64,000 bases of DNA from IMG/VR virus record IMGVR_UViG_2508501124_000001, positions 5,277 to 69,276 of that record. One strand, written 5' to 3'. Source of the stretch: a virus (Duplodnaviria > Caudoviricetes). Positions 1 to 64,000 of the stretch are shown one piece after another; the stretch's first letter is position 1; every line of letters begins with the position of its first letter. The notes under the pieces are model-generated. The model made no database searches. It saw nothing but the letters and a program-made list of their open reading frames with translations, and was not told the origin of the DNA. Position numbers and translations under genes: made by a program.

Positions 1-49
1 GGACGGCATTCGGGTCTTTCGTAAGAACAGCGACTGAAGCGGAAGCCAT
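1..49 (-). CDS. 5' end of small phage protein (MASASVAVLTKDPNAV...), KDPxxxLDY-type virion adaptor family
   Basis: ATG at 49 with GGAG upstream; KDPNAV motif; runs off window. Confidence 0.55.
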   Translation of the reverse strand, partial: MASASVAVLTKDPNAV

Positions 50-83
50 CGAAGGCGCTCCAAGGTAAAACCGCACGCGGGGA

Positions 84-1676
84 TCAGGCTGCGATTTTTA
101 TGATTCGCCTTTCAGCGGCGAGGGAAGCGATGCGTTTTTCAGAGGACGTGCTGACCGTGCGACGCTCTGCATGGATCGGGCGGATGCGACTTTCGGAGGT
201 GATGCGTACCGTGAGATTGTCGGCATAGACCGAAAACGACAGCGGCGGGGCAGTGATGATGGCGCCAACATGGCCGCTTGCGTTACTAATGTCCGGCTGT
301 TGCGCGCTTGCTGCTGTACCGCTAACTGGCGCCAGGATGCCTCCTGAACCAGCAGATGCGCCAGGGCTCTGAGTGTCAGTGGCGGACCCCGTAACGCTGA
401 CTGCGCCCGCCCCGACCGCAGTGTTTTGTGCCTGCGTTGCGCCGGCCAATCCGGACACCGAGACCGCTCCGGAAGCAGTGGAGATGCTACCAATCTGAAT
501 ACTCGCGCCCGATCCACCAATCACGCTGCCAATCGTGGCCGCTGCGCTTGATGCGTTAGCCGTCTGGTTGCTTGATGACGTCCCGATGATGGCTAAGCCA
601 CCGATGGCCGCGCTCGCGTTGGTTTGCTGCGTATCGCTACAACTTCCGGAAATCGAGGCGGTGCCTGATGCTGTTGAGGTATTAGCCGGCTGGCTTGATG
701 CCGCAGTGCCGCTCGTTGCGATGCTGGCCACGCCTGCGGAGGCATTCGCCCCTTGCGACGAAACGCCAGCGCCGTTAATAGAGGTTGCTCCGACTGCCGT
801 CGAGCTGCTGCCTTTCTGGCTCGATGCTGCCGAACCGTTAGTGCTGATTGCTCCGGCTGCCAAGGTTGCATTGCCGGCCTGCATGCTGGATGCAGAGCCT
901 GCGATCGAAACCGATCCTGCGCCAGAATCAGTGTTCGGGTTCTGTGGGTCTGATGCCGAGCCGGAAACGGACGCCGCGCCTGCCGCGGCCGATGTGTTGA
1001 CCAACTGCGTGCTCGCGACCGATCCAGAGGCCTTGACTGAGGCCGCCGTTGACGAGGTATTAGCGCCTTGCGTCGAGGCACCAGAACCCGTGATCGCAGA
1101 CGCACTTGCCAAATACTTAGCGGCACCGATCCACGTATTGCCGCCGCTCTGCAGCGTCTTAACCGTGCATGCAACGGTGAGTGTCTGGCTCGCGGAGTTC
1201 GCCGAGTACGTTAGCGTTGTGCTGAGATATTGCGGATTCCCGGCCCCCGCCGCTGTTGGCGTATGTGTGACTGCGCTCGCGCTACCGTCTGAGAGCGTCG
1301 CGACGAGTTGCGATGCGCAACTATTGCCACCCCAATAGATCGTGACCGTGCGCGATGTCGTATCGGCCGGCAGCGTGAACTGGAAGCCCTGTCCGACAGC
1401 CGGCGTCGTGGCCTGCTCAGCAATACCCTCTGTTACGGCGGTTCCGGTCGCCTGAGGCGTACCACCCGTCCACGTATAGCCGACACCAAAGCTGAATGTG
1501 CCCATCGACACACCCGAGCCAAGCAGGGTCGGCAGGCCGATGGTGGACCCGCCGCCACTCTTCCGGTTGGGCGTGGTCGACGAATGAAACTCGATCCAGT
1601 CCGTTTGTGCCGGCGACGAAAGATTGAAAGTCTCGGTGCCGGCGAGAACGGTTGTCGAACCTGAAAGGCTACCCAT
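84..1676 (-). CDS. Ser/Ala/Gly-rich fibre-like virion protein with about 13 x 21-aa repeats
   Basis: 530-aa ORF; N-terminal beta-rich domain, periodic SxSGSAxxxQxxNxxxAxG repeats, basic C-terminal tail. Confidence 0.7.
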   Translation of the reverse strand: MGSLSGSTTVLAGTETFNLSSPAQTDWIEFHSSTTPNRKSGGGSTIGLPTLLGSGVSMGTFSFGVGYTWTGGTPQATGTAVTEGIAEQATTPAVGQGFQFTLPADTTSRTVTIYWGGNSCASQLVATLSDGSASAVTHTPTAAGAGNPQYLSTTLTYSANSASQTLTVACTVKTLQSGGNTWIGAAKYLASASAITGSGASTQGANTSSTAASVKASGSVASTQLVNTSAAAGAASVSGSASDPQNPNTDSGAGSVSIAGSASSMQAGNATLAAGAISTNGSAASSQKGSSSTAVGATSINGAGVSSQGANASAGVASIATSGTAASSQPANTSTASGTASISGSCSDTQQTNASAAIGGLAIIGTSSSNQTANASSAAATIGSVIGGSGASIQIGSISTASGAVSVSGLAGATQAQNTAVGAGAVSVTGSATDTQSPGASAGSGGILAPVSGTAASAQQPDISNASGHVGAIITAPPLSFSVYADNLTVRITSESRIRPIHAERRTVSTSSEKRIASLAAERRIIKIAA

Positions 1677-1746
1677 GCGCGTCTCTTAGGCGGTTCGTTG
1701 AAATATTTGCGACGCGAATAAACGGAGAATATTCGGTTCGCAAATA

Positions 1747-2211
1747 TCAGGCTGTAGCCATGTCCAGAGCACTCAACCCATGCGCCTTGATGATCGAGAC
1801 GATCTTCTGCCCGTACTGCGGATCGGTTGCATAGCCTGCGGCAGCCACTGCCAGCGCGAACGTTGAACCGCTCGTATAGGCGAAAGCGGGCCGGTAGCGC
1901 GGGTTGTCCATCAAGAATGCTGCATGGTCATCAATGCATGCCTGCCAGCCCGGATACTTGCGCCACTTGGCAGGCACAGTGATCCACTGGCCTTTCAGGA
2001 ATTCACGGGTGTCCATCGTCAGAATGTCGCCGTGCCACGATGGATCTGCCTTTACACCAAACAGGTTGAAGGCTTGCTTCGACAGTGCAGAAGTGCCCCA
2101 TCCGGACTCGAGCGCGCCCTGGGCGATTGAGAAACTAGCTGGAATCTTCGTGGCCTTCGCGGATGCCTTGGCGGCAGGAGAGATTGCGGCGATGAAGTCG
2201 GATGGAGTCAT
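1747..2211 (-). CDS. Endolysin, GH73 glucosaminidase/FlgJ-like muramidase
   Basis: AQGALESGWG, NLFGVKA and YATDPQY motifs. Confidence 0.93.
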   Translation of the reverse strand: MTPSDFIAAISPAAKASAKATKIPASFSIAQGALESGWGTSALSKQAFNLFGVKADPSWHGDILTMDTREFLKGQWITVPAKWRKYPGWQACIDDHAAFLMDNPRYRPAFAYTSGSTFALAVAAAGYATDPQYGQKIVSIIKAHGLSALDMATA

Positions 2212-2537
2212 TTGTCGGCCTTCGTGTCGATGCGCCGGTGGATCTCCGCGAAGCCTTCGCGGGTTTCCTTCGAGTTCTGGTTGACCGCCTCAATCAGACG
2301 TTCGATGGACTTCTCAAGGCTGCCTACGGCCTTCGTCAATTCGGTCTGCGTGACGTAGTGCTCTGCGACGTGGAGCTTGTAGGCGCTCAGAGCGTCCGTG
2401 ACAGACTTGATCGCGTCCCCCTGATCCTTAATCGTCTTGTCGCGCGCGGATTCGGAGCGCTGCCACAACCATCCAAAGACACCGCTAACTGCAGCAAATC
2501 CTGCGCACCCGACTTCAACAACGGCGGTGTAGTCCAT
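2208..2537 (-). CDS. Putative holin/antiholin-like protein (one TM + coiled coil)
   Basis: Directly upstream of and overlapping the endolysin; N-terminal hydrophobic segment; start reassigned to MDYTAVV. Confidence 0.55.
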   Translation of the reverse strand: MDYTAVVEVGCAGFAAVSGVFGWLWQRSESARDKTIKDQGDAIKSVTDALSAYKLHVAEHYVTQTELTKAVGSLEKSIERLIEAVNQNSKETREGFAEIHRRIDTKADK

Positions 2538-2552
2538 TCGAATCCCGGAAAT

Positions 2553-2574
2553 AAAAAGCCCTCCGAGGGAGGGC
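2553..2574 (-). terminator. Intrinsic terminator-like hairpin
   Basis: GCCCTC/GAGGGC stem followed by T-run on the minus strand. Confidence 0.6.
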
Positions 2575-2595
2575 GTAGGTCGTGTGAAATTGTTG

Positions 2596-2624
2596 TTGAC
2601 AGCGTACCCGATGGGTACCATAAT
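2596..2624 (+). promoter_or_regulatory. Sigma70 promoter with inverted-repeat operator in the spacer
   Basis: TTGACA-17 bp-CATAAT; spacer contains GTACCC-gat-GGGTAC (2604-2618). Confidence 0.85.
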
Positions 2625-2728
2625 CCGCATCACTGAGCCGCGCATTTCGTGTGGTTCGCTACTCCGAAAGGAACGACCTCAAATGAAGAAATCTCTTCGT
2701 GCGCACTTGTGCGCCTCTGGAACCGCCA

Positions 2729-3025
2729 ATGAATTACAAGCCGCCCATCCCAGAAGACCTGGAAAGGCTGAAGAACGACCTGGGCAAGAGCAGCGGCGAA
2801 ATGGCCGAGTTGTTCGGGCTTGCCAGCGGACGCCAGTGGCGTCGGTATCTGTCGACGGACGCGAGCAACAAGCGGGACATGGGCATGCACATGCTCTTCT
2901 TCGCGATAGCTCGACTGGAGCTCCCCCCAGAAGACATCGAGCGCGTCTTGGATCGCATGCGCAAAGTCGGCGCGTCGGTGGATCTATCGGAGACCACTGG
3001 AGAAGAGGACTCGTCGCAGCCCTGA
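2729..3025 (+). CDS. HTH transcriptional regulator, Aca1/KorC-like
   Basis: PxPxxLxxL...GxS..MAELFGLASGRQWRRYLS HTH pattern; start MNYKPP. Confidence 0.75.
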   Translation: MNYKPPIPEDLERLKNDLGKSSGEMAELFGLASGRQWRRYLSTDASNKRDMGMHMLFFAIARLELPPEDIERVLDRMRKVGASVDLSETTGEEDSSQP

Positions 3026-3843
3026 CTGCTTGCCTAGCGGCTTGCGGCGGTAGCGAGAAGCCACCCGAACAGGCTGTAGCGAAAGCGGTCGGTCCTGCGG
3101 TCATCGTGCCAGCGTCTGTAGCTTCGGATGCATCGGCGCCAGTGGCCGCATCAACGCCCGTTGCGCCAGCCACAGCATCGGAGCCAGCGGCATCCGCTCC
3201 GGTCTCAGCGTCTGCTCCTGAGCCTGCATCGACGCCGGTCCTGAAAATCGCCGTGTTCGGTGATGACGAGGTCGCAGGGATCGCGATCACGCCATACGGC
3301 ATGCCGTCACTCGTCACGCCGACCGAACAAGCCAATCTGCAATCGGCGCTTCAGTCGCAGTTCAACGACACCGGCATCACAGTCTCGAACAATGCGACTG
3401 GCGGCACCTCGAGCAGCCTGCAAAACGAAATGGACGGGATGGATGGCGGCGGAGCAGGAGAGCCGCAGCGCATGATCGCGTCCGGAGCCGGCATCGTCAT
3501 TCAGGAGCACATGCTGAACGACGCACTAGGCGGAGAAACGGTTGACCAATATTCCGGCTATCTCACGCAGTGGGTCGAAGATGCAAGGGCAGCCGGATTG
3601 ACGCCAGTTCTGGAAGAAAGCGGACCTGTTTGCGATGGCAATCATCCGCAGCTTGCCAGTTACGTCGATGCGATGAACGACGTCGGAAGAAGACTCAGCG
3701 TCCCCGTCATTCATCAGTTTTCGCATATCCAAGGCATTGTCGGCTGGCAGGCTCACATGACGAGTTGCTTGTATCCCGATGCAACGCTGCTTGCCGCCAA
3801 AGCTCAACAGGAACTGGCAGTCATTGCGCCGCTAGTTCATTAG
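2998..3843 (+). CDS. SGNH/GDSL-fold lipoprotein with degenerate catalytic motifs; start uncertain
   Basis: Lipobox LAAC (Cys codon 3043), Ala/Pro/Ser linker, KIAVFGDD, NxATGG, MLND, CLYP blocks; no canonical start near the signal peptide, frame is open from ATG 2683. Confidence 0.65.
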   Translation, partial: WRRGLVAALTACLAACGGSEKPPEQAVAKAVGPAVIVPASVASDASAPVAASTPVAPATASEPAASAPVSASAPEPASTPVLKIAVFGDDEVAGIAITPYGMPSLVTPTEQANLQSALQSQFNDTGITVSNNATGGTSSSLQNEMDGMDGGGAGEPQRMIASGAGIVIQEHMLNDALGGETVDQYSGYLTQWVEDARAAGLTPVLEESGPVCDGNHPQLASYVDAMNDVGRRLSVPVIHQFSHIQGIVGWQAHMTSCLYPDATLLAAKAQQELAVIAPLVH

Positions 3844-3859
3844 GTCATTTCTGACCGCT

Positions 3860-3878
3860 CCGCAAATTGCGGTAGAAT
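3860..3878 (+). promoter_or_regulatory. Possible promoter (-10 TAGAAT) with adjacent palindrome upstream of the glycosyltransferase
   Basis: CCGCAA-A-TTGCGG then TAGAAT; -35 weak. Confidence 0.3.
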
Positions 3879-3904
3879 CCGCGCGATCCGTCCGAGGAAT
3901 AATC

Positions 3905-4936
3905 ATGAGCCAGATATCAGAACGAAAGAATCGGCCGACTGTAGCGGTAATCATCCCGTTCTACAACGGAGCAGATTGGGTCGAACGCGCGATCAAGAGT
4001 GTGATGGAGCAAACTGTCCAGCCGAACGAATTCATCATCGTCAACGATGGATCGAAGCCTGAGGAGCGTTCAGCCCTCGGCAGGCTGGCTGAGCAGTATC
4101 CATTTAGCATTATCGACAAGGAAAACGGCGGCCAGGGGTCGGCGCGCAATGTTGGCGTCGCCGCCTCTACATCGGACTTCATTTCCCTTCTTGACCAGGA
4201 TGATTACTATTTCCCGGATCACATCCGCGACCTGGTCGACGCGATCCCTGAGTCAGACTCCCGACTCGGATTCGTTTATGCCGATCTATGCGCCGCAGAT
4301 GGCCCTGGCAACATCATGCATTCCAATATGCTGCGTCAGCAGCCCGGGATGCACCCCAAGCAAGGGCATATTGCAGATTTGCTGCGCCGCGATCTATTCA
4401 TCCTTCCGTCCGCCGCTCTGATACGGCGTACAGCTTTTGATGCGGTGGGCGGCTTCGATGAGCAGTTCATGGGGTACGAGGACGACGATTTATTCCTACG
4501 GATGTTCCGCGCAGGCTTCACGAATCACTTCCTCGACAAGCCGGTGACGGCTTGGTGCCAGCACACCGGGTCAACGTCATGGTCTGTCAAGATGTCTCGC
4601 AGCCGATGGCGGTATTTCAAGAAGCTCGTCGCGTCATTCCCGGATGATTATTTTACGAAGGTTTATTTCTTTCGCGATTGTCTTGTACCGCGCTTCGGCC
4701 ACGAATTTGTGAGGGAAGCTGCAAAGGCTGTTAAAACGTCATCGCCAAATCAGGACGAGCTTGTACAAATTCTGGTCGAGTATTCGGAAATCGTCTCGGC
4801 AAGTTCGAGCATAGACCGTCGTTACAAAAAACGCATCCGCTTGATGGCGTGGGCTCTTTCTTCGTGCCCGCGTGGACTGCTTCTGGTGGCCCGAAAAATG
4901 ACGGGGCTGCCCCTGGTTGGAAGATTCGTTGCCTGA
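3905..4936 (+). CDS. Glycosyltransferase family 2 (moron)
   Basis: VIIPFYN, IVNDGS, NGGQGSARNVG, LLDQDD, GGFDE..GYEDDDL motifs. Confidence 0.93.
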   Translation: MSQISERKNRPTVAVIIPFYNGADWVERAIKSVMEQTVQPNEFIIVNDGSKPEERSALGRLAEQYPFSIIDKENGGQGSARNVGVAASTSDFISLLDQDDYYFPDHIRDLVDAIPESDSRLGFVYADLCAADGPGNIMHSNMLRQQPGMHPKQGHIADLLRRDLFILPSAALIRRTAFDAVGGFDEQFMGYEDDDLFLRMFRAGFTNHFLDKPVTAWCQHTGSTSWSVKMSRSRWRYFKKLVASFPDDYFTKVYFFRDCLVPRFGHEFVREAAKAVKTSSPNQDELVQILVEYSEIVSASSSIDRRYKKRIRLMAWALSSCPRGLLLVARKMTGLPLVGRFVA

Positions 4937-4977
4937 CACGCGGTACGACCACACATCAAGAAGAAAGGAAAACCAAG

Positions 4978-5199
4978 ATGCTGACCTTAGACGAAATGGT
5001 GAAAGAACTGGGAACCGTGACGATTCGTCACAGCGCAGGGATGTACCACGCAAATGCAGTCGGAATGATTAGTTGCGGGGATGCCAATAGCAGCGATTCC
5101 ATCTCAGGCGCAGTCTGGAACGCCCTCAACCTGAAACGATCGCATGAGAGGGCCGCGCCGGACGCCGGGTATCCCATCGAATCGTCCGCTAACCTGTGA
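4978..5199 (+). CDS. Hypothetical protein, 73 aa
   Basis: AAGGA RBS; ORF MLTLDEMVKELG. Confidence 0.5.
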   Translation: MLTLDEMVKELGTVTIRHSAGMYHANAVGMISCGDANSSDSISGAVWNALNLKRSHERAAPDAGYPIESSANL

Positions 5200-5282
5200 C
5201 GGGAAGGTATTGGCGATATTCCGATCGCGGCCTTCGTCCTAACGAGCCGGGCTGCCTGTCGTCTGTAGACTCGTCGTCTGAT

Positions 5283-7307
5283 TTACTGCGAACCACCACC
5301 AACCGTGTTGCCGGTGCCATTATTGCTGACGTTCGTGTTGTTGTTGAAGTAAGCATTCGACTGAACGTTCACACCGGAGGCGTTAGTATCCAGATAAATC
5401 GCCGGAGCCATATATCGGAACACGTTTCCGGTAATCACGCCGCCCACGCCCGAGGTGTTGTTGACATATATGCCCTGTGCACTACCCTGCGTCGGAGCGT
5501 TGACATTCTGAAACGTATTCCCGATGTACGAGAACAACACGGCAGCGCTGTTGTAAATCCCGACATTTCCAGCCGTGTTGAATAGGATGAAGAGATTGTG
5601 CGACACCATTAGATTCTGGTACTGCGACAGGATGCGGACACCAACCAGGGATGCAAACTGGCTATTGGAAATAGTCAGCTGGTCCATCCCAGTCTCACCG
5701 GTCGGGACATAAATACCCGAATAACTTTGCGCGGTGAAGTTGCACTGATTGACCGTTACCCCTTGCGTGTACGTGCCCAGAATCAGGCCGTTCGCCATAG
5801 AGTAGAAATTGCTCTCGGCGAAGTTGTACTGCACGCCGGGTGCGGTGCTCGTACTGTTGATCGTTACTCCCGTTCCCAACTGAGCAGTGCTTCCGATGAT
5901 GTTCATCCCCCGGAAGTTCACATTGGAAACCTGATTCAGTACGATCCCGTTGGCCCAATAGTTTGCCTGAAAGTAACCATCCGATCCGCGAATCGTGACA
6001 TTCGTGATATCAGATAGTGCTGTAGAAGCAGGGTTGGGGATCGTTCCCGTAACCTGTGATGCAACAATGGCAGCGCCTACAGCACCAGCCCCCGTCGTAG
6101 TCAGGGCAAGGTCACGGATATGGAAGGCCGTGGCAGTTCCGGAGGACGACGACGAACCTTGCAGCGATAGGGCAATGCCGTTAACTCCTGACGCGAACTG
6201 CAATTCAGTAGAATCAGCACCGGCTCCCAGAATGCTGATGGAGCCTGCCGACGACGGAAACGTGTATGAAAACTGGCTAGTGAATTTCCACAGCCCCGGA
6301 CCAAAGTAGATGCAGGCTTTACTGGTCGGAGACGCCGCAATAGCCGCGGCCGCAGCCGTCGAATTGTCGCGAACGCCCGTATTGTCACCGCCGAATTCGG
6401 CAACATTCTCGCAATCGCTAGGAACAACGCCCTTTCCCGTTGAGGTGACGTACCACCCGTTCCCTGATCCGTTTGAGACAACGGTGATAGTCCTTCCCGG
6501 GGGAACATATAAGGTATTGGCTGATCCACTGGCAGCATTGATGATGACTTCGGCGGCATTGCCTTTGATAGTCCCGCCCGTAACGCCCCCCATGAAAGTC
6601 ATGGTGGCACCAAAGGACACGCTGGACAGCGCGGGAAGCGTGGCAATGGCCGCATTAGCCTGAAACTGCGCCGTACCACCCAATTGGGAGGTTGTCAGCG
6701 TCGTATTGGCCGAAATTGCAATGATGTTCGACTGCTGATACGCGAAGCCCTTCGATGCCAGGAAAGCAGTAGTTGCCACTTTCGTGGAGTTGTCGCCAGC
6801 GCTCGGCGTGGGCGCAGTGGCCGAGGTCGAAGCAGCGAAGGTTGTGGTCGTAACGCCCTGCGCCGAAATAGCGCCAGTAAATGTAGCGCCGGTCAGAGAT
6901 GCCGAATTCGTGTAGCAGGTAAATCCCGTTCCGCTTGTCCATTGCAGCGCGCTCGTAGATGTCGAGCAGGACGGCATTGCGAAAGCAGTGGGCGATGCGC
7001 TAGACCCCGTTGCGTTTGCAATAACGCTATTCGCCGCCTGCGCCGCCAGAGACGAAATCGTGACGAGGCCGGTTGCGGTAAAACTGCCGGTGAACGTCGG
7101 TGAGGCAATCGTTGGCGTAGTCAGTGCAGGCGAATTGGACAACACCACAGAGCCAGTCCCCGTAGACGTAGACGCGCCCGTACCGCCATTTTCCGGCGCA
7201 AGTGGGTTTTGCAGCGTCAATGAATTAAACGTCGGCGACGGGTATGTCTGCGCCAGCGCCGGAAATGCCAGCAATGCTGCCGAAAGCGCGGTGATGAGCT
7301 TTTTCAT
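5283..7307 (-). CDS. Tail fibre/tailspike with C-terminal pectate-lyase-like beta-helix; carries N-terminal signal peptide
   Basis: NVAEFGGDNTGVRDNSTA..A..IYFGPG start of beta-helix; KVATTAF fibre motif; MKKLITALSAALLAFPALA-Q. Confidence 0.8.
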   Translation of the reverse strand: MKKLITALSAALLAFPALAQTYPSPTFNSLTLQNPLAPENGGTGASTSTGTGSVVLSNSPALTTPTIASPTFTGSFTATGLVTISSLAAQAANSVIANATGSSASPTAFAMPSCSTSTSALQWTSGTGFTCYTNSASLTGATFTGAISAQGVTTTTFAASTSATAPTPSAGDNSTKVATTAFLASKGFAYQQSNIIAISANTTLTTSQLGGTAQFQANAAIATLPALSSVSFGATMTFMGGVTGGTIKGNAAEVIINAASGSANTLYVPPGRTITVVSNGSGNGWYVTSTGKGVVPSDCENVAEFGGDNTGVRDNSTAAAAAIAASPTSKACIYFGPGLWKFTSQFSYTFPSSAGSISILGAGADSTELQFASGVNGIALSLQGSSSSSGTATAFHIRDLALTTTGAGAVGAAIVASQVTGTIPNPASTALSDITNVTIRGSDGYFQANYWANGIVLNQVSNVNFRGMNIIGSTAQLGTGVTINSTSTAPGVQYNFAESNFYSMANGLILGTYTQGVTVNQCNFTAQSYSGIYVPTGETGMDQLTISNSQFASLVGVRILSQYQNLMVSHNLFILFNTAGNVGIYNSAAVLFSYIGNTFQNVNAPTQGSAQGIYVNNTSGVGGVITGNVFRYMAPAIYLDTNASGVNVQSNAYFNNNTNVSNNGTGNTVGGGSQ

Positions 7308-7323
7308 TTATGAGCGCACAAAT

Positions 7324-7345
7324 AAAAAACCGCCCGGAGGCGGCT
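7324..7345 (-). terminator. Intrinsic terminator-like hairpin
   Basis: CCGCC/GGCGG stem plus T-run on the minus strand. Confidence 0.6.
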
Positions 7346-7366
7346 TATATTGATCTGGTTTGAATG

Positions 7367-7579
7367 TCAGGAGATTGAAACAACACCACTGTTGTTCCAG
7401 ACGACTCCCGTCGAACCTGGCTGAGTGGTAGGTAATCCCGCCGCCCAGGCAGTCGAACTCAAGATTGACGCCAGATGAGAAAGTGGCATCGAGCACTGGG
7501 CTAGTTGACCGTTTTGCATCTGGTAAATCGTGACAAGTTCATCACCATTAATCGGTTGCGGTAAACCATATACGTGCAT
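7367..7579 (-). CDS. Small tail/fibre-associated protein, 70 aa
   Basis: Start MHVYGLPQP; C-terminal LPTTQP..GVVWNNSG motif shared with 8396-9298. Confidence 0.65.
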   Translation of the reverse strand: MHVYGLPQPINGDELVTIYQMQNGQLAQCSMPLSHLASILSSTAWAAGLPTTQPGSTGVVWNNSGVVSIS

Positions 7580-7580
7580 G

Positions 7581-8399
7581 TCAGAATCCAATGGCGAGAT
7601 ACACCAGCGCGAACGTGCCGGACGATTGCGTATAGAGGGACAACTGGACCTGTGATAGACCGGAAGGCGTGGCGGAAGGCGTTCCCTGAATCGGAGGAGA
7701 AATCCCGCCAAAGCTGGCTATGTCCCATAAATGCGAATTGGGAAACGGTATTGGCAAGTTGAACGTGCTGGACGTATTACCGATCCCGGATGAAACAAGT
7801 GCCGCCGTGCCATACTGGACAACCAGATTCCGCTTCGTGCCGGCGATGATGACGGGAATCTCGAAATATCCGGTGCCGCCGAGTGAGGCGACGAACTGAC
7901 CGAGATTCACCGCATTTGTGGCTTCGGTAGGAGGTGCCACGTCGAATTGCTGCGTCGCCATGCCGGCCAGCAATGCAAACGTTGCATCGGCCTGTCCAAG
8001 CGTGATCGCCTGCCCAGAAGAAGCGGCGTTTCCAACTGCAACCGGATTGCTGAAAGTGTTATTTCCAGACCATGTGTTGTTATCCGCAAGTTGACCAAAA
8101 GACATTTGTTGGCCTGCGGTAGGCGGGCTGAATGCGAAGTCTCCGGTCAACCACGCGAGCGGCGATGTTCCGTCCTGTCCGCGCAATACAGTCAGCGTCG
8201 CGCCAGAAATGGCCGTAGCATAGACAATCTCGTAATTCCCTCGCGTGGCAGCATCGTTCAGCGTGAGAACTAGCGCCTTGCCGGCAGGAATCGATGCCGG
8301 CAGGTTTTGCGTGCTGGATAATGTGATAGTACCTGCGCTATTCGATACCGCCCCCGCCAACGTCGTATTGATGTTGTTGGCAAAAATGAAAATAGTCAT
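7581..8399 (-). CDS. Tail fibre protein (gp53-like C-terminus)
   Basis: Position after the baseplate wedge gene; AVNLGQF repeats; LVVQYGT...LPIPFPN C-terminal domain. Confidence 0.75.
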   Translation of the reverse strand: MTIFIFANNINTTLAGAVSNSAGTITLSSTQNLPASIPAGKALVLTLNDAATRGNYEIVYATAISGATLTVLRGQDGTSPLAWLTGDFAFSPPTAGQQMSFGQLADNNTWSGNNTFSNPVAVGNAASSGQAITLGQADATFALLAGMATQQFDVAPPTEATNAVNLGQFVASLGGTGYFEIPVIIAGTKRNLVVQYGTAALVSSGIGNTSSTFNLPIPFPNSHLWDIASFGGISPPIQGTPSATPSGLSQVQLSLYTQSSGTFALVYLAIGF

Positions 8400-9298
8400 G
8401 GGCCTGCCGAAATGGAAATTAGCCCGGAGTTATTCCAAAGCTGGTTTGTATTGTTCGGGTCTGACGTGGGCAATCCACCGCCGCCGAGTGCAAGCAGGCC
8501 TGCTGCGGTGACAACTCCGAAGTACACGGGTGCCCCGACTCCAGACCCTCCCGGCACGACCGCGACAGTGCCGCCGTTGTACCAGACGTCACCCGCAGAC
8601 AGGCCGCCAGGATCGGTCGGATAGTTCAGTGGGGCTGTCATCCATAGCACGCCGCCATCATTGAAAAATCCAACGCTGTTGAAGGCGACGTCGTACTGGA
8701 ATGGGAAAGCAATCAGACGCGCATTCAGCAATTCCTGAAGCGCGGAGAACACTGTGTTATCGAATGATGCGATGGTGAACGTGTTTCCCGATACCGTGAT
8801 CGACGGAGGATTCTCCTGGACGGTGTAATCAGTCCCGCCTGCGCCATTTAGAAAGCGGTTAACGCGGTTCTTCAGCCATCCTATGGTGAACATCTGCCCG
8901 TCACCGCGGTACAGATTCCATGTCATCATCCGTTTATAAATGTCGTCCGATGCGATCTGAGCAGTGCCCGATGTCGAATGGGCGAGACCGTTATACGGCT
9001 CTAATTCGTTGTACGGAAACTCGTTGTACCCGGCTCGGGTGAAGCTTGTTTGCGTAGAAAGAACGGGGCGGGGAATGTTATAGATTCCCTGACCAATCCA
9101 GTCCAGCAGCGGACCCGATATATTGGGCGACGTGTAGAGCCCTAGCGGGGTGTTGTTGAACCAGTCCAGATACCCTTGCGACAGAGAGTTGTATGTCGCT
9201 ACAAATGCCTGAAGGTCCTCATCATCGCTGTACTGCGCGTATAGATAACTCGGTATGATCTGCTGGAGCGGAGCCGTGCTGAATGACTCTATTTGCAT
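8396..9298 (-). CDS. Baseplate wedge protein (DUF2612/gpI-like)
   Basis: GPLLDWIGQGIYNIPRP and SDDIYKR motifs; follows baseplate J. Confidence 0.7.
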   Translation of the reverse strand: MQIESFSTAPLQQIIPSYLYAQYSDDEDLQAFVATYNSLSQGYLDWFNNTPLGLYTSPNISGPLLDWIGQGIYNIPRPVLSTQTSFTRAGYNEFPYNELEPYNGLAHSTSGTAQIASDDIYKRMMTWNLYRGDGQMFTIGWLKNRVNRFLNGAGGTDYTVQENPPSITVSGNTFTIASFDNTVFSALQELLNARLIAFPFQYDVAFNSVGFFNDGGVLWMTAPLNYPTDPGGLSAGDVWYNGGTVAVVPGGSGVGAPVYFGVVTAAGLLALGGGGLPTSDPNNTNQLWNNSGLISISAGP

Positions 9299-9302
9299 GC
9301 CC

Positions 9303-10730
9303 TTACCCCTGTGTCACTGTTACGCCGGTAGAAGAGCAACTGAAATAACCTTCCGGGTCTGAGGGGACGATACTTGTCCCCGCAGTCGGACTGGCAACCA
9401 CGCCATTGATCGTTATCACGAACTGCAGCGTAGTCACATTCGTCGGGTCAATCACCGCCGACACGGAGTCCCGGAAAACCGAACTCATATCGAGCAGATT
9501 GATCGGTTGGCCGACATAAATCGAATTGATATACGACTGGATTGCTGGCGATGCGACTTGCGCCACCGAAGTTCCTGCCGTGAAGCTGGGTAGCGTGGTA
9601 TTCCACGTTATAGCAACGGTCACCGTCTGCTGCGGAGGATTCACGAACGTCACTGAATACGTGTCGGGATTCTGGTATAGCGAGACAGCCACATCGCGAG
9701 GGTTCGGCGTGAATTTGGCGCCGCCCGTATAGGCGCCGAATCCGGTCCCATTCGTTGTGGTTGTAATTGTGTCGCCGGCAATCGAGGAGACGGTATAGGT
9801 CAGGTTGTACGCGATCGGAGTTGCATCCGTCACCGTGAACGTCTGCCCGATTGCAAACCCACTCGGCAGGTTCGTGGTAATGACAACGGGGTTGGCCGCT
9901 GTCATGGTCGTAATGCCGAGTTGCGAGCCCTGAAGAACCGCGATATCAGGGACGCTTTGCAGAATTGCGGTCGCCACCGAATAGGCATCTCCGCCGCCGC
10001 AGACGATCTGCCAGCCGCCTGCCAATTGATTGATCGACACCAGGCGCTGTTGAACGCCGATGATTTTGCCAAGCAACGTTTTCACATACGCAGGCGTTCC
10101 CGTAGATGCAACTATGCCTGCTTGCAGCACGCGAGCGCGATAGTCCTGCGGGCTCTCGGTCGTGGTCGCTGGCGTCCCAGCTTCCGGGTTCGTCACTGTG
10201 ACGGCGTAGGCGCTCGGAACGGACGTGACAAGCTTGGTAACCGTACCGGCCGGGATGGCGAAGGTTCCGCTGGTGGTAGCAACAGCAAACAGGAGGGGAC
10301 TAATCCCCCCAGTCTCGATTACCCCCCCATCCTGCAAACTATACTGGTTAGAGCCATCGCCCACCAGAAATCCCGGCTGGAAGACATAACCGGGAGGACC
10401 GGAAAACTGCACGTAGACGCTACCGTTCGCCGCCAACCCCTGCGGAATGCCTGCCTGCGCGCCGAGTTGGGCGAGAATAAAAGCATTCGCGCCGTAAGGC
10501 GTAACACTGTTAATCGCATCGACTCTGGCCTGGTCGAGCGTGACCAGTGCGCCGACGTCCGTTGACGCGATGTCCTCAATTAAGCTGCCCGGAAGATTTG
10601 CAGAATAGTCGGGGTTTGTCGCAGCAACGCCATTGACGAGCGCCGACCGAAGCGTCGACGGCGGAGTCGTGACAGGCCCCGCACTCGTCATCACCAGAGG
10701 TATGGTCGTCGGGTTTATGGTAGATGCCAT
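9303..10730 (-). CDS. Baseplate J-like protein
   Basis: NPEAG..ESPQDYRARV and GTPAYV motifs. Confidence 0.85.
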   Translation of the reverse strand: MASTINPTTIPLVMTSAGPVTTPPSTLRSALVNGVAATNPDYSANLPGSLIEDIASTDVGALVTLDQARVDAINSVTPYGANAFILAQLGAQAGIPQGLAANGSVYVQFSGPPGYVFQPGFLVGDGSNQYSLQDGGVIETGGISPLLFAVATTSGTFAIPAGTVTKLVTSVPSAYAVTVTNPEAGTPATTTESPQDYRARVLQAGIVASTGTPAYVKTLLGKIIGVQQRLVSINQLAGGWQIVCGGGDAYSVATAILQSVPDIAVLQGSQLGITTMTAANPVVITTNLPSGFAIGQTFTVTDATPIAYNLTYTVSSIAGDTITTTTNGTGFGAYTGGAKFTPNPRDVAVSLYQNPDTYSVTFVNPPQQTVTVAITWNTTLPSFTAGTSVAQVASPAIQSYINSIYVGQPINLLDMSSVFRDSVSAVIDPTNVTTLQFVITINGVVASPTAGTSIVPSDPEGYFSCSSTGVTVTQG

Positions 10731-10743
10731 CTGGTCGGGCCAT

Positions 10744-10767
10744 AAAAAAGCCCGCGCAAGGCGGGCT
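10744..10767 (-). terminator. Intrinsic terminator
   Basis: AGCCCGC/GCGGGCT stem plus T6 on the minus strand. Confidence 0.75.
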
Positions 10768-10809
10768 GTGCTGTTGTGGTTTCGAGGTCGGGTGGAGCGC
10801 GCTACGCTT

Positions 10810-12021
10810 TTAACGAATGCGGCGGGCTCGGAGAAATCCGTCTGCCGTGACAGATCCTCCGGAGAAGGTCATCTGTGCGACCAGGTACACTGTTGTCGTA
10901 GAGGAAAGGCTCAATCTCGTCACACCAGTATTGCTAACTTCGTTCGAACCCGTCGTGAAGGTTACTGAAGTATTGGCAATTCCTCCAGCGGGCCATGTCG
11001 GAGTGGTTGCCGAGACAGTGTTGATGCCTGAGATAATATTCACAGGTGCCGCGCCCGCCCCGACGTTAAATCGGATCGAACCGAATAAATCCCAATCCCC
11101 TGCTGTCAGGGAAACCGAAGTCGCATTGAAATTCGTGGCCGTGGTGATTGACGTGCCAGAGGTTGTGTTCGAGATCATCTCCCCCACACTCCCAGCATTC
11201 GCATTATCATTCGTCGTCGTGCCGACAATACCGGCAGTGCTTGACGGCGTAATCGTGCTTGTCGCTTGGAGGGTAGTGAACTTGCCGGAAGCGGCGGTCG
11301 TTCCTCCAATCGCTCCGGGAGATGCAAATGTCGCGCCTCCTAGCGTAGCCGCATTCACCGCAGTATTGCAGGTGAATCCGGTATTTATGGTCCAGTTCAG
11401 GGCGCTCGTCGCCGTGCTGCAACTCGGCATAGCAACTGCCGTGGGGCTGGCGGTGGATGCGGTTGCATTTGCCAACACCGTATTGGCTGCTTGCGTAGCC
11501 AGGTCAGTCGTTGTAACAAGGCCAGTTGCCGTGAAAGCGCTAGTGGCAGACAGTGTCGTCGCATAAACCGGCTCAGGCGTCGAACTTCCGAAACCAGTAG
11601 TCGGAGGATTTGCGAAGGTATAGCCGTTCAGCGTTGATGCATTGACGTTCGTGATGCAAGTGAATCCGGCTCCGTTTGCATACCCGAGCGCGCTAGTCCC
11701 TGAATTACAATTTGACAGACCCATAACCGTAGGAGTCGTCGTATTGTTCGTCGGGTTCCCAAGTACGGAATTCGGCGACATCGGCGCGAGGCTTGACGGG
11801 CCAACCGATCCGCTTGGTAGGGTGAATGAACCGTTGACAGTGAGATTGCCTGTTACTGTGAGAGTAGGAACCGTCAACGGTCCCGTCAGAGATCCCCCGC
11901 TCAGCGATAGCACATTGGCAAATGCATTGTTCAGTTGCTGAGCCGTCAGTATCTGTCCGGTGACGAACTGTGCATTAGCCGCAGAACTGGCAAACAGCAG
12001 GAGTAGGGCTAGTTTTCGCAT
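10810..12021 (-). CDS. Fibre-like protein with signal peptide and two Cys-pair repeats
   Basis: MRKLALLLLFASSAANA-Q; LTAQQLNNAF, repeats shared with 5283-7307. Confidence 0.65.
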   Translation of the reverse strand: MRKLALLLLFASSAANAQFVTGQILTAQQLNNAFANVLSLSGGSLTGPLTVPTLTVTGNLTVNGSFTLPSGSVGPSSLAPMSPNSVLGNPTNNTTTPTVMGLSNCNSGTSALGYANGAGFTCITNVNASTLNGYTFANPPTTGFGSSTPEPVYATTLSATSAFTATGLVTTTDLATQAANTVLANATASTASPTAVAMPSCSTATSALNWTINTGFTCNTAVNAATLGGATFASPGAIGGTTAASGKFTTLQATSTITPSSTAGIVGTTTNDNANAGSVGEMISNTTSGTSITTATNFNATSVSLTAGDWDLFGSIRFNVGAGAAPVNIISGINTVSATTPTWPAGGIANTSVTFTTGSNEVSNTGVTRLSLSSTTTVYLVAQMTFSGGSVTADGFLRARRIR

Positions 12022-12425
12022 TATCCGAGCGTCGAGCTATCGAGAATGAAAGTGTTATTGAGCTGAGGCGCAACGACCGAGGAGTCCACGTAGGGCGTGA
12101 GCACAGCTCCGCTGTGGCAGACGGCGTTGACCTGGTAGGCTGGAGGCCACTGGACCTGTACGCGAGAGATCGTCAGTGACGAGAAATACTGCGAGAACTG
12201 TGTCTGCGTTTGCATGACGTAATAGTCGGGAAGCACCTGCGTTACGATCGTCTGATATTGAGGAATCCCGTAATTTGCATAGAAGGGTGACTCTCCGAGG
12301 TTCAGCTTTAGGCATTGCGCAAGCGTGGTCAGCCAGATGCTGTCGTCGTAGCCTGCGCTATCCGTGTTGACCTGTACCCAAGTCTTGGTCCCGTCCTCGT
12401 TCGTGATTCGGCCATATGTACGCAT
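12021..12425 (-). CDS. Baseplate wedge/gp25-like protein
   Basis: LAQCLKLNLGESPFYANYGIP motif; position after the spike gene. Confidence 0.65.
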   Translation of the reverse strand: MRTYGRITNEDGTKTWVQVNTDSAGYDDSIWLTTLAQCLKLNLGESPFYANYGIPQYQTIVTQVLPDYYVMQTQTQFSQYFSSLTISRVQVQWPPAYQVNAVCHSGAVLTPYVDSSVVAPQLNNTFILDSSTLG

Positions 12426-12450
12426 TTAGTAGACCATTTTCATTTGAGCC

Positions 12451-13095
12451 ATGCCAGATACCCGTCCGCCCAACTTCTTTTCACATGACAATCTTCTGAA
12501 GCTCTCAAGAGAATATTTGGTGCTCGTTCTGTTCCTGAGGAGCAGGTCGGACGCATTTGCATTAGCCCATGAAGTTGCCAGGCGCGCGCCATTGTTTGTG
12601 GTGCGAGATCTCGAGTCGCTGAAGATTCATGTTGCCGGGTTCGCAGCAACGTTTGACGGTGCCACCGAGGCTATGGACCTGATTCATTACGTCCGCGGAT
12701 GGCGAGGGACGCACTTCTACGCACAGGGGAGAATGGTCATCGGAGAGATGGAGCAGGCATTCCAACTTGAATCGGTGTTGAAGTGCTTCGCTGACTCATG
12801 CGCAGTCCGGGACTATCGAGCTCACTGTTTCCGGCTGATAGATGATCCATTCAATCCGCTGGCTCCTTATCGAAACTTTGATCACATCGCGCCATACTTC
12901 AGGCACTATGAGGCAGCGGCAACCGAGGGGACTTATGTCTTTCCATGCCGACATATGCTTCAGTGGTTCAGGCCACAGGACGGACATCCAGCATCCATAA
13001 CGGACCAGATTCAGGCTGAGGGCGTCGCCCGGCACTGCGACGTTTGCCCTCGGTTCGAGCCCAACGATTTTTTATTTAGAGAAGGAAAAACATGA
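12451..13095 (+). CDS. Hypothetical moron protein with Cys/His motifs
   Basis: 214-aa ORF opposite to the late operon; FPCRH and HCDVCP. Confidence 0.7.
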   Translation: MPDTRPPNFFSHDNLLKLSREYLVLVLFLRSRSDAFALAHEVARRAPLFVVRDLESLKIHVAGFAATFDGATEAMDLIHYVRGWRGTHFYAQGRMVIGEMEQAFQLESVLKCFADSCAVRDYRAHCFRLIDDPFNPLAPYRNFDHIAPYFRHYEAAATEGTYVFPCRHMLQWFRPQDGHPASITDQIQAEGVARHCDVCPRFEPNDFLFREGKT

Positions 13096-13328
13096 AACAC
13101 TGGATCTGCGTGTTACTAGCCGCATCTGTCTCATATGCCTGCAACTCTAGGACCGACGACCAGATGACGTCAGAGGACAAGCACAAACAGGAAATCTTGG
13201 CAGCAATCAAAGAGTGCGCGAACCAAGGAATCCGACAAGACTACAACCCAGGAATCTCTTATTTGAAGTGCCACGATGGATTCATGGACATGAAATTCAG
13301 CGGCAGCAACGTAAAAATTGGCGGATGA
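13092..13328 (+). CDS. Putative small lipoprotein
   Basis: MKHWICVLLAASVSYAC lipobox; ATGA overlap with upstream gene. Confidence 0.65.
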   Translation: MKHWICVLLAASVSYACNSRTDDQMTSEDKHKQEILAAIKECANQGIRQDYNPGISYLKCHDGFMDMKFSGSNVKIGG

Positions 13329-13339
13329 ACGGAGACATT

Positions 13340-13453
13340 ATGAAATTGAGTCGATCTGAAGATCTAAAAAAGACCGCCATTGCGTGCGTCTCGACGCTGG
13401 CGGTTCTATTTGCTCTCACGATGTTGTTTGCGATCGCTACTGGCGGCCTGTGA
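13340..13453 (+). CDS. 37-aa membrane peptide
   Basis: GGAG RBS; one hydrophobic helix. Confidence 0.55.
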   Translation: MKLSRSEDLKKTAIACVSTLAVLFALTMLFAIATGGL

Positions 13454-13456
13454 TTC

Positions 13457-14161
13457 CTAGTTGATCGGCGGATCGGTCTGCGTTTTTGTACCGGTTCCCG
13501 GGAAGTATCCGTGCGTATGGTTCTCGTAACTTTCGCCGTTGATGCTGAGGCCCGAGCCGTCGAGAACGATGGTGTTCGTGCCAAACGTCATGGTGATGCC
13601 GCTCGCGTTCAGCACCAGAGAAGTCGTGCCGTAAGTCAGCGCCGTTTCCGTAGCATTCACGATGGCCGTACTGTTGCCGAACGTTATCGTCGTGCCGTTG
13701 GTGTTCGTGACAATTTCCGACGTCGTTCCGGTCGTCGTCCGGATAATCGCACCGTTCGGCCCCTGCATCTGCGCTGCGTTCTGGTCGATCGGCGGAGAAC
13801 CTGAGTTGCTTACCGGAACGAAGACCAGCGCGCTTAGATTGCCGGGTTTCGTTAGCGTCGCTACGCCACCGCCAAGCCCTGATACACCACCTAGGTAGGC
13901 ATCGGCAGGCATTGTCATGCCGAAGTCGCCTACCTGCGTCGGCATGCGAATCCAGTTGCTCTCAGCCTTCGGAATCGTGATCTGCGGCAGGTTAAACGGC
14001 GCAGCATTGACCTCGAACGCAACCGTCACGATCGCACCCGATACCTTCACTACCCGACACGGCAGCGCGCGGCCTAAATTCTGGATAGCCTGTTGGGCTC
14101 GATTGATCGCGACTTGATTCGCGTTCTTCTGTACCCATAGCTTGGCATAATTATCAGCCAT
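13457..14161 (-). CDS. Baseplate central spike (gpV/gp138-like)
   Basis: N-terminal OB-like region, beta-helix repeats, C-terminal HTH (HxH) iron-binding motif. Confidence 0.8.
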   Translation of the reverse strand: MADNYAKLWVQKNANQVAINRAQQAIQNLGRALPCRVVKVSGAIVTVAFEVNAAPFNLPQITIPKAESNWIRMPTQVGDFGMTMPADAYLGGVSGLGGGVATLTKPGNLSALVFVPVSNSGSPPIDQNAAQMQGPNGAIIRTTTGTTSEIVTNTNGTTITFGNSTAIVNATETALTYGTTSLVLNASGITMTFGTNTIVLDGSGLSINGESYENHTHGYFPGTGTKTQTDPPIN

Positions 14162-14163
14162 TC

Positions 14164-15138
14164 CTATCCTTGACTAGCCGCTGGAACTGCTACGCAATTG
14201 ATAATGGTTGACCATTGCGAGGCGTCAGGCGACCTGAAGTTTCCGACCTGACGAAGTTCAGTCACGATGAAGTTGTCCTGAAACGTCGTCTTGTATTTGA
14301 TGCTGGACGAGTATGCGTTGCCGGTCGTAGTAACGAAGCCGGGCGCATTCTGCAATCCCTGAGGCATCTTTACGATCGACCCCATTTGCAGGTCGGCTCG
14401 AGCAACCATCTTTATCTGGATTGTGTTGACCGCAATCCATGTTGGCTGCCCGATGAAATCGTTAAAGTTCAGTTGGATCGGACCCGGCCGATAGGTGTTG
14501 TCATAGACAACGATCTTCCCGGCCTGTATCCCGATGTTGACCCGGTTATCGAATACGCCTTCGGTGATGTCTCCGACCATCTGAGCAAACTGATCCAGCG
14601 TCGCGCAGATGTGGGGCTCATCGTGATTCTGAGTCAGATTCGAACTGATGTTCATGACCACAGGGACGCCCGGATATGCGTTCGCGAACGTCTGCTTCAG
14701 GGCATCCGACAATTCCATGCCGGCCGACCAGTCAAGCAAGAGATTGCCCGGATTCGAGAGCGTATAGACGCCCGGGATCACAACGAAGTCCAGCGTCTGA
14801 TTCGTTCCTTCCCAGTTGCCGAACGACTGGAAGATTGTCCCCTTCAAAATCGTCCCGGCCTGATTCGGGGAAATGAGCGGCAGTCCCGGCGCCTTCATTC
14901 CCGCTTTCAACTCTAGCGTCATGCCGGCGAACTGCTGCGCCTGCGTCAGGTCTTGCAGGGATATCCCGCGGACTGTGATTGTCGCGCTGTTGCCGGGGGT
15001 TCCGTAGGGCAAGACCAGAGCGTCGTATTCGACCTGCAATGCGGCCGGATCGTAGATGCCGTTTTGATGAGTCGACCATGTACGCGTTGGCGCTGTGGCA
15101 CCTGCGGGCGTTAGCGCCAGTTCGTAAAATCGGCTCAT
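14164..15138 (-). CDS. Baseplate hub protein
   Basis: Size and position between tail-tip and spike genes. Confidence 0.7.
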   Translation of the reverse strand: MSRFYELALTPAGATAPTRTWSTHQNGIYDPAALQVEYDALVLPYGTPGNSATITVRGISLQDLTQAQQFAGMTLELKAGMKAPGLPLISPNQAGTILKGTIFQSFGNWEGTNQTLDFVVIPGVYTLSNPGNLLLDWSAGMELSDALKQTFANAYPGVPVVMNISSNLTQNHDEPHICATLDQFAQMVGDITEGVFDNRVNIGIQAGKIVVYDNTYRPGPIQLNFNDFIGQPTWIAVNTIQIKMVARADLQMGSIVKMPQGLQNAPGFVTTTGNAYSSSIKYKTTFQDNFIVTELRQVGNFRSPDASQWSTIINCVAVPAASQG

Positions 15139-15410
15139 GGGTTGACTTCCAGATTCCTCGTATCGGCTCGGTAAAGAATGGTTGAGGTGCCGAAGATTCC
15201 AGGCGCCAAGAGGATGTCATAGTCGAGCGGGGAGCCGATCAGAGCGCCAGTCCAGATGTTTGCTCCCGACTGATCCGTGATCGACGCGAAATATCGCTGC
15301 CCGGAAATATTCCATGCCGCGCTGAACGTATAGCTCGTGTTGTCCAGCGTAACCTGCGTCGAAAACGGAGGGGACGCGTTGTTGCTCGGCGTGAAGGGGA
15401 TCAGTGTCAT
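15135..15410 (-). CDS. Baseplate/tail-tip small protein
   Basis: FSTQVTLDNTSYTFSAAWN pattern; overlapping stop/start. Confidence 0.65.
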   Translation of the reverse strand: MTLIPFTPSNNASPPFSTQVTLDNTSYTFSAAWNISGQRYFASITDQSGANIWTGALIGSPLDYDILLAPGIFGTSTILYRADTRNLEVNP

Positions 15411-16141
15411 AGAGGTGTCGAAAGGTATTTATTGACAACACCCGACAGATTCGAGATGTTCGACACGGCATTCTGTGCAGCCGAACCGACTGCCACTGCA
15501 GCGTTAGACCAGATAGACGTCCCGGCCGTCGTCGGTGCCGTTACCTGCGCGCCCGAGGCCAGTTTCGACATCAATGAGGAATACGCCTGGATCGCCTGCA
15601 TCTGCGTGGTGAGCGGCTGAACAAAATCCCACTGCGCCATAATTTGAGTTTGCTTTCCTTCGCCACCGGTCGTATCCGTGATGCTTTGCAAAATACAGCC
15701 GGTGTAGATGTACCATGGTGTGGCCACTGTGTACGTCCCACCAGCCGCGTTGTGCGCAACGAGCGAGTTTTGCAGCGAAGTCCAAATCGCAAGTTTCGTG
15801 AGGTAGCCGGCCGTATCTTTGACCGGTGCGATCATCCGGAGACTAATGTTCAACGGATTCTGAATCGTTGCATTCGCGGCCGTTGCCTGATTTGCAAATG
15901 GAAACGTCGCAGCCTGCTGGCTGATAAGCGTCGAGCCAGGGATCGGAACATACCGAGCAAAAAAGTCGTCCGTCGAAATCCCGTTTGTCAATGCGCCCTG
16001 CACTGCAGACAACGCTTGACCGCCTAATGCAATGATCGGAAGCATACCGCCAAGTGTATTCGACGCAATGCCGTCAACCAGGATAATGGGAGATATCTGG
16101 AATGCCAAGTCATATGCTATCGCGGCTGCTGGTTGTGCCAT
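15407..16141 (-). CDS. Tail tube initiator-like protein
   Basis: Follows the tape measure; ANATIQNPLNISL motif. Confidence 0.6.
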   Translation of the reverse strand: MAQPAAAIAYDLAFQISPIILVDGIASNTLGGMLPIIALGGQALSAVQGALTNGISTDDFFARYVPIPGSTLISQQAATFPFANQATAANATIQNPLNISLRMIAPVKDTAGYLTKLAIWTSLQNSLVAHNAAGGTYTVATPWYIYTGCILQSITDTTGGEGKQTQIMAQWDFVQPLTTQMQAIQAYSSLMSKLASGAQVTAPTTAGTSIWSNAAVAVGSAAQNAVSNISNLSGVVNKYLSTPL

Positions 16142-16142
16142 A

Positions 16143-17735
16143 TTAGTTCGCCGCAGCGTTCATCGAGGTCGACACATTGGCTGTCGTCGAGTTGTTGATG
16201 TTGATGTTGACGTTCTGACCCTTCTGAAGAAGGAGTTGCATGAGCTTGGCGTTGTAACCCTGGGATTCTTTGGGCGCATACTTCTCCCAATCTTTTCCAT
16301 GTGTAGCAATATCCTTGTCAAGGTTACCCATACCCCAGTTGTAGGCGGCCATTGCTTTCTTGACGTCTCCACCGTATCGCTTCAACAGGAAGGTGTCGTA
16401 GCGCCTTGCCGCATCTCTGGACGCCTTCGGGTCATTGACATCGCCATGCCCCCAATCCTTCCAGGTGGCGTCCATGAACTGATACGGACCTTTCGCGCCC
16501 TTCGGTGAGAGTAAGTGTTTGCCGCCAGCGGACTCCATCTGAAGCTGCGCGTCAAGAATGCTGTCTAGATTGGGCGCGGCTAGCGTGCCGCCGCTCCCTG
16601 AAAAGAAGTCTCGGATGCCGTAACCCATTCGCGCCAGGCCACTAACCACACCCCCTTGCGATGCAGCCTGTTCCCTGGACACCGGTGGGCCTTCAAGTGC
16701 GGCCATAACCGCCTTTGCCTCAGGGCCAGCGACTTTCAGCAGATTGACAGCCGCCGCTGCCGCTGCTTTGCCCATCGTCTCCAGTTCAGGAGACATTTTC
16801 GCGAGCTGACCGTTGAACTCATTCATCACCTGAGCCCAATCGGACTTGAGGGCGGCTTTGACGTCTGATGCTTGGTCGGCGGTGCCTTGATCGATCTCGT
16901 TGCGTTTTGCGTCGGCCATTTCCTTCTGCTGAGCTTTCACCCAGTCAGAATCGCCATAGCTCGCGCCAGTACGCAACTGCTGAAGCGAGAGCATGTCCGT
17001 GAAGCCGTAGGCTTGCGCCATCGAAGCGGCCGGCTTGCCGGATTTTTGCCACTCGCGGTACTTGCCGCTTGCGGCCCGCGCGAAGTCATACGTCAGTTGC
17101 TCGGCGTCTTCGTTCTGGACCTGTTGAGGTGTCAGGCCCGCCGCGATGAAGGCTCGCCACTTCGATACATCTCCCTGGGCATTGGCAACATTACCGAGGT
17201 CCGATGCGCCGAGTCCGAACTTCTCGAAGTTGGCACCGAACGCTTGCGTCTGACCGATTCTCAAGCCAAGTCCTCGGGCTTGCAGGTTCTGGCCGGCAAG
17301 CATGCTCGTAGCGCCATAAATTGCGCCGATTGCAGAGCCAATACCGCTTGCGCCAACCGTGCCCAGCTTGAGCAGGACCGAGCTCATGCCAGAGATAGAT
17401 TTGTGCATTGCCGCCGACGCTTTCTGCATCCGCGTCATCTGGATAGCACCGTCTTTCGCCCGGGTGTTGAACTTGTCCTGCACACCGGTGGCGCGGTTCA
17501 TCGCCTTAGAGATTGCGTCAGCCTGAACGGCTGCGATCATCAGGAATTCTTTGGACGACTTGGACGACTTGGAGAAGTCCCCCATGCCAGATCCGGCATC
17601 GTCGATCGCGCCAGTTACCTTCGCCCAGTCCTCTGGCATGCTCTCGAGCTTTTTCTGGTAGTCCTGAAAGAGAGCGTGGAAATCGCGAAAAGGTCCGTCA
17701 TTAATTTCGACATCAATTATTGCTTTTTGTGTCAT
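16143..17735 (-). CDS. Tape measure protein with C-terminal lytic transglycosylase (SLT) domain
   Basis: Helical Ala-rich body; QMESAG, GAKGPYQFM, AAYNWG motifs. Confidence 0.88.
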   Translation of the reverse strand: MTQKAIIDVEINDGPFRDFHALFQDYQKKLESMPEDWAKVTGAIDDAGSGMGDFSKSSKSSKEFLMIAAVQADAISKAMNRATGVQDKFNTRAKDGAIQMTRMQKASAAMHKSISGMSSVLLKLGTVGASGIGSAIGAIYGATSMLAGQNLQARGLGLRIGQTQAFGANFEKFGLGASDLGNVANAQGDVSKWRAFIAAGLTPQQVQNEDAEQLTYDFARAASGKYREWQKSGKPAASMAQAYGFTDMLSLQQLRTGASYGDSDWVKAQQKEMADAKRNEIDQGTADQASDVKAALKSDWAQVMNEFNGQLAKMSPELETMGKAAAAAAVNLLKVAGPEAKAVMAALEGPPVSREQAASQGGVVSGLARMGYGIRDFFSGSGGTLAAPNLDSILDAQLQMESAGGKHLLSPKGAKGPYQFMDATWKDWGHGDVNDPKASRDAARRYDTFLLKRYGGDVKKAMAAYNWGMGNLDKDIATHGKDWEKYAPKESQGYNAKLMQLLLQKGQNVNININNSTTANVSTSMNAAAN

Positions 17736-18028
17736 GACGGTCTCTTTAGGGCTTCCAACAGGTATCGATTTCTGAACTGCTGCGCCGTGTGATACGGGCT
17801 GTCGTACCGCTCGAACACTTCGCCAAAGCCCTCAGTGGCGACGTAGTTCAGGATGGAATCGACGATGGTGTCTTTGTCGTAGGCGCGTCCTGCGTCAATG
17901 TCGGCAAAGAGGCGAGGAATTCCGTAGGTGTGGATGACGTGATCGACGCACCCAGAAAGGATGCCGTGCCATTCGCTGCCGTCGCGCGATCGGCCTTTTT
18001 CGCCATCGCATAGTGACAGGTAAAAAAA
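17732..18028 (-). CDS. Probable -1 frameshift extension of the tail assembly chaperone (GT-like)
   Basis: ORF in the -1 frame overlapping the chaperone; stop overlaps the tape measure ATG; T7 run at 18022-18028. Confidence 0.5.
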   Translation of the reverse strand, partial: FFYLSLCDGEKGRSRDGSEWHGILSGCVDHVIHTYGIPRLFADIDAGRAYDKDTIVDSILNYVATEGFGEVFERYDSPYHTAQQFRNRYLLEALKRPS

Positions 18029-18510
18029 GTCACGGCGGCGACCGTTTCCTCCCAATCCTCGGCGTCGATCTTCCCGCTAGAAATTGCCGTTTCGACCGGC
18101 AACATGTCCCATCCATTTGGACCCGGACACAAGATGGTAGTCAGGCGCTTGAACTCAGCGAAGAGGGCGTCTGTCTCGTCGTCATTCACGTTCCCGCGCT
18201 CGTCGATCATGCCTAGGCTGATAGCCTCCTTACGCCCTTCATCCTTGAGCGTCAGCGCTGCAATGCGCGGCCCGGAGCCCATTAGATAGTGAGCGCCCTT
18301 ACTTGACAATGATGCCTTGGTTGCCGCGAGAACGCGGTAGTGCTGCTCAAAAACGGCGCGCGACACGGGCGTATGGAAGGCATGGATTCTCACCACGTCT
18401 TCGGTCACTTCCTCGGTCACGTCTTTGCCGTCAACCTTCTTCGTGACCTTCCGCGTGATTTTTTCAGTCACGACCGGAAGAACAAGATTTCTGTTTTCAT
18501 CGATGCGCAT
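17848..18510 (-). CDS. Tail assembly chaperone (G-like)
   Basis: Position between tube and tape measure genes. Confidence 0.65.
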   Translation of the reverse strand: MRIDENRNLVLPVVTEKITRKVTKKVDGKDVTEEVTEDVVRIHAFHTPVSRAVFEQHYRVLAATKASLSSKGAHYLMGSGPRIAALTLKDEGRKEAISLGMIDERGNVNDDETDALFAEFKRLTTILCPGPNGWDMLPVETAISSGKIDAEDWEETVAAVTFFTCHYAMAKKADRATAANGTASFLGASITSSTPTEFLASLPTLTQDAPTTKTPSSIPS

Positions 18511-18602
18511 CTCAATCCCTTTAATCGAGCCTTATGAGGTGCCACGGCAGCCGGTAAGGTGCCGGCGTTTCGGGTCGCGTCCCCAGCCGTGGCGTGAGGT
18601 TG

Positions 18603-19046
18603 TTACGTGAAACTCCAGAGGGAGGCGTTCACGTTGAACGAGCCGCGGAGTGTCAATCGAACCACTGGATCAGTGCCGTCGAATGCGCCCGGGCTGATCA
18701 TGCGAATGCCCGTGTCATTCAATGTGATTGCTGGCCATGCCGAGGTATCGCTGTGAATCGTCACATCGCCCAGAACGCTGTTGTCTTGCGCCTGAGCTAG
18801 CCAGTTCGCTGCCAGCGCCTGCGATCGGAGCAGACCCACTGTAATCGTCGCCATCACATAGGGTTCGGGCGAGTTCACAACACCAGTCGCCGTCTCGATC
18901 TGCTGATTGAAATCACCCTCGAATTCAATGTGGCAGAAAGATTTGCCCATGTACTGACTCGTGATGTTCAGCGTGGGGGTTGCGGGAACAACTACCGAGC
19001 ATCGGACGCGGTTCAGCGGTCCCGCATTCAGATAGGGATTAGCCAT
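18603..19046 (-). CDS. Tail tube protein
   Basis: 147 aa, directly after the sheath gene. Confidence 0.7.
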   Translation of the reverse strand: MANPYLNAGPLNRVRCSVVVPATPTLNITSQYMGKSFCHIEFEGDFNQQIETATGVVNSPEPYVMATITVGLLRSQALAANWLAQAQDNSVLGDVTIHSDTSAWPAITLNDTGIRMISPGAFDGTDPVVRLTLRGSFNVNASLWSFT

Positions 19047-19055
19047 GTTGCGTCC

Positions 19056-20378
19056 TTAGTTCACAATCTGGGTGGCGTCGAGGTTGAAGGTGAGCGTCAG
19101 GAATGCGTTCTGACCAACCACCGTCGCCGAGAAGCCGTTGTAGATACCGGCGTTGTAGTCGTTCGGGTTTTCCGTCGTGTACGTCGAGAACGGCACAGCC
19201 GTCACAACGGCGCTCAACGCACAACCGAACTTCACAGCCGAGTTCGCTACGTTCTGCGCAACGGCGAGAAGCGTGTTGATGCCGTTCTGGTCATACAGCA
19301 GCGGGGGATTGCTGTTGGAGCCGTTGATGACTGCTGCAGCGAGCGCCTGCTTGACCTGTATGCGGAACCAGTCGATCCCGTACCACCACGCAGCCTGCTC
19401 ACCATCCATCGTCGTGCCCTTGAAGACACATGCGGTGGAAATGCCGCCTTCGGCACCTGTGTAAATCAGATTGCCGTAGTTCGTCAGAACCGTATTGATG
19501 CTCGTCTGATTGCTTTTGTCCCAAGGCGTAACACCAAACGCGTAGCGATAAGACATCGGCGCAAGCGGATTGGACGAGCCCGGCTTATTTACCAGCCAGT
19601 TGTAGAAGTCCGCCGATAGTTGATGCTCGGTCGACGCCTTGGTAGGGCTCGGAACCTGCGCGTAGACCGCCTTGTTCGTGGCGTAGGTAGGTAGATTCGC
19701 AACGGTCGTCGTGACGAAGAAATACGTCTGGCCACTCGGGCTCTCGTAGTTCGCCGTCATCGTGTTCAGTGCTGCAGCCGAGGCCGCATCCCACGCAGCG
19801 GGCAGCAGGTAGGCATAGAACACTTGCGGATTGCTATTTGCCGTAATCCACGTTTGCAAGGCCGTGATTGCCGATGCGGCCGTGGTCTGCGCGCCCAGTT
19901 CGAGCACGTAGACGCCGACCGAGTTGCCTTGCGCGAAAAACGTCGTTGCGGCGTTGCTGATGAATCCAGCGTTCGACGGGAGATAGGTTCCCGGAACTGT
20001 CTCGGTGCCCGGATTCGTCGCGATGGCGAACGTGAACGTGTTGGTGCCGGTGACCGTCGCCGCATACGTCCCGTTGTAAGCCGCAGGCGTAGCGCCGGCA
20101 ATGGTCGTGGTGAATGTCTGGCCCGTCGCCAGACCGATCGTGGCCGTGGTGGTAGCCGTGACCGTGCCGCTAGACCAGACCATGCCAGTCAATGCGAGAG
20201 GCGCGGCGAGCAGTGCTTGAACGGCAGAAAGCGTGCCGCAGTACTGATACGTTCCGCTGGTGAGAGTCGTGCCGCCCGCAGACACAATCGCACCACTCTG
20301 CTGCAGTTGGGAGACGGTCGGCGCGCGCGTGACGGTCGTGTTGACCGTGACGATCGTCGGAGTGATGGTTGTCGCCAT
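19056..20378 (-). CDS. Tail sheath protein (DUF3383-like)
   Basis: Size; WWYGIDWFRIQVKQAL and YNAGIYNG C-terminal motifs. Confidence 0.75.
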   Translation of the reverse strand: MATTITPTIVTVNTTVTRAPTVSQLQQSGAIVSAGGTTLTSGTYQYCGTLSAVQALLAAPLALTGMVWSSGTVTATTTATIGLATGQTFTTTIAGATPAAYNGTYAATVTGTNTFTFAIATNPGTETVPGTYLPSNAGFISNAATTFFAQGNSVGVYVLELGAQTTAASAITALQTWITANSNPQVFYAYLLPAAWDAASAAALNTMTANYESPSGQTYFFVTTTVANLPTYATNKAVYAQVPSPTKASTEHQLSADFYNWLVNKPGSSNPLAPMSYRYAFGVTPWDKSNQTSINTVLTNYGNLIYTGAEGGISTACVFKGTTMDGEQAAWWYGIDWFRIQVKQALAAAVINGSNSNPPLLYDQNGINTLLAVAQNVANSAVKFGCALSAVVTAVPFSTYTTENPNDYNAGIYNGFSATVVGQNAFLTLTFNLDATQIVN

Positions 20379-20396
20379 GTGGGCGGACTCCTGTTA

Positions 20397-20771
20397 TTAA
20401 TCGAACGAGACGGCAACTTGACCGCCCGTGCCCGGATCAACCACGATCCCGGCGAGGCAGGGGAAATCAAGGGGGATGACGGTGCCGACTGCCGGCCACG
20501 AAGCGGTGTATTTGATGATTGCGTTTGCGGTAGCCGCGGCGCCCGTAGTGGCCACGTCATAGACTGCGAAGTTGCCGGCCGTAGCGACAGCAACGACGGT
20601 GACTTTGCAAACTCGTCCGGCGCTGGCCTTGACAGCCGTGATCGCGGTGATGTTCAGCTTGTTCGTCGAGCCATTGCCGATGAGCAAATTGCCGCTCTGG
20701 TCCATCTGAAGCGGCGAACTCTTGTTTGCTGCGCTGAGTGCTACGTTTGATTTAATGGGGCTTTGGGGCAT
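20397..20771 (-). CDS. Small structural protein
   Basis: Beta-rich 124 aa within the morphogenesis cluster. Confidence 0.6.
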   Translation of the reverse strand: MPQSPIKSNVALSAANKSSPLQMDQSGNLLIGNGSTNKLNITAITAVKASAGRVCKVTVVAVATAGNFAVYDVATTGAAATANAIIKYTASWPAVGTVIPLDFPCLAGIVVDPGTGGQVAVSFD

Positions 20772-20788
20772 TTTTGAAACTCCAAATG

Positions 20789-20810
20789 AAAAACCCCGCC
20801 GTAGCGGGGT
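20789..20810 (-). terminator. Intrinsic terminator
   Basis: ACCCCGC/GCGGGGT stem plus T5. Confidence 0.75.
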
Positions 20811-20835
20811 GTTGATCTAGTCGGGGTGCCCCGCG

Positions 20836-21786
20836 CTAGGAGGTGGTGATCGAAGAAAATCCAGCGGACAGAATCAGTCGTCGCGCGATGGCATCAGAGG
20901 TCGTCTGGAAATACCATGCGTCAATATCGAGAGTCTTTTTCATCGCGATCACATTCAACTCGGATTGCGTTCGCTTGGCATCCTTGATAACCGGCGAGTT
21001 GCCGAAGCCAAAGTTGTCCGTGTTCAGCGAGTAATCGATCAGTGATGCATAGAACTGGATCGCCTGCTGATTTGTGAGTCCGTACAGCGTCAAACGAACC
21101 CGGTCTTTGGCTAGTTGCGAGCTCGGCATGTCATGCAGTGGAGACGCGCCCGAATTCGCCTCAACCGTTCCCGGCCAGACATAGATCGGAAACGATGGCG
21201 CCTCCGTCATATCAGGATCGACGTGCGCCACGATGTACGGAGGCACAACGTTAGCGGGCACTAGATACGACGGATACACGGGAAGCGATACGGTGCCTTG
21301 CGCCAGCCAGATCGGCAGGCTATTCGAAACGATCGGGCCATCCGGTAGATCCGCAGCACTGTCAACTAGCTGCGAAGCGAGGGCGGGATAAACCGCGTTG
21401 CCGAGATAGTGATAAAGGTTCGCCTGCTCATAGAACGAGCCGCGAACATTGAAAGAGAAACGAATTCCGTTGAAGGAACCGAGCCACATCGTATCAGGCG
21501 ATACCGTGTTGAACTCGTCAATCTGGCTCAGCGCAGTGAAAATGACACGGTTGATGTCGATTGTCTCGTCTTCATTCTGCTGCTGGTCCGTGGCGTAGTG
21601 CAGCGAACCTTGGACGGTCGTTGTGACGCCAGTGTTGACCCAGAATACCGTACCGTCTTCGGAGATGACTTGGCGGGCGTACTGCGTGAATACCACGCTC
21701 TGATTATTCGAGAGCGTGTTGACGCCCGCGGCTAGATCGTTCGCAAGCTGGCTTTGAGACGAGAGTGACTCAGCTATGGATGGCAT
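20836..21786 (-). CDS. Neck/tail-completion protein (possibly head-closure + terminator fusion)
   Basis: 316 aa between neck and sheath genes. Confidence 0.55.
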   Translation of the reverse strand: MPSIAESLSSQSQLANDLAAGVNTLSNNQSVVFTQYARQVISEDGTVFWVNTGVTTTVQGSLHYATDQQQNEDETIDINRVIFTALSQIDEFNTVSPDTMWLGSFNGIRFSFNVRGSFYEQANLYHYLGNAVYPALASQLVDSAADLPDGPIVSNSLPIWLAQGTVSLPVYPSYLVPANVVPPYIVAHVDPDMTEAPSFPIYVWPGTVEANSGASPLHDMPSSQLAKDRVRLTLYGLTNQQAIQFYASLIDYSLNTDNFGFGNSPVIKDAKRTQSELNVIAMKKTLDIDAWYFQTTSDAIARRLILSAGFSSITTS

Positions 21787-21794
21787 CTATTTTC

Positions 21795-22385
21795 CTAACT
21801 CATCCACGCGACGAAATTGGCCATATACATGCCAGTGTCTACAAATGACGGGCGCCGCGGGTTCCCCTTGGCATATGGATGCTTCAGGCGGTGATTCACG
21901 CCGTCTAGCGCTGCTTGTGTCGGCACGCCAGCGATACCCATGCTCTCAACTTGCTGCGTGAAAATGAACTGCTTGAACATGGCAGTGATTGCGGATTCAG
22001 CAGAGGCGAACGGATTGGGCGAAGGCTGTCCGCCCATCATCATCGTTTCCAGCGAACCGGCAATCGACTCCTCGAGTTCCTTCGCGATGTCAGGCAACCG
22101 GGCGAAGGCGAACGTATCCATGATGTGATACTTCTCTTCGAGGATTTCCGCGATGTCGCCGGTCGTCTTCGTGGCTGCGTCTGACTTTGGCTTGATCGGC
22201 TTGTTCGCTTTGCCTTTCTTGGCCTTCGGGACTTTCTCGTCTGTGGCGCGATCCTGATAGGGTATGTCGATGATTCCGAGGTGCAGCGTGATGCGGGCCG
22301 GCGCAGTTCTCGCGTAAATCTTGGGCGCCGAATAGCTTCCGCCGCCATCTGCGATCGGTGATTCAAAGTCGCGACCGGCTGCCAT
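21795..22385 (-). CDS. Virion morphogenesis/neck protein
   Basis: RRPSFVDTGMY C-terminal motif. Confidence 0.6.
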   Translation of the reverse strand: MAAGRDFESPIADGGGSYSAPKIYARTAPARITLHLGIIDIPYQDRATDEKVPKAKKGKANKPIKPKSDAATKTTGDIAEILEEKYHIMDTFAFARLPDIAKELEESIAGSLETMMMGGQPSPNPFASAESAITAMFKQFIFTQQVESMGIAGVPTQAALDGVNHRLKHPYAKGNPRRPSFVDTGMYMANFVAWMS

Positions 22386-22393
22386 ACTTCATC

Positions 22394-22897
22394 CTAGGAG
22401 ATGCCCCAGATCGGGCCGTTATCTGCCATAGCTGCAAGCCACTGGCGCCCGAATGGGTCCTTTAGCGCCTGGAGTTGGCCGATCGTTAGACCGCTCAAAA
22501 ACTCGGGCATTAGCATCGATTCCGACGTGCTCTGATCTGCCGTCGACTGGATGATGCCGCCAGTAAAGCCGGTCAGATTCCACGTCTTCCGCAGATCCGC
22601 AAAGTACGTTTGCCCCGGCTGATCCGGGCACCAGTTGATGAGGAACGACGTTGCTAAGCAGTAGACCGCGAAACAGTAATAGTCCTGCCCAACGAAACGC
22701 AGGACTTGCAGCGTCATTTCCTCGGCGTAGCTCAGCGCCCACGGTATGTAGGCGCTATCCGAAGGAAGGGCACTCGTCGGAATGCCCGCCACGGTCGTCA
22801 GGAACGTGTACAGGTCCGTGACGTTTGGTGTGGTCGACGTCTGCCAAGGCGCGAGCGCGCCCATACCCGGCAGCGGGGGAAAGCAGAACGCGCTCAT
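22394..22897 (-). CDS. Head-tail connector (DUF4054-like)
   Basis: AVYCLATSFL and DPFGRQWLA motifs. Confidence 0.7.
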   Translation of the reverse strand: MSAFCFPPLPGMGALAPWQTSTTPNVTDLYTFLTTVAGIPTSALPSDSAYIPWALSYAEEMTLQVLRFVGQDYYCFAVYCLATSFLINWCPDQPGQTYFADLRKTWNLTGFTGGIIQSTADQSTSESMLMPEFLSGLTIGQLQALKDPFGRQWLAAMADNGPIWGIS

Positions 22898-22905
22898 GTT
22901 TGCCT

Positions 22906-23418
22906 TTAGTTACGACGGGGACGGCCACGCCCGCGGCGCTCTTGCGGAGCATCGTCGCCAACGGAGATGACTTCGTGAACAGTCGCTTCGACGCCCTTCT
23001 GTTCGACTTCCTGAATCTCAACTTCGAAGTTTCCGAGATGAGCGTCGGTTTCCTGTGCAGCGCGCTTCATCAGGTCATCGGACGATACAGCGGCTTCCTT
23101 GCGACGCTCGAGAGCCTGCTGCACTAGCGCATCTTCGTTTTTCGTCATGCCTGTATAGAGGCGATCGAGCGGGATCGGCGTATCGTACTGATACAACTGG
23201 CCGACAAACTCGCGATGCCGGTCCATTTCCGAAACCGGGATCAGGCCATACATGCGGTGCTGGTCGACAATGCGCTCGTGATCGACGCGATTGCCTTGCG
23301 GATAGACGCTTTCTTGTTGGCCCGGCTTGATCTTGGTGACAACCGGTTTCTTGCTGTTTTCAACCCAGTAGATCAGATTGAATTCTTGCTTTGTGAGGTT
23401 CGCAACGTATAGAGCCAT
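22906..23418 (-). CDS. Hypothetical phage protein
   Basis: 170-aa ORF after the capsid gene. Confidence 0.6.
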   Translation of the reverse strand: MALYVANLTKQEFNLIYWVENSKKPVVTKIKPGQQESVYPQGNRVDHERIVDQHRMYGLIPVSEMDRHREFVGQLYQYDTPIPLDRLYTGMTKNEDALVQQALERRKEAAVSSDDLMKRAAQETDAHLGNFEVEIQEVEQKGVEATVHEVISVGDDAPQERRGRGRPRRN

Positions 23419-23512
23419 GACAGTCCCTGTTAAAAGTTATCCCTGTAAGTGCCTGCGGAAACACGACAGGGGGCGTGCTTGTCAGTTGCGCAACCTATCC
23501 GCAGGGCGAGCC

Positions 23513-24532
23513 TTAATACGCTGCGCTGATGAGCGTGAGCGCTTCCGGACGCGGGCTCCAACCCGAAGTCGAGCGCAGTTCCGACACGACATCGACAGCG
23601 CCAGCCGTGAGCGGAGCTGTGATCTCGGTCGGAGCTGCACGGTCGACCAGCTGGATCGAGCATGCTTGCAGGCCCGGAGTGAGTTCAGCGAACGCGTTGG
23701 TGTTGATGCGGCCACCGTTCGGCTTCTTCACTTCCGGCATGGAGATGATGATCATGTCCGTGCCGCCAGCGCCCTTACCCTTGAGGGTGTCGTCACAGGC
23801 CCACGTGATCTCGTCCTCATTCCAGTCGAGCACATCATCGATCAGGCCACGCGACGACTTCGAACCCGCGCCTTCGCGCTGGAACTGGGTCAGTTGCACG
23901 ATGCCCTGATAGCTGATCGCTTCGAGGATTTCCTGCGTGGTCGTGACGGCGAAACGTGCCGGCATGCCCATCTGCATCGTGCGGACCTTGATCTGGCCGA
24001 TCTGCTGCAGCAGGAAGAACGCGAGTTCGCCGTTGTCGTACGTCGAGATGGTCGTGTTGCCGTTCGAGTCAGCGGGCAGGCTGATTGCCGTTGCGCCGTT
24101 CGCGTTCAGCAGACCTTCGCCGTTCGACGGGTTCGCGCCGTACAGCAGCAGGTTCCGTTGTTGCTGGAACGTTGCCTGACGCATTGCGAGACGATGTGCT
24201 TCGACCGTCGATGCGCCAACGCGGCCGAGTGCAGCCGTGTCGTGATGGTCGTATTCCGCGCGCGAGCGGATCATGTACGTCGGCGTGCTGATTTCGCTGT
24301 ACACGACCGAGCACGACGGAAGCTGGTTCGACGCGAACTGGCCGGTCTGCACTTGCGTGCGAACGTCCATGCGCTTGATGTAGACAGCCAGGTCGCCTTC
24401 GCCGAGACGCACGAGCGGATCGCCCGTTGCGATCAGGTCGAACGCGCCCGATGCCTGTTGATATTGCAGAAGCAGTTCGGGGACCAGGTAATGCGGCGAG
24501 ACCCGAATCTGTGCCGGTACGATATTTGCCAT
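23513..24532 (-). CDS. Major capsid protein (DUF2184-like, HK97 fold)
   Basis: 339 aa; QRNLLLYG..GEGLLN motif; position. Confidence 0.8.
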   Translation of the reverse strand: MANIVPAQIRVSPHYLVPELLLQYQQASGAFDLIATGDPLVRLGEGDLAVYIKRMDVRTQVQTGQFASNQLPSCSVVYSEISTPTYMIRSRAEYDHHDTAALGRVGASTVEAHRLAMRQATFQQQRNLLLYGANPSNGEGLLNANGATAISLPADSNGNTTISTYDNGELAFFLLQQIGQIKVRTMQMGMPARFAVTTTQEILEAISYQGIVQLTQFQREGAGSKSSRGLIDDVLDWNEDEITWACDDTLKGKGAGGTDMIIISMPEVKKPNGGRINTNAFAELTPGLQACSIQLVDRAAPTEITAPLTAGAVDVVSELRSTSGWSPRPEALTLISAAY

Positions 24533-24546
24533 GTGTAGTTACCGCC

Positions 24547-25425
24547 TTAGATGAGAATGAGGGCAGTCGTACCCTGGCGATTCCAGGTTGCCGCACCGGT
24601 ATTTGCGTTGAAGGAAACCGTCATGCTGTTGCCGACGTTGACCGAAAGAACCTTGACCGGGAGAACGGCCGTGTTCTGGACGAGGGTGATCGTGCCGGTG
24701 AGTGCGCCGGTTGCGATCGCGCCCGAAGCCGCCGTCACCTGGAACGAGAAGTGCGTGTTGTCGGTGAAAGACGTCACGGTTTGAACGCCGTTGACGAGCG
24801 CTGCGCCCGTGCCGGTCACGCCAGCAACGTCGATCGTGTCGCCAACTGCGGTGACGTTCGTTGCTGCGCCTGCGACCACTGCGAAGGTGTACACGCCGTT
24901 AGCGAACGACGAGGTGATCGACGTAACGGCAACGGTTGCCGTGCCGCCAGTCGGGACCAGCGTTTGCGTGTTGAAGTCCCAGTTCACCGCTTGCGAGACG
25001 AGACCGCCGTCCAGCGAGACGAGACCCGGGTCAGCAGCGACAGCGATACGCGCGCCGCTACCCATGCGGAAGTACGCAACGGTGGCGCCAGTCGAGCCAG
25101 CGAGCGGGACCGGGCTTTGCGGCGAGCCAACCATCGAATAGGCCTGGTTGAACACCGAGAAGCCCGCGAGGTTCGCAGATGCCGTTGCAGGAGCAATCAT
25201 GCTGCCGAGCGTCACGTCGTTGCCTGCGACCGGAATGTATTCGCTGATCGCCATTCCGCCCCAGACCGGGCTGGATGCGCTTGCCGAAAGATTGCCGAGC
25301 GAGAGCGCATAGCGCACTGCCGGGTCGTCCATGAACACGCCCTGCACGTAGCCGGCGCTTTGTACCGAAAACGAGCCTTGGGCATTCGTCGTCTGGTACG
25401 GGTAGAAAGGGGTATTAATTGCCAT
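24547..25425 (-). CDS. Capsid decoration/cement protein with inserted beta-sandwich domain
   Basis: Between protease and capsid genes; FRMGSGARI motif. Confidence 0.7.
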   Translation of the reverse strand: MAINTPFYPYQTTNAQGSFSVQSAGYVQGVFMDDPAVRYALSLGNLSASASSPVWGGMAISEYIPVAGNDVTLGSMIAPATASANLAGFSVFNQAYSMVGSPQSPVPLAGSTGATVAYFRMGSGARIAVAADPGLVSLDGGLVSQAVNWDFNTQTLVPTGGTATVAVTSITSSFANGVYTFAVVAGAATNVTAVGDTIDVAGVTGTGAALVNGVQTVTSFTDNTHFSFQVTAASGAIATGALTGTITLVQNTAVLPVKVLSVNVGNSMTVSFNANTGAATWNRQGTTALILI

Positions 25426-25443
25426 GTTTTCTATCCAGAAATG

Positions 25444-25469
25444 AAAAAGGCCCGCTCAGTGGCGGGCCT
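25444..25469 (-). terminator. Intrinsic terminator
   Basis: AGGCCCGC/GCGGGCCT stem plus T5. Confidence 0.7.
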
Positions 25470-25487
25470 CAGATGACGACGATTGCC

Positions 25488-27281
25488 TTAGTGGGCTTTC
25501 GGCTGAATGATCTTGCTCTTCATGCGCGGGGGACGATGTGCGTCCATCCACGACGGACGGCTGTCGAAGAACTCGGTGATCTTGTGGCCGGCTTCGGAGG
25601 TGCGGGTGCGCATGACCGGGCCGTTTTCCGACACAGCCGGGCGGCTTGCGGCGTCCATCGCATCAGCGTAGATGCGTTCTTCAGCGATCGAGAATACGGA
25701 AGCGTCGAGCTTCGACAGATCAACATCCTTCCATTGCGAGCTGTTCGACTTGACCGACGAGGCCAGGCGCTTGCGATAGGCCAGAAGGTCTTCGCCATTC
25801 AGCGCACGAGGAGCCGACTTGCCGAATGCCGAAAACACGCTATCGGCCTTGGCTTGAGCGTCAGCCATCGCCGCGTAGTCGCTATCGTTCAGCGGCTTCG
25901 GCGTGAGTTGAGCGGTCTGGACGAGCAGCTTTTCGAGGTCAGCAACGCGGGCGAGGAGGGCGCCTTCGCGCTTGGCAGCGTCAGCCTTGGCTTCCTCCTT
26001 CTCTTTCTCTTCGGCGTCGGCCTTCTTCTTTTCCTCTTCCTCGTCGGCCTTTTCCTTCTCGGCGTCGGCCTTCTTGTCGCCAACAGCGAGTTCGTCGCCA
26101 GGCATGCCATCGGCCTTCTTGCCTTCGAACGCATCGCAGCGCTTCGAGAGCGAGTCCACAGCCGACATCAGCTTGTCCCACTTCTCGGCGTCTGCCTTTG
26201 CCTTCTCTTCCTCGGCATCAGCTTTCGCCTTCAGCTCGGCGTCGGCCTTGGCACGCGTTTCGAGTTCTTGCTTCGCCTCGGCGTCCGCCTTGGCCTTACG
26301 CTCTTCTTCATTCATCTCAGGTTCCTGAACGTTAGTGGTAGATACGCCAGTCGGCGGACCGCCCTTGTCCCACACGCCAGCCTCGCAGATCGCGATGTGG
26401 TCGAGCAGTTTGGGGTTCCCCTCTATTAGCAACTTTTGCCCGCCGTCGAGGGTTACGGTGGAGTTTTCAATACTCGGATTGCGAAAAACGACGTTGGGTG
26501 ATGTCGACAATTGATCCTGCGACATTAGCGTCGCGGTCGCTTCATCGTAGACGCGCGCGATCGCCCAGACCTCATCGCCCTTGATGTAGGGCAACAGAAC
26601 CGAACCTACTGAACGCCTCTTGAATTCGGCGGAGTCAAGGTTGCAGTTATCGGGGTGGTCAACAATTACCGGCAAGCCGTTGCAACGCGCCAGAAACTCG
26701 TCGTTGAGGTATTCCTCGGGCGGCCGGTAGACATACTCCTCATCCTTGGATCGGTACGATGTTCCGGTGCCAGTGATGCGGATGTCGAAGAGCCACATGT
26801 TCGTGAAGAACTGTGGTGACGAATATTCACCTGAAACCATCGCACGCGCGAGGTCCGTTTCCGTCATTTGCGCTTTCTTGATCGCCTTGAAAGTGTCAGA
26901 CTCGAGCACGTATCGGCAGCCCGGATGCATCGGTTCGGGCCACGATCCAATCGGCGCCCACATGCATTCCGTGCTCTCGTCGCTCAATGCGACTTCGAAG
27001 GGGCGGCACTCGTGATAGAACGTGGTGAATTCGACAGCGCCGTCGCTGGTAGCCCCGAGCCTGACTAGCTTCTCAGGCTCGTATCCGGCTTCCTCTTGCG
27101 TCTCGCGGCGGGCGGCTTGTTCGGGTGTTTCGCCTGGCTCGATCTTGCCTCCGGGTATGCACCATTCGCCAGGATGATCGCCATCAGGACCGCGGCGCAG
27201 AAACAGGACTTTCCCGTCAGCGATAATCAGCGTGCCGGCGGCTTGCATCGGCGCGCCGGCCGATCCTTCTTCTGTTGCCAT
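25488..27281 (-). CDS. Nudix hydrolase - DUF2213-type prohead protease - scaffold fusion
   Basis: Nudix box [23 protein letters not shown]; VIVDHP and [14 protein letters not shown]; KAD-rich coiled coil. Confidence 0.85.
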
Positions 27282-27285
27282 AGCG

Positions 27286-28113
27286 TTATCTCATTGCTGC
27301 GATTTTGGAGCGGGCCTCGGCCAAGGATTCTTCACCTTTCTTGGTCAGCATGTCGCCGGGCAAGTCGCGGAGGGCATACAGCCAGGTAGCAAAGCACGAA
27401 CACGAAACTTCTTGCCCGACGCTCGTAATGTCGTCGTAGTAACCGGTGGGACCGGGCTTGACCAGCCCTTTCTCTTTCGCCCAGCTATTGCGCAGCAGGT
27501 AGATTTTCTGGTCGCGTTCTTTATGATCAGGACGGGCGGCATACCCGGGCCTGCGCCACATCGAATTCCAGCGCATTGCGAGTGCGCCGCCGTCAGTGGC
27601 GATGATCTCGTTGAGGGCCGCGGTGAACTTGTGCGATTGATCAATAACGCATCGCCGCTCTTCAAACGGCATCGACGTTAGCGCCTTCCGGATGTTGTCC
27701 TTCACATCCTTAGTCTCGACCGCCCGCGAGCCTCCAGCCGGCACCGAAGAAGCCCAGCCAGCAAAGCGACGGGTCGTCTTCTCGATCATCTCTTCGCGAT
27801 TTAGCTTGATCAGGTTCCGCGAGACCATGCGGCGACGGTCTAGCTCGGCGCGGAGTTTTGGTTTGAGGCGTTCGACGGTGAAGCGTGCTACGCCCTGGTG
27901 AGTCTTGAGTATCTGACCATCGTCGACGAGTCGCTTATAAATGCCGCCTAGCGTTCGGTTCAGTTCCTCGTTTAGCACGCTCTCGGGGACGAGGGAATCG
28001 ATCGCCGCGCGCCTTATCAGATCCGTCCAATAGGTGAGGCGCTCGACGCTATCGAATCCGTTGAGCTCGAAGTCTCGGATGGCAGCAGTGACAGTCTCAA
28101 AGAAAGTTGCCAT
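27286..28113 (-). CDS. Head morphogenesis protein (Mu gpF-like)
   Basis: RPDHKERD and GQEVSCSC motifs; position after the portal gene. Confidence 0.7.
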
Positions 28114-29540
28114 CAGCGTCCAAGGGAGAGTGCCCTGCCGGGTTTCGGCTCCTCATCTGGGGATGCCTCGGGAGTGGGCGGAACGTATTCGCGCAGCTCG
28201 TCGTAATCTAGAACAAGCGGATTCGTGATGAGGTGCTTGCTCTCATTCATGTTGTTCGCGAAAAACTCAATGGCCCGAGCCTGGTTGTTTGGATCGAGCG
28301 CGGGAAGCAGGATTTCAAGTGCAGACACAAGTGTCTCGAACTTAACTTTTTCCACTTCGACGAGTTTGCTTTCAGGCTCGACGAGGAGCGAAGGCCACGT
28401 TGCCTCAAAGGAGTTCGACCACTCGTAAAATGCCTCGTTGTATGACATGCCTTTGTATTTCGGCATATCAGCCTGGACCGTGGCATAAAACTCGGGGGTC
28501 CACGCCAAACGCATCACGATGCGCTCGAAGAACTTATACAGCGGCTCTACTGACAGTCGCTCGTTATCGATGTAGCGGACGACTTCCTTGGCATCTTCAG
28601 AGCCCTCGCCAAACCCCTCGGCATACGACTCCGAGTTGAGCAGCTTCGCCGGCTGAGGAACCGCTGCGGCGATGTTCTCGAGGATGTTCTTTCGCGCCGT
28701 CGTCAGTGCGCCGTCAGCGTTCAGCAGATTCAGCGTCTCGATCGCCTCTTCCGGCGTGATATTGATGACGTTGTTCGTCTGCGCTTCCTTGACCACATTG
28801 CGCTTTACACCCTGCAGCACAGCCATCGCACGGTCAGCAATCGACCCGGCTGGCTTCATCTTCGCCACGATCACGCCGACCTTGCGGGCGACCATGTCGT
28901 CAGCAATGAGCGTCTGAACGAACGATTTCAGCGGGAATAGGGCGCGCTGATAGACCGAGCGGCCCGTGTAGCCATAGGCCGAATTCGTGTACTCGATGTA
29001 GAGCGGCGATTCGTTGAAGAAAACGAGGGCGCGCGATGGGTGATATGTTTGACCCGCGGCAGTGACTAGCGTCGGCTTCTGGAAGTCAGGCGCGTTCGGA
29101 TCTTGATTCAGGACCAGCGAGCCGGCCGTGTTCAGTGGGTCGAGCGCATTGAAATACAGTTCTTTCTTGGCGAGTTCCTCGGGCTTGATCGGCGTCTTGG
29201 TGTCGACACCCTTGGCGCCAAAGACGATGGCCGATGCACCGTAAATCTTCGCGAGCCGCCACGTGTTGGCGATGTACGTGTCAGCGTTGATCTCGTTCCA
29301 CTTGCGCTCGAAGGCTTCGCGTACGCGCTCCTCGGGGCTGTTCGGAATCGAAATCTTGCGCTTCTGCGACATCGCCAGCTTGATCGGCTGGTCGACGATT
29401 TTGGACCCGAGGGGGTGAAACGAATAGATGGTCTTGCAGAGGTGATACGAAGGCTCGCTACCCGGAATTATTCCATCGGCCATCAGAATATCCATCAGGC
29501 TCGAACTCAGGCTAGAGCCTAGGATGGTGATTTCTGCCAT
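28113..29540 (-). CDS. Portal protein (DUF1073-like)
   Basis: Follows terminase; ENIAAAVPQPAKLL motif. Confidence 0.8.
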   Translation of the reverse strand: MAEITILGSSLSSSLMDILMADGIIPGSEPSYHLCKTIYSFHPLGSKIVDQPIKLAMSQKRKISIPNSPEERVREAFERKWNEINADTYIANTWRLAKIYGASAIVFGAKGVDTKTPIKPEELAKKELYFNALDPLNTAGSLVLNQDPNAPDFQKPTLVTAAGQTYHPSRALVFFNESPLYIEYTNSAYGYTGRSVYQRALFPLKSFVQTLIADDMVARKVGVIVAKMKPAGSIADRAMAVLQGVKRNVVKEAQTNNVINITPEEAIETLNLLNADGALTTARKNILENIAAAVPQPAKLLNSESYAEGFGEGSEDAKEVVRYIDNERLSVEPLYKFFERIVMRLAWTPEFYATVQADMPKYKGMSYNEAFYEWSNSFEATWPSLLVEPESKLVEVEKVKFETLVSALEILLPALDPNNQARAIEFFANNMNESKHLITNPLVLDYDELREYVPPTPEASPDEEPKPGRALSLGR

Positions 29541-29561
29541 GTGTGTGCCGTGAGTTAAATA

Positions 29562-31106
29562 CTAGAGGCCGTCCGAATCTCCGAGGCCGATTGCAATTCC
29601 GTAGACTGTGGTGTCGTACGCGTCATCCGCTTGATTGGGAATGCCAAGGCGATAGCCGAATACCTGGCTCAGCAGGTGGTTCTGAGTTCGGCCCTTGTAC
29701 GTGACCGTCTTGTTGTAGGCGTGCTCGCTGAGCTTGACCTTTCCGTGATGGACAAAGTCAGACACGCCCGTACCGCGAGCGTCCTTACTCATTGAGGTCA
29801 ATTTGCTGTCAATTGCCTGCGCCGGCCAGCCACTACGCGCCGCACGCTGGAGTAGGGTGATACCGCTTCCCTTGTCCTCAACGAAGCTGCCGGCGCTACC
29901 TAAGCGGGCGCCGGTGAGCTTTGCCAATTCCTCGACGCGAGCCATGATGGACGGAAACCAGTCAGCAATCAGGTCACTCTCGATTTGAGTGATGTCCCAA
30001 TCAAGAATGATTAGCGGATGGCCGACATATCGATTACGGGCGAAGTAGGTAACCGCCGTGCCGTCGTTCTTATCGCCTGCCTTCAGCGCTGAGTCAAGAA
30101 CGGCGAATACATAGTCGCAATGCGTCGGCATCGGCACAGGAGCGCCATCCACCAGCATATTCGCCAGTTGGAACAGCGAACCCTCAAGCGGCCGCGGCAA
30201 TTGCTGATAGAGCGATGCCCACGTGCGGACATTGCTCTGGAATTGCGCCCAATGCTTTTCTGTGAACCATTCCGGCCAGAGATATTCGCCAATCTTGCGG
30301 CCGAGCGGGTCGTTCTGGACTTCGCAGCGCGCCTGCAGACAGACGACTTCCCAGACGTTGCCATCGCGGCAGAGGATCGGGCCTGATTCGCCTTTCCAGT
30401 CTTCAGGAAGGATGCGGCCGGATAGGTCGTCTTCGTGCCAGCGAGTTTGTATTACAACTATCCAGCCGCCAGGAATCAGACGCGTCTTAAGGTCATCTTC
30501 GTACGCCGACCATGTCTTATCGCGGATCGTTGGTGAATCAGCCTGTTCGCGGCCTTTCACGGGGTCATCAATGATGATTCCGTGCGCGCGATTGCCGGTG
30601 ATGCCCGACATAATCCCGCACGCCATGTACTCACTGCCATTGGTCAGCGAGAACTCTTGCGCCGCGGCGGAATCCGATGTCAGTTCGCAGCCGAATATTC
30701 CCTTGAACCGCTTCTGGCGAATGATCGACCGGGTGCGCCGGCCCATCTTGCGAGCGAGGTCGTCGCCGTAGCTGGCGAGAATGACCTTGCGGTTGGGCTT
30801 CTGGCCGAGAAAGCGCGAGGGGAATACTACAGATGCGTAGGTTGACTTGGCGCTACCTGGCGGCATGAATACCATCATGCGGCCGTGTTCTTTGTTGCTT
30901 ACCTCATCCAGCTTGGTCAGCAGGAGCCGGTGGTGATCCGCCAGCGTCGTTTCGATCGGCTCGAAAAACTCTGTGTCCGGATCATCCGTAGCGGGCTTGC
31001 CGGGGACGTCGATCGCATTGACATAATGGAGAATGTCCTCCCGAGCCTTGCGCCTAATCAGCAGTTCGCGCGCTGCCTCCTGCGGCGATAGCGGCGAGTT
31101 CGTCAT
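29562..31106 (-). CDS. terL: Terminase large subunit
   Basis: MPPGSAKST Walker A, IIIDDPVKG Walker B, LDSA..GDKND and DDAYD nuclease motifs. Confidence 0.93.
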   Translation of the reverse strand: MTNSPLSPQEAARELLIRRKAREDILHYVNAIDVPGKPATDDPDTEFFEPIETTLADHHRLLLTKLDEVSNKEHGRMMVFMPPGSAKSTYASVVFPSRFLGQKPNRKVILASYGDDLARKMGRRTRSIIRQKRFKGIFGCELTSDSAAAQEFSLTNGSEYMACGIMSGITGNRAHGIIIDDPVKGREQADSPTIRDKTWSAYEDDLKTRLIPGGWIVVIQTRWHEDDLSGRILPEDWKGESGPILCRDGNVWEVVCLQARCEVQNDPLGRKIGEYLWPEWFTEKHWAQFQSNVRTWASLYQQLPRPLEGSLFQLANMLVDGAPVPMPTHCDYVFAVLDSALKAGDKNDGTAVTYFARNRYVGHPLIILDWDITQIESDLIADWFPSIMARVEELAKLTGARLGSAGSFVEDKGSGITLLQRAARSGWPAQAIDSKLTSMSKDARGTGVSDFVHHGKVKLSEHAYNKTVTYKGRTQNHLLSQVFGYRLGIPNQADDAYDTTVYGIAIGLGDSDGL

Positions 31107-31722
31107 CCGTCATTTCCTGCGGCTTGCGGTCAGATTTAATATTGGCGTTCAGATTGACCTCTTGCGGCGTCGAAATTCCGTATGCCTCACGCTCCAACCC
31201 GATCAATGTCTTCAGGGTGTCCGATAGTTTTTTCATGCTATCAATCCGGCCCACGCTGGAAATGACCTTTTGATATAGATCATTGCGCCGGTCCTGCCCC
31301 TTCTCATCATCAGAGCGGAGCATCTCGCCCAATTGCTCGAACAGTTCAATATTGCTGGTTTCCGCTTCCAACTCAGCCAGTAGCGACATTGCCAACGTCC
31401 GGGCGCGGCCAACGTCTTTTCTCTGCGTGAGATGGACGTGAGCCAGCATGTCGGCATTTGCATCGACGATCGACCGCTCGGTTGCCGCCTTCGTTTCCGT
31501 GGCAACCTGATTGGCAACCTCGCGCTTGGCAACTAGCGCTTCCGCCTTTGCCTGTATGCGTTTGGAGAGATCTCGCTCCCATCCTTCGGCCTTGGCCTTC
31601 TTCTGGATGGCGGTATGAGAAATACCCTGCAAGGCTGCGATTTCCCGAACCGACAACACGCCGGCCCGGTAATCACCTTCGATACGCTCCCAATCCGGCG
31701 CCGCTTTCTTTTCTGTTGCCAT
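31054..31722 (-). CDS. terS: Terminase small subunit
   Basis: PDWERIE.DYRAG.LS.REIA N-terminal HTH; upstream of terL. Confidence 0.85.
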   Translation of the reverse strand: MATEKKAAPDWERIEGDYRAGVLSVREIAALQGISHTAIQKKAKAEGWERDLSKRIQAKAEALVAKREVANQVATETKAATERSIVDANADMLAHVHLTQRKDVGRARTLAMSLLAELEAETSNIELFEQLGEMLRSDDEKGQDRRNDLYQKVISSVGRIDSMKKLSDTLKTLIGLEREAYGISTPQEVNLNANIKSDRKPQEMTDDELAAIAAGGSARTAD

Positions 31723-31753
31723 ACCCTATCTGGGCATGACGCCCTTCTTGTGA

Positions 31754-32623
31754 TTACTCGAACACCCAGTTCGCCCCATTGCAGAACACTGGGTACGTGG
31801 TGGACGTCGCTTGCGTACCCGTTCCCGCGGCTAATGCACCGTGCCATGCGGGTGTACCGCCTGCATCAAGTACAGTGGCCTCCAGGCCCGTATTGCCAGC
31901 AGAGCAGGTAGGCAGCGCAGACGTCAGGAATGTTTGCGATTTGACGCCGCCACTAGCTTGGAACGTTCCGGTCACGGTCATTGGACCGGTATGCGCCCAT
32001 GCTCCCGAGCCGCTATTCGATGTGATGCCCGTGATACCAGAACCAGACCCGCCCGATGCAATCAGCCAGTTCAGCGGACTGCTTCCACTATCGTTGACGA
32101 ACCGGAAAGTCATGCCGCTATTGATGCCAAGAATCTGCGAAGTGCGATTATTCGCCGTTTGGGCTTGGTCGTAGAAACTCGCGATCGCCCACGACGGAGA
32201 AGCCCCCAGCGAAATGCCCGAGTTTGTCGGAGATGCTGGCTGCGTGTTGCTGGTGGAATTCAGACTGCCCTGGACGTTGACGTTCCCCGTCGCGACCAGA
32301 TCACCAGTAACCGCCGCGCCACCCTGAGCCTGGAGCTGATTCACGACTTGTACAGGACCGGAACCCTGCGTAGAAAGTTTCAGCGTGACGTTCAGATTCG
32401 AACCGGTCGCGGAAATTGTCGGGACTGAACCAGTTGCACCGCCCGTGAAAGTGAGATTGTTCCCACCCGATATAGCAGTGCCAATGGTGCCGGCAGTCGT
32501 GATGTTGCCGGTGACAGCGAGCGGACCATTGAGCGTTCCGCCCGATTTGGGCAGATAGCCGCCATAGTACTGGGCATGCGCGAGCGCCGGAAGAAGTAGA
32601 AGGATCAGTGCGAACTTGCGCAT
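31754..32623 (-). CDS. Fibre-like protein with signal peptide and C-terminal Cys pair
   Basis: MRKFALILLLLPALAHA-Q; LPKSGGTLNG fibre motif; LPTC...PVFCNGANW. Confidence 0.6.
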   Translation of the reverse strand: MRKFALILLLLPALAHAQYYGGYLPKSGGTLNGPLAVTGNITTAGTIGTAISGGNNLTFTGGATGSVPTISATGSNLNVTLKLSTQGSGPVQVVNQLQAQGGAAVTGDLVATGNVNVQGSLNSTSNTQPASPTNSGISLGASPSWAIASFYDQAQTANNRTSQILGINSGMTFRFVNDSGSSPLNWLIASGGSGSGITGITSNSGSGAWAHTGPMTVTGTFQASGGVKSQTFLTSALPTCSAGNTGLEATVLDAGGTPAWHGALAAGTGTQATSTTYPVFCNGANWVFE

Positions 32624-32992
32624 TTAATACCCCACAACTGCGAACGACGTTCCCGCGCCAGAGCCGACACCACTCAAGGCATTCGTCGGACCGAATGGCA
32701 GCGTCAGTGCAGCGCCGGGCGCAATGGCGAAGTCGCTCGTCGTTGCGGTAGCTCCGAATGACGCATAGAGCGTGTTGGACGCGTGCGTGTTCTGCACGGT
32801 CAGCCAACCTTTGTACGCGCCGGCCGCGACGAGTTGCGCCGATGTCGTGCCGACAGTGCCGGATGCGCTTACGCCGGCTTCGGCGGGGCCTGCCGAGGTG
32901 ATTGGGCTACTGTCACCCGAACCGGCCGTGATTCGTACCGGAATCGCTGCGGCGTCATTGTCCTGCGCGTTCGGGAAGTTATAAAGTGCCAT
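32624..32992 (-). CDS. Small beta-rich structural-type protein
   Basis: LTVQN....LYASFG..AT...IAPG pattern. Confidence 0.55.
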   Translation of the reverse strand: MALYNFPNAQDNDAAAIPVRITAGSGDSSPITSAGPAEAGVSASGTVGTTSAQLVAAGAYKGWLTVQNTHASNTLYASFGATATTSDFAIAPGAALTLPFGPTNALSGVGSGAGTSFAVVGY

Positions 32993-33045
32993 CGTCTACT
33001 CGTGAATTTGTGCCGGCGAGCCGACGAGGAAAACTATGCTTTCAG

Positions 33046-33132
33046 TCAATCGGCCCGCGGCGGAATCACCACCACCGCCAGCAGAATTGCTGCGAATGCG
33101 GCTTTGAGAGTGAGGATAGCGATAGGGGTCAT
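33046..33132 (-). CDS. 28-aa hydrophobic peptide
   Basis: ATGA overlap with upstream stop; MTPIAILTLKAAFAAILLAVVVIPPRAD. Confidence 0.4.
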   Translation of the reverse strand: MTPIAILTLKAAFAAILLAVVVIPPRAD

Positions 33133-34313
33133 GCTGCAACCTCAAACATCTCAGGCACCACCGTATTGCGGGCGACCTGCCCGAACTGCGAATGGTACGT
33201 AATGGCCGTGGCTGATCGCTCCGACAGCCACCCGCCGCGGGCCGCATATGCATCTCGAGCGGCAAGCGTCGGATGCTGGATCACAGTCATTCCAGAATGC
33301 TCTTTCTCTTCGACGTGGTGTCTGTGGCCTGTCGCGCAGTAGCGCTTAGTCGTTGCGCCCCAGACCTTCGGGAACTGGCTGGCGAACAGCAGAGGCAAAG
33401 CCTCGTTGCGCTTGAGGTGCCCGTGATGGAATGCCAGCATGGTCTGGCCGTGCTGATAGACGTAGTAGGGCAGCGCCGAGTCAATCACCTGGACACGCGG
33501 CTCATTCTCGTACAGCGCGGCGAACATGGCGCGGAGCCAGATGCTCGACGCCATGTCGTGATTGCCTTCGGCGAGCAGGACAACGACTTTGTCGTGCCGC
33601 TCGAGCGCGAAGTCTACGATGCGTCGCAGGATGCGAATGGACGTCGAAACGATCTTCGAGAATCGCCCGTCCTGGTCGAGAACGTGACCATGTTGGGGCG
33701 TTATCGGCAGGAGGCCGCCGGAACCGTCACTGTGTAGCCAGTCTCCGAGTTGCGCTACCACGCCGACACCCGCCTGAGGCGCCGCATTCACCATGTGGCA
33801 GAACGCAGCAGTCAGCGTGCGCTCAGCGATCTTCAGATCCCAATCAGCGTCAAGCGTTTCTTTCGCGGACGCCAACATGCCCACGTGGCAGTCGGTCAAG
33901 GTGTAGACGTTGCACAACGACGAATCGGTCTTGGCCGGACCCGGCGCTGCCTTAACCCGCGGCAGCGTCTCCGCCATTGCAGCGAAGCCTTCTCGCATGA
34001 TCACTTCCCAGCGATCATTGTCCCGCTCAGTCTTGACCCACTGAATGGCGATGCCATCGTCGGTGTAGGCCGTAGACACGCCCTTAACGCGAAAGCCGTC
34101 CGGCACTGCGTGCGTCATGTCGTAGGAGGGCGCATACCCCATCTTCGCGGCCCTACGCTCCAGATTATCCAGAGCGCGAATCAGAACGCTGTGATGGACG
34201 CCGAGCGTCTTTGCTGCGATCGTGGGCTTGCCGTGCTGCTCGACGGCTTCGAGGAAGGAAATTTCCCTGGCATCGGCAAATTCTCGCAAACGCGGGTCAA
34301 ATTGACGTGCCAC
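33129..34313 (-). CDS. Calcineurin-like metallophosphoesterase with N-terminal HTH
   Basis: DCHVG, GDWLH, EGNHD, HHGH, GHRHH motifs. Confidence 0.85.
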   Translation of the reverse strand: MARQFDPRLREFADAREISFLEAVEQHGKPTIAAKTLGVHHSVLIRALDNLERRAAKMGYAPSYDMTHAVPDGFRVKGVSTAYTDDGIAIQWVKTERDNDRWEVIMREGFAAMAETLPRVKAAPGPAKTDSSLCNVYTLTDCHVGMLASAKETLDADWDLKIAERTLTAAFCHMVNAAPQAGVGVVAQLGDWLHSDGSGGLLPITPQHGHVLDQDGRFSKIVSTSIRILRRIVDFALERHDKVVVLLAEGNHDMASSIWLRAMFAALYENEPRVQVIDSALPYYVYQHGQTMLAFHHGHLKRNEALPLLFASQFPKVWGATTKRYCATGHRHHVEEKEHSGMTVIQHPTLAARDAYAARGGWLSERSATAITYHSQFGQVARNTVVPEMFEVAA

Positions 34314-34321
34314 GGTTTCCC

Positions 34322-34540
34322 CTAACTATTGAGTTGACATTTATATTCGCCACACCATGAATCGGCATCGACGAGTGGCCATGCAACCGCAGTGCAGCCC
34401 GTCGCCACGTCATAGACGAACGACGGAGGGTTGCGCCGGCACTTGATTTCCTCGCCGCGCTTGTAATCGCTGAACCTGCAGTTCTTGCATATCTCCGTGC
34501 GCTCAGCGACAACCGTGATTTTCGGCTTGCGAGCAGGCAT
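34322..34540 (-). CDS. Small Cys-rich protein, 72 aa
   Basis: CKNC..C..NPP..WP.V...SWCGE. Confidence 0.65.
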   Translation of the reverse strand: MPARKPKITVVAERTEICKNCRFSDYKRGEEIKCRRNPPSFVYDVATGCTAVAWPLVDADSWCGEYKCQLNS

Positions 34541-34864
34541 TGGAGACTCGAATAAAAAAGCCAGCAGCCTTTCAGCGCGGGCTAACGTCGGAGAAAACGA
34601 CGAGGGGATTGGGTGACGGCTTGACGCTTGCCCCGCATGGCGCAGTGGCCTCCTATCGGAGCGCGCGAGCAACTCTGCCTTACCTTCGTGGATGGCGACC
34701 ACCAGATATCTTGAAACGGACTCACACCGTTGCCGATCGCCATGCATGAAAGCCGTCCGTTGTGCCGCAGGGGTGGACGATGCCCTAGTACTATCGGCGG
34801 TTCAGGTGCTCCACCGCCCGTGTGTGATTCTGCCGGGCCTACCGGCTGGCGGCGGAGCGGGGGA

Positions 34865-34990
34865 TCAGGGCTTGGGTAGCTTATCGCGCATTCGTTCATC
34901 CCTTCCGATTTCGATGCCCAGGCGGATTCCCGCAAACAAGGGAACTCCGGTCAGAAATAGCACTAGCACTAATGCGTAGATGAAGGTCAT
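34865..34990 (-). CDS. 41-aa membrane peptide
   Basis: MTFIYALVLVLFLTGVPLFAGIRLG... Confidence 0.45.
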   Translation of the reverse strand: MTFIYALVLVLFLTGVPLFAGIRLGIEIGRDERMRDKLPKP

Positions 34991-35017
34991 GTCTAACCTA
35001 ACTTGCGTCGCTTCCCA

Positions 35018-35113
35018 TCACAAGTCCCAGCCTTCCGCCAGGTCGAGCATGATCTGCGTCATTCCCATGTTCCACGTCGCACACAGGAGCAGGTACGCCG
35101 TTACTGGATTCAT
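35018..35113 (-). CDS. 31-aa peptide
   Basis: ATGA-coupled to upstream ORF. Confidence 0.4.
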   Translation of the reverse strand: MNPVTAYLLLCATWNMGMTQIMLDLAEGWDL

Positions 35114-35232
35114 CGCTGGAGTTTCCGAAGTTCATCGAGGCGCGCGATCATCGAAGCCCTGAGCGCCGGATCAATGTTGCGCATGCGCTCCAGATCCAGT
35201 TCGAGGCTGTCGATTAACTCTTGAAAGTTCAT
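35110..35232 (-). CDS. 40-aa helical peptide
   Basis: MNFQELIDSLELDLERMR... Confidence 0.45.
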   Translation of the reverse strand: MNFQELIDSLELDLERMRNIDPALRASMIARLDELRKLQR

Positions 35233-35292
35233 TGCTTACTCGAATTCTGGCCGGCTAACCGGCAAGAGACACGTTGCATGTCTGCGGGCGGG

Positions 35293-35490
35293 TTACAGCT
35301 CACGAACGGGCTGCGGCGGGGTGAAAAGTGCTTCGGCTGCCTTGCGCGCTTCGCTCCAACCGGATTTAACCGTGAGCGTTCGGCGCTTCTCGGCGCGTTT
35401 CTCAGCATTGGCTTGTGCCGCCTGCTTTTCCTCAAGTACGCGCTCTGGATTCCCGTACATTCGGGATTCGAGAGTAGTAGGGAAGCGCAT
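35293..35490 (-). CDS. Hypothetical protein, 65 aa
   Basis: MYGNPERVLEEKQ motif; first ORF after the tR'-like terminator. Confidence 0.55.
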   Translation of the reverse strand: MRFPTTLESRMYGNPERVLEEKQAAQANAEKRAEKRRTLTVKSGWSEARKAAEALFTPPQPVREL

Positions 35491-35506
35491 GGCGGGGCCG
35501 GAAATG

Positions 35507-35539
35507 AAAAAGCCCGCGAGGCTTTCACCTGGCGGGCTT
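35507..35539 (-). terminator. tR'-like terminator downstream of the late promoter
   Basis: AAGCCCGC/GCGGGCTT stem plus T-run. Confidence 0.65.
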
Positions 35540-35656
35540 CTGGAAATTCAGGGCGAGTTTTACCGCTCGCTGCGGGAAATATTTGAGCCGTTCGGCTCTA
35601 CTGTCGATCTCTCATCCCGTTCGGCTGAGACAACCACTACCTAACAGTACGTGCCC

Positions 35657-35686
35657 AGTATAAACACAATATCTGGTGTCGCGCAA
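35657..35686 (-). promoter_or_regulatory. Late promoter (pR'-like)
   Basis: TTGCGC-18 bp-TATACT on the minus strand, downstream of the Q-like gene. Confidence 0.65.
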
Positions 35687-35705
35687 GATATTTTCACTAA
35701 ATGGG

Positions 35706-35936
35706 CTATTTTGCCATCGGCGCGCCTTCAGGGAGAAGGCCTTGCCGCTTCGCTAGATTCCACGCTTCGCGCATGAACAGATGGAGCCGGCCGTGTCGGC
35801 ACCCAACTTCCAGCCTAAATGAACTTATTCCGTCCTCAAGTCGAAGGAGGACAAATGCCACGCCGTTAGCTCTACGCACAGAGAAGTGCGGCTTGCCAGG
35901 ACGCGGCGTCTCCGGCGTGTGCCAAGGGCAATTCAT
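35706..35936 (-). CDS. Hypothetical protein, 76 aa
   Basis: ATGA overlap with the Q-like gene. Confidence 0.5.
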   Translation of the reverse strand: MNCPWHTPETPRPGKPHFSVRRANGVAFVLLRLEDGISSFRLEVGCRHGRLHLFMREAWNLAKRQGLLPEGAPMAK

Positions 35937-36442
35937 GCCGCATCCCTCATCAGTGCACTAACCCTGCCGCCCGTTGCCGCGACCGAAGCCATCATGCATG
36001 TCATCACCTGGTCGAACTTCTTCTGATGCTTCGACCAAGACTCCACCGGCAAAGACGCGGCAAGTGCCCGCTCACTATCCGAATGTCGCTTCACTCCAGA
36101 GCCGTCGCACTTCGAGCACTTGTCGTAACGCGAGCCACTGAGGATAAGGCCAGTGCCATTGCACGACACGCAGTTGTCCAGCACGAACTCCTTGATGCAT
36201 GCCGTCGCCAACTTCTGTGCGTAACTCAGTTCGACGCCGAGACTGCACTTGGCTTTGTGCGAAAGAAGATGAATCGCGCGCTTTCCCGCTGCTGCGTCCG
36301 ATCCAAACTTGAACCGGAACAGGGCGGCTCCGAGCGGATCAGAAAGACCCATGGCAGTGAGGCGATCGATGGACTTCACCTCGCGCTCATTCCACGCGAG
36401 ATTCGAACTTCTGACGTCGCTTGCGTACTTGTCTTTGAACAT
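35933..36442 (-). CDS. Late antiterminator Q-like protein (zinc finger)
   Basis: CVSCNGTG...CSKCDGSG; position before the late promoter. Confidence 0.75.
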   Translation of the reverse strand: MFKDKYASDVRSSNLAWNEREVKSIDRLTAMGLSDPLGAALFRFKFGSDAAAGKRAIHLLSHKAKCSLGVELSYAQKLATACIKEFVLDNCVSCNGTGLILSGSRYDKCSKCDGSGVKRHSDSERALAASLPVESWSKHQKKFDQVMTCMMASVAATGGRVSALMRDAA

Positions 36443-36563
36443 TCCGAACCCCGCAGGTGAGACACTATCTGTTGTGAGAAACAACGCTTCCTAGAGCACA
36501 TATTGTATCGTAAATCAATTAGCACTACAAACGGAGTGACCTGTCAATCACCCGTTTCGCGAA

Positions 36564-36770
36564 TCATTCTTCGAGTCCCGTAACGCCGTACATGTACATC
36601 GGCTCGGCCGGCTTCTCCACCTCTGCCACCGGCGCATCCCGCCACTTCCGGTTGTGCATCGTCGGCGCCACATACTTGGGGCGGTGTAGGAGGCACAGAC
36701 CAACGAGTCCGCACATTGAGGCGATGCCGAGGATGTAGCCAATGAGGAAACCGGGCAGAAATGCGCTCAT
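36564..36770 (-). CDS. Small membrane protein, 68 aa
   Basis: N-terminal TM segment MSAFLPGFLIGYILG. Confidence 0.5.
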   Translation of the reverse strand: MSAFLPGFLIGYILGIASMCGLVGLCLLHRPKYVAPTMHNRKWRDAPVAEVEKPAEPMYMYGVTGLEE

Positions 36771-36930
36771 GGCATCACCTTCGTTAGCCAAATAGCTATT
36801 CCAATCCCCATAAGAACCATGCCAATCATTAGGGCGGCATGCAGGAGGCACTCGTGCAATTTCACGCGGCCAGGAGCTAGCAGAACGCATGCAATCGCGA
36901 CGAACCAACATAAAGAAAACCCAACGGCTG

Positions 36931-37170
36931 TCATGCGGCGCCTCGCGCGGCTTTTGCATAATTGAGACCACTCTGAACGTTCATATGTATCGCGTTGGCA
37001 TGAAAATTCATATTGAGGAGATGATTTCTAAGTATGGTATTTACCTCCCGAAGCGCCCGCACCTCTGCGATCAGTTCAAGCAGGACCTCGACAGTGTGAG
37101 AAGGTCCGTATTCCTTGGCCCAATGCCCGGCCTTCGCCAACGTTTCCAACGCATCGATGTCGATAGTCAT
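36931..37170 (-). CDS. Hypothetical (Ead/Ea22-like N-terminus)
   Basis: MTIDIDALETLAKA..VLLELIAEVRAL. Confidence 0.55.
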   Translation of the reverse strand: MTIDIDALETLAKAGHWAKEYGPSHTVEVLLELIAEVRALREVNTILRNHLLNMNFHANAIHMNVQSGLNYAKAARGAA

Positions 37171-37616
37171 TTTTCTTCCTTACTGAACTTGGCGATGTAT
37201 TCTTCGACCATCTGTACAGCGTCGTCGGTTGACATGTCGATCGATTCAAACATCAAGAACCAAAGCTTCGCTCGCTCCTCCTCAAAGTTCCGCGCGACAA
37301 CCGCAGTCGTTGAGCTGTTCGCACTATCGCCCAGCCATTTTTGATGAAGAGCTGCAGCATGCGCCTCCATGAACATATAAAGCTGCCTCGATAAGTCTGC
37401 ATCAGTACATGTCTTTCGCTCTGCCAGTGCAGATGCAACGACATATCTCATCTTTTGAATGTCCTCCTTGGCATTCTCGGAAATCATCTCCAAGTAGAGC
37501 ATCTTGCTCTTTTCATCTTGATTGAACGATCTCTTCATTTCCTGTTCATAGAACTCGGTTGATAGAAATACGGGCGATTCTTTCCGTAGATTTTTGAACC
37601 ATGCTGCGATTCTCAT
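37167..37616 (-). CDS. Hypothetical protein, AT-richer than neighbours
   Basis: 149-aa coupled ORF. Confidence 0.6.
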   Translation of the reverse strand: MRIAAWFKNLRKESPVFLSTEFYEQEMKRSFNQDEKSKMLYLEMISENAKEDIQKMRYVVASALAERKTCTDADLSRQLYMFMEAHAAALHQKWLGDSANSSTTAVVARNFEEERAKLWFLMFESIDMSTDDAVQMVEEYIAKFSKEEK

Positions 37617-37831
37617 GCTCGCTCCCTGGCGCGATCTTCATCGATTGCCAATACGAGGACCTGCGCCACCTCGTCACCGGCATCCGCAGTAAACAGGTGC
37701 ATGTACGTCGCCCATCGCTCCGCATCCACCCGCAACCTCTCACACTCCGCCTTAAGCGCCTCATAATCAGACGCCTTCACGAACAGACCGCCTTCACGCT
37801 CTGCGCACGACGTTCCGTATCTCTTCGCCAT
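37613..37831 (-). CDS. Hypothetical protein, 72 aa
   Basis: Coupled ORF; FVKASDYEALKAECERL. Confidence 0.6.
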   Translation of the reverse strand: MAKRYGTSCAEREGGLFVKASDYEALKAECERLRVDAERWATYMHLFTADAGDEVAQVLVLAIDEDRARERA

Positions 37832-37875
37832 AATTCCTCCTATACCTTGCTATGCGTTGTTAAGGGATAGAGCGG

Positions 37876-38187
37876 TCATGCCGCTTCCTTAGTAAGACCT
37901 CGCCATTCGCGCATTTGCCAGAAACTCACGCGGCCGTCAGCGGCTTTTTTGATGGCGACGTCTTTGTTGTCTGTCGCGTAGTGCCACGATCCGTCTTTCC
38001 ATACAGACCAAGTAATTCCGCCCTCGACGCGCGTCTGGTATAGGCCATCGTGAACCGGCGTCTCGCTATCGGGAAACCAATCCGTCTTTGGTATTTGATC
38101 AACATTCATCATTCGCCTGAATGACTCAATCTCTTTGTCGACAATCTTTCCTGCCATCTCGAATGCTTCGTAGTGGGCAAATTTCAC
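37876..38187 (-). CDS. Hypothetical protein (TDW.P...P...G.Y family)
   Basis: Trp-rich; resembles 40325-40516. Confidence 0.6.
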   Translation of the reverse strand: MKFAHYEAFEMAGKIVDKEIESFRRMMNVDQIPKTDWFPDSETPVHDGLYQTRVEGGITWSVWKDGSWHYATDNKDVAIKKAADGRVSFWQMREWRGLTKEAA

Positions 38188-38795
38188 GCTGCCTCCTTTC
38201 GTTGTTCAATCCGCCGCTCCAACCGGCGAGCCTTCTTGTTCATCACCTTCTTGAGTCGCTGCAAGTACTCGATGGACCACTTGGCCGTCCACTGCATTGA
38301 TTCGATTTCCTCGACGCGGTCTATGCCGATGCGCTCGACTAGGCCCATGCGGTAGTTCACAACCGAGCCGCCGAGGTCGCGGTTACACCGCTTGCACTGC
38401 AATCTGATGTTCGGCAGGTAGAAGCGGGCGTGGGGAGCACTCCCGACAGAGCGATAATGTCCGGCATCCATCGCACCGCCGAACCTCGCATCAGGCCTCG
38501 ATCCGCATGAGATGCACCCGTGGCCGGCGAGAATGTCGCGCAGGCGAGCCACCTTATTCACGGCGGCTTGCGCCTCCCGTATCCACTCACCTCTAGTCTT
38601 GATCTTGGCTTTCCGCTCGGCGAGCGACTTTCGCTCCTCTCGGTTTGCGCGGGCTGCTTTCTGGGCTTTCTGCTTCTCCGCAAGAGCGATTGCGCAGGGG
38701 ACCGAACAGGCGGCCTGCATGCTGCGAACTGGCGTGAACGTCTTTCCGCAATCGCGGTTACGGCATTTCTTCGGCTTCAAACTGGCGCGCATCAT
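38184..38795 (-). CDS. ninG: NinG/Rap-like recombination endonuclease
   Basis: KKCR..C, CISCG, DAGHYRSVGSAP, QCKRCN motifs. Confidence 0.9.
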   Translation of the reverse strand: MMRASLKPKKCRNRDCGKTFTPVRSMQAACSVPCAIALAEKQKAQKAARANREERKSLAERKAKIKTRGEWIREAQAAVNKVARLRDILAGHGCISCGSRPDARFGGAMDAGHYRSVGSAPHARFYLPNIRLQCKRCNRDLGGSVVNYRMGLVERIGIDRVEEIESMQWTAKWSIEYLQRLKKVMNKKARRLERRIEQRKEAA

Positions 38796-38923
38796 AGGGC
38801 AGCGGCCGCCACAATCAGATACAAGCCGATCACTTCGTTAGTGCTTAGCTTGGGAGAAAGCAGGCACTCGGCAGCGAAGAGGAACACAGCTCCCACAACT
38901 ATTTTCACGATCAGCTTTTTCAC
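38792..38923 (-). CDS. 43-aa membrane peptide
   Basis: GTG start overlapping upstream stop; hydrophobic. Confidence 0.45.
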   Translation of the reverse strand: MKKLIVKIVVGAVFLFAAECLLSPKLSTNEVIGLYLIVAAAAL

Positions 38924-39378
38924 ACGAACCCCATCATTTTTTCTACGATCGAATCCAAATCCGCTCGCGTGTAATTCCGAAGCACCTTTTGCAGCAGCAC
39001 ATTCGCGACTGCCGAATACACCCGTTCGAACTCAGCGTCGTCCATGCTGGCAAAGCTGATGCTGTGCGCCTCGGCGCGAACCTCGCCGTTCAGGTTCGCT
39101 ACTGCGTCATAGAATCCCGCCGCGATAATGCAGTCCTTGCGGAACCGTTCGCGGTTCTTCTGGACGGGCATTCCTCTATGCTCCGATTCGGGCGGATCGA
39201 ACGCATCAAATCCGACGTCGAGCATCGCGAAGAACTTCCGGTGAAACTTGTGGTTGCGCATGGCGGACACTTCGGCGCGCACCGTGGCGCCTACCTTGAA
39301 GCGCTTGCACTTGTCGGCCTCGCTCTCGCTGAGCGGGATCATGTAGCCTTGGGGCGTTTTGGTCAGAAGGACTTCCAT
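38920..39378 (-). CDS. NinB/DUF1367-like protein
   Basis: RNHKFHRKFFAML and SISFASMDDAEFERVY motifs. Confidence 0.8.
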   Translation of the reverse strand: MEVLLTKTPQGYMIPLSESEADKCKRFKVGATVRAEVSAMRNHKFHRKFFAMLDVGFDAFDPPESEHRGMPVQKNRERFRKDCIIAAGFYDAVANLNGEVRAEAHSISFASMDDAEFERVYSAVANVLLQKVLRNYTRADLDSIVEKMMGFV

Positions 39379-39572
39379 TACGTTGCCGCCTTATTTATCG
39401 CCGCGTCCAAGGCATCGCGAGGCGTGTCATGGACTGCTCTAATGACAGTCTCAAACTCAATTTCGTTATCGCCGTAATAGGCGCGCGCGATTCCAAAGTA
39501 CTCGCCGTCTTTCGTCTGGGTGACGAGCCAGTTTTTCGCCATGATCCAGTCGAGCCGTTCGTTGTCGGTCAT
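39378..39572 (-). CDS. Hypothetical protein, 64 aa
   Basis: DNERLDWI..TPRDALDAA. Confidence 0.6.
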   Translation of the reverse strand: MTDNERLDWIMAKNWLVTQTKDGEYFGIARAYYGDNEIEFETVIRAVHDTPRDALDAAINKAAT

Positions 39573-40159
39573 GCCGTCTCCCTCGCTCTCAGGGCCTCAA
39601 GTTGGGCATACGATTCCCACATGCGTAGGCTCGCGAGCCTCGCCAGATTCACTGCAGATGCTGGCGTGATGGGCTGAGCGTCGCGATTAGGCGTCGCCTT
39701 GCGCGCAACCTTGACGTCGAGCCCGCGCTTGCCCTGGCTAAGCAGAATGACGCCTGATGCGGGGCTACCAAGACAGTCGAAGAGCGAATCCATCCAAATT
39801 TCGGCAGGCACGGCGTAGTAGTGTTTCCAGATGCTGCGCGGCCACTGCAAACGAAGTTCATCCCATATCGCCGGCTGCTCAATACGAATCAACCGCCCGT
39901 TTTCCTCAACACGTTTCTCCGGTGCGTAGCCCGCAAATGTGCGATGCACCCATTTGTCTTTGGAGGCGTCAGCCTTGAGATCGGAGCGGCTAATCTTGAT
40001 CTCGACGTCGATCAGGCGTAGGTTTCCCGTCACGGCTAGTAAATCGGCTTCGTATCCGGTCCAATTGCAGTTCGGCACGACGACCAGGTACTTTTTATTG
40101 AACGTTTGAGTGGCCAGTGCGCGACCAATCATTCGCTCGTTCCACGGGGATGCACTCAC
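39569..40159 (-). CDS. PD-(D/E)xK nuclease-like protein (MmcB-like)
   Basis: YEADLL...DVEIKISRSDLKAD. Confidence 0.7.
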   Translation of the reverse strand: MSASPWNERMIGRALATQTFNKKYLVVVPNCNWTGYEADLLAVTGNLRLIDVEIKISRSDLKADASKDKWVHRTFAGYAPEKRVEENGRLIRIEQPAIWDELRLQWPRSIWKHYYAVPAEIWMDSLFDCLGSPASGVILLSQGKRGLDVKVARKATPNRDAQPITPASAVNLARLASLRMWESYAQLEALRARETA

Positions 40160-40338
40160 GCCCGCACCTCCGACTCCGCAAGGTACTCAGCCGTCGCCAC
40201 CGACAGCAGCGCGTCGACCGTGGTTTCCAGCGAGTACAGAAGGTCCATTGCCGCCTTGTTGCGGAAGCCTTTGGCGCTCGCCTCTTCTATTTTTCGCGAG
40301 AGGGCCGCTACGTTGACAACCAGTTCAGCACTTTGCAT
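40156..40338 (-). CDS. Hypothetical protein, 60 aa
   Basis: Coupled ORF. Confidence 0.5.
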   Translation of the reverse strand: MQSAELVVNVAALSRKIEEASAKGFRNKAAMDLLYSLETTVDALLSVATAEYLAESEVRA

Positions 40339-40516
40339 TTAAACCTCTCCACGTTTGGTTTTGATCGATAAGGGAATTGCCACGCGGCTTGTCGCGCCAC
40401 ACAGCGCCGTCCCACCACACGCGCCACTCGTAGGGCCAGCCGCAATCGAAGAACGAACAGTCGAACCAACCAACTCGCACCGGCTTTTGATGCGGCTCGT
40501 ACCAGTCAGTTACCAT
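40325..40516 (-). CDS. Hypothetical protein, 63 aa, Trp-rich
   Basis: TDWY....KPVRVGWF. Confidence 0.55.
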   Translation of the reverse strand: MVTDWYEPHQKPVRVGWFDCSFFDCGWPYEWRVWWDGAVWRDKPRGNSLIDQNQTWRGLNAKC

Positions 40517-41066
40517 TGGTTGGCTCCTCGATCACGATTCCGGCGATGCCGTACTTACGCGCCACCTCTTTGCATTGCTCACACGCGTAGGTATGGCCTT
40601 CTAATCGAAGCGACGCGCCCTGAGCAGCGCCGCCAGCGAACAGGATCGCGTTGACCTCGGCATGTGCGGGCTGCTGGCAGATCGACTTGCACAACTCATA
40701 TCCTTGGCCGGTGGCCATTCCGGCGCGTGGGCATACCGTCTGCGGATTCATGCAATGGTTCGTTGCTACATACCGGTCTCCGCGCTTCGATACCACGGTA
40801 GCGGTCACAGTCTGCTTGGCGCATGGCCCTGATCCATCCGGCGCGAACGTGTAGGTCTTCGGCTCGTCGTTGAGGTTCAGCGACTCCGCATTCGCCGTCA
40901 TGCGCTCCAGCGCTTGTGCAGCCAAGGCCCGGCGTTGCGCGTCCTGAAGGATTCGCGTGAACTTATCCACGGAACAGAAAATTCCTGCATCAGCCATCAG
41001 CGATAGGATCTCCTTGTGGGTTATGCCGGCGACCAGCTGCGTTGGCTCTTTGAGTTCTGAATTCAT
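40506..41066 (-). CDS. Zn-dependent cytidine/dCMP deaminase-like protein with N-terminal extension
   Basis: CAKQTVTA, HAEVNAI, YACEQC motifs; start MNSELKE. Confidence 0.8.
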   Translation of the reverse strand: MNSELKEPTQLVAGITHKEILSLMADAGIFCSVDKFTRILQDAQRRALAAQALERMTANAESLNLNDEPKTYTFAPDGSGPCAKQTVTATVVSKRGDRYVATNHCMNPQTVCPRAGMATGQGYELCKSICQQPAHAEVNAILFAGGAAQGASLRLEGHTYACEQCKEVARKYGIAGIVIEEPTNGN

Positions 41067-41395
41067 GCTGCTCTCCCGAAAAATGCAGCCATTGCGTCGA
41101 TAAGGGAATCGTTCGGTTGATCCGCTGCAACGTGCGCCGCGAGACGTGGCCGGCCGCGGCAGTCGCCAACGAGTTTCAGATCCGGCGCTACGTCGGCCAG
41201 CACGAAAATGATTGCAGGGCTTTTGCGCCATTCTTTCGCCGTCATGCCGGCGCGCTTGATATAGCCCAGTCTCTCGAGCTTGCGAATGCCGCTATCAACG
41301 GTTCGTTCGCACAATCCGAGCGCCTTTTCCATCTCGGGGCGGGTGCCGCTGCCGTTCTTCTTGATGAACGCGAAGATTTGATCGGATGCAGTCAT
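41063..41395 (-). CDS. Winged-HTH DNA-binding protein
   Basis: TRPEMEKALGLCERTVDSGIRKL. Confidence 0.6.
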   Translation of the reverse strand: MTASDQIFAFIKKNGSGTRPEMEKALGLCERTVDSGIRKLERLGYIKRAGMTAKEWRKSPAIIFVLADVAPDLKLVGDCRGRPRLAAHVAADQPNDSLIDAMAAFFGRAA

Positions 41396-41754
41396 TGAGT
41401 CACCTGTGCAATCAAAATACCGAAAGGGTTTCCGGCTTGAACCTGACGCAGAATCTTTTTGCCGTGCTTCGTCCGCTCATAGTAAAGACGCGAAACGAGG
41501 GCTTTTTCCATTCGCTTTGCGTCGGGTTTTTTCCCTGCCGCATAAATGGCAGGTACAGCGTTGCTGCCGGGCTGGAAGTCGTACGCATAGACATAGAAGT
41601 ACTTCTCTGGCTTTTTTCGGGCGATGCAGATCGCAGACGCAACGGTCTTGAGATGCATGCCCAACTCGCACGCGATTTCGTCTGCGGTCATCGGCCCGAA
41701 CTCGGTCAGAAGGCGAGTAATGGCGTTTCTCGTGGTAGGTTCCTGTGCCATCAC
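41392..41754 (-). CDS. Winged-HTH DNA-binding protein
   Basis: GPMTADEIACELGMHLKTVASAI. Confidence 0.6.
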   Translation of the reverse strand: MMAQEPTTRNAITRLLTEFGPMTADEIACELGMHLKTVASAICIARKKPEKYFYVYAYDFQPGSNAVPAIYAAGKKPDAKRMEKALVSRLYYERTKHGKKILRQVQAGNPFGILIAQVTQ

Positions 41755-42242
41755 GCGGCCTCTTTCAGTTGTTCGCGCTCCTGGCGCGCTTCAAGTTCAA
41801 ACTTGATTTGGATGTCGCGAATAAGGCGGTATGCGTAATCGGCTTGCATGTCGCCGGACTGTTTCTTTAGTTCCGCGATCGACCAACGCGAATTGGCAAT
41901 GTCGTATTGATCGAGCATTTCGCCCCTATCGAGCTTCACGCAAACTTGCTTGAGCGGGTCGGTCACGATCGGCAGGGCGTTGCGCTCAGCGTGCAGGTCG
42001 AATGCATCGATCAGACCGCAAAGCGACGGCACGAACTCGTAGACGTCGTTGTGTGCCAGTTCGCTGAAGATCGGCTTACCCTCTTCAGTGACGCTGACCA
42101 TGCCGCTTTGCTCGATTTCTTCGAGAATGGCCTCGACGGGCTCGAATACGGCGTGAATCTTCCACGGCTGTGCTCGGAGCTTGACGTGGCCGGCGCGGGA
42201 TTGCGGGTTGTACTTCTTGCGCGGTTTCTGGCTGCGGCTCAT
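41751..42242 (-). CDS. Hypothetical phage protein
   Basis: Start MSRSQKPRKKY coupled to the HNH stop. Confidence 0.65.
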   Translation of the reverse strand: MSRSQKPRKKYNPQSRAGHVKLRAQPWKIHAVFEPVEAILEEIEQSGMVSVTEEGKPIFSELAHNDVYEFVPSLCGLIDAFDLHAERNALPIVTDPLKQVCVKLDRGEMLDQYDIANSRWSIAELKKQSGDMQADYAYRLIRDIQIKFELEARQEREQLKEAA

Positions 42243-43168
42243 GCGACCTCCAATTGCTCGTCGGACCTCAGGTAGGTCCATCGATAGCCGAAGGCAGTCT
42301 TGAGATCACCGCGACCGGCTTTACTTATCGAATCCACCTTAGCGGTGGGATGCCCATTCTCAACAAGCCACCTCGCGGCAGCGCTGGCGGAATAGAAAAT
42401 CTGACCCGTTTCCTCGCACCGAACCGGAATGCAGCGCGGATCATTCTTGCGCCTCATATCACGCGTTTCTTCGTGCCACCGACTATCAGTTGCTGGCGTT
42501 TTCATGGCTCGTTCCGGAGCCCATTTCAGCGCATAAAGGCGTTGGTACAGAACCTTGTATGGAATTCCGGTTTCCTGCTCCCACCCCTTGATCGACAAGG
42601 TTTTTCCGTCGACCGTGTATCTCAATGTGATAGAGCGGTTTTCGTTTTGTTGTGCTGGAGTGGCCCACCGGCAATTACCGGGCTCATAGTTGCCTTCACA
42701 ATTCGGATAGCGATCCAGAGTTGTGCCCTCGGGCCGCTCTCCCATGTCCAATAGAAAGTTGTCGAATGACTCTAGCCACCGATCACAAACGCGGATGCCT
42801 CGACCTCCATATTCTTGATACGACTTGTGGTTCTTTTTCAAGCATCTTGCCTTCATGGCTCCCCACGACTCGTAAGTCCCCGTTCTGCTTGCCTTGCGCG
42901 CGTGTCCGTGACCAATCGCTCCTCTATGTAGGCAGCCGCATGAACGGATTGCGCCGCTCCTGATTCTCTTACCTAGCGCCACGACCTCGCCGCCACAATC
43001 ACATGCGCAACGCCACCACGCACCACGATCTCCTACATCAACGATGGCTCTTTCGACAACGTGAAGCTTTCCGAACTTCTTTCCTTCCATCGGAACAACG
43101 TTATGATTGCTCATTCTTCGATCCAGTGGATTAGGATTACTAATCGCAATCGCGCCAACTTTCCTCAT
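42239..43168 (-). CDS. HNH homing endonuclease with NUMOD-like C-terminus
   Basis: CACDCG, SCGC, YGGRGIRVCDRW, TLDR..GNYEPGNCRWAT motifs. Confidence 0.88.
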   Translation of the reverse strand: MRKVGAIAISNPNPLDRRMSNHNVVPMEGKKFGKLHVVERAIVDVGDRGAWWRCACDCGGEVVALGKRIRSGAIRSCGCLHRGAIGHGHARKASRTGTYESWGAMKARCLKKNHKSYQEYGGRGIRVCDRWLESFDNFLLDMGERPEGTTLDRYPNCEGNYEPGNCRWATPAQQNENRSITLRYTVDGKTLSIKGWEQETGIPYKVLYQRLYALKWAPERAMKTPATDSRWHEETRDMRRKNDPRCIPVRCEETGQIFYSASAAARWLVENGHPTAKVDSISKAGRGDLKTAFGYRWTYLRSDEQLEVA

Positions 43169-43323
43169 TTTCTCGACTCCCATAACCGCTTCAATGCTGC
43201 TTTGATCTGTTCCGCCGCGCCTTCGCCGTATTCTCGTCGCAGCACTTCGATGTACGATCTTCGCTCGTCCAATGGCCACGGCGCTATCTCTTCGAGTACT
43301 TCGGTTAGTTGGGCGGGAGTCAT
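43165..43323 (-). CDS. Small phage protein, 52 aa
   Basis: ATGA-coupled to dnaB and to the HNH gene. Confidence 0.55.
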   Translation of the reverse strand: MTPAQLTEVLEEIAPWPLDERRSYIEVLRREYGEGAAEQIKAALKRLWESRK

Positions 43324-44720
43324 TCAAAGCCCCGTTTCGATTTCCGTGGCGCCTCATCGCCCGGCTGTTCCCCGAATCTTGTTCCGGGCATCAGGTCGGC
43401 AAACAATGTGCGCTCCCCGATGTAAGCCGCCGCCACAGTCCCGGTCGGGCCGTTCCGCTGCTTCGCGATGTTGATCTCACCAATGCCGCGATCGCGCGTG
43501 TTCGGGTGATAGACCTCGTCGCGGTACAGGAAGAGAACGATGTCTGCGTCTTGCTCGATTTCGCCGGAATCACGGAGATCCGATAGCATGGGGCGCTTGT
43601 CGCCGCGCTCCTCGAGCTTGCGGTTAAGCTGGGCAAGCAGTACGACCGGCACGCCCATTTGCTTCGCTAGTGCCTTCAGTCCGCGGCTGTTCGCGCCGAC
43701 TTTCTCGTTTCGTGTGTTGCCTTCGCCGTCAGCCATCAGGCCGAGATAGTCGATCACGATCAGACCAAGACCGTAGCGGCGCTTCGCAGTGCGCGCGCGG
43801 GCGCGGATCTCTTGCAGGCTGAGCGCCGGCTGTTCGTCGACCAAAACTTCCAGTTCGGCAACCTTCACCGTGCCGGCCGTCAGACGGCTGAAGTCTTCGT
43901 CGCTTTCAAACTTTCGACCGTCGAGAATCTTGTCGAGCGGCAGCCCCGAGGCACGAGAAAGGGATCGGTTAGCCAGTTCCTCGCCAGGCATTTCCTGCGA
44001 GAAGAACAGGGTGGCACCGCCTTTATGTGCCGCCGACTCTGCGACGCCGAGAGCGATCGCCGTTTTACCCATCGCCGGGCGCCCTGCGATGACGATCAGT
44101 TGGCCCGGCCGCATTCCTCCGCCCAGCTTGGCGTCCAGATCTCGCAGGCCCGTCGAGAGCGCTTTAACGGTCGTTGGCTGGCCGTTGTATTGAGCATCGA
44201 TGCGCTCGATGACGTTCGTCAGGAAATTCTTGATGAACTGAGGCTCTTTCGCCGTCGTCACGACGAGCGGTTCGAACTTCGATTGCGCCTCGCTGATGAC
44301 TTGGGAAACCGTCTTGCCACCGCGGTTATGCACGAGTTCGACAATCTCATCTGTTGCCGCCAGGACACCGCGAAGCTTCCAGCGATCAACAACGATGTCG
44401 GCCCAGCGCTTGATGCCCGCCGATCCGGGGGTGTTGCTTGCCAGCGAGTTCAGGTAGGGCAGGCCGCCGACGTCGCCGGCTTGATCGCCAAGCGCCTCGA
44501 GGACCGTGATGATGTCGGCATTACGATTCGACACGACGAGCTTTTGGATCGCGTTGAAGATCGTCCGATGATCGAAGCGGAAGAAATGTTCCGCGCGCAG
44601 ATGGACGATGCGGTCCAGCGCGTCGTTGTCGATCAGTAGGGCTCCAAGTACGGATTGCTCTGCTTCGATGCTGGCCGGCACTTCGCGCGGTTGTTCGGTG
44701 AATCTGTCGGGTGCGTTCAT
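43320..44720 (-). CDS. dnaB: Replicative DNA helicase
   Basis: SIEAEQSVLG, AGRPAMGKT, IVIDYL, RPMLSDLRDSGEIEQDAD. Confidence 0.95.
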   Translation of the reverse strand: MNAPDRFTEQPREVPASIEAEQSVLGALLIDNDALDRIVHLRAEHFFRFDHRTIFNAIQKLVVSNRNADIITVLEALGDQAGDVGGLPYLNSLASNTPGSAGIKRWADIVVDRWKLRGVLAATDEIVELVHNRGGKTVSQVISEAQSKFEPLVVTTAKEPQFIKNFLTNVIERIDAQYNGQPTTVKALSTGLRDLDAKLGGGMRPGQLIVIAGRPAMGKTAIALGVAESAAHKGGATLFFSQEMPGEELANRSLSRASGLPLDKILDGRKFESDEDFSRLTAGTVKVAELEVLVDEQPALSLQEIRARARTAKRRYGLGLIVIDYLGLMADGEGNTRNEKVGANSRGLKALAKQMGVPVVLLAQLNRKLEERGDKRPMLSDLRDSGEIEQDADIVLFLYRDEVYHPNTRDRGIGEINIAKQRNGPTGTVAAAYIGERTLFADLMPGTRFGEQPGDEAPRKSKRGFE

Positions 44721-45529
44721 TTCGCTGCCTTGTTCTCGTAGTTGCCTTGGACGACCTTGGCGAAATTCTCGGACTTGACCAGCCAGCCAAGATCGCAGCC
44801 GCCCCATTTCCCATTCCTGCCGCTAAGAAAATCGCTCTCAGCGACGTACGAAAAAAACTTGTCGAAGTAGGCGACGGCACTCGCCTCATCCGTGGCGTAT
44901 CGACTTCCATCCTTTCGTCTGGCCGTCAAAACCCACCGCCATCTAGCACGCATCGACTTCTGCCGCTCTCCCTCCCAGATTCGCGGGTAGGGAAGTTCAG
45001 GTAGATGCTGCGCATACAGGTCAATCAACTGCTGGTGAGGGCAGTCAGGAATCGGGCTCTTGGCAGGCGATTCGGCATCGCCGATCGCAACCTCTACGTC
45101 AGTAGAGGAATTACCGTCCTCGACTCCGTCTACGTCTCCGTCCTCGTCTAAGTGGGCAGATTCACGCATTTGCTTTGCATCTGCTAAGCAGTTGCTAGCA
45201 CCCGTTATCGGATCGGGATATTTGCTAACTTTTGAACGCACCTGCTGACGAAAGTCTTGCACCTCTAAGTACTGCTTACCGCCGATTTCATAGCAAAGCA
45301 CGAGATTCGCACTTGCACACTCCTTCATCCATTCGGCGATATGTTCGTCGAATACAGTGTCCAACTTGAGCGGATAGCAGGCGGCTCTAACCAGCTTCGG
45401 GTTGGCAGAGAAGCGGCCGTAGTCATCCACTACCGACATGAGACGGCGGTAAAACACCTCTCCGGCCGGGCTGAGCATGTCTATGCGCTCGCTCGTCAAG
45501 ATTCCTTCCCGGAGCATCCGTACTGGCAT
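44717..45529 (-). CDS. Replication initiator (O-like)
   Basis: Upstream of dnaB; VVDDYGR N-terminus; C-terminal DLGWLVK..NF.KV..GNY. Confidence 0.8.
   Translation of the reverse strand: MPVRMLREGILTSERIDMLSPAGEVFYRRLMSVVDDYGRFSANPKLVRAACYPLKLDTVFDEHIAEWMKECASANLVLCYEIGGKQYLEVQDFRQQVRSKVSKYPDPITGASNCLADAKQMRESAHLDEDGDVDGVEDGNSSTDVEVAIGDAESPAKSPIPDCPHQQLIDLYAQHLPELPYPRIWEGERQKSMRARWRWVLTARRKDGSRYATDEASAVAYFDKFFSYVAESDFLSGRNGKWGGCDLGWLVKSENFAKVVQGNYENKAAK
45168..45300. repeat. Putative iterons/ori inside the initiator gene
   Basis: Clustered TGCT-(A/T/G)-containing repeats (ctgctaagca, gttgctagca, tttgctaact, cctgctgacg, actgcttacc). Confidence 0.45.
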
Positions 45530-45682
45530 TTATTTACCCTTGATCATTCTGACCAGCGACACACAAAGCATGTGCGCCTGGTGTTGCTTCGATTGCTTGG
45601 TCTTCAGGTGGCTGATGTTGCGGGCCATCTCAAGTTGGCGCTCCTGCTCGGGCGTCTTCGTCGACAACAGATCGCGCTTCAT
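45530..45682 (-). CDS. Hypothetical protein, 50 aa
   Basis: Abuts the initiator start. Confidence 0.5.
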   Translation of the reverse strand: MKRDLLSTKTPEQERQLEMARNISHLKTKQSKQHQAHMLCVSLVRMIKGK

Positions 45683-45862
45683 TCAAATCACCCCCATCGC
45701 AGCCAGCAACGCCGCCACAACACACGCAACAAGCCCCGCCACCGCGACATAGAACGTCAAGGGCGAGCCGATCACACGATCAAACAGCGAACGGTTAGCC
45801 ATGCGTTTCTGGTATGCAGCCCATTGAGCCTTCTGGAACTGGTCGCGGTGGTGGAGGTTCAT
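45683..45862 (-). CDS. 59-aa membrane protein
   Basis: ATGA-coupled; C-terminal TM segment. Confidence 0.5.
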   Translation of the reverse strand: MNLHHRDQFQKAQWAAYQKRMANRSLFDRVIGSPLTFYVAVAGLVACVVAALLAAMGVI

Positions 45863-46248
45863 GCTGCGATATCCTTCGATTGGCGCGATTTCTTGACGGC
45901 ATCCAGCTCGGCTGCCGCGGACACCAGGCGCTCGTATTCGTCACGAGGCACTGGCACCAGACCAAGCTCAGCGCATTCGAACTGAACCGGCGCATACGTG
46001 CCGCACAACCTCATAAGGGCCACACGCTTCTGCATCAGAGCGCCGGCATTACCTTGCAATAAGCGCGACATATATCCCTTGTCGATCGACAGTTGCTTTC
46101 CAACGTAGTCATGCGTGAACTTCGAAAGCTGTATGCAAAGACGCACAGCATCGAGCTCGTCGTCGCACATATTCACCAGCTCGCTAGGGGCTGCTTTCAC
46201 TTTCTGCACCTCGCCGTGCATGGGCATTTCACGTTGCATGTTGTTCAC
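45859..46248 (-). CDS. CII-like HTH regulator
   Basis: HDYVGKQLSIDKGYMSRLL HTH; position after cro. Confidence 0.65.
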   Translation of the reverse strand: MNNMQREMPMHGEVQKVKAAPSELVNMCDDELDAVRLCIQLSKFTHDYVGKQLSIDKGYMSRLLQGNAGALMQKRVALMRLCGTYAPVQFECAELGLVPVPRDEYERLVSAAAELDAVKKSRQSKDIAA

Positions 46249-46407
46249 CTTTCCTATGGTTTGTGCCTCTTGCGAGGCGTTGACGGTCCATACTGGAGAA
46301 AATGGCGACAGTTCAAGCCGCCATTTCAGGCTCTACAACTTATGAAAAAACGCCCCCATGCTTCGGTGAAACTGTTATCTCCCGGACTCCTTTCTGGGAG
46401 CGGGCTT

Positions 46408-46974
46408 TTATTGAACCGCCATGCTTTGTTCGCTATATCTACCCGGCCTCCCGAGCACTTCGATGATGCGAGCCCAGTTAAAATCGGGCCTCAAGTCTTG
46501 ACAGCGGACTCCGGTGAGCTTGGCGATCGTTACGCACCGCTCGACCGGAACGCCGCGCTTAAGCCAATTCGCGATGGTTTGAGCCTTTGTGGTGCCGCCG
46601 ATGCTGTTTGCGAGATTCGTTATGCCACCCATCAGATCAATGGCACGCTGAAGTGCTGGCGCCCCGCTGTCCAAGTCATCGCCACAATCCAACGCCTCCG
46701 CGGATTCGTGCGCAATGCGGCAGGCAACATCGAAGGCAATGCCGTAGAACCACTCATTGCCGCGAACTTCGGCAGCGATGCGACGGCACTCACGCAGTGC
46801 GCGCGCTTCGGCAACTTGCATCACGCCGGCACATTCGAAAACCGCGCTATCAACCAACTCGATGCGATGGCAGGCAAGTTGCTCGGCATGCTGAGCAATG
46901 CGACGAACGGAATTTTTGGAGCGACCGAGCTTGACGCATCCATTCGAGAACAGGCAGACGTAGAGACTGTTCAT
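46408..46974 (-). CDS. T5orf172/GIY-YIG-like domain fused to a Cro/YdaS-like HTH
   Basis: LYV...VKLGRS..RRI...E...NEWF; GGITNLA..IG..QTIANW..GVP...LRPD. Confidence 0.7.
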   Translation of the reverse strand: MNSLYVCLFSNGCVKLGRSKNSVRRIAQHAEQLACHRIELVDSAVFECAGVMQVAEARALRECRRIAAEVRGNEWFYGIAFDVACRIAHESAEALDCGDDLDSGAPALQRAIDLMGGITNLANSIGGTTKAQTIANWLKRGVPVERCVTIAKLTGVRCQDLRPDFNWARIIEVLGRPGRYSEQSMAVQ

Positions 46975-47262
46975 TTACGCCGCCCGCATTTCTTTGGTCT
47001 TGCGACTCGTCGTGCCGCCAGCGTTCTGCTGCGTGTCGTCAATCGCCGCGATACGGTCAATCCCGTTTCCCCAGATGTCAGGGCGCAGTTCGGCAAGCGT
47101 GAAGCGGGAGTCCAACTCCACAATCAAGCGGCAGAGCTTGGCTCCCGGCTTGCGCTCGCCACGCGAGCAGTGATACAGGTAGTCAATGTGCACCCCGAGC
47201 TTGTCGGCGAACGCTTTGCGCTCTGCCGGCTTGGTTTGCTGAAAATACGTTCGAAGGTCCAT
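46975..47262 (-). CDS. cro: Cro-like repressor (YdaS family)
   Basis: Divergent from cI; AFADKLGVHIDYLYH..GERKP..ELRPDIW. Confidence 0.8.
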   Translation of the reverse strand: MDLRTYFQQTKPAERKAFADKLGVHIDYLYHCSRGERKPGAKLCRLIVELDSRFTLAELRPDIWGNGIDRIAAIDDTQQNAGGTTSRKTKEMRAA

Positions 47263-47295
47263 TTGGCTACCGGTCAGTGTTTAGATCGTATAGCC

Positions 47296-47324
47296 ATGAT
47301 AGACCAAAAAGGTCTACACAGCAA
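47296..47324 (-). promoter_or_regulatory. pR-like promoter overlapped by the 17-bp operator TAGACCAAAAAGGTCTA (47300-47316)
   Basis: TTGCTG-17-TATCAT on the minus strand; perfect 6-bp-arm palindrome; degenerate copies at about 47322-47354. Confidence 0.8.
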
Positions 47325-47372
47325 ACCTTTTTGGACGTTTATCAATTTGGTCCATGCAGGTAACTTTTAGGT

Positions 47373-47867
47373 ATGAAAACGTGCAGGCAAATACGATACG
47401 AAAACGCCCGCTCGCTAGCGTCTGATGGGCCGGCAGAGTTCGCCCGGAAGATCAGTGAGGTATCGGACAAACCCATGTCCAACCAGCAGGTGAACTCGAT
47501 CATCGGCCCGAACGCGGTTCGCGGGATCGGAGATGACATAGCCCGGAGGATCGAGCAGGCGTATGACAAAGAGGAGGGCTGGCTCGATCACGAGCACAAT
47601 GTTAAATCCTCGATCAAAGACGATTTATCCCCTCTTAGTGATGAAGCAAAAAGTTTGATTCTGTGTGTCGAACGCCTGGATGGCCTCGGTGATCTGGCCC
47701 GTAAAACGTTTGCCCTACACCAGGGTTTACTCTTACTTTCCTCCGCGGCCGCTGAGTTGCAGACTGGCTCCGTGCGGTCCCAAATGCTGGCAGAACTAGA
47801 GCAACATCTTGGTCCCGCGCATTCCGATTCCTCGGGGGCCACCAGTGAACGAAAGAACAGGAAGTAG
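47373..47867 (+). CDS. cI: CI-like repressor without S24 peptidase domain
   Basis: RYENAR.L..AEFARK..IGDDIARRIEQAY....GWLD N-terminal domain. Confidence 0.8.
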   Translation: MKTCRQIRYENARSLASDGPAEFARKISEVSDKPMSNQQVNSIIGPNAVRGIGDDIARRIEQAYDKEEGWLDHEHNVKSSIKDDLSPLSDEAKSLILCVERLDGLGDLARKTFALHQGLLLLSSAAAELQTGSVRSQMLAELEQHLGPAHSDSSGATSERKNRK

Positions 47868-48018
47868 TGCGGTAATTGACATGTCCAAGTACAGGACGCG
47901 AGCTGCTATAAAACAACCAAAACCAGTGCAGCAGCCGATCCCGGATAGCCTTCTCGACACCATCACGTATCACCTCCTTATGGCAGGGAGGGCTATTGCC
48001 GCTTACTCGAACAAGTAA
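47845..48018 (+). CDS. Small protein cotranscribed with cI
   Basis: GTG start; VIDMSKYR. Confidence 0.45.
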   Translation: MNERTGSSAVIDMSKYRTRAAIKQPKPVQQPIPDSLLDTITYHLLMAGRAIAAYSNK

Positions 48019-48040
48019 GCAAACGTTTGCATTCCACTCC

Positions 48041-48065
48041 AAGCCCGCCGAGCGCGGGCTTTTTC
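48041..48065 (+). terminator. Intrinsic terminator after the cI operon
   Basis: AAGCCCGC/GCGGGCTT stem plus T-run. Confidence 0.8.
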
Positions 48066-48127
48066 TTGTCCTCGGAAAAGCAGGCTATCGAATTCACAAG
48101 TTCGATAAATATCTTTTCTCCACGTGG

Positions 48128-48170
48128 CACATCAAAAAGGTGTGCAACGTAGACCAAAAAGGTCTATGAT
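48128..48170 (+). promoter_or_regulatory. pL-like promoter with an identical 17-bp operator (48150-48166) and a degenerate copy (48128-48144)
   Basis: GTGCAA-17-TATGAT; TAGACCAAAAAGGTCTA identical to the OR site. Confidence 0.8.
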
Positions 48171-48214
48171 TCATCCATACCAACCAGCAACGCAGCGACA
48201 ACGGAAGGGGAAGG

Positions 48215-48487
48215 GTGATGAGCCACGTACCGATGAAAGAACGCGCCCTGAACGGCGGCACGCAGAAGGTCTACCGCTTCGACAACGGCTTCGGCGCCAG
48301 CGTCGTGCAGCACTCGTTTAGCTACGGCAGCGAGTGTGGCCAGTGGGAGCTGGCAGTCATCAAGTTCGACGATGACGACTGGCATCTAACCTACGACACA
48401 GAAATCACCGATGACGTGATTGGTCGACTCGAATGGCCTGAAGTCGAGACTTACCTTGGCCAGATCGCAGCGATTCAAGTCGCTTAA
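48215..48487 (+). CDS. Hypothetical phage protein, 90 aa
   Basis: First gene of the early-left operon; FDNGFGASVV..SYG...WELAVI. Confidence 0.7.
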   Translation: MMSHVPMKERALNGGTQKVYRFDNGFGASVVQHSFSYGSECGQWELAVIKFDDDDWHLTYDTEITDDVIGRLEWPEVETYLGQIAAIQVA

Positions 48488-49125
48488 CAGGTCGAAACCG
48501 CTACGGCGGTAAGCACGTAAGGCGTGCTCTGACGAGACCGTGAATTACCCGTAGTAGAAGTAACCGCCCCAACAGAGTTGGACCGCGGTTTGGTTCTTTA
48601 ACCTGACTAGAAGGGATACCCTTAAGGGAGCGCCCAACGCCCTACCGCTGAAAAGATCGGGGCCTATCAGTTATCCGCCTGACCGCCAGATGCGGTTATA
48701 GAACGGATCGCTGATTGATAACCGCGTGCGGGGCCGGGAGACAGACCGGTTTCCGCGCGCAGCAGTATTTCGTGAATGGCGTTGTGCGGCTCTTTACGAG
48801 CTGGCGACGTGCGCTGGCAGACATGGAAACGGCGATGCCTCGGCATTTAGGTCCGCCCATAGCCGACCGGAACCACAGGCCGGTCCGCAGCGCCATTCAC
48901 GAAGTGCTGCAAGCAGTTCTCAGATGAACGCATTGCATTCCCTGCATTAGTAACTCGGCGTAAGGCCTGCTGGCCCGGAGGATATTAGCCCCGGTTCTTA
49001 CGGCAGGAAGCACCAGTAGAGAGCTTCCATGCATAGCGTAGTGCGTTCACCTGAGCACTGTTTATCGAGTCCCCTTGCATCTGCTGGTTCGCTGAGCCGG
49101 TAGGAGCTAGGGGTCTTTCACACTA
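48488..49125 (+). ncRNA. Highly structured non-coding leader with two long stem-loops
   Basis: Arms 48759-48789/48885-48910 and 48914-48946/49030-49060; no credible ORF. Confidence 0.5.
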
Positions 49126-49155
49126 ATGCGGTTAGTACGACGAATGGAGCAAGAC

Positions 49156-49365
49156 ATGGAACAACGAGCATATCAACCGCATCAGATTCGCGTTTTGGAT
49201 GAACAGCACACTCTCGACTTGAATCGCTCGAAGCTCAAAGAGTTCATCGATTCGAATCCGGCGTTTGCGGGTCTACCCGACGACGAACGTGGGCGCCTGA
49301 TCGCCCAATACCGCGTGATGACCGAATACTCAGTGATTCTCGGCCAGCGCATCGCGGCGTTCTGA
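49156..49365 (+). CDS. Small phage protein (QPHQxRV family)
   Basis: GGAG RBS; YQPHQIRVLDE..LKEFI..LIAQY.VM..YS.IL..RI. Confidence 0.7.
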   Translation: MEQRAYQPHQIRVLDEQHTLDLNRSKLKEFIDSNPAFAGLPDDERGRLIAQYRVMTEYSVILGQRIAAF

Positions 49366-49389
49366 CCGCCACGCAGCATAGGAGGAGAG

Positions 49390-49815
49390 ATGAAATTCAG
49401 CACCAGTGACGGGCACTTTCTTGGCGATTGGGGCGTGATTGAGATCAACGCGTTGTGCGACACGCTGAAGACGCTGAAGGGCTCGCTAATGGTCGCATTT
49501 GGCGAGCACCGAGACGCGACGCACTACAAGGTGATCGAGGACGAAAAGACCGGCGGCAACATGCTGGCACTGTACTGGACGAAGCGAGACGACGCATTTC
49601 CGCTTCCGTTCAAGATCGACGCCAACCTAGCCGTCGATTTCGTCGCACAGTGGCTGGAGGCGAATGGTAAGTGGCCTAAGCAGCGCCCCGACACGGACGG
49701 CGACTGTCACGCCGGATTCCGAATTCAATCCGGCTGGAGCCAAGGCAAAAGCGAGCACTGCGATTTCTACGTCGCTGCGCTGATCATCCCTGGGTGGACT
49801 GTCTACGGTAAGTGA
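49390..49815 (+). CDS. Hypothetical protein, 141 aa
   Basis: Strong GGAGGAG RBS. Confidence 0.7.
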   Translation: MKFSTSDGHFLGDWGVIEINALCDTLKTLKGSLMVAFGEHRDATHYKVIEDEKTGGNMLALYWTKRDDAFPLPFKIDANLAVDFVAQWLEANGKWPKQRPDTDGDCHAGFRIQSGWSQGKSEHCDFYVAALIIPGWTVYGK

Positions 49816-49983
49816 GCAAAACCATGAACGCAATCCGCGCAGTTCACAGATGGATGTCCGACCTAGCCAAGATTCCGCACCAAGGGTGGTGCTTCCGCTC
49901 CGAAGCAGTGACGCGGACGGGGAGGGTGATTGAGAGTCACCTGGTGAAATTGGATGATGTGGTTTGGTGTTGAGGAGAAACCC

Positions 49984-50106
49984 ATGTCTCAGGATGCGAG
50001 AGATTTGACCGAACTCCGCCGTGAATATCCGGCGTCCCCTGAATTGCGCAAGATCGCCAGTGCATTGATTGGCGCTGGCGTGAAAGATGAGCGCGAGGGA
50101 TGCTGA
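49984..50106 (+). CDS. 40-aa peptide
   Basis: GAGGAG RBS. Confidence 0.5.
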   Translation: MSQDARDLTELRREYPASPELRKIASALIGAGVKDEREGC

Positions 50107-50107
50107 C

Positions 50108-50314
50108 ATGACCACAGACCAATGGCGCCATCGCCCGATGACCATCCGCGTGACCGAGCTGTGCGACCAGTGCAACAAGATGGCTGAGGGTGTCGAAGCC
50201 CGCACGCACAAGTCTTACTGGCCGACATTCGAGATAGCCATGAAATCGTGCGCGCCCTGTTTTGAGATGGCCAAGCGCGAGGCGTCGGCTGAGTACAACG
50301 TGACGATTTGTTAG
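50108..50314 (+). CDS. Small CxxC...CxxC zinc-finger protein
   Basis: CDQC and CAPC. Confidence 0.55.
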   Translation: MTTDQWRHRPMTIRVTELCDQCNKMAEGVEARTHKSYWPTFEIAMKSCAPCFEMAKREASAEYNVTIC

Positions 50315-50322
50315 GAGTCGAC

Positions 50323-50454
50323 ATGCTACGCACCATCCTCGCAGCACTACTGCTCGCATGGCCGGTGGCTGCGGTCTTGTGCATCTGGTTTATTCAGGGT
50401 GCGACGGGGCGGCCGAAGCGGGACCCGATTACACAAACGGAGTTTCAACGATGA
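50323..50454 (+). CDS. 43-aa membrane peptide
   Basis: AGGAG RBS; hydrophobic; ATGA-coupled to ACP. Confidence 0.5.
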   Translation: MLRTILAALLLAWPVAAVLCIWFIQGATGRPKRDPITQTEFQR

Positions 50455-50711
50455 GCGAAGTTCAGCAAAAGAGTATTGAGGACCGAGTCAAGAAGATCAT
50501 CCGCGAACAGATGGCGCAGTACGGCGTTGAAGTTGACGACATCGCCAGCGACGCCAATCTCGCTAACGAGGGATTCGACTCGCTCGACCTAGTCGAGGCA
50601 ACGATGGGCGTCGAAGATGAGTTCGGCATCTATATCGATGACGGCGAGATGCGAGCGATGCTGACGGTTCAGCAGGTCATTGACACGGTTCGGGAAAAGA
50701 TTGGGCCGTAG
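50451..50711 (+). CDS. Acyl carrier protein
   Basis: RVKKII.EQ..GFDSLDLVE..M.VEDEFGI.I.D..TVQQVID; phosphopantetheine Ser retained. Confidence 0.9.
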   Translation: MSEVQQKSIEDRVKKIIREQMAQYGVEVDDIASDANLANEGFDSLDLVEATMGVEDEFGIYIDDGEMRAMLTVQQVIDTVREKIGP

Positions 50712-50746
50712 CGCTAACCAAAACCCTTCCGGGAGGGGTGCCCGGA

Positions 50747-50856
50747 GCCCTGAGTGGTGACGACTTAGCGCCGATTACGCAAGCCGATGCTCCGTCGATA
50801 ACAGGAACGACCCGGCCGGGATCGGGACTGCGCGGGGAGTCGTTACCACTGAGGGC
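50747..50856 (+). repeat. 20-bp near-perfect inverted repeat enclosing about 70 nt
   Basis: GCCCTGAGTGGTGACGACTT ... GAGTCGTTACCACTGAGGGC. Confidence 0.8.
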
Positions 50857-50887
50857 AATCAACCTTCAACAGAATTGAGGAGTCCAT

Positions 50888-51124
50888 ATGGGCAAGCACG
50901 CAAACAGTGCGGCGTACCGCGAATGGGAGCGCCAGCAAGACCGTAAGCAGGATGAGTATTTCGGCGAAGACGAGCCACTGACGGAGGCTGAACGTGCCAG
51001 TCAGTGGGATTCTGAATCCTGGCAGGGCAAGGACGACCTGGCGAGCGCTATCAAGCGATACGCACTCCCCGTTACCCGTGTCGATCTGTGGGATGAACCG
51101 AGGGTTATGAAATGTGCGATATGA
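50888..51124 (+). CDS. Hypothetical protein, 78 aa
   Basis: GAGGAG RBS. Confidence 0.6.
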   Translation: MGKHANSAAYREWERQQDRKQDEYFGEDEPLTEAERASQWDSESWQGKDDLASAIKRYALPVTRVDLWDEPRVMKCAI

Positions 51125-51588
51125 AAAGCGCCTTCGACGCAGCGAGCGGGAAAAAGACTCCATGGAATCCCTCGCGAACAGCAACCGCGCGCGTCACGAA
51201 CCCGCTGCCAGTGCCAACTACATGCCCGAACTGCGGAGCAGCCGTTGGGCTCGTGAACAACGAGGAAATCTACGGCATGCCTTATGGCGACTGGCCGTGG
51301 GCATATCGCTGCGCCGACCTGGCGTGCAACAGCTACGTTGGCCTACACCCATTTACGAGCATTCCCCTTGGCACGTTGGCTGATGCGCCGACGCGCGAAG
51401 CGCGGAAGAAAGCAAAGTCCGCATTCAATCCTTTGTGGCAGTCACGTCGCATGAGTCGAAAAGAGGCTTATGCGTGGCTGGCGAAGGCGATGGGCATTAA
51501 GAGCGTAGGCGATTGTCACATTGGTTGGTTCGACATTGCGATGTGCGAGCGCGTCATGAAAGTCGTGAATGCGAGGAACAAGAAATGA
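51121..51588 (+). CDS. DUF3268-like zinc-finger protein
   Basis: CPNCG...YRC..CNSYVG.HP...PLGTLAD...R.AR. Confidence 0.8.
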   Translation: MKSAFDAASGKKTPWNPSRTATARVTNPLPVPTTCPNCGAAVGLVNNEEIYGMPYGDWPWAYRCADLACNSYVGLHPFTSIPLGTLADAPTREARKKAKSAFNPLWQSRRMSRKEAYAWLAKAMGIKSVGDCHIGWFDIAMCERVMKVVNARNKK

Positions 51589-51773
51589 GCGCCACATATT
51601 TTGAGGGCGACGGAGTTGCGGTCTGCATCTCGGACGCTGGTTACGAGCGCCTTGCCAGTGAGCAACGCATGAACCATGCGACTAGCGTCAACACCGCCGT
51701 GCTGATTGGTGCGGGCGCGGGCCTTGTCGTGACTTTCGCGGCGCTTGTCATCACGAAGATTCTGGGAGCCTGA
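51585..51773 (+). CDS. 62-aa membrane protein
   Basis: C-terminal TM segment; coupled. Confidence 0.5.
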   Translation: MSATYFEGDGVAVCISDAGYERLASEQRMNHATSVNTAVLIGAGAGLVVTFAALVITKILGA

Positions 51774-51775
51774 GC

Positions 51776-51967
51776 ATGTTTTCACGCGACATCCAGCAGT
51801 ACCGCTATCGCACAGCACGCACGATGACCGAGGCGTTTGGCCCGAACAGCAAACTGCACGTCGAGCGCGAGAGCGATGTTAAGGCGTGGATCTGGGCGAT
51901 TGGCTGCGGTATGGCTATTGGCTGCGTCTGGTGGCTGTGCGTTGCGCTTCGGGCGGGCGCGGTATGA
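51776..51967 (+). CDS. 63-aa membrane protein
   Basis: ARTMTEAFGP motif; TM segment. Confidence 0.55.
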   Translation: MFSRDIQQYRYRTARTMTEAFGPNSKLHVERESDVKAWIWAIGCGMAIGCVWWLCVALRAGAV

Positions 51968-52329
51968 GCGACTTCTACATCGTCAGCGTAAAGCACACGC
52001 ACCGGACGGACCGCTACGTCACCCTTTGGAAGCCGAATGATCGGGGTTACTGCTTCAGGACGACGAATGCGGGCCGGTATCCGGAGGACATGGTGCGCGC
52101 ACACCTTGGCTATTACAACTCGGGTTGCAGCATCGCCGTTCCGTGTGACGTGATCGACTCCCGCCTGGTCATGACGACGCCAGCGGATCAATTCGACGGG
52201 CCGGATGGCCCCGCGTTTCTGAATACCGCCGCTAACTGGAAGTTGCTGCTCGCCAATGTGATTGAGCCGCCTGCTTACCCACCTAAGCCCAAATACAAGG
52301 GCGCACCCAAACAAGAGGAGTTCGCATGA
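51964..52329 (+). CDS. Hypothetical protein, 121 aa
   Basis: YVTLWKPNDRGY..AGRY; coupled. Confidence 0.6.
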   Translation: MSDFYIVSVKHTHRTDRYVTLWKPNDRGYCFRTTNAGRYPEDMVRAHLGYYNSGCSIAVPCDVIDSRLVMTTPADQFDGPDGPAFLNTAANWKLLLANVIEPPAYPPKPKYKGAPKQEEFA

Positions 52330-53576
52330 GTGAGTCAAAACAACTGACGGTAGTCGAGCAGCCGCAGCAGGTCGCACTGACCGCACTGGACCGCGCAGTC
52401 ATTGCCTTGGGCGGCACGGAACGTGAAGACGCGCTTAAGGCACTTGCGAAAAAATACGCCGACATCACCGAAGTTAAGAATAAGGCGGGTCGCCAGCAAG
52501 TCCATGCCGCCGCAATGGAACTGGCGAACGAACGCATCGCCACCAAGAAGACCGGCGAGACGGCTCGCGAGGATGCCAATGCACTTCAGAAAGCGGTAAT
52601 CGATCGGCAGAAGGTGCTGATCGGGATCGTGGAGCCCGAAGAAAAGCGCCTGATTGCTTTACGTGACAAGTTTGACGAGGCCGAAGAAGCGGAGAAGCAA
52701 GCCAAGGCCGCCGCCGAGCAAGCGCGGATCACAAAAATCAAAAATCGCATCGAGGCTTTCATGCTCGACGCGGTGAGCGCAATCGCCGGGACGGCAGCCG
52801 AAATCGACGCATATGCAACACGTCTTTCCGAGACCGTGATTTCGCTCGAAGAATTTTCCGAATTCGCGGGGGAAGCCCAGGTAAAGCGCGACAACACGGT
52901 CAAGTGGTTGCGAGAACGACAGCAGCAGGCGGTCGAGCAAGAGGCGGAAGCCGCCCGGATCGCTGCGGAGCGGGTCCAGCTTGAGCGAGAACGTGCCGAA
53001 GCCGCCGAGCGTGAGCGTATCGCTGCGTTGGCTCGAGCTGAGCGGGAAGCGAAGGATCGGGCCGAGCGCGAGCGCGTCGCAGCGGAACAGCAGGCAGCGC
53101 AAGAACGAGCGGCCGAAGCCATGCGCCAGCAGCAGGCGGAACACGAAGCCCGGATGGCGGCGCAGCAGGCCGAAATCGATAGGCAGCAGGCAGCAATCGA
53201 CGCCGAGCGTCAACGACAGGCCGACGAGGCCGCCCGGGTCGAGCGCGAGAAGCAGGCGGCTATTGCAGCAGAGGCCGCGCGGGTTGCTCAGGAAGAACGA
53301 CGGAAGCGGGAAGTGACAGAGGCGGCAGCAAGGGCCGAAGCGCAGCGAATCGAGAGCGCCCGTATTGCAGCAGAAATTGAAGCCCTGCGCCGTGAGCGCG
53401 AACAGTTCGCAATCAACGGGCCGGGCGACGTCGAGATCATCGAGACGCTGGCGAAGCACTACAACGTCGAAATTGGCGACGTCATGGAATGGATCAAGAA
53501 ATTCGACTACGCCGCAGCAGATGAGCATTTTGCTGCCGCGAACGTCGCCGCAAATCACCTGGAGAAGGCAGCATGA
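52326..53576 (+). CDS. Long coiled-coil phage protein
   Basis: E/A/R/Q-rich helical 416 aa upstream of the recombinase. Confidence 0.7.
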   Translation: MSESKQLTVVEQPQQVALTALDRAVIALGGTEREDALKALAKKYADITEVKNKAGRQQVHAAAMELANERIATKKTGETAREDANALQKAVIDRQKVLIGIVEPEEKRLIALRDKFDEAEEAEKQAKAAAEQARITKIKNRIEAFMLDAVSAIAGTAAEIDAYATRLSETVISLEEFSEFAGEAQVKRDNTVKWLRERQQQAVEQEAEAARIAAERVQLERERAEAAERERIAALARAEREAKDRAERERVAAEQQAAQERAAEAMRQQQAEHEARMAAQQAEIDRQQAAIDAERQRQADEAARVEREKQAAIAAEAARVAQEERRKREVTEAAARAEAQRIESARIAAEIEALRREREQFAINGPGDVEIIETLAKHYNVEIGDVMEWIKKFDYAAADEHFAAANVAANHLEKAA

Positions 53577-54364
53577 ACACAGCAACGATGGCAGACATCA
53601 CCGACATTGAGATTGCCACACCGGCCACGGCGAAGCCGCCAGCGGTGCAGCAGACGCGAGCCGTCACTGCATCCGCTACGCCCGCCGATCTTCTACGCAT
53701 CGCCGTTGAGAGCGGAGCGGACCTTGACCGACTTGAGCGTTTGATGGCGCTCCAAGAGAAGTGGGAGGCGGGTGAGGCCCGCAAGGCATACGTGGTGGCG
53801 ATGACTGCATTTAAGGCCGAGCCACTGGAAATTTTCAAGAAGAAGACGGTCGAGTTCAGTGGCACGAAGTATAGCCACGCCGAGCTTTCGGACGTGACGG
53901 AGGTGGTCTGCCCGGCGATGGCAAAGCATCAGCTTTCGCACCGCTGGGACGTAACACAGAACGCTGATCGGATCACCGTCGATTGCGTCATCACTCACGT
54001 CCTGGGGCACAGCGAGAAGGTGACGATGGAGGCCATGCCGGATAGCAGCGGCAAGAAGAACGCCATTCAACAGGTGGCGTCGACCATCAGTTACCTGCAA
54101 CGCTACACGCTCCTGGCTGCTACCGGCGTGGCAACCAAGGGCATGGACGACGACGCGCAAAGCTCCATCGCCAAGGTCGACACGGACGAGGTGTGGATGA
54201 AGTGGGAGGGCGCGTTGAATTCCGCCGAGACCGCTGAAGACGTCCGGAAGGTCCGAGCTCTGGCGGGGACGGCATTCGAAACCATTGGCGACGTCGAAAG
54301 CTGGAACCAGTTCAAGGTGATGGCCGACAAGAAGAAGGCCGAACTGGGAAGGAGCGCGCAATGA
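53573..54364 (+). CDS. erf: ERF-family ssDNA annealing protein
   Basis: KYSHAEL.D..V, Q..ST.SY..RYTL motifs. Confidence 0.85.
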   Translation: MNTATMADITDIEIATPATAKPPAVQQTRAVTASATPADLLRIAVESGADLDRLERLMALQEKWEAGEARKAYVVAMTAFKAEPLEIFKKKTVEFSGTKYSHAELSDVTEVVCPAMAKHQLSHRWDVTQNADRITVDCVITHVLGHSEKVTMEAMPDSSGKKNAIQQVASTISYLQRYTLLAATGVATKGMDDDAQSSIAKVDTDEVWMKWEGALNSAETAEDVRKVRALAGTAFETIGDVESWNQFKVMADKKKAELGRSAQ

Positions 54365-55008
54365 AACAGAATTTCATCGTCTCGGAGCACCCACAGGGAA
54401 CCGCAGAATGGCTGGCAGATCGTTCCGGTCGTGCCACCGGCTCTAAAGCGGATTGTGTAACCGCCAAGGTCAAATCTGGCGAAGCAGCAACGCGTGCCGA
54501 TTACCGTGTCCAACTCGCACTTGAGCGCCTTCTGTGCAAGCCGTGCGGCGACGAATTTTCGACCGCGGACACGGAGCGCGGCCAGGAGCGTGAGCCGTTT
54601 GCCCGCATGCGGTACGAGATTCAAACCGGCATCACAGTTCAGGAAAGCCCGTTCGTCTATCGCGAAGACATGATGGCCGGTTGCAGCGTCGACGGTTTTC
54701 TCGAAGATGCCGGAAAGTTCGGAATCTGGGAGGCGAAGTGCCCAAAGAGCAAAACGCACTTCAAGTACCTCACTGAGGCGCGTGTACCGCCGACCTACGT
54801 AAAACAGGTGCTGCACAACATGCTCATTACCGGCGCGGAGTTCGTCGACTTCGTTTCGTTCGATCCCGAAATGCCTGAAAAGCTTCAGTTGTTCGTGTTC
54901 CGCTGGGAACGTGACGAAGAAATGATTCGGGAGTACGAGGCCGAGTTGCGACAGTTCCTTTTCGAAGTCGACGCCACCCACAAACAGATTGCGGCGATGG
55001 CCGCCTGA
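54361..55008 (+). CDS. YqaJ/lambda-exonuclease family
   Basis: QGT.EW...R...TGS, GQEREP.AR..YE, SVDG, EAKCP. Confidence 0.9.
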   Translation: MKQNFIVSEHPQGTAEWLADRSGRATGSKADCVTAKVKSGEAATRADYRVQLALERLLCKPCGDEFSTADTERGQEREPFARMRYEIQTGITVQESPFVYREDMMAGCSVDGFLEDAGKFGIWEAKCPKSKTHFKYLTEARVPPTYVKQVLHNMLITGAEFVDFVSFDPEMPEKLQLFVFRWERDEEMIREYEAELRQFLFEVDATHKQIAAMAA

Positions 55009-55032
55009 TTCACCTTACACAAGAGCGAAACC

Positions 55033-55461
55033 ATGATTCAGATTTTCGGATTGGCCCGAGTAGGCCGCGACGTTGAAGTGCGCAACACCACGGGCGGCGA
55101 TGCGGTCGCAAGCGTCTCGCTGGCGTTTTCATACGGTCGCAAGGGCGACGATGGCAAGAAGCCGACGCAGTGGGTAGATGCAGCGTTGTGGGGCAAGCGC
55201 GCTGAGGCGCTGGCGCCGTATCTCACGAAGGGAACGCTTGTCACTGTGACGCTTGAAGACGCGCACATCGAGACTTTCCAGAAGCAGGGGGGCGGAGAGG
55301 GCGTGAAGCTCGCCGCTCGCATTACCGCAATCGACCTCGCGGGCGGCGGAGAAAAGAAGCCCGCACTAGCGCCCGCACCGAAGCCTCAGCAACGGCAAGC
55401 ACCGCAACGCGCTCCGGCCGGTGGCGGATTCGATGACATGGGCGAGGACGTGCCGTTCTAG
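55033..55461 (+). CDS. ssb: Single-stranded DNA-binding protein
   Basis: OB fold; C-terminal DDMGEDVPF. Confidence 0.92.
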   Translation: MIQIFGLARVGRDVEVRNTTGGDAVASVSLAFSYGRKGDDGKKPTQWVDAALWGKRAEALAPYLTKGTLVTVTLEDAHIETFQKQGGGEGVKLAARITAIDLAGGGEKKPALAPAPKPQQRQAPQRAPAGGGFDDMGEDVPF

Positions 55462-55619
55462 CCCTCACGCGCCCACCAGCAGTGGATGAAGCCTACTGGC
55501 GCGAATCTCTGCGTAAGTCTGGTGGACGCGCCCATACCCCGAACCGTAGGCAGCACTGCTTGCGGCGTGCTTGGGGAGGTCACCACGACTCCCGTTTTTT
55601 CCGCGACAGATGAGAAGAC

Positions 55620-56774
55620 ATGGAAACCGTGAAGACATTGAAGTTGCGCATCAAGGACAAGCACGCGAAAGCGATGCTTGCGATGGCACGCGATGTCAAC
55701 ATGGTCTGGAATTTCGCTAACGAGACCCAGTACCGCAGTCTGAATCGTTACTGCGATCGTCCGAAGACATGGCTGAGCGCGTACGACATGCAGAAGCTCA
55801 CGGCCGGATTCGTTAAGTGCGAAGGGGTTGTAGTCGGCGCTCAGACAGTCCAAGAAACATGCGAAGAGTTCGTTACACGTTTGAAGCATGCCAAGAAACA
55901 AAAGTTGAGTTGGCGCGTGAGCAACCGCAAGTCGCCTAAGTACTCGCTTGGCTGGGTTCCATTTAAGAAGGGCGCGCTCAAGTACAAGGATGGACAGATC
56001 CGATTCAACGGTCTGAACATCGGCTTGTGGGACTCATACGGCCTTTCGAAATATGAGTTGCGCGCCGGCAGTTTCAACGAGGATTCGCGCGGGCGATGGT
56101 ATGTCAACGTGGCAGTCAAGGTCGACGTCGAAGAGAAGCGCATTCCGGACGGTTCCGCATCTATCGGCATAGACCTCGGCCTCAAGACTATGGCGACATA
56201 CAGCGACGGCGGATCGTTCAACCCGACTCGCTGGTATCGCGCGTCAGAGCAGAAGCTAGGCATTGCTCAGCGGGCGAACAAGAAAAAGCGGGTCAAGGCT
56301 ATTCACGCCAAGATCGCAAATCAGCGCAAGGACGCCATTCACCGGGAAACGTCAGCGCTAGTCAAGAAGCATGCAGCAATCTTCGTGGGCAACGTGAACG
56401 CTCAAGCGCTGGCGAAAACGAGCATGGCTAAGTCTGTGCACGACGCCGCGTGGAGCATGTTCCGAAATCAGCTGAAATACAAAGCCATCAGGCATCAGGT
56501 GATCTTCGAGGAAGTCAACGAAGCGTTTTCAACCCAGACCTGTTCGAGTTGTGGTGCTCTGCCCGATTCGCGGCCGAAAGGTATCGCAGGCCTTGGAATA
56601 AGAGATTGGACGTGCATCGATTGCGGAGCGGTCCACGACCGAGACGTAAATGCCGCACGGAACATTCTCGCGCGCGGACATGCGCGTCTCGCAGGAGGAA
56701 TCCTTGGCAGTCGTGCCAGGGAGGATGTCAAACGACCCTCTGATGCGATCAATGAAACAGGAGAACAGAAATGA
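55620..56774 (+). CDS. tnpB: TnpB RNA-guided endonuclease (copy 1), no tnpA
   Basis: GIDLG, zinc finger CSSC/CIDC, HDRDVNAARNI; RuvC-II FVGNV with alternative VNEAFST. Confidence 0.92.
   Translation: METVKTLKLRIKDKHAKAMLAMARDVNMVWNFANETQYRSLNRYCDRPKTWLSAYDMQKLTAGFVKCEGVVVGAQTVQETCEEFVTRLKHAKKQKLSWRVSNRKSPKYSLGWVPFKKGALKYKDGQIRFNGLNIGLWDSYGLSKYELRAGSFNEDSRGRWYVNVAVKVDVEEKRIPDGSASIGIDLGLKTMATYSDGGSFNPTRWYRASEQKLGIAQRANKKKRVKAIHAKIANQRKDAIHRETSALVKKHAAIFVGNVNAQALAKTSMAKSVHDAAWSMFRNQLKYKAIRHQVIFEEVNEAFSTQTCSSCGALPDSRPKGIAGLGIRDWTCIDCGAVHDRDVNAARNILARGHARLAGGILGSRAREDVKRPSDAINETGEQK
56600..56750 (+). ncRNA. Predicted omega/reRNA of TnpB copy 1; IS605-type right end TCAA (56728-56731), guide about 56732-56750
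   Basis: CCTTGGC/GCCAGGG hairpin followed by GAGGATGTCAA; 5' boundary approximate. Confidence 0.6.
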
Positions 56775-57466
56775 GCAAAGACTGGAACGGGATCAATGAA
56801 GGGACCGCATCTACCGCATCCACGCTCCCCGAAGGTGGGGATGAGCGGGCGGCGTTTGAGAAATGGTGCAGGGACAACGGCGTACATGGCACGACTGATT
56901 ACGCTACATACGCAAAGTGCGAGAAAGCCTGGATCGATTCGCAACTCTACGCCCGCGCCGCATCTACTGCCACTGTTCTCGCCGAGCAATCCGCCGCTCC
57001 GCAAGCGAAGCTGAGTGAGGTTCAGATAGAAGCCGTCACCTACGATGAATACGCAAAACGCCAAGATGGCGAATCGGACCTTGATTGCATTCTGAAGGTG
57101 GTCAAGCGTTGCATGGGATTCTCTAATGAGCCGCGCAATGTTGAAGGTCTGACGCGCGCAGAGTTTGAGCATCAACTGCGCGTGGGACTTCAGCACGACA
57201 ACGTTCGCCGGAAAGAGCGCGGCATTCCTGAAATGACTGTGGAGGCGATGGAGGCGGAAATCACAGAGCGCGTCGAGCTCAACTACCCGACGCCGAAGCG
57301 TTGCCCCGGCTGCGCCGCATTCGACAACCCGGAAACAGCGGAGGTGGATTTCGTGCAGGGCTGCGAAGGCTGCAAAGCGCGTATGCAAAAGATCGCGGGC
57401 TTTGGACCGTTGGCTGCCACTCCCCTTCCGCGCGCCAGCGGGCAAGCAGACGAGGCGGTGACGTAG
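56771..57466 (+). CDS. Hypothetical phage protein, 231 aa
   Basis: DERAAFEKW motif; two CxxC. Confidence 0.65.
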   Translation: MSKDWNGINEGTASTASTLPEGGDERAAFEKWCRDNGVHGTTDYATYAKCEKAWIDSQLYARAASTATVLAEQSAAPQAKLSEVQIEAVTYDEYAKRQDGESDLDCILKVVKRCMGFSNEPRNVEGLTRAEFEHQLRVGLQHDNVRRKERGIPEMTVEAMEAEITERVELNYPTPKRCPGCAAFDNPETAEVDFVQGCEGCKARMQKIAGFGPLAATPLPRASGQADEAVT

Positions 57467-57467
57467 A

Positions 57468-57635
57468 TCAATCAAGCTTCGGCGGCTTTGCGCGGTCAAT
57501 TAGCTTGCGCAACCACGGTATGCCATAGGCGTCGATCTTCGCCCACTGAGCAGGAGTAAGCCGGATAGAGCGCTGTTCTAGGCGTTCGCCGGGTGACTTG
57601 GGCGGTCGGCCCATCTTCGGTTTAGTAGGTTCCAT
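57468..57635 (-). CDS. Small ribbon-helix-helix/AT-hook regulator divergent from TnpB copy 2
   Basis: KMGRPPK..RSIRLTPAQWAKI..G..WLRKLI. Confidence 0.7.
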   Translation of the reverse strand: MEPTKPKMGRPPKSPGERLEQRSIRLTPAQWAKIDAYGIPWLRKLIDRAKPPKLD

Positions 57636-57675
57636 GGCCGGATTGTACACCCACTTATCGGGTCACAAAAAGCGC

Positions 57676-57704
57676 TTGCAATCACCTACATATTGAATCA
57701 CAAT
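57676..57704 (+). promoter_or_regulatory. Promoter for TnpB copy 2
   Basis: TTGCAA-17-CACAAT. Confidence 0.55.
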
Positions 57705-57734
57705 AAGTACCAACAAAAGCATCGGTGCTTCGAC

Positions 57735-58814
57735 TTGAAAACGTTACGACTCAAATTGCGCGATGGTCAGGAATGGCTCGACGAAGCGGCCAGGGAAGTC
57801 AACATGGTCTGGAACTTCGCCAATGAAACCACGGCCAAGGCCGCGCGCCCGTTCTATGGGAAGCCTAGGTATCTGTCTGGTTTCGATGTCGAGAAGTTGC
57901 TGACCGGCGTCCATTCTGAACTGAAGTATTTGCAGGCGAATACGGTTATCCGCATTGCTCATGAACACGCTGATCGACGTTTGCAGTTCCGGAGATCGAA
58001 GCTGCGGTGGCGCAGTTCTGGCGGCTCCAAGCGGTCCTTGGGTTGGATTCCGTTCAGGCATCCTCAGGTCAAGTTCGTGAAGGGCGCAATACGCTTCTGC
58101 GGGAAGCGATTTCGCGTGTTCGACAGCTATGGCCTGGACAAATACGAACTGAGGTCCGGGGCCTTTTCGCAAAACGCTCTCGGGGAATGGTTCGTCAACA
58201 TAGCAGTGAAAACAGCGACTAAGGCTCCCGATATGCCCCGGCGCGCAGTTGGCGTCGATCTGGGTCTGAAAGCGTCAGCTACAACGAGTGATGGCCAGAT
58301 ATTGGCCGCTGGTGACTTCTACCGCGGTATCGAGCGGAAGATCGCCGAGGCACAGCGGCGAGGGCATAAGCGCCACGCAAAACGATTGCATCAACGTGCT
58401 GCGAACCGCCGTAATGACGCGCTGCACAAGTTCAGTACCGCCATGGTGAACAACTATGGGGCGATTTACGTTGGCGACGTGAGCAGCCTGAAACTCGCAA
58501 AAACCAAGATGGCGAAAGCTGTCTTGGACAGCGGGTGGGGGATGCTCAAGACCATGCTGCACTACAAGGGCCATCAGGCCGGCAGTCTGGTTGAAGTCGT
58601 AAACGAGAGGTTCACAACTGTGACTTGCTCTAACTGTGGCCAGCACACCGGCCCCAGGGGTCTAAGGCAGTTGCATGTAAGGGGATGGTTCTGTTCGGCC
58701 TGTGAAACCGATCATGACCGAGACATTAATGCGGCCAGAAACATCCTCGCCCGTGGGCTAACGGGTCCGTCAGCGGGAACCAACTTTAAGGAGCAAAAGC
58801 ATCATGTGCACTGA
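57735..58814 (+). CDS. tnpB: TnpB RNA-guided endonuclease (copy 2), no tnpA; start uncertain (TTG 57735 or 57693)
   Basis: GVDLG, CSNC/CSAC, HDRDINAARNI; RuvC-II YVGDV with alternative VNERFTT. Confidence 0.9.
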   Translation: MKTLRLKLRDGQEWLDEAAREVNMVWNFANETTAKAARPFYGKPRYLSGFDVEKLLTGVHSELKYLQANTVIRIAHEHADRRLQFRRSKLRWRSSGGSKRSLGWIPFRHPQVKFVKGAIRFCGKRFRVFDSYGLDKYELRSGAFSQNALGEWFVNIAVKTATKAPDMPRRAVGVDLGLKASATTSDGQILAAGDFYRGIERKIAEAQRRGHKRHAKRLHQRAANRRNDALHKFSTAMVNNYGAIYVGDVSSLKLAKTKMAKAVLDSGWGMLKTMLHYKGHQAGSLVEVVNERFTTVTCSNCGQHTGPRGLRQLHVRGWFCSACETDHDRDINAARNILARGLTGPSAGTNFKEQKHHVH

Positions 58815-59025
58815 AAAGAAACCGGCGTCACCCGCCGGGGAAGCCAAATCCCCCGACGCGCGCGAGCCCCTGGGCGCGCAGATTAACGGTAACGACATCG
58901 AGAAACTGTTCCTCACATGGTCCGAGTGGACGACTGAACTCGGGGAAGCGATCTCGCGCAAGAACATCGACGGATTCGTGAGCGACTTGCGCGCCCTTCT
59001 TCGTGAGGCGGGGAGCGGGAAATGA
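58804..59025 (+). CDS. Hypothetical protein, 73 aa
   Basis: AAGGAG RBS. Confidence 0.55.
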   Translation: MCTEKKPASPAGEAKSPDAREPLGAQINGNDIEKLFLTWSEWTTELGEAISRKNIDGFVSDLRALLREAGSGK

Positions 59026-59423
59026 GCAACGAACTCACACCGAATCGACCATCGCCGGAAGGTCGCATGCTCGGAGGGCAATTGGCGCGTCTCACCGACA
59101 AGGCCGAGATTGAAGCTCGCGCCAAGTTTCCGAATCATAAGGCCCGCTGCAAGAGTTGCGCATTCATAGCAGGCACTGTGCCGAACGGATGCTTGCCGAC
59201 CGTCATGGACGCTCTGAAATGCGTCGTCGATGGCACACCTTTCCATTGCCATCAGGAATTCGACGACAAGGGTATCCCGACCGACCTGTGCGCGGGATGG
59301 TCCATTGCTTCAATGGCTGCGGATTCCAAGTTGCGTGAGCGCATGCAGCCAATTGTTGACGATTGGGAGTTGAGTTGCATCTACGACGAATCGACCGTTC
59401 TTTCCAAGGACCAGACGACATGA
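59022..59423 (+). CDS. Cys-rich hypothetical protein
   Basis: RCKSCAF..FHCH..LCAGW. Confidence 0.65.
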   Translation: MSNELTPNRPSPEGRMLGGQLARLTDKAEIEARAKFPNHKARCKSCAFIAGTVPNGCLPTVMDALKCVVDGTPFHCHQEFDDKGIPTDLCAGWSIASMAADSKLRERMQPIVDDWELSCIYDESTVLSKDQTT

Positions 59424-59986
59424 GTGACAACCAGAGGTTAATCGACATGCTGCAGTACTGGGAAAAGGAACCTTGCCTGCCGGGTCCTGCGGCTACGTGT
59501 CGCGAAGCGCGAGTCGTGATCGAGCAGCAAGCCGCCAAGATAGCCGAATTCGAGCGCATCCTCGACGGCCTACCGCAAGACGCGATCGACGGAGGCTGGA
59601 CGGCGCGAGGCATCAGCGCATATGCGAAGAAGCTCGAAGAACGGATCGCCGCCCTCGAATCCGCTGCAAAGTCGGAGCCGGTGGCAGAGTTTGAATGGCC
59701 GAAGCTACCGGGATTTCCGGCTCCTTCGATGTACTCGCCGCAAAACGGAGCAGGTCTTTTCACTGATCATCAAATGCAGGGCTACGCGAACGCCTACGGC
59801 GAAGCAGTCCGCGCCGCTCTTGAGAAGGTAGGCGGGCGGGATGCGGAGCGGGTGACGGTGACGCCAGCGATGGTGAAGGCCGCTATGCCATGGCTCACGG
59901 GGTTGCAACACATGCGCAAGACGGACAAAGAATCGCACGTCGAAGAGGCGATTAAAGCCGCCCTGTCTCAACAGGAGTTGAAATAA
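59420..59986 (+). CDS. Hypothetical protein, 188 aa
   Basis: Coupled ORF; LPQDAIDGGWTARG. Confidence 0.6.
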   Translation: MSDNQRLIDMLQYWEKEPCLPGPAATCREARVVIEQQAAKIAEFERILDGLPQDAIDGGWTARGISAYAKKLEERIAALESAAKSEPVAEFEWPKLPGFPAPSMYSPQNGAGLFTDHQMQGYANAYGEAVRAALEKVGGRDAERVTVTPAMVKAAMPWLTGLQHMRKTDKESHVEEAIKAALSQQELK

Positions 59987-60204
59987 TGGTCGTCCCACAT
60001 CGAATCATTCGCCCGCGCATCGTTATTCAAGCTGGCCACTATCAGGTCAAAAACTGGAAATTGTCTAAGCCATCTTCAGGTGTGAGGCTAACTCTGGACG
60101 AAGGCTGGTCCTTTAGAAAGGCACACATATGGTGTGTCGAGCGCAACGATGCTGCCAAGGCTACGCGTTCCCTGTCACAGAAAGCGGGAGAGCAGGATGA
60201 CTGA
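59986..60204 (+). CDS. Hypothetical protein, 72 aa
   Basis: AGGAG RBS. Confidence 0.5.
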   Translation: MVVPHRIIRPRIVIQAGHYQVKNWKLSKPSSGVRLTLDEGWSFRKAHIWCVERNDAAKATRSLSQKAGEQDD

Positions 60205-60289
60205 CCTCTACCTATTCGCCCTATCCCTAGGAATATCCTGGCTATGGGTGTACGTGGCGCAAAGGGATTTCTTTGAGGGGGCGGCATGA
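60197..60289 (+). CDS. 30-aa membrane peptide
   Basis: Coupled; hydrophobic. Confidence 0.4.
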   Translation: MTDLYLFALSLGISWLWVYVAQRDFFEGAA

Positions 60290-60594
60290 AACCGTATGCG
60301 ATCACGATGAGCGTCACGGCCGTAGTTATGGCTGAAAACGAACAACACGCGCGGATCGTCGCTGAACGTGACAAGCGCGAGATATTCGGCGACGTCTATG
60401 GCGACCAGATCAAGTATTCGCCGGCCACGGAAATGACGTGCGAGGCTGACCTTGAAAAAGTTGGCTGGGATGACCTTTGCATTCCCTACGGCGGCGACGG
60501 CAACACACGCCTGAGTGACATTCTCGCCGCGGTCGAATCTGAGCCAGAGCGGGACACGCGGACGATAGACATGTTTCAGGAGCAGGCAGGATGA
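60286..60594 (+). CDS. Hypothetical protein, 102 aa
   Basis: Coupled; RDTRTIDMF C-terminus. Confidence 0.6.
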   Translation: MKPYAITMSVTAVVMAENEQHARIVAERDKREIFGDVYGDQIKYSPATEMTCEADLEKVGWDDLCIPYGGDGNTRLSDILAAVESEPERDTRTIDMFQEQAG

Positions 60595-60938
60595 GCAAAC
60601 AACTACTATTCAGCGCTCTAATAGGCATCCCAACGAGTTTGATTCTGGCCACGACCCGCTGGGCTGCCGACAGCCACTGGTGGATTCTATGGGCATCCGT
60701 GGGGGCCGTTCACATCGCGATCATTGCGGACGAGATCAGGCCTGATGCAACAAAACGCGCAATCGGATTCGCGGCCGCATGGCTGCTATTCGGCGTTGGC
60801 CACGTAGTCAGTCGACCGATGCTCTGGTGGGATTGGCCGGTCTACCCGATGTTTAACTGGCTGATGTGCGCCTCGACCGATCTTCAGGACTGGGGTGGCG
60901 CCGGGCCATGGGAGGAATTCAATCGTGCACTGGATTAA
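60591..60938 (+). CDS. Membrane protein, 115 aa
   Basis: Several hydrophobic segments. Confidence 0.55.
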   Translation: MSKQLLFSALIGIPTSLILATTRWAADSHWWILWASVGAVHIAIIADEIRPDATKRAIGFAAAWLLFGVGHVVSRPMLWWDWPVYPMFNWLMCASTDLQDWGGAGPWEEFNRALD

Positions 60939-61068
60939 ATCAACGCTAATGGCCTGGTCATTCCGGCGAGGCTATTGGTTCCAGCCATTCTTCGACGGCA
61001 GGGACGACGGCATCGACTGGATGACGTGGTGCGGCGGCGGCCCACTCGATAACGAGGTGGCGCAGTGA
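60925..61068 (+). CDS. 47-aa peptide
   Basis: GGAGGA RBS; GTG start. Confidence 0.4.
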   Translation: MHWIKSTLMAWSFRRGYWFQPFFDGRDDGIDWMTWCGGGPLDNEVAQ

Positions 61069-61259
61069 ACCACACCACCAACCACCGTACCTTCAACGAG
61101 ACCTACGACTCATACCGCAAAGCGCTCACTCCCACGTCGCAACAGGTAGCCGGGTTATGCGCGTCGTTCGCCCAGATGATGGCTGACGACTCGCGCGACA
61201 AGGTATCCGTGGGACTGTCTGCGGCGGGGATTGCGGTTGTCAGGGAGCCGAGGAAATGA
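61065..61259 (+). CDS. Hypothetical protein, 64 aa
   Basis: Coupled. Confidence 0.5.
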   Translation: MNHTTNHRTFNETYDSYRKALTPTSQQVAGLCASFAQMMADDSRDKVSVGLSAAGIAVVREPRK

Positions 61260-61507
61260 CGGACATTAACCAGTGCGATGGCTGCCGCGTCGGAGCCCCA
61301 CTGAGCGATAGAGGAAACCACATCATGCCGGACGGCGGATATATGGGATGCACCAAGGATCGGTATGCGAAATCAGACCTGCCAGAAGTGAAATCTGAAC
61401 TGCGCTGGTGTCTCGAGAACGGATCGTACGGTCCGCGTACCGGCGCAGCGCTTCAGTGGGCGCTTTCGATGATTGAGGCGATGGAAGAACAGGGGGTAAA
61501 AGCGTGA
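61256..61507 (+). CDS. Hypothetical protein, 83 aa
   Basis: NQCDGC..G.P..GNH..MGCT. Confidence 0.55.
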   Translation: MTDINQCDGCRVGAPLSDRGNHIMPDGGYMGCTKDRYAKSDLPEVKSELRWCLENGSYGPRTGAALQWALSMIEAMEEQGVKA

Positions 61508-61707
61508 AGGCTCAATTCAAAGCGGAAATCCCCAAAGACATCCAGATGACAATGACGCTCAGCATGACCTTGGGCGAATGGACCGAGATCGCTGAGCACT
61601 TGACCGACACGCGTCACTATCGGCCGGATGGGAAGTTGCTCGACGCAATTCGGACGATGACCCGCAAGGCGTCGCAGCATTTTGACGAGACGACGGAGCA
61701 ATCATGA
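61504..61707 (+). CDS. Hypothetical protein, 67 aa
   Basis: Coupled. Confidence 0.55.
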   Translation: MKAQFKAEIPKDIQMTMTLSMTLGEWTEIAEHLTDTRHYRPDGKLLDAIRTMTRKASQHFDETTEQS

Positions 61708-61985
61708 GCACGAGCTACATCATCTTCTGCGACGTCTACGACGACCCCATATGGGGGCCGCAGTTTATCGAGCACCTGAACTCTGGACTGGTGAGGGTTT
61801 TCAGGAACCGACTTCGCAAGGCGGTCTTTGAGTATGTCGGATGCCCAGCCATCAAGTTCGATCTTGATGCGGTTCGCAAGCGATACCCGGTTTGCAAGTA
61901 CGCAGACGCGAACGAGTCGCCAATCTCGTACGGGCATAGGCGCGCGCCATTACCGGATAGGAAGTCAGAGGAGGTGAGGGCATGA
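61704..61985 (+). CDS. Hypothetical protein, 93 aa
   Basis: Coupled. Confidence 0.5.
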   Translation: MSTSYIIFCDVYDDPIWGPQFIEHLNSGLVRVFRNRLRKAVFEYVGCPAIKFDLDAVRKRYPVCKYADANESPISYGHRRAPLPDRKSEEVRA

Positions 61986-62371
61986 AGGTTAGCGAACTGA
62001 GCGGCGTAGTGCTGGACTATTGGGTTGCGCGGGCCGAAGGCATGAGCCACGAGGCGGCGACATTCGCCGTGCCGGCGCATGCCTACTCGACTGAATGGGC
62101 CTATGGTGGGCCGATTATCGAGCGCGATCAGATATTTATCCAGCCGCCTAGCGAAGTGCATTATAACGGCGGACCTAACCATGGCTGGCGTCGATATGAC
62201 CATTGGCGCGCAACGGTTTCCGCTCGCACGCGCACGCTGCCGCCGAATGAAATGGGTATCGGTGGCGTCGGCCGCGGCGCCGGCGAGACACCGCTGATCG
62301 CCGCGATGCGTGCGAAGGTAGCGAGTCACTACGGCGATGACGTGCCAGAAGCGGAGAAGCAGGCGGCATGA
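61982..62371 (+). CDS. DUF2591/NinX-like phage protein
   Basis: MKVSELSG..LDYWVARAEG, YSTEWAYGGPIIER, GETPLIAAMRA. Confidence 0.8.
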   Translation: MKVSELSGVVLDYWVARAEGMSHEAATFAVPAHAYSTEWAYGGPIIERDQIFIQPPSEVHYNGGPNHGWRRYDHWRATVSARTRTLPPNEMGIGGVGRGAGETPLIAAMRAKVASHYGDDVPEAEKQAA

Positions 62372-62433
62372 CGGAAGCGCTGGAGAGGATTTTGACAACT
62401 ACGCGACGCGATTGGTTTGGGAGGGAGTGAAAG

Positions 62434-62631
62434 ATGAAAATGCGACTTGGTGACTGGCTGGCAAGCCAATTTACACCGGCTCCGGCCATCAGGACGGCTC
62501 GCCTGTGGATCAAGCAGGGCAAGATTTACCCCGCGCCGACGAAGGTAGGGCGAGCCTATTACGTTGAGCAAAACGCAATATTCAACGACGGCACGATACG
62601 GCCTCGCCTGGCTAACCGCATCCCCCGATAA
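62434..62631 (+). CDS. xis: Excisionase (lambda Xis family)
   Basis: RTARLW.K.GKIYPAP.KVGRAYYV. Confidence 0.88.
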   Translation: MKMRLGDWLASQFTPAPAIRTARLWIKQGKIYPAPTKVGRAYYVEQNAIFNDGTIRPRLANRIPR

Positions 62632-63707
62632 TGGCAGCGCGTCCACGAATCCGCAGGCGGGCAAACTGGCCCGCCAACATGCATGAGCCTCGCCCAGGAT
62701 ACTACACTTGGCGCGATCCGCGAGACGGGAAGACGCATATCCTGGGGCGTATCGACCTCGCTCAAGCCATCTATGAGGCTCAGGAAGCTAACGCTATTGT
62801 AGAGAGCGGGAAGGCCACAAAGACTCTCGCCCAGCGTCTGACGGAGGAACACAAGACAATTGCGGACTTGATCGAGAAGATGCCGAAGGACGGCAAGCCG
62901 AGCACCGTTTCCGCCCGTAAGTATTACGACGAGGCGATCAAGAAGGAGATCGGCACCAAGGACTGTCGCGCGCTCACGGTCAAGGATGTATCCGACATCG
63001 TCGAGGCGATCAAGGACCGCGGAAAAATGCGCTGGGCTCAGGCCGTCCGTAGTCGTCTGATTCAGATTTGCGCCAAGGGAGTGGCGCTCGGATGGATGGA
63101 AAAGAACGTCGCCGAGATTACCGAGACCATGAAGGTCAAGGTGCAGCGAAAACGCCTAACGCTTGCGGAGTTCAAGGCGATTCTCGACAAGGCACCACAG
63201 GTGGCGGAATGGCTGCCGAATGCCATGCTTCTTGCACTGGTTTCCGGTCAGGACCGCTCAACCGTGGCGCGATGGGAGAGGGATTCGATTGTTGGTGACG
63301 TCGCTGTCGTGCGGCGGTCGAAGACGGAGGTTCGCATCGCCATACCGCTGAAGCTTTACATGGATGCGATCAATATGTCGCTCGCCGATGTTATCAAGCT
63401 CTGCACATCAACCGGCATCGAGAGCAAGTACCTGATTCATCACCACCGCAAGCACGTCCACGTCTATCGCGGATCGCATGTGAAGATCGGCAGCGTATCG
63501 CAGGCGTTTGCTGATGCTCGCGAGCTCGCTGGCATCGCTGGCGCGAACGCGCCGACCTTCCATGAAATCCGAAGCCTGACGAAGCGCCTTTATCTTGAAC
63601 AGGGCGGCGTTGACACCAAGGCATTGCTCGGACACAGCGACGATCAGACCGCAAATCTCTACGCGAATTCGCGCGGGCTTGAGCCCATCAAGGTCAAAGT
63701 CGACTGA
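62631..63707 (+). CDS. int: Tyrosine integrase (lambda Int family)
   Basis: N-terminal arm-binding domain; TFHEIRSL, LLGH, catalytic Tyr in ANLYANSR. Confidence 0.93.
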   Translation: MAARPRIRRRANWPANMHEPRPGYYTWRDPRDGKTHILGRIDLAQAIYEAQEANAIVESGKATKTLAQRLTEEHKTIADLIEKMPKDGKPSTVSARKYYDEAIKKEIGTKDCRALTVKDVSDIVEAIKDRGKMRWAQAVRSRLIQICAKGVALGWMEKNVAEITETMKVKVQRKRLTLAEFKAILDKAPQVAEWLPNAMLLALVSGQDRSTVARWERDSIVGDVAVVRRSKTEVRIAIPLKLYMDAINMSLADVIKLCTSTGIESKYLIHHHRKHVHVYRGSHVKIGSVSQAFADARELAGIAGANAPTFHEIRSLTKRLYLEQGGVDTKALLGHSDDQTANLYANSRGLEPIKVKVD

Positions 63708-64000
63708 GGTGGAACGTGTCGTATTTTGAACGAGTTCTGATCAACCTTTAAACTCGCTAAGCCAGCACGGGCTTTGCAGGCCTGCGATCTCTGTTGCAAC
63801 GACATGTACCACGCGCTGGCCAACGCAAGCAGGGCCGCCGTGAGCGGCAAGCCGAGCTCGCGCGCATGTGTCGCGACGGCGAACCATCCGCCGTAGATCG
63901 CGACGATCAGTACCCATGTCGGCCATTGCGTGCGCCATGTCCAGGTCGTTGCGAGGCTGGCGATTGTTTCGCGCTGTGTGTCGTCGAGGTAGATCGCCAT
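63659..64000 (-). pseudogene. Host fatty-acid desaturase, 5' part, interrupted by the prophage
   Basis: QWPTWVLIVAIYGGW..AWYMSLQ then unrelated tail; the expected HE.xHG His box is missing. Confidence 0.75.
63790..63806. other. Probable att core (prophage/host junction)
   Basis: Desaturase-like reading frame loses similarity after SLQ; palindrome GTTGCAAC at 63793-63800. Confidence 0.55.

Follow-up and report, generated by a model that had tools for sequence, protein, structure and literature searches.

A transposase-less phage TnpB gene with a predicted omegaRNA lies beside a separable RHH-like regulator cassette

Results

A divergent gene pair in a prophage

The window analyzed here is a 64,000-nt stretch of a Caudoviricetes virus record (IMGVR_UViG_2508501124_000001, positions 5,277–69,276). 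It contains two tnpB genes that are 42% identical. The second copy (tnpB2) is transcribed divergently from a small RHH-like gene, and its 3′ end runs into an omegaRNA-like scaffold that is followed by a predicted guide (Table 1). A first-pass annotation of this DNA had described the two genes as separated by ~100 bp and the stop codon of the small gene as lying 1 nt from that of the upstream gene. This geometry is real. With starts at ATG 57635 and TTG 57735, the intergenic region spans 99 bp (57636–57734); the TAG of the upstream gene occupies 57464–57466 and the stop of the small gene 57468–57470. As for the starts, all 20 aligned homologues of the small protein open with M-E/D, and by this alignment GTG 57650 is probably unused. 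TnpB relatives open with M-K-T-L-R/Q-L-K, and DNA similarity to one of the closest of them (L008) begins at 57736; a tnpB2 start at 57693 was ruled out because the family alignments favour TTG 57735. Taken as a whole, the earlier observation was confirmed in part, and its interpretation is supported in part.

Table 1 Features of the tnpB2 locus, in window coordinates
Feature	Position	Strand	Description
RHH–promoter cassette	57464–57715		RHH gene and ~75 bp conserved control region
Small RHH-like DNA-binding protein gene	57468–57635	−	55 aa, GRPP AT-hook-like N-terminus
Divergent control region	57636–57734		motifs conserved in ~20 RHH loci
tnpB copy 2	57735–58814	+	359 aa from TTG 57735; Pfam, invariant columns, structure alignment, dN/dS
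omegaRNA-like scaffold (predicted)	58660–58847	+	overlaps tnpB2 3′ end; covariation, third-codon identity, conserved terminus
Scaffold hairpin 1	58750–58765		
Scaffold stem 2	58766–58777		
Scaffold variable insert			carries RBS and ATG
Scaffold terminal hairpin	58822–58838		
Scaffold terminus	58843–58847		GCCAA
73-aa ORF	58804–59025	+	starts inside the element and crosses the right end into the flank
Predicted guide	58848–58867	+	ATCCCCCGACGCGCGCGAGC; first 20 nt of the flank past the right end
Empty target site	60173–60192	+	20/20 match to the L008 guide, after CCC

tnpB2 is an intact alternative-Glu type nuclease gene by sequence

Two Pfam domains were found in tnpB2 above their curated cut-offs, PF01385 (OrfB_IS605; 43.6 bits, cut-off 30.5) and PF07282 (Cas12f1-like TNB zinc-ribbon; 73.9 bits, cut-off 26.3), and a profile of its subclade matched solved TnpB structures at E = 6e-31. 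The RuvC residues are Asp 58257–58259, an alternative Glu at 58605–58607 and Asp 58722–58724, accompanied by a CxxC..CxxC zinc finger. All three, together with the four Cys, are invariant across 22 relatives. The Gly/alternative-Glu arrangement reported earlier was thus confirmed: Gly 58473–58475 occupies the column of the RuvC-II Glu of ISDra2-type and solved TnpBs (IAVEDL versus IYVGDV), and Glu 58605 stands six residues ahead of the first CxxC (ExxxxxxCxxC). An “alternative Glu” (Ealt) class of TnpB has been defined by Yoon et al. (PMC10711439). tnpB2 therefore combines TnpB domains with a RuvC catalytic triad whose Glu is in the alternative position. Its dN/dS is 0.06–0.15 against L041 and L008, the closest relatives (91% and 86% amino acid identity, respectively), and the gene is under purifying selection. 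Judged from these sequence features, tnpB2 is an intact RNA-guided nuclease gene of the alternative-Glu type.

The subclade lacks a transposase and a left end

Relatives of tnpB2 at 59–91% identity lie nearly all on phage or prophage contigs, among the ERF, YqaJ, methylase and integrase genes of phage early operons. Their tnpB genes run in the same direction as the neighbours, frequently with overlapping start and stop codons. No close relative was found in 213 genomes of the same genus, where the best match reached 46% identity.

No transposase was found adjoining any of the 59–91% relatives. A divergent Y1 TnpA accompanies 8 of 166 loci of more distant relatives (45–50% identity), which assigns the family to IS200/IS605; an IS607 or RAGATH-18 type element was rejected, since no Rfam match was obtained and relatives carry Y1 TnpA. 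The window itself gave no match to Y1 TnpA (PF01797), and the sole Y1 match in the host genome was weak (28.5 bits) and on another contig. Upstream of tnpB2, no left end with a subterminal hairpin is shared among subclade members. Within the subclade, similarity extends upstream no further than the start codon or ~18–26 nt before it; ~25 nt ahead of the start are common to L041 and L008 only, and the window may have a 14-nt trace of them. Both the Y1 TnpA and the left end of a complete IS200/IS605 transposon are thus missing at tnpB2.

A predicted omegaRNA ends at a conserved right end

Two hairpins lie in the last tnpB codons (58750–58765 and 58766–58777); the first is the CCCGT..ACGGG hairpin already recorded in the first-pass annotation. 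Covariation was scored on an in-register alignment of 28 relatives; unguided RNAalifold on a mixed alignment had missed hairpin 1 owing to register shifts. In the in-register alignment, 99.2% of cells were paired and both sides had changed in 74 cells. The covariation score was 0.79 versus 0.21 in shuffles; none of 500 shuffles reached it, and slid controls gave 0.05–0.18. In addition, third-codon identity between the window, L041 and L008 is 95–100% over 58663–58782 versus 5–35% in the middle of the gene. These nearly frozen synonymous sites point to a second constraint on the same sequence.

Just 3′ of the tnpB2 stop, a terminal hairpin (CCGGCG-TCACC-CGCCGG, 58822–58838) is followed by GGGGAAGCCAA, which ends at 58847. 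This terminus aligns with the hairpin-GGAGGATGTCAA of copy 1 (56720–56731). It had been reported as lost from copy 2, incorrectly, as it begins just past the point where the first-pass annotation stopped. In canonical relatives, copy 1 included, GGAATCC-hairpin-GGAGGATGTCAA is followed by unrelated DNA. The copy 2 subclade has the core GCGGGAACC, a variable insert of 6–60 nt and then GG(A/T)AG(C/T)CAA in 11 of 11 members; the G(C/T)CAA terminus lies at a variable distance and the flanks past it are unrelated. A pattern scan of DNA for the conserved core gave mostly chance matches (L240–L244). The subclade terminus is shorter than the canonical one (GGAAGCCAA versus GGAGGATGTCAA). A right end is therefore present at tnpB2, and the previous description of the locus as lacking IS605 ends holds for the left end, of which none was seen, and not for the right, which terminates in GCCAA. 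By these features, the sequence at the 3′ end of tnpB2 is predicted to encode a structured omegaRNA that stops at this right end.

Several searches were negative. The folding energy of 58678–58847 was no better than that of shuffles (z = +0.26), and an Rfam search by E-value over 54000–60500 found no omegaRNA or RAGATH family. As a terminator, the terminal hairpin was terminator-like on the minus strand only, with counts not above shuffles.

Such data bear on the possibility that tnpB2 is a stranded remnant with a defective omegaRNA and no RNA-guided activity, whose flank matches mark only a historical insertion site. The deviation of the terminus from canonical GGAGGATGTCAA, the 40-nt insert carrying an RBS and ATG that interrupts the scaffold, the non-significant folding z-score and the loss of transposase and left end would all suit a remnant, and the shortened terminus with an insert before it means that the omegaRNA might not work. 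We nevertheless consider a remnant unlikely. The low dN/dS, the catalytic residues invariant across the subclade and the near-frozen synonymous sites of the scaffold argue against it, as does conservation of the shortened terminus in 11 members with different flanks. Moreover, the pairing of the terminal hairpin is kept in L041 and L008 through a compensatory exchange of G-C for A-T, with a loop of altered length, and L070 joins the insert to a perfect canonical terminus. The transposase independence attributed to tnpB2 in the earlier work was thus upheld: without TnpA and left end, the gene is maintained, as indicated by dN/dS, invariant residues and covarying hairpins.

A reading frame starts inside the right end

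The insert supplies an RBS (AAGGAG, 58788–58793) and the ATG at 58804 (RBS–ATG, 58788–58806) to a 73-aa ORF. Its first 15 residues come from the element, and the remainder is the C-terminal module of the interrupted phage gene. The same arrangement is found in L041, L008, L044, L070, L245, L246 and L248, with ATGA start/stop overlaps in L044, L245 and L246.

Predicted guides match empty sites in related phages

Similarity to L008 stops at 58847. With the right end at this position, the predicted guide starts at 58848. A guide had earlier been placed near 58770–58795, ~60–80 nt too far upstream; that stretch was rejected as a guide, being part of the conserved scaffold. Past 58847, the flank codes for the C-terminal module of an interrupted phage gene; in L258 the homologue is uninterrupted (…ATPP-SPDARE…LLREAGSGK). 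The first 18 nt of the predicted guide occur in L258 and L259, after CCCCC, within the uninterrupted homologous gene; a search of 212 other genomes of the genus gave no match to this 18-mer.

A second and independent site was identified through the sister TnpB of L008, whose guide matches window positions 60173–60192 at 20/20 nt (chance expectation 0.00). Six further loci, L041, L231, L232, L234, L235 and L258, have this site in its empty form, each time after CCC. Sequences upstream of the L008 target are unrelated between loci, which suggests that the targets are short and conserved and mark the junctions of exchangeable modules. Carriers have the element end G(C/T)CAA ahead of the target in place of CCC. 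As with homing endonucleases, then, the target is intact in related genomes without the gene and disrupted in the carrier. From the two independent sites we propose CCC as a candidate TAM, and the pattern of empty sites with a replaced CCC is what a self-immune nuclease of the homing type would be expected to show. For two other subclade guides, no empty site was found in viral contigs, and a genus search with the downstream 133-aa gene returned one distant match and no usable empty site.

Within the 7.7-Mb host genome, the sole exact match of the guide is its own flank; there is no second good match, and near matches are no commoner than for a reversed control. This result weighs on a reading in which tnpB2 has been domesticated as a TldR-like RNA-guided regulator, or as a nuclease against host or phage genes, with the RHH protein as co-regulator. 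Fixation in an operon, loss of mobility functions, an adjoining transcription factor and the existence of phage-borne TldRs could be read in its favour. The RuvC Asp/Glu(alt)/Asp residues, however, are intact and invariant, unlike those of TldRs, and together with the guide matches they led us to reject a TldR-type repressor; domestication of either kind appears highly improbable. Of the two functions suggested previously, inter-phage competition is made more plausible by the empty target sites that related phages carry, whereas gene regulation found no support.

The RHH-like protein and its control region

The small gene is conserved at the protein level (dN/dS 0.03–0.21). Its product has no Pfam or PHROG family, and the AT_hook motif was matched in 2 of 19 family members. 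An AlphaFold monomer model contains three helices (pLDDT 73). The structural searches did not confirm an RHH fold: Foldseek and VIA-align on this model gave nothing meaningful, and a PDB profile search with the family gave no match. Among named ESM clusters, RHH families come closest, at only 0.84–0.86.

The control region contains two 25-nt direct repeats (57648–57672 and 57683–57707) that are 76% identical, 35 nt apart and share the core TCACAA (repeat family D1). Rightward promoter-like elements, TTGCAA (57676–57681) and CACAAT (57699–57704), are separated by 17 nt. In the leftward direction, TACAAT (complement of 57642–57647) lies 6 nt ahead of the RHH ATG, a spacing that suggests a leaderless RHH mRNA. 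A strict sigma-70 scan of the control region returned no site at threshold, so these promoters are deduced from conservation only. The divergent genes with two 25-nt repeats over promoter-like hexamers resemble the Arc-type layout. The promoter directed into tnpB2 is very likely under the control of the RHH-like regulator.

The RHH cassette is separable from tnpB

With the small protein as seed, 22 loci were identified in phage contigs and genomes. Common to all 22 are the gene and a ~75-bp control region with two TCACAA repeats, TTGCA-N17-CACAAT directed away from the gene, and TACAAT 6–8 nt before its ATG. In 21 of them the cassette stands ahead of non-TnpB genes; the first downstream genes differ and are mostly unrelated. 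Only L064 has a TnpB downstream, of the canonical-Glu type and 31% identical. Conversely, 2 of 199 TnpB-seeded loci matched the RHH profile, L047 (69% TnpB identity) and L125 (48%), in both cases divergent and directly upstream. The cassette is absent from L041 and L008. The RHH–tnpB linkage therefore does not recur in the way the first-pass reading had anticipated.

Comparison with L041 locates the junction. Identity is 97.8% over 57419–57463, breaks at 57464 and resumes at 57736, and the right junction is shared. The 272-nt block 57464–57735 of the window corresponds to 171 nt in L041 (3′ end of the upstream gene plus spacer), where the upstream ORF runs 55 codons further. This sharp breakpoint suggests that the cassette arrived recently by replacement, cutting short the upstream gene and putting a promoter ahead of tnpB2.

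An alternative is a dedicated mobile unit made up of two genes, RHH and tnpB2, as in arc–tnpB IS605 elements, with its left boundary just past the RHH stop at ~57464. The layout with repeats over promoter elements resembles Arc–tnpB, L047 is collinear (68% DNA identity over 57476–58781), and the block 57464–58847 is flanked on both sides by one interrupted gene family. The arrangement also recurs in L047, L125 and L064, with tnpB 5–30 nt past a −10-like box; counting the window, there are four juxtapositions in three TnpB clades, none with a left end between promoter and gene, a hint that they exceed chance. Yet a single unit sits poorly with the 21 cassettes before unrelated genes, with the two carriers among 199 TnpB loci, and with L041 and L008, which lack the cassette even though L041 has the same right junction. 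Furthermore, cassette homology to RHH loci without TnpB runs from 57476 to ~57710, whereas homology to tnpB relatives sets in at 57736, or no more than ~18 nt before. The L064 pair is single-copy in its genome, so that copy comparison could not define its boundaries. A regulator located inside the element and traveling with tnpB was thus not found, and we judge a dedicated two-gene unit to be improbable. By sequence comparison, the RHH gene and its promoter/repeat region are a separate, widespread phage cassette that only occasionally precedes a TnpB gene.

Discussion

A model for the locus

With reasonable rather than strong confidence, we favour the explanation that tnpB2 belongs to a maintained, transposase-less phage TnpB–omegaRNA module, placed behind a borrowed repressor–promoter cassette and probably acting on empty alleles of related phages. 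The module would be an immobilised, functionally maintained IS200/IS605-family system of the alternative-Glu type. Its subclade would have lost TnpA and the left end, kept the right-end/omegaRNA terminus and come to serve as ordinary, translationally coupled genes in the early/recombination operons of temperate phages. At this locus, a “plug-in” cassette comprising an RHH-like repressor, divergent promoters and two operator-like repeats appears to have taken the place of the upstream gene's 3′ end. Its rightward promoter would transcribe tnpB2 and downstream genes, and the RHH protein, by binding the two TCACAA repeats, would repress this promoter and its own. TnpB may then carve the omegaRNA (~58660–58847 plus the guide from 58848) out of the mRNA. 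The resulting complex is predicted to cut DNA in which the candidate TAM CCC precedes the guide sequence (CCC + ATCCCCCGACGCGCGCGA), that is, the uninterrupted allele of related phages; the resident copy would be immune because GCCAA replaces the TAM. Cleavage and recombination could lead to homing, co-conversion or exclusion of competitors, in the manner of a free-standing homing endonuclease.

Only tentatively would we extend this picture to the whole subclade. Its members could be free-standing RNA-guided homing/exclusion nucleases of temperate phages, devoid of TnpA and left end and located by recombinases in early operons. The RBS and ATG in the right end would restart the interrupted gene, flank-derived guides would aim at module junctions beside a C-rich TAM (CCC), sister copies would target each other's genomes, and portable cassettes such as the RHH unit would set expression.

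Significance

Cas12 descends from TnpB, whose known role in nature is to retain its own transposon. What is new here lies in the targets: the predicted guides match intact sites in other phages, which fits free-standing homing or inter-phage competition. If this is true, RNA-guided nucleases serve as free-standing homing/exclusion genes in phage–phage conflict, possibly a step between a selfish transposon nuclease and a defence/offence system. The locus is directly testable, since it defines a predicted guide and its target, a candidate TAM, empty alleles that occur naturally and a natural regulator. It also provides a compact TnpB of the alternative-Glu type whose TAM may be C-rich.

Comparison with known systems

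Arc (RHH) proteins of IS605 elements are encoded divergently from tnpB and bind and repress its promoter, while most Arc-like proteins adjoin unrelated genes (Moon, Zedaveinyte, Wiegand, Sternberg, bioRxiv 10.64898/2026.09.24.754181). The regulatory logic proposed in the first-pass annotation was therefore already known, and the RHH part taken alone is largely anticipated by this 2026 preprint. Both systems have a small divergent regulator and repeats over the −35/−10 elements of divergent promoters, from which tnpB repression and autoregulation would be expected. They differ in that the window regulator is separable and found mostly before unrelated phage genes; because the closest tnpB relatives lack it, it falls outside the unit common to tnpB and those relatives. 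The window protein also has a 20-aa AT-hook-like N-terminal extension and no Pfam match, and the two are likened here by layout. On sequence grounds, the window locus represents the phage counterpart of this system, with a borrowed regulator in place of an element-borne one.

TnpB–omegaRNA of ISDra2 and relatives is described in PMC10055086 and PMC13565253, which summarise Karvelis 2021 and Meers 2023, as a homing nuclease for transposon retention. tnpB2 shares with IS200/IS605 systems the protein family, a predicted omegaRNA at the gene 3′ end that stops at the right end, a guide taken from the flank and, by prediction, a target that is the empty site beside a TAM. In contrast to them, it lacks TnpA, a left end and multi-copy spread and lies within a phage operon, translationally coupled to the genes on either side. 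Its RuvC-II Glu is relocated (Ealt class, PMC10711439), its candidate TAM is C-rich, and its scaffold has a shortened terminus and an insert with an RBS and ATG.

TldRs, nuclease-dead TnpB-derived repressors of which some are phage-borne, likewise represent TnpB relatives fixed in a phage genome without transposase. tnpB2 differs from them in its intact catalytic residues and in a guide that has no promoter match elsewhere in the genome.

The free-standing homing endonucleases of phages (T4 Seg/Mob “intronless homing”), whose genes can lie at exchange boundaries (PMC10448857), offer a further parallel. Like them, tnpB2 is a lone nuclease gene between phage genes, with presence/absence polymorphism and an intact site in related phages, and it adjoins phage recombination genes at a mosaic boundary. 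The difference is in specificity, which in tnpB2 is predicted to reside in a flank-derived RNA guide and not in the protein.

Guide matches and recurring junctions

The prophage contains a 20-nt perfect match to the guide of the sister TnpB on phage contig L008, with CCC directly 5′. The prophage would be a target for the nuclease of the L008 phage. The matching site spans the RBS and the junction ahead of the next gene.

Short, near-identical junction sequences recur in the window and in the compared loci L231-L235, L258 and L259 (the last two with an uninterrupted target gene). They lie at gene ends, in phage genes that are otherwise unrelated; the linkers TPLPRASGQADEAVT, ATPPSPDARE and ALSQKAGEQ are examples. 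These junctions resemble joints left by recombination in an early region that is highly mosaic. The guides of both TnpBs point to joints of this kind. A further indel separates close relatives: 123 nt within the 73-aa downstream ORF are missing in L041, a phage that carries a close relative of tnpB copy 2 and whose homologue of the ORF has only 33 aa.

TnpB ends and additional loci

The canonical terminus of copy 1 lies ~43 nt 5′ of the annotated stop; the ORF therefore runs through its own guide, and it also overlaps the ATG of the next gene. On the minus strand, the terminal hairpin of copy 2 followed by TTTCTTTT has the appearance of an intrinsic terminator that would stop antisense transcription. 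Across the region, terminator-like sites were not more numerous than in shuffled controls.

Positions of the features described (window coordinates unless a contig is named)
Feature	Position	Detail
Recurring junctions	57419-57463; 60160-60195
L008 guide match	60173-60192
Copy 1 terminus	56720-56731	GGAGGATGTCAA; region 56720-56774
Copy 1 guide start	56732
Minus-strand hairpin	58822-58838
Segment missing in L041	58865-58987
Third TnpB-like frame (L003)	C62:46359-46973	host genome G000

The host genome carries a third, partial TnpB-like frame (37% identity across residues 170-363) that has two in-frame TGA codons and is probably a pseudogene. Elsewhere, two more RHH cassettes, in L064 (Paraburkholderia sp. 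J67, NZ_CAJMZK010000002.1) and L125, each adjoin a TnpB of a different clade. In both loci TnpB starts only 5-9 nt past the -10-like box, and no left end intervenes. The same promoter cassette may have been captured convergently.
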